The notes below the pieces were generated by a model. It searched no databases and was not told where the DNA came from. It saw only the letters and a program-made list of their open reading frames with translations. A DNA stretch of 63,799 nt, the filler included, from Octopus bimaculoides (Eukaryota), in NCBI RefSeq assembly GCF_001194135.2. It is 9 parts of 8 records of this genome, joined end to end, with 100 filler letters (N's around TTAATTAATTAA, not from the genome) between each part and the next. Parts side by side here need not be neighbours in the genome. Positions count along the whole stretch, not along the records: positions 1 to 8,524 come from NC_068993.1; 8 more parts are not named here. One strand, written 5' to 3'. The translations under genes were made by a program, and so were the position numbers. This document shows positions 1 to 63,799 of the stretch, one piece after another. The number at the start of each line of letters is the position of its first letter. The stretch's first letter is position 1.

Positions 1-138
1 TATATATATTTCCTGTGAAGTAGCTGTTCGGTAAAAAGGAAGCCTTCTTGTACTGGGTCGATTTCTTCCACTGAACTCAAGTCAATAGGCTACTGACTGA
101 GAGAAGCAAGACGATATAATATATATATACATACCTTC

Positions 139-171
<33 letters not shown>

Positions 172-302
172 TGTATGTATGTATGTATGTATGTATGTAT
201 GTATGTATGTACTGGCACTCTTTTAATTTTGACTCTCTATCTTCAGGAGCAGTTACCTCAATCCTTTCTATATTATTATTATTATTATTATTATTATTGT
301 TC

Positions 303-510
303 AGGTGTCGAGCTGACAGAATCGTTAGCACGCCGGGTAAAATGCTTAGGGCCTTTTTGACTGTCTTTAAGCTCAGAGTTCAAATCCCGCTGAGGTTGGC
401 TTTGACTTCCATCATTTTGGTGTCGATAAAAAAATAAGTACCAGTCAAACACTGATCAAACACTTACTCCTCCCCTCAAAATTGCTGGAATTGTGCCAAA
501 ATTTGAAACC
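303..510 (+). mobile_element. tRNA-derived SINE, family A (Meta-like central domain)
   Basis: GAGCTGRCAGAATCGTTAGCACGCCGGG head, GTTCAAATCCC B-box, GTCGATAAA..AAGTACCAG core, TTTGAAACC end; about 12 copies in window. Confidence 0.85.
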
Positions 511-985
511 ATTTTTGTCGTTATTTGCGGCTCATATTTTGGCAAACTGCAGTCTGCGCTTCGCATCAGAAATATCGTCTGACACGCACTGCCCAGTACT
601 AGTTTACCACCGTGGTTGGTGGAAGTTCTACCTTAGATATAGGGACCTAAAAGTGACTAAGTGCGATGACGTTACAGAAGAAATTCTAGATGCCGTTGAG
701 GACGAACTAGTTCTGGTCTGTTTCGAAGGATTTTCGGGCCTAAGACAACTTCACGTAGTTATAAGTGGAACTTCGTTATACCTCTGCAATAACTATATGT
801 CTGTTAAGTTCAATTTTCGCCGAGGCCAATTTTTGATTTTTGAATTTTTTGTTTGTTTTTGTTCTTTTGTTTTGTTTTAGTTTTTTTTTTTTACGTGGTC
901 ATATTTTTACAGCATCGATGAATTACTTTCACAATACAAACGTCAGAAAACAGCACTAATATCATTTTAAACGAATGATACTTAC

Positions 986-1072
986 CATTTAAATACCCTC
1001 GACTTATTGCCCGGGTACCTGATTTAACTTCATAATTTACATGCGGGTACGTGGCACGCATTATCACACATA
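986..1072 (-). CDS. Exon 3 of same gene (ICVIMRATYPHVNYEVKSGTRAISRGYLNG), DUF4773-like
   Basis: Acceptor TTTTCAG|, donor G|GTAAGT, 87 nt, phase 1-1, in frame with exon 2. Confidence 0.7.
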
Positions 1073-1477
1073 CTGAAAATATAAACAAGACAAAAGAACA
1101 AACTTTATTAGTATGAAAAACAAACTCTAAAGCATAAAGAATGGGTTTCTAATAAAATCCCAAGGGCAGCAGCTTCGGTGGGCATAGGATTTGTCATCAC
1201 CATTGGTCCTTGTAATTTACTTGTACTTTATTTTCATTAATACCGAAGGTATGAATGACAGGGTAGATGGCAGTGGGGCATGGACTGAGAACGTAAATGG
1301 AACAAATGCCACAAGTAATTTCTTCCGAAGCTCCAACGATTTCACCCTTCCAAACCCTATTACAAGGAATTATTCTCATTTCGTTATTATAACGAAATAT
1401 CAAAGCGGTGGCAAGTTAGCAGAATCATTAGAGCGCCGGTAAAACTGCTTTGCAATATTCTTTCTGGCCCTTTACTC

Positions 1478-1630
1478 TTTCGCCCCAACTTTCTCTCACA
1501 TTTTTCTTCCTGTTTCTTGAGAAACGCTGCAATGGATTGGCGTCCCGTCCAGCTGGGGATAACAACGTACGCCATAGAAACCGGGAAACCGGGCCCATGA
1601 GCCTGGCTGGGCTTGAAAAGGGCGCATAAA
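1478..1630 (+). mobile_element. SINE 3' portion (also at 44747-44900; related minus-strand piece 3845-3960)
   Basis: Closely similar to 44747-44900 (CTCTTTCGCCCCAACTTTCTCTCAC...CCATAGAAACCGGGAAACCGGGCCCATGAGCC). Confidence 0.75.
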
Positions 1631-1688
1631 AATTATAGATATGAGCACTTGTCTCTTATTATTATTTAATAAGTATTAATGTATTAAC

Positions 1689-2021
1689 AATGGCCCAGTG
1701 GTTAGGGCAGTGGACTCGCGGTCATAGGATCGCGGTTTCGATCACCTAAAAGCTCCACGAGGCCCCGGCAGGGGGTGGTGGCGAACCTTGCTGTACTCTT
1801 ACACCACAACTTTCTCTCACTCTTACTTCCTCTTTCTGTTGTGCCTGTAATTCAAAGGGCCAGCCTTGTCACACTGTGTCACGCTGAATATCCCCGAGAA
1901 CTACGTTAAGGGTACACATGTCTGTAGAGTGCTCAGTCACTTGCACGTTAATTTCACGAGCAGGCTGTTCCGTTGATCGGATCAACTGGAACCCTTGACA
2001 TCGTAAGCGACAGAGTGCCAA
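1689..2021 (+). mobile_element. tRNA-derived SINE, family C
   Basis: A-box TGGCCCAGTGGTTAGG, B-box GGTTTCGATC; 3' body shared with 6470-6743 and 18469-18790. Confidence 0.8.
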
Positions 2022-2104
2022 CATAATATTAACTTAGTGTGTATGCGGGGCAGAGTTCAAAGCGAATCTGCACCAAGCTGCTTCAAACTGTGTAGTTTAG
2101 CACC

Positions 2105-2118
2105 GTTGCCATAGCAAC
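2105..2118. promoter_or_regulatory. RFX X-box motif GTTGCCATAGCAAC
   Basis: 14-bp near-palindrome matching the GTTRCCATRGYAAC consensus, in intron 2. Confidence 0.45.
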
Positions 2119-2227
2119 TGTCCAGATATTTTTGATCAGACCTTATATGTTATCGAGGAAGATTACGCGTTGTAAATGAATAACAAATAATAATGACACA
2201 AAACAAAATAAAAATAAATCTACATAC

Positions 2228-2431
2228 TTTTGCTGGGAATCATATAAAGTTGAAAACAGCAGTTTCCTGTTGTATGATCCCAACTACATTTCATCGACGG
2301 CGCATGATATTTCACATTTATATTTGTATTTTCCAAGGGAAAATCAACTTTGGAATTTTGGATGAGCATTTCATCAACCTTGAGTTCTTCGACAATCTCC
2401 TCTAGATCATTAATCACTTCATCAGTTTTGC
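2228..2431 (-). CDS. Exon 2 of same gene (GKTDEVINDLEEIVEELK...MKCSWDHTTGNCCFQLYMIPSK)
   Basis: Acceptor TTTTCAG|, donor A|GTATGT, 204 nt, phase 1-1, open and in frame with exon 1; C-x7-CC motif. Confidence 0.75.
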
Positions 2432-2683
2432 CTGAAAATATTGTAAAATGCATTTATCAATTGCTTTAATATTTAATGTAAGAGATAATGCAGGAATTTG
2501 TTGATATGTTCTTCTCTTTATACACATTTATATTAATATTTTTTGATGAATGCATTTTTTTTTTACTATTGTTACGTTACAACAAGTTTCAACAAATTTT
2601 TATGAGTGCATATATGTACATGTGTGTGCGTGCGCATGTATGCGTATGTATGTATGTATGTATGTACTATGTATGTCTATATG

Positions 2684-2885
2684 GTCGAGGGCGTATCTTC
2701 TAGTGTTTAGGGTGTTGCAATCACGATCGCCAGACGTTGGTTCAATTCCTGGACCGGGTTATGCGATGTGTCTTTGAACAAAACATTTCATCTCACATTG
2801 ACCTGTGATCACTTCCAGACAGAACGAGTTGTACACCGTGCACCTGTTCAGGTAAGGTCGATCTGGTTGTTGGAAGGAGTTGGCA
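2684..2885 (+). mobile_element. Degenerate tRNA-derived CORE-like SINE
   Basis: GGTTCAATTCC B-box followed by TGTGTCTTTGAACAAAACA core-like segment. Confidence 0.55.
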
Positions 2886-3018
2886 CATACATTTTATCAT
2901 TATAAGCATATCATTTGTGCAAGAAATAGCAGAAAAGCCTTTGTTTTGTCCATGTATGTATGTATGTATGTATGCATGCATGTATGTATGTATGTATGTA
3001 TGTATGCATGCATGTATG

Positions 3019-3063
<45 letters not shown>

Positions 3064-3066
<3 letters not shown>

Positions 3067-3462
3067 TGCAGGCGTGGCTGTGTGGTAAGTAGCTTGCTTA
3101 CCAACCACATGGTTTCGGGTTCAGTCCCACTGCGTAGCACCTTGGGCAAGTGCCTTCTACCATAACCTCAAGCCGAGTAAAGTCTTGTGAGTGGATTTGG
3201 TAGATGGAAACTGAAAGAAGCCCATCGTATATATCTATGTATGCTTTTATTGAGTTAGTGTTTGTGTTCCCCCACAAACACACCATCGCTTGACATCTGA
3301 TGCTGGTGTGCTTACGACCCCCGTAACTTAGCGGTTCGGCCAAAGAGACAGATGAAATAAGTACTAAGCTTACAAAGAATAAGTCCTGGGATCGATATTT
3401 GTTCGACTAAAGGCAGTGCTCCAGCATGGCCGCAGTCAAATGACTGAACAAGTAAAAGAAAA
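3064..3462 (+). mobile_element. tRNA-derived CORE-like SINE, family B (OR1/OR2-like), full length
   Basis: GGCGTGGCTGTGTGGTAAG head, CACCTTGGGCAAGTG core, internal microsatellite, CCAGCATGGCCGCAGTCAAATGACTGAA tail. Confidence 0.85.
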
Positions 3463-4335
3463 GCGGTAAAAAAATAGTGTATGTTCTCTTTTGTTTTTAA
3501 TTGTCTAAATTCTTCCGCTGAAGAAGGAACTGGTTTTTTACGGTGATAGAAACCTGCATCGTTGAAATGCACATAACGAAAACAATGTCACATTTTAAAT
3601 TTGACAATAAATTCGCATATTTTCACTGTTCCACTTACAGACTGTATTGTATTGTGCGAATTAGTTCGTTGATTTCGTTTTCTGATTATTTACAAAACCA
3701 AATGTACCTAATATGATTGGTATAAATGTAAATTAGTAATTAGGGAAGAGGAATTGGACGTTTAGAAGCGAAATAGTTGACAATAGTTATCTTCTTTCTC
3801 ATTGATTTTCAAAGTAATATTCTCATCAGCAAGACAACTGACCTCTCTGGCGTTTTTTCTCGTGCCCTGGGCTCATATAGCCCAGTTACCCGGTTTCTAT
3901 CGGTGACACTCCCTCTGAATGGAATGTCAGTTCGTTCCAAGATCCAAGGCCAGGTACTTTGAGGAGAGGGTCAGTACTTTATTTTATTGACCACGAACGA
4001 AACGATGAAAGAAACAGCTGATTTGGTGGGATTTGATCTCGATGTGTAAAGAACCGGAAGAAATGCCACTTAGCAATTTGTTCGACGCTCTAACGATTCT
4101 ATGGGTTCACCTACACTAATTAGTTAACATACATGTATTCATATATTATATAAATGAGTTAAATATTATTTAATCCGAATCACACTGCCTGAACTTCGTT
4201 TGGACTTCAAGAATCACTCTACGAACCCCGTACGAAAATTATTTATAGTTCAACAATAAAGATAAATATATTTTCAAGGATTTCAGAATTCTCTATCATT
4301 CACTCTGCGCTTATGTTGGAACACCGCCTTCCACC

Positions 4336-4399
<64 letters not shown>

Positions 4400-4729
4400 A
4401 TAATCATAAATTGTATATATTCAAGGATCCGATTTCTTTCCCATTGTATCTTGATCTCCTATTTGATAAACTCACATACACGCGGGCGCGCAGACATACA
4501 CATACATAAACACACACATACACACACACACTCACGTGCACACTTACACGTACACACACACACGTGCATGTACACATACACATATATAAATATATATATA
4601 TATATTTATATATACATACACATATATAAATATATATATATATTTATATATACATACACATATATAAATATATATATATATTTATATACGCACACACGCA
4701 CACGCACACACACACACACACATATATAT

Positions 4730-4943
4730 TTCGTTTTGGGGTTTGGTTTACAAGATTCTTTATGTGAGTTCGTGTGTTGAAGCATATTCTGTTGTGTCTC
4801 GGAAGAGTCATTCTCTTTTGGTGCCTTATAATTTAACACACTCACCGGTAAAATTTCCACTTATTTTGAGTCAAAACTATTGAAAAGGTTGCAAGACGCA
4901 ACGAAAATTTTAGAAAAGTAAAGAAATAAGTGGAAATTTTACC
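4730..4943. mobile_element. Foldback/MITE-like element copy 1
   Basis: Perfect 20-bp inverted repeat 4847-4866/4924-4943; arm shared with 22556-22790. Confidence 0.65.
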
Positions 4944-5015
4944 ATGTATATGTGTATATTTTGGCTGTATGTATGTATGTATGTATGTATGTATGTATGT
5001 ATGCAGGTGTTTTTG

Positions 5016-5220
5016 TATCTGCGTTTGTCCTCCACCACTGCTTGACAAACTTTGTTGGTGTATTTATGTCACCTTAGCTTTCTGGTTCGGCAAAAGAAAA
5101 CAACAGAATAAGTAGAATTCGTAAAAAAATTTTAATACTGGGGTTCTATTCCATTGACTATAATTCTTCAAGCCGATGCCCCAGCATGGCCGCAGTCTAA
5201 TGACTGAAACAAGTAAAATT
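5016..5220 (+). mobile_element. SINE family B 3' half
   Basis: CCACCACTGCTTGACAA...CCAGCATGGCCGCAGTCTAATGACTGAAACAAGTAAAA. Confidence 0.75.
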
Positions 5221-5398
5221 TAAAAGATTCAAATACATATCTGTGTGAGTGTATGAACGTGTATGAATATATACATATTTATGTATCTATATTTTTGTGT
5301 AGCTATCTAACTCTCTCTATTTGCTTGTCTGCCTATATATAATAGATAGCTAATATGTATACATATCTATATTATGTTGTAAGAGATGAAACACTTAC

Positions 5399-5486
5399 CT
5401 TCGCTTATCTCCGGCGCCATATTCACCACAGCACATGTTCCTAAAGAGAACAGCAGGGCCAAGTAAAAAACTGTACTGGTCATCAT
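5399..5486 (-). CDS. Exon 1 of spliced secreted-protein gene (signal peptide MMTSTVFYLALLFSLGTCAVVNMAPEISE)
   Basis: ATG at 5486, 29 codons + 1 nt, hydrophobic leader, donor G|GTAAGT at 5398; TATA box about 115 bp upstream. Confidence 0.75.
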
Positions 5487-5601
5487 GATGGTAATGATTT
5501 CAATTTTCTATTCTCAAAATTCGTCACGGGATCGTTCGCTAATGAGAAAGAAGCTTCGGCCAAAGAGACGCGAATGGATAACATTTCGACGGAATCTTTC
5601 G

Positions 5602-5609
5602 TATTTATA
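5602..5609 (-). promoter_or_regulatory. TATA box (TATAAATA) of the secreted-protein gene
   Basis: Minus strand reads TATAAATA, with an initiator-like TCCATTC about 28 nt downstream and the ATG about 90 nt further. Confidence 0.55.
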
Positions 5610-5861
5610 ACGTTGGCCTACAAGTGGATATATGTTTCAAGTACAACAATACAAAAGGCTCAGGAACACCTATAAAAAGAAAATATTTAGGATAGGTCTC
5701 CTAAGCTTTGTTAATACATTTCCTAAAATACTAATTAAAAAGTTGAAACAAAATCAAAACAACACGGAAAAGAAAATGCGTTGAAGTATATTTCCTCTTC
5801 AGAGTTCAAAAGTTTGCTGTGATCAGCCTGAGTTCAAATTTGGTTCGACAAAGTTTTCTTA

Positions 5862-6100
5862 TTTCTTTATTGCCCACAAGGGGTTAAACATAGAGGGGAC
5901 AAACAAGGACAGACAAAGAGATTAAGTCGATTACATCGACCCCAGTGCGTAACTGGTACTTAATTTATAGTACCCCGAAAGGATGAAAGGCAAAGTCGAC
6001 CTCGGCGGAATTTGAACTCAGAACATAAAGACAGACAGACGAACTACCACTCAACATTTCGCCCGGCGTGCTAACGTTTCTGCCAGCTTCTCGCCGCCTT
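5862..6100 (-). mobile_element. SINE family A
   Basis: Reverse complement of the family A consensus. Confidence 0.85.
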
Positions 6101-6156
6101 GGTTCCATAAAGTTTTCTACTTATGAAGTATTGGTGTCGGTGATATTGTTGTTGCT

Positions 6157-6372
6157 AAGGCGGCGAGCTGGCAGAAACGTTAACACGTCGGGCGGAACGC
6201 TTTGCGGTATTTCGTCTGTCTTTACGTTCTGAGTTCAAATTTCGCCGAGGTCGACTTTGCCTTTCATTCTTTTGGGCTCGATTAATTAAGTACCAGTTGC
6301 GTACTGGGGTCGATCTAATCGACTGGCCTCCTCTCCCAAAATTTCAGATCTTGTACCTAGAATAGAAAAGAA
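6157..6372 (+). mobile_element. SINE family A
   Basis: AAGGCGGCGAGCTGGCAGAAACG...GTACCAGTTGCGTACTGGGGTCG...AATAGAAAAG. Confidence 0.9.
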
Positions 6373-6469
6373 TTGTTGTTGATGTTGTTACTGCTGCTCT
6401 TTTTGTTGTTGTGTCATCATCGTCGTCGTCGTCATCAACATCATCATTATCATCATCATTATCATCAGT

Positions 6470-6743
6470 GAAAGCGCGTGGCTTAGTGGTTAGGGTATTC
6501 GGCTCATGATCGTAAGGTTGTGAGTTCGATTCCCGGCGGTGCTTAGGCCAATGTTATCCATTTCATGTTGTGCCATCCACCCAACTGGCAAAAATTAGTT
6601 GTACCTGTGTTTCAAAGAGCCTGCTTTGTCCCCTTCTGTGTGATATTGAGAGCTACATTAAGGGTACGCGTGCTTGTGGTGTGATCAGCCACTTGCACAT
6701 TAATTTCAGAAGGAAAAGGATGTTCCGTTGATCGGATTAACTG
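6470..6743 (+). mobile_element. SINE family C
   Basis: GCGCGTGGCTTAGTGGTTAGGG A-box, GAGTTCGATTCCC B-box, shared 3' body. Confidence 0.8.
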
Positions 6744-7280
6744 CAAAATACAGGTATTGTGGTCGATTCGTTCGTCTAAAATTGTTCAATGTTGTGTCCC
6801 AGCATAATTGCAGTAGAGAGAACCAAATAAAAAATAAAGGATACCTGACTATCCCCCACTTTAAAGCATCTGGTTGTATATCCATGTTGGAAATAGTTTG
6901 TGTATTGCGCAAGTATGATATCTGTAGATGAGTCACTTCTTAAATACGCAAAAGTTCAGAACTGCAGTTATGCATGCAAATAACCTTCTGGCTTTACTTT
7001 GCAAATCAATATTCATAAAGATGACATTAGACTAGGCCAATAATACGAAAGAGGAAGCAAGATATATTCTGTTATGGGTTCGATATCCTTTAGTTCCTAT
7101 AGCAGCCCTGCATGCATTGTCGAAGACGGAGGTAGACGGAGGCAGACAGAGAAATGGTGTGTCACCAAGCCACGAGATTAGAAGTTCCGTAGTTAATAAT
7201 GTAAAAGAACCCAGAGAACTTCTTCGGAATTTCTTTGTACCTTTTTTTTATTTTAATTTTAGGACCTCTCTTTTACGGTT

Positions 7281-7381
7281 GATGAACTTAGATAGAATTA
7301 AGAGGAATTAAATTCATTAGTTTGAATCTCTTTAACAATTCAAAATAATGAATTTAATTCCTCTTAATTCCTCAGTTCATC
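7281..7381. repeat. About 100-nt near-perfect hairpin
   Basis: Perfect 25-bp inverted repeat 7295-7319/7346-7370 plus 7-bp inner and 8-bp outer stems. Confidence 0.85.
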
Positions 7382-7707
7382 TAATTGTATTAATTTATCG
7401 CTAATTTTCATTAAAAAAACCTTTATCTATTTTTTTTTTTTTGATATTCAATGTGCATTTTCGCTTTTTTCTTCTTATTTTCCATANNNNNNNNNNNNNN
7501 NNNNNNNNNNNNNNNNNNNNNNNNNNNNNNNNNNNNNNNNNNNNNNNNNNNNNNNNNNNNNNNNNNNNNNNNNNNNNNNNNNNNNNNNNNNNNNNNNNNN
7601 NNNNNNNNNNNNNNNNNNNNNNNNNNNNNNNNNNNNNNNNNNNNNNNNNNNNNNNNNNNNNNNNNNNNNNNNNNNNNNNNNNNNNNNNNNNNNNNNNNNN
7701 NNNNNNN

Positions 7708-7742
<35 letters not shown>

Positions 7743-7954
7743 CCGGCGGATACAAGCAAAGAGAAAAGGCAGATGCTTAAATTGATAGTGTAGCAGACAA
7801 AAGAGCGGAGATTATATATACACTCAAATACAATCCCTATACTGAGGGACTGGTTATCATCCTTATCATTATGTTTTTGTTAAGTTGTTTACAAACTAAT
7901 TTTAATGTACTTAACCATACATGATTTACATGGGATGAACAAGCTCCATTTTCC

Positions 7955-7998
<44 letters not shown>

Positions 7999-8067
7999 CG
8001 GCGGCGGCGGCGGCGGTGGTGGTGGTGGTGGTGGGTCTTGGCAACGATGATGATCATAATGATGATC

Positions 8068-8258
8068 GTTGGCAGACTCGTTAGTGCTACGGACGAGGTG
8101 CTGTATAAGAATTTCTTCCGGATCTCTACATTCGAAGTTCAAATTCCACCGTCACTGACTTTGCCTTTCATCGTTTTGGAACCGATAAAATAAATACCAG
8201 TCGAGTACTGTGATCAATATTATCGTTTAACTCTGGAATTGTGTCGAAATTTGAAACC
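8068..8258 (+). mobile_element. SINE family A, diverged
   Basis: GTTCAAATTCC, TTTGCCTTTCATC, ATAAATACCAG, TTTGAAACC. Confidence 0.7.
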
Positions 8259-8289
8259 ATGATTATAATTATTGTTGTTGCTGTTGTTG

Positions 8290-8292
<3 letters not shown>

Positions 8293-8327
<35 letters not shown>

Positions 8328-8524
8328 TAGTTTTATTTTTATAACGTGCTTTCACTTCACTACCGAGCGCAGCTCTGTGCGCCTTGGGTATGTGCTGTGG
8401 TTTGCTGTGGTGCTCTTATGTTTACTGTATTGAAAGTGTTTTGCGTAGGATGTGTGCAGTACCCAGTAGTGCAATTTTCTGTATGTTATATATATTTGTA
8501 AGTCCTGCTATTTTTGTTATGTAT
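8293..8524 (-). mobile_element. R4/Dong-type LINE 3' end with (AAT)n tail
   Basis: Minus strand encodes QKIALLGTAHILRKTLSIQ*, a typical restriction-like-endonuclease LINE C-terminus, then 3' UTR and (AAT)n. Confidence 0.75.
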
Positions 8525-8624
8525 NNNNNNNNNNNNNNNNNNNNNNNNNNNNNNNNNNNNNNNNNNNNTTAATTAATTAANNNNNNNNNNNNNNNNNNNN
8601 NNNNNNNNNNNNNNNNNNNNNNNN
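8525..8624. other. Artificial 100-bp assembly spacer N44-TTAATTAATTAA-N44 (also 16220, 29780, 32533, 44647, 52163, 59315, 61514)
   Basis: Identical length and a six-frame-stop core at eight positions. Confidence 0.95.
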
Positions 8625-8635
8625 GTAGAATGAAG

Positions 8636-8830
8636 GGAAGAGAAAGAAGAAGAAAGAGAGGAAGAAGAAGGAAGAAGAAGAAGAAGAAGAAGAAGAAGAA
8701 GAAGAAGAAGAAGAAGAAGAAGACGTAGAAGAAGAAAAAGAAGAAGAAGAAGAAGAAGAAGAAGAAGAAAAAGAAGAAGAAAAAGAAGAAGAAAAAGAAG
8801 AAGAAGAGGGAGGAGGAGGAGGAGGAGAGG
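8636..8830. repeat. (GAA)n/(GGA)n microsatellite
   Basis: Direct reading. Confidence 0.95.
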
Positions 8831-9139
8831 AAGACAAAATGGGAGAGGAAGAAGTAAATACTGTGGGTAGGGCTGCATATAGCAAAACAGTTTATCCAGT
8901 CGTATGTTGGCGGTGTGTCAGACCAGTGCAGGCAGAGCCATTCTTGCCAAAATTCGTCCGATCGAAGAGGATGTATTTAACTACACAGCAGCATTAGTCT
9001 GCGACAACTTAAAGTGAAAATATCTATTGAATAGATAACTAGACAATCGTCCGAAGTCAAAGAATGACAATGTTAAAGATGTATGTCGTGGGGGTACCTA
9101 ATCTATGAGCATAGTGTGTTTCGGCACTAAAAGCCGAAC

Positions 9140-9319
9140 ATACATACAGAAATGTACACAAGTGTACACACACATATATATGCACTCATGGAGACGCAGA
9201 CACATAGGCATACTCACACACCGACCCACAAATACACGCACTCGCATATATACAAACATGCACACACATACGCAAACACACTCTCAAATACGCACACACC
9301 CACGGACCAACACAGCATG

Positions 9320-9373
<54 letters not shown>

Positions 9374-9630
9374 TGTGTGTGTGTGTCTACATGCATACGC
9401 ACATATATATATAAATTCATACACGCACACACACTCACAAACTCGCACGCGATCGTATATGTATATCAGTACATACATACAGATAGGTCTATACGTACAT
9501 ACATACAAACAGACATACATACACACATGCATACATATGTACATACATGCACACACATATACATACACATATACATACATACACAGATACATACACAAAT
9601 GCACACACACACACACACATACACACACAC

Positions 9631-9661
<31 letters not shown>

Positions 9662-9900
9662 CGTGTGTGTGTGTGCGTGTGTATGTGTGTGTGTGTATAT
9701 ATATATGTACCTACACAAACACACAGATACACACACACATATACAAGTACATACATACATATATATATACATATTTATATATATATATATATATATGTAC
9801 ATATATATATATATATATACATACACCCATGTATATATATATATATATATANNNNNNNNNNTATATATATATATATATATATATGTACATACACCCACAT
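9140..9900. repeat. Compound (AC)/(AT)/(GT) microsatellite region
   Basis: Direct reading; source of several spurious ORFs. Confidence 0.95.
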
Positions 9901-10283
9901 ATATCCTCCGAAATATATTTGCACAGACATTAGTAGTGGCAAATTAATCAGAGATTCGACAGGACAATTGCGAACTATACCAAATTAAACAGCTAAGGTT
10001 TAATTAAATGAAAAAAAAAAAACCAAATTACGGGTGATACAGATATATCTCTATCCATACACACTTATACCTGCGCACACAAATACCTACATATATCCAA
10101 GCGCATGCACATATACAAATATACGCAAACGAATACATATATACATCCATAAGAACACTTACTCAAACACACAGAGCCATATGCAAAAATAAATTTATAC
10201 GTAGAAAGGGAGATACTTATGCGTACATATCAACACAAATATGCACATACGTACAAAAAAATATGCATATATATCTATATATG

Positions 10284-10329
<46 letters not shown>

Positions 10330-11329
10330 ACCCGGAATTTGTGGGAAGAGCTTTATATATGTATATATGCATATATATATATATACTTGCATATGTATAT
10401 ATATATATATATATATACACATATATATNNNNNNNNNNNNNNNNNNNNNNNNNNNNNNNNNNNNNNNNNNNNNNNNNNNNNNNNNNNNNNNNNNNNNNNN
10501 NNNNNNNNNNNNNNNNNNNNNNNNNNNNNNNNNNNNNNNNNNNNNNNNNNNNNNNNNNNNNNNNNNNNNNNNNNNNNNNNNNNNNNNNNNNNNNNNNNNN
10601 NNNNNNNNNNNNNNNNNNNNNNNNNNNNNNNNNNNNNNNNNNNNNNNNNNNNNNNNNNNNNNNNNNNNNNNNNNNNNNNNNNNNNNNNNNNNNNNNNNNN
10701 NNNNNNNNNNNNNNNNNNNNNNNNNNNNNNNNNNNNNNNNNNNNNNNNNNNNNNNNNNNNNNNNNNNNNNNNNNNNNNNNNNNNNNNNNNNNNNNNNNNN
10801 NNNNNNNNNNNNNNNNNNNNNNNNNNNNNNNNNNNNNNNNNNNNNNNNNNNNNNNNNNNNNNNNNNNNNNNNNNNNNNNNNNNNNNNNNNNNNNNNNNNN
10901 NNNNNNNNNNNNNNNNNNNNNNNNNNNNNNNNNNNNNNNNNNNNNNNNNNNNNNNNNNNNNNNNNNNNNNNNNNNNNNNNNNNNNNNNNNNNNNNNNNNN
11001 NNNNNNNNNNNNNNNNNNNNNNNNNNNNNNNNNNNNNNNNNNNNNNNNNNNNNNNNNNNNNNNNNNNNNNNNNNNNNNNNNNNNNNNNNNNNNNNNNNNN
11101 NNNNNNNNNNNNNNNNNNNNNNNNNNNNNNNNNNNNNNNNNNNNNNNNNNNNNNNNNNNNNNNNNNNNNNNNNNNNNNNNNNNNNNNNNNNNNNNNNNNN
11201 NNNNNNNNNNNNNNNNNNNNNNNNNNNNNNNNNNNNNNNNNNNNNNNNNNNNNNNNNNNGAGAGTCACGTTAGAAAAATAGTTAAAATCTTACTGTATAA
11301 AGGTAACGCGTGCGTTCTGTCGTGATACA

Positions 11330-11560
11330 AACAATATATGAGTATATGCATATATATGTACATGTATGTATATACGTTCATCCACATGTACATATAGATA
11401 CATAACTGGGTACATGACGTGGCAAAAGAACAAGGACAAAAATGGTAAACAAGGTGCAACAAACAAGCAGGCCACATAGAAACATCCCCTTCATCAGCTA
11501 CCACCATTAAAACTCCGGCGTTTCGAAGAATTAAGGCAGTACGCATCGTTAAAATGGTTC
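11330..11560 (-). mobile_element. Penelope-type terminal-repeat-like dispersed repeat (copies 44428-44625 +, 54420-54545 + partial)
   Basis: High similarity between copies (TTTTAATGGTGGYAGCTGATGAAGGRGATGTTTCTATGTGGC...GTCATGTACCCAGTTATGTATC); hammerhead-like core words. Penelope assignment is inference. Confidence 0.5.
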
Positions 11561-12485
11561 TTCCCACAAACACAAATTAAATTGTTTTCGTGGAGGGTAG
11601 TGGCGATGCATGTATATATATAGATATATATGCATATATACATATACATATATAAAGCTTGTCCCACAAATTCCAGGTTTTCCCGGTCTACCTATGTTCA
11701 GAGAATACTTCAGATGAAACACGGATTTCAAAGAAAATACTGTCATACAAAAATTTAAACCAAGACTTAACAATCTTTAACAGAGTACATGCACAAATTA
11801 ATTCTGACACTTATCATGAGGAACCTACACAGCTAACGACCTAAATGCTTAGCTACTGGACTACATACAAACGGTTCCTGTCTACTCCCGCACCAAACAG
11901 ATTAAATTTAGAAGGCCTTGGTTATAACTAAACTGTGTCGGCCTTCTTTTAGGCACAGAATATACTGTCACGTGATATTAACATATGAACGTAGCCGGAA
12001 ACGTACATAAGATTATAAACTTAATCATGTGTTTATTCTCTACAAACACTTGAAAGAAAATATTTAGAGCATTGATTGTTTGGACATGTGCAGTCAACCG
12101 CGTCAGCCTTAACTTACGACACCAAGCATTGTCAATTGATACAAATGCACAGGCGTAGCGGGAAATCTACAAACATTTCTAAAACTACTCATGTGACTAT
12201 CCTCTACTACTCAAATCATATTCAAAACATATACTAATTTGAGCCATGAACTCCCTATAAAAATAGGGCAATCTTGAAACACTAGTCAGAAGCAAGACAG
12301 CTGCAACATAAACTACGTTTCTCTTAGAACCTTTTGAAAATCTGTGTAAACTGTGAAACCGGGTAAAGCTTAAAATATATTGTTAATAAACAATATTTTA
12401 ACTATCCTCAGTGCATTTCCAACTGTTATTTTTCTTATATTTCTATCCGTATGATACCTTACTTTTTTTTATATACGTACATAGA

Positions 12486-12528
<43 letters not shown>

Positions 12529-13559
12529 NNNNNNNNNNNNNNNNNNNNNNNNNNNNNNNNNNNNNNNNNNNNNNNNNNNNNNNNNNNNNNNNNNNNNNNN
12601 NNNNNNNNNNNNNNNNNNNNNNNNNNNNNNNNNNNNNNNNNNNNNNNNNNNNNNNNNNNNNNNNNNNNNNNNNNNNNNNNNNNNNNNNNNNNNNNNNNNN
12701 NNNNNNNNNNNNNNNNNNNNNNNNNNNNNNNNNNNNNNNNNNNNNNNNNNNNNNNNNNNNNNNNNNNNNNNNNNNNNNNNNNNNNNNNNNNNNNNNNNNN
12801 NNNNNNNNNNNNNNNNNNNNNNNNNNNNNNNNNNNNNNNNNNNNNNNNNNNNNNNNNNNNNNNNNNNNNNNNNNNNNNNNNNNNNNNNNNNNNNNNNNNN
12901 NNNNNNNNNNNNNNNNNNNNNNNNNNNNNNNNNNNNNNNNNNNNNNNNNNNNNNNNNNNNNNNNNNNNNNNNNNNNNNNNNNNNNNNNNNNNNNNNNNNN
13001 NNNNNNNNNNNNNNNNNNNNNNNNNNNNNNNNNNNNNNNNNNNNNNNNNNNNNNNNNNNNNNNNNNNNNNNNNNNNNNNNNNNNNNNNNNNNNNNNNNNN
13101 NNNNNNNNNNNNNNNNNNNNNNNNNNNNNNNNNNNNNNNNNNNNNNNNNNNNNNNNNNNNNNNNNNNNNNNNNNNNNNNNNNNNNNNNNNNNNNNNNNNN
13201 NNNNNNNNNNNNNNNNNNNNNNNNNNNNNNNNNNNNNNNNNNNNNNNNNNNNNNNNNNNNNNNNNNNNNNNNNNNNNNNNNNNNNNNNNNNNNNNNNNNN
13301 NNNNNNNNNNNNNNNNNTATATATATATGGGCAGCGATATGTGACACAAGTCTTTTGACTCCATGTTCATAAATTATTTTCTCTATCTGCTTATGTTTCG
13401 ATAGAATAATGTTTCTTGCTCATGAAGAGTTAGAGAATTAATAATATTACTGTGAAACACATAAATGCAACGAACATTTTCTTTAAAACTAAATACTTTT
13501 TGGCCATGAATATGTTAGTTGGGAAGAAAATAATATCGCACCTTGGACTGTATCACTCA

Positions 13560-14620
13560 GCGGGTACATTTTTCAATACCTAATAAGCATTAACTTTTAC
13601 AGTTTAACGTTATTTTTTTCTTTCTTTGCAGATAACTTTATACCATAGAGGTTAAGCTCGTTTAGATCAGACCTACATCAGACACTATATTCTGCATGAA
13701 TTCTAAGGACTCTTCATCAATGCAATTATTAAGAAATAGTCGTTCTGTCTATGGACATGAAGCTTTCACTCTGCGAATATATCAACATAGTTTCACACAG
13801 GAATTTTTTTATCTCTCGCAGACTCCCCTCGAACTAGACGATTCATTTCTGAAAACCGGAGCTGAGAAAAATCCAATGCAAAGTGCGTGAGAATTAGTAA
13901 AACAGTTCAATTCAAGTCACACTTTGAGCATAAAACTTCTTGAATTAGAAAAAGGAGATAGATTTGGTTAATGATTCTCGCATCATCAGATTACTTTTCA
14001 TCGTAATCAATAAGATCCTCTCTTCTCGTTCTTGAAAGCTGGAATTGCTACTTATTCTTTCCTGGGTAGAATCAGCACAATTGATGAAAAGTGAGTTCAC
14101 TATAATCATATACCAGAGATTCCACCCCAAACAAGTACTACAGCTGAAAAATGTTGTGGTCAGTGTTTCAATGAATATGAAGGGGGCCGTCTATCATAAA
14201 GTATTAGACCAAAACAGTTAATAGAGAGAGAAATTGTCATTGATGAAATCATTGCACAAAGTTTTGCCGAAAAAAAAGTGATCATTGACCACTCGTAACC
14301 AGGTGTTGCTACACAATAATAAAAGACCACCTATCGACCAAGAAAGGATTATAGCATTCAGCATGGAAGTTTTGCGTCATTCTTCTTAACTTACTCTATC
14401 TCAAAACAATTTTTTTATTCTTTTGTAGATCACCACAACATTATTTGGAGGCAAAAATTTACCAAATGTGAAGAGGTTACAAATTATATAAATTATATTC
14501 AGTGTTTCTTTGCTTCGATACCTGATACCTTACGCTCGAGAGATCAGAAATTCATCAAATAGATGGAATTATGTTATCAATTATAAGGGAAAATATTATC
14601 ATGATTAAATAAAGCTAACG
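13560..14620 (+). mobile_element. Mariner (DD34D-like) transposase relic
   Basis: Broken frames give EKNPMQSARELVKQFN, FLGRISTIDEK*VHYNH, KNVVVSV..MKGAVYHKVLDQN, RSPQHYLE, RWNYVINYKGKYYHD*; many stops and frameshifts. Confidence 0.8.
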
Positions 14621-15559
14621 AAATATTTCTTTCATACTCATCTTGAAATGCTTCGGACTTTCGTTCCAATCTGATATAAAGAAATATAATTTATAATAGA
14701 ATGATACGCTGATGAACATATTATTAAGTCGAATAATTAGTTAATATCATGATATTTGCACAGTGATGATAATACATAAAATATTGGTACATTCATGGGA
14801 GAAAAGATTTTAATCATAAAATATGAATACATTATGTGTGTATATCTAAATATATATTTACACAAATTAAGAAAGAAAACAAAATGTTATGATTGCTAAT
14901 TTTAAGAAGATGAAAAATATTTTTAAGAAAAATCACACGCAGACACATATATATACACACACACATATNNNNNNNNNNNNNNNNNNNNNNNNNNNNNNNN
15001 NNNNNNNNNNNNNNNNNNNNNNNNNNNNNNNNNNNNNNNNNNNNNNNNNNNNNNNNNNNNNNNNNNNNNNNNNNNNNNNNNNNNNNNNNNNNNNNNNNNN
15101 NNNNNNNNNNNNNNNNNNNNNNNNNNNNNNNNNNNNNNNNNNNNNNNNNNNNNNNNNNNNNNNNNNNNNNNNNNNNNNNNNNNNNNNNNNNNNNNNNNNN
15201 NNNNNNNNNNNNNNNNNNNNNNNNNNNNNNNNNNNNNNNNNNNNNNNNNNNNNNNNNNNNNNNNNNNNNNNNNNNNNNNNNNNNNNNNNNNNNNNNNNNN
15301 NNNNNNNNNNNNNNNNNNNNNNNNNNNNNNNNNNNNNNNNNNNNNNNNNNNNNNNNNNNNNNNNNNNNNNNNNNNNNNNNNNNNNNNNNNNNNNNNNNNN
15401 NNNNNNNNNNNNNNNNNNNNNNNNNNNNNNNNNNNNNNNNNNNNNNNNNNNNATATATATATTTCTATATATATATATATACATGTGTGTGTGTGTATAG
15501 ATACATACATACATAGTAATAATTATAATAATCCTATCCAAGGATAGGATTTATATTTT

Positions 15560-16130
15560 AATGCATCGCTACGCACGTTTCCACAAATCACGTGTTCGTT
15601 AAGATCATAATCCGGATTACTGGGATGATGTCAGTGTAGCCCGTAGTATCCATGGACATCGCGTAGATCTTCGGGCGAAATAGCATTAATGGATATTTAA
15701 CTGGGGGTTGTTTACCAATTTGAACCAATGAGAAGGTTGATTGGGGTATATGGACATTTGTGTGTTTATTTTGTGGGGAGAGGTGGAAGAAGTTGATGGA
15801 AAGAAAGGAAGGAATGGTAGTTATAACGAGAGGGATGTATGTGCGTTGTGATGTTGGACATATTTTGCTATATGAGTATGCAGATGTAAGAATGGGTAGT
15901 ATGGTTCTTTTGTTTGATCTTATTCCCAGAAGGCCCTTCCAGAAGGCCCTTCCAGAAGTAGTCAGGTCAGCAAAGTACAGCCAGTAAAATTATTCAGATG
16001 GTGAAGTTCATTGTCAGAGTTGACAAATGATACTTTCTTCGGGAGATTTATTTTTTTTGTGATATAATGGTGTGTAGCTTTTGTGTTCTTCCTTTGTTCT
16101 ATTATATGCTATTATATCCTGGCATAGTAG
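15560..16130 (-). mobile_element. Possible decayed Penelope-like fragment
   Basis: Strand composition like the 36.7-37.8 kb element; no convincing protein motif recovered. Confidence 0.2.
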
Positions 16131-16182
16131 AATAGGAGCATATTCAAAATGTGTCCCGTAAACGAACTTAAAGCATATATAT

Positions 16183-16213
<31 letters not shown>

Positions 16214-16351
16214 GTATATNNNNNNNNNNNNNNNNNNNNNNNNNNNNNNNNNNNNNNNNNNNNTTAATTAATTAANNNNNNNNNNNNNNNNNNNNNNNNN
16301 NNNNNNNNNNNNNNNNNNNATATATATACATACATACAAACATACATACAC

Positions 16352-16395
<44 letters not shown>

Positions 16396-16514
16396 CAGTG
16401 ATTGATATAAACGGTGATAGTCTCTATTCCCGGTTCTCTCTTGAATGTTTTCATTCCCTTAAGAAAGTTGTGAAACGTCACAAAACATTGGTTTAGAATA
16501 TAAGGAAAATCAAT

Positions 16515-16750
16515 CAATCAATCACCTTCTCATGGATGAGTTGAGTCTTTTCACGGAAGGTGATCAACAAGTGAAACTGTTCATAAATATTGTAAAAAAA
16601 AATTTATGACAATATTGTAATGGATTTCGGCATTACAGATGTGGCAAAGGGACTTAAAATAGAAACTCTTGAAAATCTACTACAAGGACATAGACATGTC
16701 TATTATAATCAAGAAATTAGATTCTGAAGGAAAGTAGAAATATTTAGGCT
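16515..16750 (+). mobile_element. R4/Dong-type reverse transcriptase fragment
   Basis: LMDELSLF (YMDDLKL-like), MDFGI, KKLDSEGK*KYLG. Confidence 0.55.
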
Positions 16751-17899
16751 TGTTTGAGAGAGAGAGAGACAGGGAGAAAGTGAGAGATTTTGCTGTTTGT
16801 TCTATTGTACTCGACAAAGTGACCGTTCCGAAAGAGAATTTTCAAACCAAACCAAAATCGATTTAATCTTGAAGTGCTATGACAACTGTAAAATGAAGTA
16901 AAATAAAACAAACGAACAAATACAAGGCCCACACTTCATACCTAGGACGAAATGTTGCCAAACATTTGGGCTAATAACTTGTTCAGGTACAGACCCAAAA
17001 CGTTAGCAGTAAAAATCATGTTTCCAAACATTTGGGCCAATATCTTGTCCATGTTTAGCCCCCAAAAGTTATCTGCCATAATCGTGGCAAAACTATCATA
17101 GTCCAGGCAAAAAGAACTTGTTCCATAAATATATAAAGTTGCATGAAATATTGCCTGCAGTTTGCAAGATGAAGTTCTGATGAATTAAGATATAATCGCA
17201 GATTCCAGAATTTGAAAGAGGTGTATATGTATGATTGGAATGCAAGAAGTATATGACCTTGACATAAATTATCAGTTAACTTCTAGCAATCGTGTTTACT
17301 TGCTACAAACCTTAGCCATTTGAATCAAGCTCTAAATACATAAAATGGGTCAGAGACGTTCTGGAAAAAAAAAATTACATGTGTAAAGAAAAAAGAAATA
17401 TGAAAACGATTTCCATCATTCTTCGTACGGTGCTATTTCAATAGATCACCTTTCCTTAATTCATTTCTGAAAGGTGTACCAACACTTGCAAGAACATTGG
17501 CTAAGTATTTACTTGAGATCAGTCAAATATGCTTCGTGGTTATAGACAGCAGGCATACTCTACGAGGATCAATAAAGGTATTATTGTGCAGTGTAATTTA
17601 GAAAATGCAGACTACAAAGGTATATTAATAGACACCACTGCTAATGTTTTAAATATAGTAACCGAGATTAAGCTCGAAAAGAATTTACAAATAATTAGAA
17701 ATTAAAGAAGTAGATAGCGTGCGGTACAAAGACACAGGAAATAATTTCTTTTGAAATAAAATTACAGAAGTAATTAGATTAAAACTTAAAGCAGAGGTGT
17801 AAAAATAATAAGGTAACTCTAGATATTCGAAGAATTAATTATCACGATAATCGCTTGACGACAAATCAATTAATGATAAAAAATAGAAAAAGAAGCAAA

Positions 17900-18420
17900 A
17901 ATATTCCTGACTGAAAAAACACTAGCCAAATCTGCCGGAGGAAGATCTGTTTTCAACATTCAAAATAATGCCATAACTAATAACTAGTAATATATTGAAG
18001 CAAGTATGAAAGTGGAGCAAGACTAACAGTTGTTTTATGTCTTCAAATTATTCACTCTTACAGATGTCGAGATGAGAACAGAAGAATTTGAACATTGATC
18101 AAAACAAACCCAGTAATTTGAGAACGATTCAGCAACATGAATTTTTGCTTGTAATAAAGAATGACATAGATAAGCACAAATAGACATAAAGGAAAAAATT
18201 CCCGGGTCTTCTAAACTAAGATAACGATCGAGATTTTTCGAAACATACAAACTGAAGCAACAGAAAAATCTACCAGTGGATGAGGTAATATTTGTAAGTA
18301 ACAATCAATTGAATTGCATCAAATAAGTATTTGATAATAGAGAATGTTTATAGAGGTAAGGCAGCTCTAGGACTTATGTCCATCGGAATACAAGGAATAG
18401 GAAATAATGACAAAACTAGA
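17900..18420 (+). mobile_element. Very old R4/Dong-type LINE fragment
   Basis: AKSAGGRSVFNIQ resembles the PRxEGGRGL motif; KNLPVDEVIFVSNNQL resembles the ETEGxIxAAQDQ region. Confidence 0.3.
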
Positions 18421-18468
18421 CCGGACGAAGGTACACCATACATACAGACCTTGTATAAAAACATATGT

Positions 18469-18790
18469 GAAGGCGCATGGCTTAGTGGTTTGGGCATTCG
18501 ACTCATGATTATAAGATCGTGAGTTCAATTCCCGGCGACGCGTTGTGTCCTTGAGCAAGTCACTTTATTTCATGTTGCTCCAGTCTACTCAGATAGCAAA
18601 AATGAGTAATACCTGTATTTCAAATGGTTAGCCTTGTCATACTCTGTGTCACGCGGAATCTCCCTGAGGATTACGTTAAGAGTAGACGTGTCTGTGGAGT
18701 GCTCAGCCACTTGCACGTTAATTTCACGAGCAGGCTGTTCCGTTGATCGAATCAACTGGGAACCTCGTCATCGTAACCAACCGAGTGCTC
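18469..18790 (+). mobile_element. SINE family C, full length
   Basis: tRNA head, TTGTGTCCTTGAGCAAGTCACTT CORE-like segment, shared 3' body. Confidence 0.9.
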
Positions 18791-19528
18791 CTTTAAAGAA
18801 ATATGACCATATCTTCAGAAATATTTCTTTCCAAATATACAAGAAGTATTGCGAATCGGTTGTTGTGTCTGTTCACTGTCATCGGGAAGAAGAGGGTGTG
18901 TAGAGATCGATAGATGTCTCTCCTCTAGGATATAATAGAAATCTAAAAGACATAACGAAGATCTCTGAGAGAGCGAGAAATTCTTCGTTCAACAGAAAGC
19001 TATTCTGGAAGAGAGAATTCAGAAAATAACAAACAACTGGGAAAATATTCAAATAATTACACTTAGATAACCAAGATGTGACGTTTCAACTAGAGAAATA
19101 AGCCCCACAAGAATATGTACAATGGCAATGACTAAAAATGTGGAAAAATAACCCCACGATGCGAATACATGCACTACATGTAGAATAGAGAACAAATAAG
19201 TGGTATTTTTGTTTTAATTAAAATACATTGAATTCGATATTGAACAAAAACGTTTCACCAACACAAAGCATAAATATGAGCGTATTTGTATGTTAAAGCA
19301 CGCAATAAAGATTAATCTTTTGAAATAATCATATTCACAATAAGAATGCGTCTACGAATATAAAATAAAAGCAATGTATGCATGACAAATGCTTACTTCT
19401 TCTCTGTTATATTTGGATATTTGTCTAATTTTCTTTATTTTTGTATTGCACTTAATCGGCATTTTTATGTATCAATTCTTTCTCCTCTGTTTCAAGTTTC
19501 AGAAATTTAGATCGATGCACTTAAATAC

Positions 19529-19558
19529 CTGTACATTGCGAATTACAATAAATTCTTT
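19529..19558 (-). CDS. Candidate 30-nt exon (KEFIVIRNVQ)
   Basis: Acceptor CTTTGATTTAG|, donor CAG|GTATTT; joined in frame to the 19634-19717 exon by a 75-nt GT-AG intron. Confidence 0.45.
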
Positions 19559-19633
19559 CTAAATCAAAGAATGTTCTTGAATATATATTTATTGCACACT
19601 CTTCTTCCTTTACATCTCATAAGGGTTATTTAC

Positions 19634-19717
19634 CTTTGTGAAATGAACCGCAATCCGACAGCCTGCAAATTCAATATCGGGGAAGAGCGAGCGAGTTTCT
19701 TCATTCTCATCAACATA
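19634..19717 (-). CDS. Candidate exon (YVDENEETRSLFPDIEFAGCRIAVHFTK)
   Basis: Acceptor TTTCTAG|, donor AAG|GTAAAT, 84 nt, phase 0-0. Confidence 0.6.
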
Positions 19718-19969
19718 CTAGAAACTGTAATTATTTCGTCTTCAACGAAAGCTTATTGCTTTACAAAAGAAATGACAAAGCGAGTTAAGTGCTGCAAGCG
19801 ACATGAGGATGACTAATACAAAATGGTGTCACGAACAGCATTGGTTTCTCTATTGCTTGTTTTACAGTAGTTAAATTTATATCTAGATTGTAACGAGGAA
19901 ATGATGATTGGGCGCAAGGGTTTCAATCGGTAGCAAAGTGTTGATCTGTGTAATGTCCGCTGACATGGA

Positions 19970-20720
19970 CTCAGGTGTGGCTACATCGCAAGAAGTTTGT
20001 TTCTCAACCACATGGTTCTGGATTCAGTGCCACTGCCCGGAATCTTGGGCATGTGGCATCTTGAGCCGCAAGCTCTCAAAAGTCTTGTTAGTGAATTTGG
20101 TAGACGGAAGCTGAAGCTCGTCGTATGTATANNNNNNNNNNNNNNNNNNNNNNNNNNNNNNNNNNNNNNNNNNNNNNNNNNNNNNNNNNNNNNNNNNNNN
20201 NNNNNNNNNNNNNNNNNNNNNNNNNNNNNNNNNNNNNNNNNNNNNNNNNNNNNNNNNNNNNNNNNNNNNNNNNNNNNNNNNNNNNNNNNNNNNNNNNNNN
20301 NNNNNNNNNNNNNNNNNNNNNNNNNNNNNNNNNNNNNNNNNNNNNNNNNNNNTGTGTGTGTGTGTGTGCTTGTGCGTAAGCTTCTGTCACTGGTTATCAC
20401 AAAGATCGCTTGAGAACTGAAGATGGTACATCCAGGTTCCTGTAAAGTAGCGATTCGGCAAAAGGACGGATAGAAGTACCACGCTTAAAAGAAATATATA
20501 CAGAAATTGATTCATTCGAGTAAAAACACATCAAGACATTGCCCCAGGATGGTCGCAGACTAATGACTAAAAATGTAAGGATATATGTATATATGTGTGT
20601 ATGTGTGTGTGTGTGTGTCTCCTCCACCACCGCTTGACAACTCATGATGGTTTGGCTACAACCCGTACATAGCGTTTCTGCAAAAATGCCCCTGAAAGTA
20701 AGAACCAGTTTTATAAAAAG
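19970..20720 (+). mobile_element. SINE family B pieces around an N gap
   Basis: 5' half 19970-20131; 3' pieces about 20410-20577 and 20620-20720. Confidence 0.65.
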
Positions 20721-21806
20721 TACTAGGGTCGATCACTAGAAGATGCTGATGTGGAAGCCGAAAAATCTAAAATTGTTATCGGCACTTTCTACATACGTTG
20801 TACGGCGATAAGATAAAAGAAAACAAGTTTATATCTCAAAGATGAGTGTGGAAAGGTCTGGGAAGTCTGAGTATTGATCAAGAGCCAATGAGTTTTAGGG
20901 AAATAGAAACAGGAACTTCATGCAACGAGAGAGTGAAACCTGGAACATCGGTTTATATATCATGAAGCATAAACACCCACACATAGATAGAGAGATAGAT
21001 ATACATATACACACCCATCTATATCTATATATATATANNNNNNNNNNNNNNNNNNNNNNNNNNNNNNNNNNNNNNNNNNNNNNNNNNNNNNNNNNNNNNN
21101 NNNNNNNNNNNNNNNNNNNNNNNNNNNNNNNNNNNNNNNNNNNNNNNNNNNNNNNNNNNNNNNNNNNNNNNNNNNNNNNNNNNNNNNNNNNNNNNNNNNN
21201 NNNNNNNNNNNNNNNNNNNNNNNNNNNNNNNNNNNNNNNNNNNNNNNNNNNNNNNNNNNNNNNNNNNNNNNNNNNNNNNNNNNNNNNNNNNNNNNNNNNN
21301 NNNNNNNNNNNNNNNNNNNNNNNNNNNNNNNNNNNNNNNNNNNNNNNNNNNNNNNNNNNNNNNNNNNNNNNNNNNNNNNNNNNNNNNNNNNNNNNNNNNN
21401 NNNNNNNNNNNNNNNNNNNNNNNNNNNNNNNNNNNNNNNNNNNNNNNNNNNNNNNNNNNNNNNNNNNNNNNNNNNNNNNNNNNNNNNNNNNNNNNNNNNN
21501 NNNNNNNNNNNNNNNNNNNNNNNNNNNNCTACTACTACTACTACTACTACTACACGTACACACACACACACGCACGCACGCACACACACACACACGCACA
21601 CACACATACATATTAATAGATGAAAAGTTTGAGAAATGCTATTATAGATTATGCCTAACCGAAAACGATCACGGCCACATCATCCAAACAGGACGGGTGA
21701 AACCGGGTTTAGCTGCTGGTGTTATATATATACATATATATATGTATGTATTTACGTATATCGGAAGAAAGCATTTGGTACTGTGTATAGAATAGTATAT
21801 AAGAAA

Positions 21807-22001
21807 AAGCGGCGAGCTGGCGGAAACGTTAGCACGCCGGGCGAAATGCTTATCGTTATTTCCTGTCTTTATGTTGTGTGTTCAAATTCCGCCGAAGTCG
21901 CCGGGTCGATAAATTAAGTACCAATTTGTTACTGGGGTCGATCTAATCGACTGGTCCCCCTGCCCCAAAATTTCGGGCCTTGTGCCTAGAGTAGAAAAGA
22001 A
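21807..22001 (+). mobile_element. SINE family A
   Basis: Close match to 6157-6372 with an internal deletion. Confidence 0.9.
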
Positions 22002-22334
22002 TAGTATGTGGGTAATATTAAATAAGGTTAGACAGAAAAGAAGAAGGAAATTTTCTCCGTTCACTTACATAAGAAATATACTTATTTTTCAAATTCCAAA
22101 CAAGTGTAGTGTACAAAAAATGAAAGGACACGATAAAACCAAAGTAAAATAATGTAGTATATTTCATCAAATAACTTTATTTTACATATTTCATTCCCGA
22201 AGATACTTTGAATATTTTCTTTACCTGTCTTAAATCAACTAAGGAACTAATTCCTTCTGTGATTCTTAGTAACATTATTAGTTTCATTTTTTAAGAAACA
22301 CACATCATACACACGCACAGCACTCACGCACTCA

Positions 22335-22399
<65 letters not shown>

Positions 22400-22555
22400 C
22401 TCTCTGTCGTGCACGCACGCACAATTGTCCCCACACAATTTCTTCGCACAATTAATTTCCCATAATGCGATAATACGTAATTGTCTGAAATTATTTTAGG
22501 ATCAATTTAACATTGAACACCAGTATGTGCTTAACAAACACAAAAAACTGCTGTG

Positions 22556-22790
22556 GGAAGAGTCATTCTCTTTTGGTGCCTTATAATTGAGCACACTCAC
22601 CGGTAAAATTTCCAGTAATTTCTTTTTTCATTTTTCTAAAAGTTTCGTTGCGTCTACCGTTGATTGTGTTAAATTGTAAGGCCATAAAAGAGAATGACTC
22701 TCCCCAGACACAACAGAATATGCTTCAACACACGAACTTACATAAAGAATCTTGCAAACCAAATCCAAAAACGAAACCCCAAAACGATCA
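22556..22790. mobile_element. Foldback/MITE-like element copy 2
   Basis: GAAGAGTCATTCTCTTTT...ACCGGTA arm inverted against TACCGTTG...AAAAGAGAATGACTCTCCCC; shares arm with 4730-4943. Confidence 0.7.
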
Positions 22791-23554
22791 GTGTCAAATG
22801 ATTTTTTTCCTGAAATGCACAGTTTTAGATTTCTCGGGAGGTGTAGATTTAGGTATATTCTGGCATTTTGTTTTATAATTCTCGGTAATTCTGGAAAGAG
22901 TTTTATGTCTTCATTCTAGGGTCATTTGAAACAAATACACGCGACATGTTTCAGAAAATACACTAACACAACATGGTGTCGTATTGATTTAGTCATGTTT
23001 GTTTCACTAGATTTTCCTAATGTTTGGGTGCAATCTAAAATAAATATGTACCAATGCACTTTGCTTCAGAGATATTTCGTTAATGTGTGTTATTGCTTCA
23101 AACGATAATTTTTCTGACACTTACGTCACTGTTATGTCACTGAACACAGTTGATGGTTATTCTGCTTGAAAACGTTTCTTTAGATTTACCCATTATATCC
23201 TAAACACCCTTCTAAACATTATCGTCGCAATTGACCAGGGACACTGAGCAGTATACTGCATCCCCACTTCCTCCACATTATCATTCTTTTCACGTCATCA
23301 CCTTTATCACCATTCTCCTCATAATCATTATCACGGTAAGGATTTCATATTCATCGTCAGTGTTAACGAATAAGGTAATGGTTATTATCATCAATAACAG
23401 TATTATAATAATAATTTGAAATGGTATTATTAGAATATTTACATTTATATTAATCTACAAAGAACGAAAGTGTGAGAGAGGAATAAAGACCGAGATTGTA
23501 GGAATGAGGAAGAGGTGTATATATGTCTATGTTTGGGTATATCTATATATAAAT

Positions 23555-24441
23555 GTGGACGTAATATACCTTGAATTTGTAAAAGCTTTTGATAAAATGG
23601 ATCATGATATGATAAGCCACAAAATGGGTAATCTCGGTATAGCTGAAAAACTTGGAGAGTGGTTACATGACTTTCTGAATGATACAAGTCAGGCAGTAAT
23701 GGCCAATGGAGCCACATCACAGAAAACACAAATAGTGAGCAGTATTCCACAGAGCACTGACTTGGGATCACTGCTTTTCATAGTGGCCCTCTCAGATATC
23801 ATCTGAATTGCTCCAGATAACTACCCTTGCTAGCTACGCAGACGATACAAAAGTCTCGCAGAAAATATAGAACCCTAGCGATGTTGCACGCCTGCAGCAG
23901 GATTTGGACTCAATTTACAGATTAGCTGAGGAAAATAATATGCAGTTTAATGCTGAAAAAGTCTAAGCCCTGAGCTACCAGCGTCCAAAGTTGAATAAAA
24001 AACACCCAGAGTACACTGGTCCACATGGTATTACAATTCCAGTGCCTAAATTAGTGAGGGACCTGGGTATCGACATGAGTGATGATACCTCTTTCCATGT
24101 GAACATTACCAGGATGGCGACAAAGTGCAGACGACTGGCTGGCTGGATCCTAAGAACGTTCAAAACCAGAAAAAAGGTAACTATGATGGTCCTCTGGAGG
24201 ACATTCGCCCTCAGCCGCCTGAACAACTGCTCCCAGCTATGGTCACCCAAGAGTGTAAAATTGACAACGGACGGAACTTGAAGTAATCCAGCGAAGCTTC
24301 AGAAAGAAGATCGTATCATTGCAACAGCTCAGCTACAGGGAAAGACTGAAACAGCTAAGACTCTACTCCGTACAGCGAAGGCGAGAGAGGTATGCAGTAA
24401 TATACATCTGAAAGAATCTGGAAGGAATTGCGCCAAATTGG
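23555..24441 (+). mobile_element. CR1/L2-clade LINE reverse transcriptase fragment
   Basis: DVIYLEFVKAFDKMDH, SSIPQSTDLGSLLF, YADDT, VRDLGIDMSDD, GWILRTF, SRLNNCSQLWSP; stops present. Confidence 0.9.
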
Positions 24442-24445
24442 TATG

Positions 24446-24486
<41 letters not shown>

Positions 24487-38036: not shown

Positions 38037-38935
38037 AGCTCTTTTTGTTACACTAAATGAATATACATTTATAAATAAATTGATTTAATTTTATAATAAT
38101 AATAATTATACAAGAATAATTTTATATAATGCTATATAGTGATTGAAACCACTTATGTCCAAGTACATATTTCTGGCTTTTTTTATATAGCTACTTTTAG
38201 TAGTCATTCTGGGAATTGTGTTTGTGTAGATATGAATAAGTAGATTACAACAATTATTATACATAGTTATATATTTTTGAATAATTGTAAATCATTCAAC
38301 TATGGTAGTAGTTGAATAATATTCTTAAGGTTGCAATTTACTCACATGCAGCATCTTTCAGAACTTATCCCTAATTCAGTTCTTAACCAAATTGAAAATT
38401 GTTACCATTTTTAAAGAGGACTGGTTCCTAGCTATATTTTGGCATTAGAAAAAATTGAGATTTGGTCCAGTAGGAAAAAGCTTACATCAAAATTTGTAGC
38501 AACGTTACAAGAAAGTAAATAACACCTCGAATCAAGTTTAGATCTAAATAACTTTTTTTATTTCTAAAGCAAAATATATTTATCTTAGCTTCAATGATGA
38601 AAGAAAGCATGAAGAATTTCTTACTTTTGATCCCATGCAACAAAAATTTGTAAAGTTAAATATCATGAAAAAATATACAAGATAAAGAATTGGATTTAAG
38701 TATAATTAAGTTTTCTATTTTAAAATCAAACTAGATTTTAATTAAGCTTAAATGATAGAGCTCCATTCGAGGAATTTCATGATATCAATCTTATGCAATG
38801 AAATTTTAAAAGAAAAAAAGTTATGAGTGTTTCTTTCTTAAATTTGAGGGTGATAATATAGTTCTATACTTATGCTTAAGTCAATATATACACACATACT
38901 GTGATTTATATACACTAGATTATATTATACTATAA

Positions 38936-39870
38936 CTAGCAAATGCACCCGTCTTTTGGATGGTTTTAAGTTGCTCTGGTGGTATTTTCTTCACTTCGTT
39001 ACAGGTGGCACCTGAGCTCGGTGAGCTGTTTCATCAATGGTATCTCCCATGAAGCAAATTTGAAGGAATTGGTGTTCAGCATTGTTGACAGGAAGAATAG
39101 AGCCTATCCTATGATAGGTTTGGCCCTGAATTTTGAATGTTGGCATATAGGAGTCTTCATGAATGGGTTTGTGACTGAAACTTGTTACTTGGAAGGCAGA
39201 GTTATAACGGCGAATTTTCTGAATAAATTGCTGCGAAGAGAGTGTTGACCAAGGAGTAAAGAGAGCAAAAGCTGAGGAGTGTTTTGCAGGTCAGGCAAGA
39301 CAACCTTTCTGTTTGAACAGCATATGCCACTAGATTCTCCAATCCACTTGAAGGCCTTGCAAACTGGACATATAAACATATTCCCGAGAGTGGTGTAATC
39401 CTTGGCAGGATCATAGTTGAGCGCCTTTGATGCCCATTGACTACTTGGTGGCTTCCAACAGCCATGAGCAAGAGCCTTCCGATGAACATTAGACTGAAGT
39501 CTCATCATCCAATGGTTATCGTCATCTGCCAACATTGTAGAAGAAATGGATGCAGTGTAGCATGCCTGACAGATAGCACTCTCTTCTGGAGCTTCTTTGG
39601 CCCTTGTGGCAGAAGTGGATGCAGCATTGCATGCCTGAGAGACAACATTCTTTTGTGGGGTTTCTATGGCCCTTGCGTCAGCAACGCACACTCAGTGCTC
39701 TGGAGTAGTTACAGCTGTAGCAGTGGCAGTTCTTTCAACAGCCTAAAGAACCTCTGGTCCTCAGTTTTCTTAGCCTGCTAGACTACTGCCTTGTCACTGC
39801 AGAAGACTTTCTGCCAATGTGTGCTCTCTTTTTAGGTGGCATGCTTGTATTATCTAGAAAAGGAAAATGG
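38936..39870 (-). mobile_element. Helitron internal-deletion derivative 2
   Basis: 3' end CCATCCAAAAGACGGG hairpin + TGCATTTG + CTAG(T); starts MPPKKRAHIGRKS after a splice acceptor; CPVCKAFKWIGESSGICCSNRKVVLP and PTFKIQGQTYHRIGSILP. Confidence 0.85.
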
Positions 39871-41404
39871 GATTTAGTGTACCAAGTGATTATCAATTCT
39901 ATTATAAGCTAACAAAAGCCCCTTTATTCTGTTTTCCCGCATAGCCTGCACATAATGTAACAGCAACTGTCGCATAAAGTGAAATTGGTATGGAGCTTTT
40001 TGAAAGATATGTACAGCTTTTGCTAGGGGGAGAAGAACTCTCATTAAAGGTTGATTCATTGGGACGAATCATATGTGATTGTTTAAAAAAGGCTAGAATG
40101 ACAATGCTAAAATATAGTTGAAACAATGGACAAATGTTGAAATATCATAATGGATGGGTAAATAAGCATCCTTGAAGTGAAACAACGCATTGGTAGGTAA
40201 ACAAAGGTATTAACAAATAAAAGAGAGAGAAGGGAACATCACCTTTCAAGTAACTCAGAATAGGTAAAGGTAAGCTTGCCAAAGTTTAATGCAGCTTAAA
40301 TATGGAGATTAAGATTGTTTGGTANNNNNNNNNNTAAAGGTAAGCTTGCCAAAGTTTAATGCAGCTTAAATATGGAGATTAAGATTGTTTGGTATTGGAT
40401 ATTCATTGCATACAGTGTTCCTAGTCAATTTAATCACCATAGCAGGTGGACAGTTGAAATATATAAATACACAAAATCCTTTCACTTTTATAATATTCTC
40501 TAACCAAAACTCAAACAGTATACAGCAATACACATATAAAACAATGTAGAAAGTAATAATGCACAATTACAACAGATAAATAAAAAAAATATACAAATCA
40601 AAAATCAAAAAATGTGAAAACAAAAAATATTCTGTAATGCAAATATGCTACTATATAGATTAGAAAAGTATGGAAAACAGTTAAAATAAATAGACAAAAT
40701 CCTTTCACTTTTATAATATTCTCTAATCAAAACTCAAACTATACACACCAATATAGAAAGTAATAAATCAGAATTACAAGATATAAATAAATAATAAATC
40801 AAAATAATGTGATAACCACTAAAAAATATTCTCTAATGCCAATATACAAACATACAGATTAAAAAAGTATGGAAGACCCTACATACAAAAAAACTGTGTA
40901 CATATGACGAATTTGGATAAATCTTTTAAATTAAGATAAACATTTATTTACATGAAAGAAAATTAACAGAGACATAACATGTGTTGTGCTTAAAATAACA
41001 GCTAAATAATATTTTTTGGATAAATCTTTTAAATTAACATTTATTTACATGAAAACAAAATAACAGCTTCCAAATCCTGTTTCCTGACTGGGTCACCACG
41101 CAGGTGGAGAGTCAAAATAGATAAAATCCTTTCACTTTTACAGAAAGATTAAAAAAGTAAGGAAGACCCTACATACAAAAAAACTATGTCAATTTATGCA
41201 GGAGCTCTGGACAAAATGTTATATAGCTTTACCATCCTTTCAGATATAAGTAATGTGTGTGTAAAGTTGGAGAAAATCAATTGAGAATTGTGGAAATGTA
41301 TGCGTTAGTCATTATACACACACATACAGTGATTTATATGTACTAGACGTAATAAACTGTTAGACTGTCAATTGTATTTCTCTATCTAATTTATTTGTAA
41401 TTTG

Positions 41405-42085
41405 TATTTATACCCCTGTGGAAGAGGTAGAACCAGGAAGACCTGTGATGAGGTGGTGAAGTACGACCTTCAAACATTGGGCCTCACAGAGGCGATGACA
41501 AGTGACGGAGACCTTTGGCAATATGCTGTGCTTGAGAAGACCTGACAAGCCAAGTGAGACCGTAACTGTGGCCTATGCCAGTGCAGCATAACCAGCCTAT
41601 TTAAGAATATCCTTCAATCATTGAGCAATAAACTGCACTTGTGAAGACTTGTTGAGTCAAGTGAAGTCATATTCATGGCCGATGACAGTACTGCCTAATT
41701 GGCACCCATGCTAGTGGCATGCAAAAAGCACCATTCAAGCATGGTCGATGCCAGTGCTGCATGACTGGTCTCATGCCGGTGGCACATAAAGAGCTTCATT
41801 GGAGTGCGGTCGATGCCAGTGTTGGCTGACTGGCTCCATGCCAGTGGCACATAAAAAGCACCATTCAAGTGTGGTCGATGCCAATACTGCATGACTGGCC
41901 CTTGTGCCGGTGGCACATAAAAGTACCCACCACACTCTTGGAGTGGTTGGCGTTAGGAAGGACATCCAGCAGTAGAAACTTTGCCAGATCAAATTGGAGA
42001 CTGGTGCAGCCTTGTGACATGCCAGCTCTCAGTCAAACCGTCCAACCCATGCAAGCATGGAAAGCAGATGTTAGATGATGACGAT
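41405..42085 (+). mobile_element. RTE-clade LINE 3' end
   Basis: GRGRTRKT.DEVVKYDLQTLGLTEAMTSD.DLWQYAVLEKT, 3' UTR with about 65-bp repeats, (GAT)n tail. Confidence 0.85.
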
Positions 42086-42174
42086 GACTTCTATGGTATT
42101 CAACTGCCATACCAGTGAATTGGATGTTTCACACCCCTTTGAAGGAATTGTTTTTTCCTTCATACCACACGTGT

Positions 42175-42331
42175 GCAGGAGTGGCTGTGTGGTAAGTAGC
42201 ATGCTTACCAACCACATGGTTCAGGTTCAGTCCCACTGCATGGCACCATGGGCAAGTGTCTTCTACTATAGCCTTGGGCTGACCAAAGATTTGTGAGTGG
42301 ATTTGGTAGGCAGAAACTGAAAGAAGCCTGT
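42175..42331 (+). mobile_element. SINE family B 5' half
   Basis: GGAGTGGCTGTGTGGTAAG...CACCATGGGCAAGTG...AACTGAAAGAAGCC. Confidence 0.8.
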
Positions 42332-42469
42332 TATATATATCATATATATCCTCCATGATGATGACTTTGCTCTTATAGCCGGCCGAATCTCTAGCAAAAA
42401 CCAAACTCTTAGTAAGTAGGAAAGTAGCAATATCAAAGGAAGGTTAAGAGGGAGAATAGTTTTGTGTGG

Positions 42470-43310
42470 AACATGCACAGGTAATATAAGCACTGAAAAT
42501 GTACAGAAAAATAGACTCCATAAAATGTGAGGAGTGTAAGGTAGAAATAGTTGATAGCTTCTGTTAACTAGGTGACCAAGTCAGTAGTGGAGGTTGATGC
42601 TCTGACAGCATAACTCCTAGAATAATAGACTGGGCAAAGCTCCTACCTCTGTTGGTAGGAATGGAAGGTAAATTGTATAATGCCTGTCTGTGAACAGCCA
42701 TGCTACACAGCAGTGAAACATGGGCTATGAGCACCGAGGATATGCATAGGCTTTGAAGATAAGAAGCTAGTATGCTTTGCTAGATGTGCAATGTCAGTGT
42801 GCATGTACAACAGTGTAAGCATCTTGGGAGGAAAACTGAGCATAAGAGTCATCAGATGCGGTGTGAAAAAGAGATGACTGTGTCAGTATGATAATGTGAT
42901 GAATACGGACGAGGAAAGCTGTGTGAAGTGTCGATCTCTAATGGTGGAAGGAACCTGTGGAAAGGACAGACCCAGGAAGTCATGGGATGAGGTAGTGAAG
43001 CATGATCTTTCAACATTGGTCCTTACAGAGGCAATAATAAGTGACAAAAACCTTTGGCAATATGCTGTGCTTGAGAAGACCCATCAAGCCAAATGAAATT
43101 GCAGTTGTGGCTGATGCCGGTGTTGCATAACAGGCACCTGTGCTGGTGACTCATAAAAAGCACTCTTAAAAAGCAGTTGGCATTAGGAAGGGCATCCAGC
43201 TGTAGAAACCATGTCACAACAGCTAATTGGAGTTTGGACCGCTCCCAGATGGCCAGCTCCATGTCAAACCATCCCAGCATGGAAAGCGGACATTAAACAA
43301 GGATGATGAT
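42470..43310 (+). mobile_element. RTE-clade LINE 3' fragment
   Basis: Decayed GKLYNAC..MLHSSETWA..EESCVKCRSLMVEGTCGKDRPRKSWDEVVKHDL..LWQYAVLEKT, then (GAT)n tail. Confidence 0.85.
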
Positions 43311-43317
43311 GTATGTA

Positions 43318-43540
43318 TGTGTCTTTGTCCACCATCCCCAATCACCATTTGACATCTGGTGTTGGTATGTTTGTATCCCTGTAACTTAGTAGTTCAGCAT
43401 AAGAGAACGTTAGAATAAGTACTTGGCTTTAAAAAATAAAATAAGAGAAGTCCTGGGGTTAATTTGTTTCAGTAAAACCCTTCAAGGCAGTTCTCCAGCA
43501 TGATTGCAGTCTAATGGCTGAAATAAGTAAAAGCAGAAAA
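43318..43540 (+). mobile_element. SINE family B 3' half
   Basis: CACCATTTGACATCTGGTGTTGG...GTAACTTAG...CTCCAGCATGATTGCAGTCTAATGGCTGAAATAAGTAAAAG. Confidence 0.75.
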
Positions 43541-43639
43541 GAATAGCAAAGTAATGTTCCTCTTGATACAAGAGGACTAACTAAAGCCAATAAAAGAACC
43601 CCACAGATCTAAGATTACCCTGATTAACAAATGCAAGTG

Positions 43640-44225
43640 CCCTCACTCAAAGGTCCTTCATTGATCTGCAGGTAGATACTTAGAGTAAACCCATTCACTC
43701 ATGCCATTTTCACCACTATCACCCACTTTTTGACAAGAGAGCATGGTAAGAGGAATGTTAATGCAACCTTGAGCCATCTTCACCATCGACTTGGCAAATA
43801 GATAATAATAGAAACAATCAACTTGAAAGCAGTGTCACTAAACGATATAGAGCAGGAATTACTGAGTGGCTGAAAGCAGCTCTCAATGCACAGAAGCATG
43901 CTCTCCCCAACTGGATGTGGATGACTTACACTGGAAAGGTTTTTAGATTCTATCTTGAAGAGAAAAAAATTCTTTATGGCAGTAAAAGAAATGGTTATTT
44001 ACAGAACTAGTAAAATCTATGCAGTTAAAATAAAAATAGAAAAAGCGGAAAAAGGATGACAAACTTAGAAGGAAAGAATTTCTTTTTAGAATTTTTCAAA
44101 GTACTAGAGAGATGAGGAATGTCAAGATTTGGTTTCAGAAAGGAGTATTGAAATAAAAAAAGAGAGGGATTATTTTTAGCAACAGAAGAACAGGCTTTAA
44201 GGGCAAACTAGATCAGAAAAGTTAT
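43640..44225 (+). mobile_element. R4/Dong-type LINE fragments
   Basis: QLDVDDL (YMDDL-like) and IWFQKGVLK*KREGLFLATEEQALRAN*I (WLxxGxLKxETEGxIxAAQEQALRTN-like). Confidence 0.6.
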
Positions 44226-44235
44226 GTGTGCATGT

Positions 44236-44400
44236 GCAGGGGCGATCCCAAGGGTGGAGTGGGGTGGGGGTGGGTGCTGAGGGGCACATAACCCCTTAAG
44301 AAAACAAGTGCACCCTTCTAAATATTACACCCTTTTCTCCTGGAATTGTATTCCTTTCTGACCTTGTGCCCTCCTTTGAAAAATTCCTGGGACTGCACCT
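44236..44400. mobile_element. Possible short MITE with degenerate terminal inverted repeats
   Basis: CAGGGGCGATCCCAAG at left versus reverse complement CAGGTGCAGTCCCAGG at right. Confidence 0.3.
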
Positions 44401-44924
44401 GATGTGTTTGTGTGTGCATGTGAGCATAAACACCGGTGTTTTAATGGTGGCAGCTGATGAAGGAGATGTTTCTATGTGGCTTGCTTGTTTGTTGTACCTT
44501 GTTTATCATTTTGTCCATGTTCTTTTGCCATGTCATGTACCCAGTTATGTATCTATATGTACATGTAGATGAAGGTATGTACATACATGTACATATATAT
44601 GCATATACTCATATATTGTTTATATATATATATATATATATATATANNNNNNNNNNNNNNNNNNNNNNNNNNNNNNNNNNNNNNNNNNNNTTAATTAATT
44701 AANNNNNNNNNNNNNNNNNNNNNNNNNNNNNNNNNNNNNNNNNNNNCTCTTTCGCCCCAACTTTCTCTCACTCTTTCTTCTTGTTTCTTGAGTAACGCTG
44801 CGATGGACTGGCGTCCCGTCCAGCTGGGAGGAACATATACACCATAGAAACCGGGAAACCGGGCCCATGAGCCTGGCTAGGCTTTGAAAGGGCGAAAAAT
44901 TATTATTATTATTATTATTATTAT

Positions 44925-45370
44925 TGAGCGGGAGAGTAGCGCATGTCATCAAAGTGACACTGGAGTTCAAATATACGAAGCCCATTATGCCCATCATGAC
45001 TACCCGTCTGATAAAGGTGTAACAGGCACATGCACCACAACTATATGTGCGTGACATGACGATCTTATATGAAGATAAACAGCGCATGACCTTGCAGGTG
45101 GGACCCAGTTAGAATTTTCTTCAGGTGGAGTAGCCGATCCCGCTCAAAAGGTTAGGGTTAGGGTTAGGGTTGTTGAACGAAACGCTCATGTTCCCAGAAG
45201 TGAATTATTCAAACTCCACAAAATTCCTCTGAACACATGGATTTGATGCTCCCCCCACTGCTTCTGCTCGTGATCAGAGATGCACGTATCGTCAGCCGCC
45301 AAAGGACATGCTCAACCGGTTAAGGTCAAGCAACTGAGGAGCAAATCTGTGGTATTGAGAACCAGCGCCT
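44925..45370 (-). mobile_element. Probable retroposon 3' segment with (AAT)n tail
   Basis: Abuts an (ATT)n tract and is more GC-rich than flanks; only one copy here, so repeat status is inferred. Confidence 0.35.
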
Positions 45371-45439
45371 GGCATTGCATTGTTATTATTATGGCTGTTG
45401 TTGTTGTTGTTGTTGTTGTTGTTATTATCGTTTTACTTC

Positions 45440-45690
45440 TTAAAACGTTCGGTCTTGTTTGTTCTGGCAGATTCTGAGAGAGCGGATAAGCAGCCTGCTG
45501 TCAAAGGTCTCACAGGGTCTCTTTCTGCACATTATAAGCTTTGATAATTGGTTGTTAATTATCGTGGGAGACATTCAACATCCAAGTACCAATCTCAAAA
45601 CCCCAGCTGTTCCCAGTAGCGCAGTTTTCTGGCTTGCTCTGCTCTCATTATTATAATTATCATTATTATTATTATTATTATTATTATCAT
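45440..45690 (-). mobile_element. R4/Dong-type LINE C-terminal fragment beside (AAT)n
   Basis: Minus strand QKTALLGTAGVLRLVLGC*. Confidence 0.6.
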
Positions 45691-45691
45691 C

Positions 45692-46338
45692 AAGGCGGCG
45701 ATCTGGTAGAATCGTTGGCACGCCGGGCGAAATGCTTAGCGGTATTTCGTCTGTCTCTACGTTCTGGGTTCAAATTCCGCCGTCGATATTGTCTTTCATC
45801 CTTTCAGGGTCGATAAATTAAGTACCAGTGAAACACTGGGATTGATGTAATTGTCTAGCCCCCCCCTAACATTTCAGGCCTTGTGCTTTTAGTAGAAAGG
45901 ATTATTATTATTAATAATATTAATATGATCGAGGCGGCGAATTGGCAGAATCGTTAGGACGCCGAGCAAAATGCTTAGCAGCATTTCGTCCGTCTTTTTG
46001 TTCTGAGTTCAAATGCCTCCGAGTTTGACTTTGCCTTTCATCCTTTTGGGGTCGATAAAATAAGTACCATATGAGCATTGAGGTTGATGTAATCGACTTA
46101 ACCCCGTCCCCGAAATTGATGGCCGTGTACCCAAATTTGAAACCATTATTATTATTATAATTAAGGCGGTGAGCTGGCAGGATCTCTTGCACGCCTTTAC
46201 GTTCTGACTCCGCCGGAGTCGATTTTGCCGTTCTCCTTTTCGGGGTCGATGAAATAAGTACCAGTTGAGAACTGGGATCGATGTAGTCAACTATTCGCCT
46301 CCACCAAAGTTTCAGGCCTTGTACCTATAGTAGAAAGC
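45692..46338 (+). mobile_element. Three head-to-tail family A SINEs (45692-45900, 45931-46144, 46163-46338)
   Basis: Each begins AGGCGGYG; separated only by (ATT)n spacers. Confidence 0.9.
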
Positions 46339-46681
46339 AATATTATTATTGCTATTGTTGTTGTTGGTGGTTTTGTCTTCGATCTATTCATTTAACCAAT
46401 TTCCATTGGCCATAAAGGGGTTCGCTTAACTGAGTACTAAAGGAACGCCGAGCTACTGTCACTTTTGCCTGCATAGAAATATTACACCACTCCTTCGTAG
46501 TCATGGCAATGTTATTTACATGCGCGCGCACGCACACACACACACATGCACACACACACGCACACACATATAGTGCCTTAACATGGCCGCAGTCTATTGA
46601 GTGAAACAAGTAAATGAGTAAAAGAATATATATATAGGGATAGAGAGAGGGAGAGAAAAGGAGGCAGGGAGAGAAGGAGAA

Positions 46682-46719
<38 letters not shown>

Positions 46720-47224
46720 GAGAGATAAGAGAAGAAAAACAAGATAGAGAGAGAAAAGGGGATAAAGTGATTGGTTCATCATTGAGCAAGCCAACGTTAA
46801 TGTGGTGATGAACGCGGCTACTTGTGAGCAATTAGTTTAGTCAAATAAAGAATTGTTAATTCACGTCACTGTGCCATTATGAATTCTCGTGGAACTGACT
46901 ATAACAATGAGGAAATAAGCTTCATTAGATACTTTGTTATAATAGCTAATGTATTTGCTTTTTATCTTTCTGGGAGCCTCCACCCCTATAAAAAATAAAT
47001 ACAAAATGAAACAAAAACGAAGCAAAAACAAAACAAAACAAAACAAAACAAAACACAAAAGCAAAACAGATAAAAAATAAGTGCAAAAGGACGAGATACT
47101 CACAACTACATACAAATAAGTATTTGATGAAGTAATAGAAAAATATAATGGATTATTGTGAAACTTTCTACATTTTAGAATGTTGCAAGTCTCTAACAAG
47201 TCATTAGGGCTCTGGCCTACATAC

Positions 47225-47314
47225 CTGAGGGTCAATGGTTCATGTCCCGGCCTCAGTAGTACACTGTGTTCGCGGAAAAGTAACTGATTCTCAAAGTTCT
47301 TCATTGATAGGTTG
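47225..47314 (-). CDS. Candidate exon (NLSMKNFENQLLFREHSVLLRPGHEPLTL)
   Basis: Donor CAG|GTATGT, AAG-type acceptor, single open frame; isolated in its assembly piece. Confidence 0.3.
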
Positions 47315-47810
47315 CTTTACAGAAGTATCAGGATGAAGTATATTTCTCAGTTGTGAACAGTAGGGTACATATACTATTGTAGATGTAATGTGATAGGTAT
47401 ATCAGTATAAATGTACTGTAGCAAATGTATCTTAGTAGAAATACCGTGGTACGTACTCCATGTTTCGATTATAAGGAACTATGCATACAGAGTTCAGTAC
47501 CAGCGCGACATTTTATCGCTTAGTCAGAGCCTTAACATGATGTCCTGTTGAGGCTCTGACGAAGTCATAATATTACGTAACTCCCGTTCTTTTGTCATTC
47601 ATTTATTAATTAATCTTACGCTCCACATTGATCAGATGCTTCATATAAGAGTCCGAAACGGACCAATGGCCAGTTATTAAAGGATTGAGTTGTAATAACA
47701 GGCTATTGGTGCTGAAACGTTCAAGGCGGCGCCCACTGCATGGCCGTATTCCAATGAGTGAAACAAGTAAAAGAAATACCCCTCCCTCATATATATATAT
47801 GTTTATATAC

Positions 47811-48445
47811 ACTTCTAATATAAGGATAAAATTTTATTAAAAATTTTTTTATCAGTGGCCAGAATATGCAAAATACCTTTTAAGGCGAAGATTATAAATA
47901 ACAATTATAAATAAGAGCAAAAAGAAAAAAATTTTCTTTGCCAATATACTGAAAAATAGACGTTAAATCGTCTAAACACATAAAATATGTTCACTTCTAT
48001 TATTACACCACGTGTCGAAACGAGGAAAGCAAGCTGACAGAAATTCATAAAGATATAGTTATCACCGAATCGGTTCCGATTTCTGGATTAATCCAAAAAG
48101 GATTCTTCCTTCATCAGCGAGGAACACGAAATGAAAATAAATGGAATGCTTAGACATACCCACGGAAAAGCAGACGCAAATTCATGAATACATTTAAGTG
48201 CCCCAAATATATCCAAATAAAAATTCCATAGCAAGCCTCGATACAAGGGTAGTCGGTCAGGAAACGTACACAAGTGGTTGACCCCAGTCCCGAAGTGAAT
48301 GAGAATTAATTTACTTCTAATATAAGGATAAAATTTTGTCAAACAAATTTTTTCAGTGGCCAGCATATGAAATGTGTGGCGTAATAATATAAGTGAAAAT
48401 ATTTTATGTCGTTAGACGATTTAGCATCTATTTTTCAGATTATTA
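47811..48445. mobile_element. Rearranged terminal-repeat structure, Penelope pLTR-like
   Basis: Direct repeat 47811-47868/48313-48369, inverted repeat 47941-47988/48399-48445, hammerhead-like motif between them. Confidence 0.5.
48058..48127 (-). ncRNA. Hammerhead-ribozyme-like motif (type I topology, non-canonical)
   Basis: CTGATGA - stem II - GAAA - stem III (ATCGG/CCGAT) - AUU - partial stem I; A.A mismatch at the base of stem II. Confidence 0.35.
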
Positions 48446-48889
48446 GCGAANNNNNNNNNNNNNNNNNNNNNNNNNNNNNNNNNNNNNNNNNNNNNNNNNN
48501 NNNNNNNNNNNNNNNNNNNNNNNNNNNNNNNNNNNNNNNNNNNNNNNNNNNNNNNNNNNNNNNNNNNNNNNNNNNNNNNNNNNNNNNNNNNNNNNNNNNN
48601 NNNNNNNNNNNTATATATATGTACATTGATTGACACTTATTTTCTTGCCTCAGAAGTATGAAATAGAGAGGAAGCTTGGGTAGGGTTTGAACTCATAAAC
48701 GTGCGGAAAGGACAATGTATGCTCGACTGATCCTGAAATCTATTCCCTTCCCCGCCACCACCTTAAATGAAAAGTGAAAGAATTACTGTTGGCGCTTGAT
48801 AGTGGGTGGAGGAGGCGGCGATGGTCCCTAAGGGTTCCCGAGAGGACATAGAAGAAAAGTAAGAAATGATAGTGCCGAGGGTTAAAACC

Positions 48890-49328
48890 TGATGGTAATT
48901 GGGGCAGCAACATTAGCGGCGAAGGTGATGGTGGTGAAGGTGGTGGTGATGATGGGGATGGTGGTGAAGATGGTGGTGATGATGGGGATGGGGGTAGAGT
49001 TGAGCATGATGATGATGATGATGATGAAGATGCTAGTGATGATGATGGGGGCGATGGTACTGATGAATACGGTGGTGATGATGGCGGGAGTGATGATGAT
49101 GAGGATGAGAGCTTTGCTAATGATGGTGAAGATAACGATGATGATGAATATCATCACCACGATCATGATGGTAGTGACGATAATGGTATTTATGAAGAGA
49201 ATGATGATGATGATGGCAATGATGATGATGATGTCGATGATGACATTGACGATGATAACGACGACGAAGACGAGGACGACAACAAAAATGACGACGACGA
49301 TGATGATGATGATGGCGATGATGATGGC

Positions 49329-49373
<45 letters not shown>

Positions 49374-49420
49374 GATGATGATGGCGATGGTGATGATGAT
49401 GGCGATGGTGATGATGATGG

Positions 49421-49454
<34 letters not shown>

Positions 49455-49505
49455 AATGATGGCGATGATGATGATGATGATGATGATGATGTTGATGATG
49501 ATGGC

Positions 49506-49565
<60 letters not shown>

Positions 49566-49690
49566 GATGATGATGGCGATGGTGATGATGATGGTGATGA
49601 TGATGATGATGATGATGGCGATTACACTCACGATGATGGTAATGATAATAGTGACATTACTGATGCTGCTGATGCTGTTAATGATTATGA
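48890..49690. repeat. About 800-bp degenerate (GAT)n tract with GGC/GGT interruptions
   Basis: Direct reading. Confidence 0.95.
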
Positions 49691-49715
49691 TGTGAAAGTG
49701 TGTGCAAGACAGCTG

Positions 49716-49768
<53 letters not shown>

Positions 49769-50261
49769 ACACGCACACACACACACACACATGTGCACAC
49801 AAATGGAAGAAGAGAAGAAAACCAGGCCTTTATCACTGACACTTTCATGTCCTGGGTGTTTTTTGACGATAATTAAGCCATTGAGAAGTTAATTGTCTGA
49901 AACAAGAAGCAGCAACAGCAGCAGCAACAACAACAACAACAACAGAAACAGGAACAGCAGCAGCAGCAGCAACAACAGAAGCAGTAATGGGTCGCTCTGA
50001 TATTCCATAGCAGAGGAGGGCCTTGAGGGTTTCTCTGCTATCCTTTGTTAACATCAATAATGATAATGATGATCAAAGCTAACGATAATTTGTGTCTATG
50101 AATGTAAGTGGTTATGTGTGTGTATGTGTGTGTGTGTGTGTGTGGTGAGTGTACGAGTGTGTTTGTGTGAGTATACGTTGGGTGTGTGTGCGGGGTGTAC
50201 AGTTAACTAACAAAGATTAATTGAATACTGTACATGTGTCTTTTAGACACGATTGCCGACG

Positions 50262-50381
50262 TTGTTGTTGTTGTTGTTTGATGATGATGATGACGATGAT
50301 GAGGATAGTGGTGGTGAGGATGATAATGAAGATGATGATGATGACGACGACGGCGGCGACAACAATGACGATGATGATAAC

Positions 50382-50423
<42 letters not shown>

Positions 50424-50430
50424 GGCGATG
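50262..50430. repeat. (GTT)/(GAT)/(GAC) trinucleotide tract
   Basis: Direct reading. Confidence 0.95.
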
Positions 50431-50689
50431 CTGCTGTTGCTGGTGTTGGTGAAAATGGCGTTAATGATGGTAATTATGGGATTGTTGTTGGCATTGTTAT
50501 TTCACCTCTACAGAATTAATTTTCGTGATCTCTGAGTAAATTGGCTCACTTTATATACATACATTCGTGCGTACACTCACACACACGTGTATATGTATTC
50601 ATGTGTATATCTACATATATATATATATACATACATAATGACAGACAGACAGAACGCACGCGCGCACACAATTAATAGTTACATTATAT

Positions 50690-50838
50690 GGGCACGTGCA
50701 TGGCTGTATGGTTAAGAAACTCACTTCACAGTCACATGGTTTCGGGTTCAGTCCCTCTGCGCGTTACCTTGGGCAAGTATCTTCTACTAATACCTTGTGA
50801 ATTGATTTGGTAGACTGAAACTGAAAAAAGCCCGTCGT
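50690..50838 (+). mobile_element. SINE family B 5' half
   Basis: TGGCTGTATGGTTAAG...CCTTGGGCAAGT...AAGCCCGTCG. Confidence 0.8.
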
Positions 50839-51541
50839 ATATATATGTGTATATATATATGTATATATATANNNNNNNNNNNNNNNNNNNNNNNNNNNNN
50901 NNNNNNNNNNNNNNNNNNNNNNNNNNNNNNNNNNNNNNNNNNNNNNNNNNNNNNNNNNNNNNNNNNNNNNNNNNNNNNNNNNNNNNNNNNNNNNNNNNNN
51001 NNNNNNNNNNNNNNNNNNNNNNNNNNNNNNNNNNNNNNNNNNNNNNNNNNNNNNNNNNNNNNNNNNNNNNNNNNNNNNNNNNNNNNNNNNNNNNNNNNNN
51101 NNNNNNNNNNNNNNNNNNNNNNNNNNNNNNNNNNNNNNNNNNNNNNNNNNNNNNNNNNNNNNNNNNNNNNNNNNNNNNNNNNNNNNNNNNNNNNNNNNNN
51201 NNNNNNNNNNNNNNNNNNNNNNNNNNNNNNNNNNNNNNNNNNNNNNNNNNNNNNNNNNNNNNNNNNNNNNNNNNNNNNNNNNNNNNNNNNNNNNNNNNNN
51301 NNNNNNNNNNNNNNNNNNNNNNNNNNNNNNNNNNNNNNNNNNNNNNNNNNNNNNNNNNNNNNNNNNNNNNNNNNNNNNNNNNNNNNNNNNNNNNNNNNNN
51401 NNNNNNNNNNNNNNNNNNNNNNNNNNNNNNNNNNNNNNNNNNNNNNNNNNNNNNNNNNNNNNNNNNNNNNNNNNNNNNNNNNNNNNNNNNNNNNNNNNNN
51501 NNNNNNNNNNNNNNNNNNNNNNNNNNNNNNNNNNNNNNNNN

Positions 51542-51592
<51 letters not shown>

Positions 51593-51734
51593 TACACATA
51601 TATGATAGCAGTTTCTCTGAGCTCCACATTACTTACAGTTTTGTGGGAGTAGAACATGCCAACATTATCAGGGATGATAACTGGTAGAAGTGAAAGCTGT
51701 GCCATCGCTCGCTTGATTATTCGTTAAGCTGATT

Positions 51735-51856
51735 AGATTGGAACAAACAAGAAATAAAGTGTTGTGCTCAATGTAACAATTCATCGCCTTGTCCAAGAAC
51801 TGAACCTACTATCTTATAATCTTGAGCCGAGCGCGTTAATCACAACACCACTCACC
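51735..51856 (-). mobile_element. Degenerate CORE-like SINE 5' part
   Basis: AAATAAAGTGTTGTGCTCAA and CTGAACC resemble 60900-61020. Confidence 0.45.
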
Positions 51857-52089
51857 TTAATGTAACATATATATTTCTCATATATATGTTTAAAAGAATT
51901 GCTTCAAAACAAGAACAAGGAGAATAAACAAGATGTCCTTACCTTTGAAAAAAAAGAACAAAAAAGAAAGAAACGTATTCACAAATCCCTCTCTCAGTCT
52001 CTCCTCTACCATCACTCTCCCTGCATATGTGTGTGTGTGTGTGTGTGTGTGCGTGCGTGTGCGTGCGTGTGAGTGAGTATGTGTGTCTG

Positions 52090-52162
<73 letters not shown>

Positions 52163-52262
52163 NNNNNNNNNNNNNNNNNNNNNNNNNNNNNNNNNNNNNN
52201 NNNNNNTTAATTAATTAANNNNNNNNNNNNNNNNNNNNNNNNNNNNNNNNNNNNNNNNNNNN

Positions 52263-52622
52263 AAAAGCACCCACTACACTCTCTGAGTGGTTGGCGTTAG
52301 GAAGAGCATCCAGCTGTAGAAACTCTGCCAAATTAGATTGGAGCCTGGTGTTGCCATCAGGTTTCACCAGTCCTCAGTCAAATCGTCCAACCCATGCTAG
52401 CATGGAAAGCGGACGTTAAACGATGATGATGATGATGATATACATATATATATAATTATATGCTGAGTGGTTGGTGTTAGGAAGGGTATTCAGCTGTAGA
52501 AATCCTGCCAAAAGTGTTACAGATGTTTGGTGGAGGCTCCTGCCAGGCCAGCTCCAGGCAAACCATCCCACCCATGCCAGCATGGACGGCAGATGTTAAA
52601 CAATGATGATGATGATGATGAT
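52263..52622 (+). mobile_element. Two tandem RTE-type 3' tails (52263-52440, 52464-52622)
   Basis: GAGTGGTTGGYGTTAGGAAG..CAGCTGTAGAAA...CCCATGCYAGCATGGA...TTAAA..ATGATGATG twice. Confidence 0.85.
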
Positions 52623-53112
52623 AAAGGCACACACACTCACACAGAGAAAGAGAGAATGTGTGAGAGAGAAGACCATTGTGTACAAAGCTAGTTTTTGTAA
52701 CAACAACATACTGACAAACTACAGAGGACTTACAGACACACTTTCAAGAGTAGCCTGCAGCAGTACAATTTATTTATATATGTATGTGTTTGTATGTGTA
52801 CATACATACATACATACATACATTGACAGTTATATAGTATTCCATACGAAACTGTTCATTAGAAATATCATATCTACACTCATTTTCAATGATAAATTTG
52901 TATAAAATATTTATATTAATTGCATTATAAGTAAACATTATCTTCTTTTGAAAATTTCAGACAAAAGGATTTCTTGAGAATGTGTGTGATTGATGTTTCA
53001 TCACACAGATTATAATGAAAAGAAACCTTAACGAAGAATGCTTCGTTTATTTTACAGAAAACAACGTAGCAAACTGACAGGATCATTTGCACATTAGGTA
53101 AAATATTTAGAT

Positions 53113-53278
53113 GTATTTCATCCATCTTTACGTTCTGAGTTCAAATTCCAAGGAGGTCAACCTTGCCTTTCATCCTTTTGGGGTCGATAACATAAGTACC
53201 AATTGAGCACTGGGATCAATCTAATCGACTTACTTACTTCCCATCAAAATCGGTGGTCTTGTGCCAAAACTTGAAACC
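53113..53278 (+). mobile_element. SINE family A, 5'-truncated
   Basis: CTTTACGTTCTGAGTTCAAATTCC...GGGGTCGATAA..AAGTACC...TTGAAACC. Confidence 0.8.
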
Positions 53279-53843
53279 AATGTAGTGTGTAAACATTTCT
53301 GATGATATCATTTAAGTGTTTTCATGTCTCAGACAGCTATTGGAAGAATGAGACAATGCAAAGCTTGGTAGAATGTACTAAGTTGTTGTTTAACCAGACT
53401 TATTTCTCAAGTCTGCCAAATGTAACTGAAACCATCTCATTCTTCAAATTCATTTCAGAATCTAGAAATTCGCTTCTGGAGATGGAGTTGCTGAGGTACT
53501 TAGAAAAAAAAAACTACATCAACTACATATACTACTACATATAAAACTGTTCATTTCAGATATCATATCTCTATTTATTTTCAATGATGAATGCATATAA
53601 GATACTTATATTAATAGCATTATAAGTAAACATTATCATTCTTGAATATTTCAGACAACAGGATATCTTGAAAATCTATGTGATTGATGTTATTCAAAAG
53701 ATAATATAGTAAAAGGAAATCTTTACCAAAACTTTTGCATTTAAATGAAATTATTTTAATTTTAAAACTGTGATGGGATTAATCACTTGTTTATATGTGT
53801 GTGTGTGTGTGTGTATGTGTGTGTGCGTGCGCGCACGTGTGTG

Positions 53844-54140
53844 TACAAGGTGGAGTCAAAAGGTTTCCACCTCTAGTTTTGTTTAATAAAATATAAGTTA
53901 TTTATCTAAGTTTTAACATCATCTCCTTTGAAATAGTCAACTTGCACAGCAATACACCAGTCCCAGCATTCCTGTCACTTTCGGAATCCAGCCTGGAAGT
54001 CATTCTTTGTAAGTGAATTGAGAATTTTCTGTGATTTCCTCTTGATCTTGACAATGGTGTTAAAATGGCAACCTTTCAGCTACATTTTCATCTTGGGGAA
54101 GAGATGGATGTCTGCAGGTGCTAAATCTGGAAAATAGCTC
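53844..54140 (-). mobile_element. Mariner right end
   Basis: YFPDLAPADIHLFPKMKM*LKGCHF..DFQAGFRK..CWDWCIA..DYFKGD, then TIR-like CAAGGTGGAGTCAAAA flanked by TA. Confidence 0.8.
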
Positions 54141-55029
54141 AGTGAAAGGGTGCAATGTTATCATGAAGAATCCAATTCTTCATGCTCCATAGATCCAGCT
54201 GCTTTCACCAAATGTCCTCCCTTAAAAATTTCAAAACATTGCAGTAGAACTCTCAACACACAATACCACATTTCTAGATTGTTTATCGTCTTTCAGCAAC
54301 GTTCTTCTGCTTTTGAAGCACCCATGCCACTAGAAACTTTGTGTATGATCCAATGCCTTATCGTCATAAGCTTACGGAAGTATGCACAATGTCTCTGTAG
54401 CAATGTCTCATTGTCTTTAACGTTTTTTTGTGATGTCATGTACCCATATATGCATTTATATATACATATAGATATAGCTATGTGCATATATGTATGGATA
54501 TATGCACATATTTATATATTATTTATATTATTATATGGTCGAACGCCACGCATCCTTTTCCAAGTAAGTTTTATATATATATATATATATGTATGTATCT
54601 CTCTCTCTCTNNNNNNNNNNNNNNNNNNNNNNNNNNNNNNNNNNNNNNNNNNNNNNNNNNNNNNNNNNNNNNNNNNNNNNNNNNNNNNNNNNNNNNNNNN
54701 NNNNNNNNNNNNNNNNNNNNNTATATATATATATATGTATGTATATGTGTGTGTGTGTATATATATATATATGGTGTTTGCATTAAATTTGAAGATTTTT
54801 TATGCTTCTTTTTTCTTTTCAGGAACAGCCTGATGTATTGGTAAACAGTTAGTGGTGTTGGAGAACATAAAAATTGAAGCTGTTGCTGAGAAGATGTTAG
54901 CTAACATGAGGGACTGGAAGCTACATAACTGAATAAAGGAAAAGAGTTACTTGTATCATGATGGTTCATGCCAGGTGTCAAAATGCTGCCATCATGACCG
55001 CTGCCCATTGCTGTGAGAATTTAGTAAAG

Positions 55030-55545
55030 ACATCAATGGGATGTACCACGTATCATGAAAACCAAGTTCCCACAAACTATGACAGTCTTTGGGTGTGTCT
55101 CTAGTGGGGGTGATGTCATGCCATCCCACAACAAGGTTTTAGGCTCAATTCAAATGGCAATGTGAAACTGCTAGAGATAGGTTAAACGCTGACAGGAAAG
55201 GAATGCTGCTGGAAGGTCATATGTGTGGCAGCAGGACTTGACTCCCTGCCATTCCTCCAGAAAGAATCAGAAATGGCTGTTGAAGAATTTCTACAACTTA
55301 ACCAGCCCCAATTTTTGGCCTCTTGATTCTCTTGATTGTAACGCCATAGAGTACTATGTGTTGGTGGTGGTGGTGGTGGTGGTGGTGGGGGTGGGGTGCA
55401 TTTGAGAAAGACATCAAGCACTTTGCTTGCAACACTAAGGCCAAGCTGATTGTCAAGATCAAGGAGATTTTCATAGATCTTTCTAGGGTATTTCAGAATC
55501 ATTTTGAGTATCTGCAGGTATTTATCAGAGAATAATTTGATGGTC
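55030..55545 (+). mobile_element. maT/DD37D-type transposase relic
   Basis: MKTKFPQTMTVFGCVSSGGDVMP, GRSYVWQQDLTPCHSSRKNQKWL..FWPLDSLDCNAIEYYV; interrupted by (GGT)n. Confidence 0.8.
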
Positions 55546-57050
55546 TGAAGCATTTTTAACACAAATATGTTCTCTTGATAAATAGTATTCAATAATAACC
55601 AAAATAGTTGTTGATACAAAATATGTTTACTGTTGTTGTTAGTGTTTATTCTCAGATAATACACAAGATTGAGAAAATCTATGATTGAGGCATTTCAGCC
55701 ATGACTATTCAGTCTTTTAGGAGTATGTGAGCCAACATTATCTTATGCATTCTTTCCTGATTTAAGAAGGTAGAGTATGACCTAAAGGAGATTTGATTTA
55801 TTTCTACCATGTTGAATAACCATGTAAAAATTCTTTTCTTAGTAGAAGTATTTAATTACAGGGAAGGAATTAAATATTCAAGAGTGTTTTCTTGAAAATG
55901 GGCAACATTTAGAAAACAATTACAAATGAAAACCTGAACCATCTGGCTCAATAATGCATATGTTCTTAACATTCTGATACACCTGTAAGAAGCAAAAGTT
56001 TTTTCTGCTTTTATTTTTAAATAAACATGTCTTTGGGTACCACTTCCCTTTCTGATCATATTTGATTATTGACTTCATTTGTAATTAGTTCCTTAAATTC
56101 TGCATTCACTTCTTCCTATAAGAGAACATTGGCAAGATTCAAACTTTGAACCATAATGCATTGAACGTATCTCCATAAATTATTCATCATTGTATTTTGT
56201 ACCTTGACTTCAACAAAGTGAGAAATAGCTTTGGAAAAATATAATGAGCTCATATACCTCCTCCCTAACTAAGATAATATACATATGCTATTTTGCCAAT
56301 GAGGAAAATATCAGAACATTTATCATATTTGCCAGTATATAAAATGCACTTTTTAATGTATTCAAAATTGTTGTGTCTAATGTCATTGTATTACAGATGG
56401 GAGACCAGGCATCATAGATGAGGTATCTGGATAAGCATCAGTCTCCTTGATAGAATAATTTTACTAATAATAAAAAATTAAAATCTAACCAAAATATTGC
56501 AGTCTGTTACCACAAATTTGTGAAAAAATTGCCTGTAATACACTGATAGTTATGTGGAGAAGTCATATCATCTCATTGTACCTCCTTTTCCTGCATATAT
56601 AACTTACATTTAGTATATATCTTACATATCTAATGACTAACTTATCTTTGAGAAACATTTTAAAATTGTCTCAATGAAAACTTCTAAAAATATGAAAGGA
56701 ATGTTGAACTTTTATCCACCCATCAACTATTTGCAATGAGTGGATGACAACAAAATCACAATGGTTCCAGGCCACCCTGCTTGATGATCACAGTAACACA
56801 AAACTTCACAACCAGAAATACAAATGCTTCATACTGTCTGGCAGTACTTTGGACCAAAGCATATGCAACTGTACACCTGAACTGAAAGACAAAGTTGAAA
56901 TACACTATTCATGAAACAGTTTATTTGCAATAAATTTATGGTTTCATACATTATTCCAATATATTGTCTCAATACTGTATTTCATGCTCAAAATAATGCA
57001 TTTCTCCTCAAAGGAACCACTTTACAATATCTTTCAATTTGTATGATAAT

Positions 57051-57240
57051 GTGGTGAGCTGGCAGAATCATTAGCATACTGGGCAAAATACTTAGTAGCA
57101 TTTCATGTCTTTACATTGTGAGATCAAATTCTGCTGAGGTCAACTTTTGTCTTTTATTCTTTCAGGCTTGGTAAAATAAATAGCAGTTGAGCACTGGGGT
57201 CGATATGATTGACTTACCCCTCCTCAAACTTGCTGGCCAT
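57051..57240 (+). mobile_element. SINE family A, diverged
   Basis: GGTGAGCTGGCAGAATCATTAGCA...GAGCACTGGGGTCG. Confidence 0.75.
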
Positions 57241-57282
57241 ATGGTGTAACTTGCTAAATTTGTTTTTCCACAAAATCATCAT

Positions 57283-57500
57283 CATCATCATCAGTTAATG
57301 TCCGTTTCCCATGCTGGCATGTATTGGATGGTTTGACAGGAGCTGATCAGCTGAAGGGCTGTTCAGGCTTCATATGTGTTTTAGCATGGTTTCTATGGCT
57401 GGATGCCCTTCCTAATGCCAACTGCTTTACAGAGTGTACTGATTACTTTTATGCAGCACCGGCACAGAAGCTTTTTACGTGGCACCAGCACTTGTAAAAT
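57283..57500 (-). mobile_element. RTE-type 3' tail
   Basis: CATCATCATC...TCCGTTTCCCATGCTGGCATG...GGCTGGATGCCCTTCCTAATGCCAAC...GCACCGGCAC. Confidence 0.75.
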
Positions 57501-59084
57501 AGGGATGCATCTAATGTAAGCATGCATTGAATACATTTGCGGACACAGTACTTATAATTTCCTAAATATCAGTTCCTACTAAAACTGACTTTGCTTTCAC
57601 TTTTTATTCTTCTAGAGTTGCTAAAATAAAGACATCGAATATGCTGAAATCATGTTAATTGACTGTACTCAATCTCCTAATTTCAGGTTGAGTATCTTGA
57701 TTTATCAGTGCTGTGTCATATTAGAAATATTGAGAAGCTAAGTTTAATATGAAGCAAATCAAGCTATTAAGATCTATTCTACCTCATATAGCTAAACATG
57801 ACTTGAATTTGTTTCACACTCAGGTGCTTAAGCTAATTTCATCAAACAACTATTATTGAAAATATCTTAGGTCATTCAGTGGAACTACTTTTATTACCAA
57901 AGTTTTATCTTTACATTTTAGTTCTTGATGTTTGCAGCGTTAGAAACTTAAATCATTTTTAAGAACATTCAAATAAATTTTCCATAAACTTCCTTTGGAA
58001 AAAACATTATTTTTTGGCTTAATGTTTTTATAAGTCTTTTCATGTTTATTTTTCTTTTCTTTACTAACTCTGTTTCAATTTTATAGGAAAGTTTAATTTA
58101 CATGTTGCCAGTAATTTTATGTACTTCAAGAACCTGTGGATGTGTTGTCATAATTTTCTATCAATATGTATTAGAATCTTCACACAAATATACACCTACG
58201 CACATATATACACACACACTAACACTCACACTAACGTATAAATTTTAATTTTGATTCAGTCGTCTCATCAGTTAAATGTGAAATTCCAATACTGCCACAG
58301 TCTTCTTTTTACCTTGTGCACAAACATTTCTCAAACAACCATTCATATCACAAATTTTTCAACAAAAATAAGCTACAGCTGTACCCAAAATCTGACTGTT
58401 GTTACAACCAGAATCAACAATATAAATATTCAAAATCCATTATATCAATGATACTGCAATAATATCATGGCGTCTTCTTTTGTTATTAAGTTGTCTTTCA
58501 AAAATACATTTCGATGATGCTGAGAAAATGTTTTATTAGCTTTACTGCAAATACCTTTAATATTACTGCATATTTCCTCAGTTACATTGAGAAATGTGAT
58601 ATCATTACCACAATATATATTTAATTTTGAAAGAGAGCCATACGGACAATTTCAGGATCAGTTCCATCAATTGTTGTAGTTGTTACATTGCATACAAATG
58701 GTGTGTACTTTGATTTGCTTCACAGCTAAGTTTCATATTCTAACTGTCAAGGGAATTACGATATGTTAAGTAAAATATATGAGCTGCTCTTTAATTACCT
58801 TCATCAAACTGCTTATTGGATCTAACTTTGTTGGTTGTACTGTTGCTTTCACAACATATATCACGGCTAGATGACCTTCTTCTGGTCAGCTCTCACTAGT
58901 TTCTAAGCAAGGTAATATTTCCATGGCTGGACATATTTACACAAAAAAAAAATTGAGAACAAATTACACAACTTGCAACAACAGTAATGCTCATTTTATG
59001 ATTAAGAGGCAATGGTGACAAGGAGACATAACTATGTGCATATGCACATACACACAAACACACACACACACAAATATATACGTG

Positions 59085-59240
59085 TATAAAATACCTGCTT
59101 TCAGATTCTATCTACCAAATTCACTCAAAAGGCTTAATCAGAGCAAGGCTTTAGTAGAAGACACTTGCTCAAACTTCCACACAATGGAACTGAACCTTAG
59201 ACCACTTGCTTGTGAAGTCAACTTCTTAACCTAACATTCA
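59085..59240 (-). mobile_element. SINE family B 5' half, diverged
   Basis: CTACCAAATTCACTCA, GAAGACACTTGCTCAA, GGAACTGAACC. Confidence 0.6.
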
Positions 59241-59819
59241 TACCTGCCAATCTTTCTCTCTCTCTCTCTCTCTTCACACACACACTGAAAGAAGCCTACA
59301 TAATGCATATATATNNNNNNNNNNNNNNNNNNNNNNNNNNNNNNNNNNNNNNNNNNNNTTAATTAATTAANNNNNNNNNNNNNNNNNNNNNNNNNNNNNN
59401 NNNNNNNNNNNNNNATCCTGCTGTCATTGCTGCTGATGCTGATGGTGATGAGGTTTATCAGTAACAGGGACAACAAGCCCAAGGGTGTGGAAGCAGGGGG
59501 GGGATTAAGAAGAGGGGCAGGAAAGGGGCCGGGGTGGGGGTGATGTGGTGGACCCTGTTACACCTGTTTACAAACAATGTCAGATGTTTCACTCCAACGA
59601 GAAAGCAAGGGGACACACAGACAGACTGGCAACTAGGGAGCGGGTGGGGAGGCCAGCAAAGGGTGGTGGGGCAGGATAAGGATCAGATAGTCCCCTTTCC
59701 ATCCCTGATGTTTACTCATCACACAGACTCCTATTTCTGTTAAAGAGATCTTGTAACTGTAGCACTATAAACCTTAAAGGGTTTACAGGGCATCTTGGCT
59801 GTCTGTTCTACTCCCTCGC

Positions 59820-59826
59820 TGTGTAT

Positions 59827-59867
<41 letters not shown>

Positions 59868-60040
59868 CACACACACACATACACACATGCACACACACAC
59901 ATACACACATGCATTCACAGACACACATACACACACACATGCAGTTACATGCATACACATATATACACATACATACATGCATTCAAATACACACATATGC
60001 GCTCAGACACACATACACACACATACATGCACTCACATAC
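59820..60040. repeat. (AC)n compound microsatellite
   Basis: Direct reading. Confidence 0.95.
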
Positions 60041-60144
60041 AGGCTGAAACTTCAAAGTTACTGTCAACACTATTTATACCAAAAGTATTTGAGTAATTCT
60101 TCAGTTAAATGTAAAATTACTTTAATTACATAAAAACAAACTTT

Positions 60145-60325
60145 AATGTTGAGTTGACAAGAAAATAATTTCGTTTTTTCTGTGTAAAATCAAAGTCTTT
60201 TTTTCATACAAAGAATGAATTTTAATCAATTATATTTTTTCCATTTTGTTCGATGACCTTTGCCATCTTTCTGGCAACTTCATGATTCCATACTCATAGA
60301 ACGTCTGGTCCTTATCAGCCAAGGC
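60145..60325 (-). mobile_element. Mariner 3' fragment with TIR remnant
   Basis: LADKDQTFYEYGIMKLPERWQ, matching the mariner C-terminal helix. Confidence 0.7.
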
Positions 60326-60579
60326 TATCAGGCTATGCCAAGATGGATTTATGTATTCTTCCTCCCACTTGGATTTTTATGTATTCTTCCCACTTGGATT
60401 TTAAATGTTGCCACAATTATAATATGTCTATTCTACTGTAATTTTCTGCATTTTCATGCAGCTGAAGATTGCTCTACATATTGCATTTAATGTAATGCTC
60501 GCATTACTTAAATAAATGGAGTAGCATGAAACGTGCGTATTGCAATCATCTTTGAAATCCGTGCTGCTTATTTTGATTT

Positions 60580-60634
<55 letters not shown>

Positions 60635-60689
60635 GCACACACACATATACATGCATATATATACATACATATACACATACACATATAAG

Positions 60690-61023
60690 AGGAGACCCCC
60701 ACCATTTCGGTTATGAATGACCATGGGATTGCACCTAGGAAGTTACCCTCCCAGGCACAAGTCCGGGCAAGGTTGTTTATGGAAGACCATGCATACCAGC
60801 CTCCCCTCTCCACACCACGAGTGTTATCCAAGGGAAAGGCAAAGGGGTCGATACAGCTTGGCACCAGTGACGTCGCAACACATTTCTACAGATGAGTGAA
60901 CAGGAGCAAAATAAAATAAAGTGTCTTGCTCAAGAACACAACACGCAGCGTGTTCCGGGAATCGAAATCACAACCTCACGATTGTAAGCTCGACATGTTA
61001 ACCACTGAGCCATGTGCCTTCAC
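60690..61023 (-). mobile_element. tRNA-derived CORE-like SINE
   Basis: Minus strand GAAGGCACATGGCTCAGTGGTTA..GATTTCGATTCCC..TTGTGTTCTTGAGCAAGACACTT. Confidence 0.8.
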
Positions 61024-61831
61024 TCATATATACATATATACATACATATATAAATATTCGGATAGGATCAGGTACTTGCAAAGATATACTCCAGGTAGGG
61101 TTGGATAAACTTGTGCTTCTGACCTGTTGTTGCTTAGTATCAAATAGGTTATTCCAGTTGTGTACACAGAGAAAACCAACCCTATGAGTATTTAGCACCC
61201 AGGGGCTGGTCCAAAGCACAGGTGACGTTGATTGTACATTGTTGGTATACTCCAGGGTGACCGACAAGTCGTAAACCCCTATGGTGTATTCTAATCAAAT
61301 GAATAATTACAGATGATGGCTAATTGTCACCTCGTTACAGATGTTTCTTATGTATCTTTTTAATAGAAGAATGAGAACATTAACTCCATTACAGAAAAAC
61401 CAGAATCATCAGATGAAATGTAATTCCAAAAACGAAAAAAATATCTCAAGAATACGGCAGGGACGGACATGGCTGAGGTCTGTTGAGGCTAACTATGAAA
61501 TGGGAGAACGACANNNNNNNNNNNNNNNNNNNNNNNNNNNNNNNNNNNNNNNNNNNNTTAATTAATTAANNNNNNNNNNNNNNNNNNNNNNNNNNNNNNN
61601 NNNNNNNNNNNNNCCTCTGGAATAATATTATAAGCAAAATTTCTCAACATCACCAACTGGAGTATCAAAAAGAGGGGCTTGTGTTGTGAATAAAGTTGGA
61701 TAAATTTATTTAAGTGTTGCTAAACAAAGGTAACACTTAACAGAAATACAACAGTAGAAGTGTTTGTAAAGAATAAAGTATAAAAAGAAAAGGAAGCAAA
61801 ATATATAAACTGGTATTTGAGAGGGAAAATA

Positions 61832-63583
61832 ATGGAAAAGAGTGAGAAAAGTATACAATTGATTTCCCCTGAACCCATGACAAAAGAGATGATATCATAC
61901 AATTGTGATATCTGTACAAAGTCGTTCTTTCAAAAAAGTGACCTACTTATGCACAAACGTATTCACACAGAAGAGAAACTATATGATTGTGATATCTGTG
62001 GTAAATCATTCTCTTGCAGTAGTAAGTTATCTACACACAATCGTTCTCACACAGGAGAGAAACCATATCATTGTGATATCTGTGGTAAATCATTTTCTCG
62101 AAGTAGTAATGTTACTGCGCACAAACGTACTCATACAGGAGAGCGACCATATCACTGTGATGTCTGTGGTAAATCATTTCCTCAAAGAAATCACGTCACT
62201 GCACACAAACGTATTCATGCAGGAGAGAAACCATATCACTGTGATATCTGTGGTAAATCATTCTCTCAGAGAATTCACTTATCTACACATATACGTAGTC
62301 ATACAGGAGAGAAACCATATAATTGTGATGTCTGTGGTAAATCATTCTTTGCAAATAATGCCTTAACAAAACACATGTATATTCATACAGGAGGGAAGCT
62401 ATATCAAAGTGATATTTGTGGTAAACGATTCTCTATCAAAAGATCCTTAACATCACACAAACGTATTCATACAGGAGAGAAACCATATCATTGTGATATT
62501 TGTGGTAAATCATTCACTAGTAATAGTTACTTAAATGTACACAGACGTATTCATACAGGAGAGACACCATATCATTGTGATATTTGTGGTAAAGCATGCT
62601 CTAATAATAGTGCCTTAGCAACACACAAACGTATTCATACAGGAGAGAAACCATATCATTGTGATATCTGTGGTAAATCATTCTCACAAAATACTCACTT
62701 ATCTACACACAAAAGTATTCATACTGGAGAGAAAGCATATCATTGTGATATCTGTGGTAAGTCATTCTCTCAAAGTATTCACTTATCTACACATATACGT
62801 ATTCATACAGGAGAGAAACCATATCATTGTGATGTCTGTGGTAAATCATTCTCTGAAAGTAATACATTAACAAAACACAGACGTATTCATACAGGAGAGA
62901 AGCCATATCACTGTGATATTTGCGGTAAACGATTCTCTATTAAAAGTTCCTTAACATCACACCATCTTACTCATACAGGAGAGAAACCATATCAATGTGA
63001 TATTTGTGGTAAACCATGCTCTAATAATAGTGCCTTAGCAACACACAAACGTATTCATACAGGAGAGAAACCATATCATTGTGATGTCTGTGGTAAATCA
63101 TTCTCTGACAGTAGTGCTTTAACTGCACACAATCGTATTCATACAAGAGAGAAACCATATCATTGTGATATTTGTGGTAAACCATACTCAAATAATAGTG
63201 CCTTAACATCACACAGACGTACTCATACAGGAGAGAAACCATGTCACTGTAACATCTGCAGTGAATCATTCTCTCATAATAGTTCTTTAATTATGCATAA
63301 ACGTATTCATCCAGGTGCAAAGCCATATCACTGTGATATCTGCGGTGAATCTTTCTCTCATAATAGTATCTTAACTACGCATAAACGTATTCACACAGGA
63401 GAGAAGCCATATCACTGTGATATCTGCGGTGAATCTTTCTCTCAAAATAGTACACTAACTACACATAAACGTATTCATACAGGAGAGAAACCATATCATT
63501 GTGATATCTGTGGTAAGTCCTACTCTCAAAGTAGTAAGTTAACAAAACACAAAAATATTCATACTACGGAGAAAGGAAACTAA
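61832..63583 (+). CDS. C2H2 zinc finger protein, 20 tandem fingers, single coding exon (583 aa from first ATG)
   Basis: Uninterrupted ORF of 28-aa repeats YxCDICGKSF..S.L..H.RIHTGEKP; in-frame TAA at 61781-61783, first ATG at 61832 (track start 61817 is TTG); finger 7 has Cys->Ser; only a short N-terminal leader with no recognisable KRAB/BTB/SCAN/ZAD domain. Confidence 0.95.
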   Translation: MEKSEKSIQLISPEPMTKEMISYNCDICTKSFFQKSDLLMHKRIHTEEKLYDCDICGKSFSCSSKLSTHNRSHTGEKPYHCDICGKSFSRSSNVTAHKRTHTGERPYHCDVCGKSFPQRNHVTAHKRIHAGEKPYHCDICGKSFSQRIHLSTHIRSHTGEKPYNCDVCGKSFFANNALTKHMYIHTGGKLYQSDICGKRFSIKRSLTSHKRIHTGEKPYHCDICGKSFTSNSYLNVHRRIHTGETPYHCDICGKACSNNSALATHKRIHTGEKPYHCDICGKSFSQNTHLSTHKSIHTGEKAYHCDICGKSFSQSIHLSTHIRIHTGEKPYHCDVCGKSFSESNTLTKHRRIHTGEKPYHCDICGKRFSIKSSLTSHHLTHTGEKPYQCDICGKPCSNNSALATHKRIHTGEKPYHCDVCGKSFSDSSALTAHNRIHTREKPYHCDICGKPYSNNSALTSHRRTHTGEKPCHCNICSESFSHNSSLIMHKRIHPGAKPYHCDICGESFSHNSILTTHKRIHTGEKPYHCDICGESFSQNSTLTTHKRIHTGEKPYHCDICGKSYSQSSKLTKHKNIHTTEKGN

Positions 63584-63799
63584 TGAAAATTATGACTAAA
63601 GTATGTCCAAAATTATATGTGCTAGCTATCTCTTGTTGGCTTCCTTTGTCTTTCATTCTATTGTGTGTTTAACCTTGAAAAGCTATGAAATTGTGTTTTT
63701 GAGAGAAACGAATTTCACTTCCAAAATCTGCATCCCAAGGAGAAAATCATCGATGAATAATAATAATAATACAAAGGATAATCTCAAAGAGGAAGTCAT

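Follow-up and report, generated by a model that had tools for sequence, protein, structure and literature searches.

A four-exon gene of Octopus bimaculoides predicted to encode a secreted protein of a divergent cephalopod DUF4773 branch

Our analysis of a 63,799-nucleotide stretch of Octopus bimaculoides DNA ('the window') shows that positions 5609-1, read on the minus strand, carry exons 1-3 of LOC106876290 together with its promoter region and a portion of intron 3. We consider it highly probable that LOC106876290 has four exons and encodes a secreted protein of 197 residues, which belongs to a divergent cephalopod branch of DUF4773 and to a tandem cluster of fast-diverging paralogues. The gene structure and the identity to the annotated protein are shown, and the locus, already known from public annotation, is a real but ordinary gene. 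Read in the direction of transcription, its features are:

Candidate TATA box TATAAATA: 5602..5609, minus strand; read directly, 123 nt upstream of the ATG
Minimum 5' UTR: 5487..5554, minus strand; collinear with the genome, from cDNA contig L005
Exon 1, coding part: 5399..5486, minus strand, 88 nt; codes for Met1-Glu29 and for the first base of codon 30
Predicted signal peptide MMTSTVFYLALLFSLGTCA: within exon 1 (5399..5486, minus strand); ∼19 residues, by sequence features
Intron 1: 2432..5398, minus strand, 2967 nt, phase 1; GT at 5398-5397, AG at 2433-2432
Exon 2: 2228..2431, minus strand, 204 nt; encodes the acidic, predicted helical linker and the beginning of the cysteine-rich domain (C78, W80, C87, C88)
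Intron 2: 1073..2227, minus strand, 1155 nt, phase 1; GT at 2227-2226, AG at 1074-1073
Exon 3: 986..1072, minus strand, 87 nt, phase 1-1; ICVIMRATYPHVNYEVKSGTRAISRGYLN, contains C99; skippable cassette exon
Intron 3, first 985 nt: 1..985, minus strand; donor GTAAGT at 985-980, with the last exon outside the window

The ATG of exon 1 (5486-5484) follows two in-frame stops, located 7 and 9 codons before it, and the exon, which is identical to residues 1-29 of XP_014780271.1, ends at a GTAAGT donor. Cumulative coding lengths of 88, 292 and 379 nt place every intron in phase 1, exons 1-3 join into 126 codons with 0 stops, and positions 1-7486 are uninterrupted by runs of N. The initial annotation had proposed just such a gene from the sequence by eye (three exons with GT-AG sites, all phase 1, 126 stop-free codons within one assembly piece), and its coordinates and phases turn out to be exact. 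Over its full 126 residues, the joined peptide shows 100% identity to XP_014780271.1/UniProt A0A0L8GLC6 (LOC106876290, OCBIM_22032142mg; 197 aa; residues 1-126), so that the spliced gene it had claimed matches the NCBI/UniProt entry, and a four-exon model with the same phases exactly reproduces the annotated proteins in three species, including O. sinensis and O. vulgaris. Taken together, this identity and the shared structure imply that the spliced gene is not a product of chance. The window is 100% identical to CM046613.1 in reverse orientation, where the locus falls at 8.326-8.334 Mb, and the public O. bimaculoides entry thus represents the same gene without any sequence difference, the window lacking only exon 4 (residues 127-197). 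In this sense the by-eye splicing was accurate, reproducing the public gene model base for base. The remark that the gene had not been assembled by the ORF track is correct insofar as an ORF lister cannot splice, but the gene is present in public annotation. Intron 1 is dense in microsatellites and dispersed repeats, and tRNA and Rfam scans of the window were empty.

The gene continues past the window: a donor site closes exon 3, and exon 4 is found beyond position 1. Residues 127-197 have no tblastn match in the window; exon 4, which encodes them together with four more cysteines, is located at L001 16775-16989, ∼1.29 kb beyond window position 1. Hence, the initially proposed extent covers the first three of four exons, but the gene does not end there, and while residues 1-126 of the proposed peptide are correct, its final Gly had been read from intron 3, the true residue 127 being Asp (G|AT). 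Exon 3 can be skipped: LOC115227066 of O. sinensis also has an annotated isoform (X2; P0004) without exactly the 29 codons homologous to this exon.

At the 5' end, TATAAATA is a plausible candidate for a TATA box. gTATAAATAcgaaagattccgtc likewise occurs in O. sinensis and O. vulgaris, with AATAAAT in the tandem paralogue, and the octamer has 8 occurrences in the window. The 320 nt upstream are 91.5% identical between species, which resembles the value for introns (90.5-91.5%), so that promoter conservation is uninformative with respect to the TATA box; among tandem paralogues, promoter identity (71%) is likewise no better than that of intron flanks (75-79%). The tissue-restricted expression initially suggested by the TATA-type promoter is thus not established. 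The minimum 5' UTR is taken from cDNA contig L005, a family member that derives from a paralogue or orthologue rather than from this exact gene, and from a run labelled mealybug. This contig begins 68 nt upstream of the ATG, its nucleotides 1-156 are 95.5% identical to the 5' stretch plus exon 1 and, being spliced, it breaks exactly at the exon 1 donor.

The encoded protein would begin with a signal peptide of ∼19 residues, followed by an acidic helical linker (∼50 residues) and an all-β domain with disulfide bonds (∼110 residues). Hydrophobicity over 11-residue windows peaks for those that begin at residues 5-11. A hydrophobic core spans residues 5-16, and a T-C-A motif supplies the small residues of the -3/-1 rule, both being shared by 15 family members. 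These are features expected of a cleavable signal peptide, in keeping with the signal-peptide exon that had been proposed. The protein has no second hydrophobic segment and is predicted to be secreted. An AlphaFold model computed with 15 sequences (one with four sequences had a mean pLDDT of 46.6 and was unusable) exhibits pLDDT values of 80-95 over residues 70-185, where nine consecutive strands, starting from residue 75, form an all-β arrangement; a helix at residues 29-54 is of low confidence. The β fold of the domain is thus confidently predicted by the model.

One may ask whether the acidic linker (∼20-72) is a propeptide, removed on maturation in order to release the β domain as the active product. 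In contrast to the nearly neutral domain, the linker is strongly acidic, with 13 D/E versus 4 K/R in residues 20-72; the model presents it as a separate, low-confidence helix; its helix and charge pattern (E..LE..V..L.VD) is kept across the family; and in several paralogues, the first cysteine is preceded by an Arg at a distance of two or three residues (PRM-x-C). However, this Arg is missing in the LOC106876290 protein (APSMKC), where no dibasic or furin-type site was found anywhere, and since no dibasic or otherwise conserved cleavage site is present, the idea is unsupported. We regard such processing as rather improbable.

LOC106876290 belongs to a tandem family (LOC106876290/LOC115227066/LOC115227065) with a common four-exon layout, in which the three introns are all in phase 1 and occupy homologous positions. 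A paralogue of 183 aa lies 3.9 kb downstream, an arrangement which is the same in O. sinensis (3.9-4 kb), P0008 is ∼27 kb away, and the paralogues of O. vulgaris fall within ∼200 kb on one chromosome. The syntenic orthologue LOC115227066 (XP_029653858.1) from O. sinensis has the same four exons, the same phases and the same 183-aa neighbour; with 74% identity, it differs by one codon deleted in exon 2 and by 62 non-synonymous versus 15 synonymous differences. Comparison with this orthologue yields dN 0.145, dS 0.141 and omega 1.02 (bootstrap 0.61-1.82), at an intron identity of ∼91%. LOC106876290 is thus near-neutral between octopus species, yet its reading frame, cysteines and splice sites are kept.

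Such a rate raises the question of whether the locus is a decaying or functionless tandem duplicate that drifts neutrally and makes no useful protein. An omega of ∼1 is also what a decaying gene is expected to show, dN equals or exceeds the intron divergence of ∼9-10%, and the promoter is conserved no more than the introns. Nonetheless, although the two species diverge by ∼14% per site, neither has lost the 197/196-codon frame, a splice site or any of the six cysteines found throughout the family, and both have kept the syntenic pair. Against the O. vulgaris paralogue, omega drops to 0.66, indicating long-term constraint, and a family member has been detected as a protein in mucus. Furthermore, secreted proteins at an interface usually mix a conserved core with a diversifying surface, which likewise speaks against decay. 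We therefore judge decay very unlikely, and retain the reading of an intact, fast-diverging member of a tandem family.

The assignment to DUF4773 rests on intermediate sequences, since the Pfam model PF15998 (gathering cut-off 27 bits) itself gives no match on the LOC106876290 protein: a Pfam scan of the 126-residue joined peptide, like that of full-length P0001, P0002, P0003 and P0005, returned no PF15998 match at E ≤ 10, and other Pfam matches (DUF1958, DUF7479, CBF_beta) are sub-threshold noise. In a search of 1.84 billion proteins, a profile of four octopus sequences (A1) matches P0016 at E 6.5e-7 and P0019 at 3.8e-4. Together with P0021, these squid/cuttlefish-type (decapodiform) proteins score above the cut-off (37.3, 33.3 and 32.4 bits for P0016, P0019 and P0021, respectively) and cover nearly the full PF15998 model (positions 2-112 of 118), and three more family members give sub-threshold matches to the same region. 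In a profile-profile comparison, hhalign aligns A1 with A3 at 96.7% probability (E 3.7e-10) over 117 columns, residues 73-189, with the cysteines in register. Invariant in the alignment are C78, W80, C87, C160, G177 and C178. The window encodes C78-x8-C87C88-x10-C99V100, and exon 4 contributes C160 and G177-C178, the counterparts in P0016 being C110, C119C120, C133L, C194 and G211-C212. The conserved cysteine framework of PF15998 presumably extends to a C(V/L) that follows the CC pair, as in the Pfam description. Transitive membership in DUF4773, via proteins above the cut-off, is thus supported at the level of sequence.

Accordingly, the DUF4773 likeness that had been suspected holds by UniProt name (A0A0L8GLC6 is already named 'DUF4773 domain-containing protein'), by transitive homology and by the hhalign alignment, but not by a direct match to PF15998. 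Residues 77-126, the part encoded in the window, match the domain's first half, as had been suggested, while the spacing given as C-x7-CC is actually C-x8-CC. It appears very unlikely that these proteins form a cephalopod-only cysteine-rich family unrelated to DUF4773, with the UniProt name and the profile matches owed only to cysteine pattern and composition: the LOC106876290 protein and its octopus relatives do lack a PF15998 match, the homologues found are all cephalopod (a word-indexed profile search with 15 sequences returned no insect or bivalve DUF4773) and the decapodiform passes are modest at 32-37 bits versus 27, but three independent proteins above a curated threshold, the further sub-threshold members and the register of cysteines over 117 columns weigh against it.

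As regards function, a study of skin mucus from O. vulgaris quantified a protein group under the label A0A0L8GLC6/OCBIM_22032142mg (PMC11431876, Supplementary Data S4); senescent animals had less of it, the ratios being 0.142 and 0.455 (PMC11431876). This label has probably been carried over from a relative with 55-74% identity, and presence of the O. bimaculoides orthologue in mucus would be expected by analogy. In the available text of the supplements, no tryptic peptides of the O. vulgaris relatives were found. The N-terminal 'peptide' listed in the supplement of that study (PMC11431876) is an in-silico digest and provides no evidence of an uncleaved signal peptide. Elsewhere, among the upregulated transcripts of secreting locust pleuropodia, that of another DUF4773 protein ranks third in abundance (PMC6966819), and yet another DUF4773 protein is a marker of an oyster haemocyte cluster (PMC12064177). 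A main-text literature search on the gene identifiers found no mention.

As its most likely mode of action, the LOC106876290 protein would leave epithelial or glandular cells by the secretory pathway and enter an extracellular fluid, for instance skin mucus, where its compact, disulfide-stabilised β domain might act as a binding module at the interface between animal and environment, in barrier or defence. An enzyme appears unlikely. Foldseek searches of the PDB (best E 0.2, TM below 0.3) and of viral models (best E 0.005, TM below 0.3) gave nothing significant, and a profile search of PDB sequences gave no match; as none of these searches returned a structural or sequence relative with known function, a role in binding or defence is a conjecture. 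It is tempting to speculate, although we would not expect it to be so, that the cephalopod DUF4773 branch constitutes a tandemly expanding, diversifying set of recognition or defence proteins of skin mucus, in which the near-neutral rate hides positively selected surface sites and the β fold is one without a solved relative. If true, it would represent a molluscan counterpart of the fast-evolving mucosal immune effectors and provide a first function for DUF4773, for which, to our knowledge, neither function nor structure has been described. The present locus contributes an all-β model of high confidence that lacks any solved relative, as well as a connection to the skin mucus of octopuses; it also adds a cephalopod branch, arranged in tandem and evolving fast, which escapes the Pfam model. 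The DUF4773 family is hence a reasonable candidate for studies of mucosal or secretory function, a modest gain that will not surprise the specialist.

Comparison with known systems places the protein as follows. Up-and-down β-barrel ligand binders (fatty-acid-binding proteins and avidins), which are the top, non-significant Foldseek matches, are likewise small domains with an antiparallel meander of 8-10 consecutive strands; however, at E values of at least 0.2, TM 0.17-0.29 and r.m.s.d. above 7 Å, the Foldseek comparison offers no evidence of kinship with them, or of a barrel. With PF15998, a domain of secreted proteins from invertebrates, the LOC106876290 protein shares a domain length of ∼105-110 residues and the cysteine framework C-x8-CC-x10-C(V/L)...C...GC, in register with the members above threshold, and its predicted N-terminal signal peptide would be a further likeness; on the Pfam model itself, it falls below any reportable score. 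Within the cephalopod branch, decapodiform members have a cysteine pair (C169/C178 of P0016) that is absent from octopus members, whereas the orthologue pair of O. bimaculoides and O. sinensis carries an extra pair of its own, C182/C188.

Over residues 1-126, the 197-residue Octopus bimaculoides protein XP_014780271.1 (LOC106876290) and the joined peptide are 100% identical; the protein is UniProt entry A0A0L8GLC6 (OCBIM_22032142mg), named there 'DUF4773 domain-containing protein'. LOC106876290 is thus an already annotated, uncharacterised gene; the observation made in the initial annotation is confirmed and its interpretation supported. The window matches chromosome record CM046613.1 (assembly GCA_001194135.2) at 100% in reverse orientation, and the exons, GT-AG sites, phase 1 and the 126 stop-free codons of joined exons 1-3 are exactly those initially proposed, read on the minus strand.

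Features of LOC106876290 and its upstream region (window positions)
5486..5399, minus strand: exon 1, 88 nt, ATG at 5486-5484
2431..2228, minus strand: exon 2, 204 nt
1072..986, minus strand: exon 3, 87 nt, phase 1-1
~1.29 kb past window position 1: exon 4, 215 nt including stop, residues 127-197, phase-1 join G/AT (Asp127)
7487-7707: 221 N, an assembly gap of the chromosome record itself; ~1.9 kb further upstream than the candidate TATA box

Cumulative exon lengths of 88, 292 and 379 nt place all introns in phase 1, the acceptors of the window exons all read ...TTTTCAG and the donors GTAAGT or GTATGT, in-frame TAG and TGA stops lie 7 and 9 codons upstream of the ATG, and the sole assembly gap near the gene sits upstream of the TATA candidate and of all exons. 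Exon 4 is not in the window, the gene being cut off by the window edge. Because exon 4 joins as G/AT, the last residue initially given, 'G', is the product of reading into intron 3, the true residue 127 being Asp; likewise, the 'C-x7-CC' spacing has to be corrected to C-x8-CC.

The four-exon, all-phase-1 model yields exactly the proteins annotated for an O. vulgaris paralogue and for the syntenic O. sinensis gene LOC115227066, whose product is 74% identical to the O. bimaculoides protein. Moreover, a 927-nt cDNA (L005; Logan contig SRR16213284_24248) encodes an uninterrupted 201-residue family member, and its nt 1-156 are 95.5% identical to the window 5' UTR and exon 1, the match breaking off precisely at the donor of exon 1 (window 5399) and the 5' UTR being collinear with the genome over 68 nt upstream of the ATG. 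L005 provides transcript-level support for splicing in the family, not for LOC106876290 itself. Since its exon 1 resembles LOC106876290 and its exons 2-4 resemble other paralogues, L005 may be an assembly chimera; its 3' end carries an Illumina adapter. The source SRA run is given as Planococcus ficus (mealybug, Mexico; PMC13340311), and the presence of an octopus-family cDNA there likely reflects cross-sample contamination from an octopus library.

All three introns being of phase 1, every internal exon is symmetric, and the 87-nt exon 3 (1072-986) represents a skippable cassette, given that exactly its 29 codons are missing from O. sinensis isoform X2. Without the exon 3 homologue, C99 and some three of the predicted strands are gone, and the conserved cysteines that are left are odd in number. 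In the divergent 325-residue family protein P0012, residues ~245-325 form the beginning of a second domain copy (C-x-W...G-x-C) after an acidic spacer, which suggests an internal duplication that would fit symmetric phase-1 exons.

The candidate TATA octamer TATAAATA (5609-5602) lies 123 nt upstream of the ATG; O. sinensis and O. vulgaris carry it at the equivalent position, and the tandem paralogue has AATAAAT. Eight copies of the octamer occur across the window, and four of the five on the minus strand are inside AT-rich repeats. The upstream 320 nt, 91.5% identical between species, are not better conserved than introns, and the same holds between paralogues (promoter 71%, intron flanks 75-79%). 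A start site ~30 nt past the candidate TATA would agree with the cDNA, whose 5' end lies at least 68 nt before the ATG; these data do not establish the tissue-restricted expression that was initially suggested. The introns are microsatellite-dense, and dispersed repeat copies (72-93% identical) are located in introns and the upstream region.

Repeats in and around LOC106876290 (window positions)
142-211: (TATG)17 microsatellite
2952-3064: (ATGT)27 then (TA)20 microsatellite
4339-4398: (TG)30 microsatellite
4574-4688: 38-nt unit, three copies
4966-5003: (TGTA)9 microsatellite
311-454 and 5943-6088: dispersed pair, inverted
1838-1991 and 6598-6746: dispersed pair, inverted
3417-3457 and 5177-5218: dispersed pair
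6209-6321 and 8111-8225: dispersed pair

The O. sinensis locus holds further dispersed copies, as does the stretch between the two tandem genes (genomic locus L001, 19,900-20,540). A SINE-like nature is probable for these repeats, but scans for tRNA genes and Rfam families gave no match.

Residues 1-19 form a hydrophobic, family-conserved segment resembling a signal peptide (TVFYLALLFSLG); the T-C-A after it agrees with the -3/-1 rule, and no second hydrophobic segment was found in the 197-residue protein. The predicted mature protein comprises 178 residues (pI 5.6) with eight cysteines (C78, C87, C88 and C99 encoded in the window; C160, C178, C182 and C188 in exon 4) and one N-glycosylation sequon, N189. 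In residues 20-72, acidic side chains strongly prevail (13 D/E versus 4 K/R), and the AlphaFold model shows this segment as a low-confidence helix; sequence inspection revealed no dibasic site anywhere in the protein, and no cleavage site that would support the propeptide reading of this segment was found. Residues ~73-185 constitute the cysteine-bearing domain, and AlphaFold, using a 15-sequence alignment, predicts nine successive beta strands with pLDDT 80-95 over residues 70-185. Foldseek against the PDB found no relative (best E 0.2, TM < 0.3), nor did a profile search of PDB sequences or Foldseek of viral models. The top, non-significant Foldseek matches are up-and-down beta barrels (FABP, avidins), which may at most serve as a lead.

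The proposed DUF4773 label finds no direct Pfam match and is upheld indirectly, by homology via Pfam-positive relatives. Even with the limit set at E <= 10, PF15998 hit neither the window peptide nor any of four octopus proteins in full length. A profile of four octopus sequences retrieved only 13 matches from 1.84 billion representative proteins, all of common architecture, including the squid/cuttlefish-type proteins P0016 (E 6.5e-7; nearest named relative from the cuttlefish Acanthosepion pharaonis) and P0019 (3.8e-4). Above the PF15998 gathering cut-off of 27 bits, P0016, P0019 and a further match, the likewise squid/cuttlefish-type P0021, score 37.3, 33.3 and 32.4 bits, covering model positions 2-112 of 118; three further family proteins (P0022, P0011, P0015) match below threshold. 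When the octopus set is aligned profile to profile with the three Pfam-positive proteins, residues 73-189 match at 96.7% probability (E 3.7e-10) and the cysteines fall in register; C78, W80, C87, C160, G177 and C178 are invariant in 15/15 family members. Taken together, the failed direct and the successful indirect test mark the LOC106876290 protein, at the level of sequence, as a divergent DUF4773 superfamily member missed by the current Pfam model, and the window part is, as initially guessed, the first half of the domain.

A 183-residue paralogue begins 3.9 kb downstream on the same strand, an arrangement found likewise in O. sinensis; a third, P0008, is ~27 kb away on the opposite strand, and in O. 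vulgaris divergent members lie within ~200 kb of one chromosome. Comparison of the O. bimaculoides and O. sinensis orthologues yields dN 0.145, dS 0.141 and omega 1.02 (bootstrap 0.61-1.82; 62 non-synonymous and 15 synonymous differences), intron identity being 90.5-91.5%; omega versus the O. vulgaris paralogue is 0.66. Despite an omega of ~1, the reading frame, every splice site and the full set of cysteines are kept, a pattern that a fast-evolving secreted protein would fit better than a pseudogene, with relaxed and diversifying selection not separable with these data.

Several public models of family members are affected by artefacts. The 133-residue model of the O. bimaculoides paralogue P0008 (L006 2001-5838 = CM046613.1 8,295,501-8,299,338, + strand) ends ...GYLNSKYHSFK, where translation runs past the donor of exon 3 into intron sequence (window equivalent GYLNGKYHSFK); hence this model is truncated and its last exon missing. 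The 342-residue O. vulgaris protein P0006 (CAI9731747) fuses two adjacent tandem genes, and P0009 (163 residues; L001 ~24366 onward) models the 183-residue neighbour without its signal-peptide exon.

To our knowledge, no DUF4773 member has a known function. Proteomics of skin mucus from O. vulgaris quantified a protein group labelled A0A0L8GLC6/OCBIM_22032142mg (PMC11431876, Supplementary Data S4), at lower levels in senescent animals (ratios 0.142 and 0.455), the label probably being transferred from an O. vulgaris relative. An N-terminal peptide in these data was rejected as an observed peptide, being an in-silico digest. The statements on gene and family are well supported; for the LOC106876290 protein we infer the role of a beta-domain protein, stabilised by disulfides and secreted as part of epithelial secretions, which would probably act as a binding module at the interface between animal and environment. 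Elsewhere, secreting locust pleuropodia have a DUF4773 transcript among their most abundant ones (PMC6966819), and one cluster of oyster haemocytes has a DUF4773 gene as a marker (PMC12064177).
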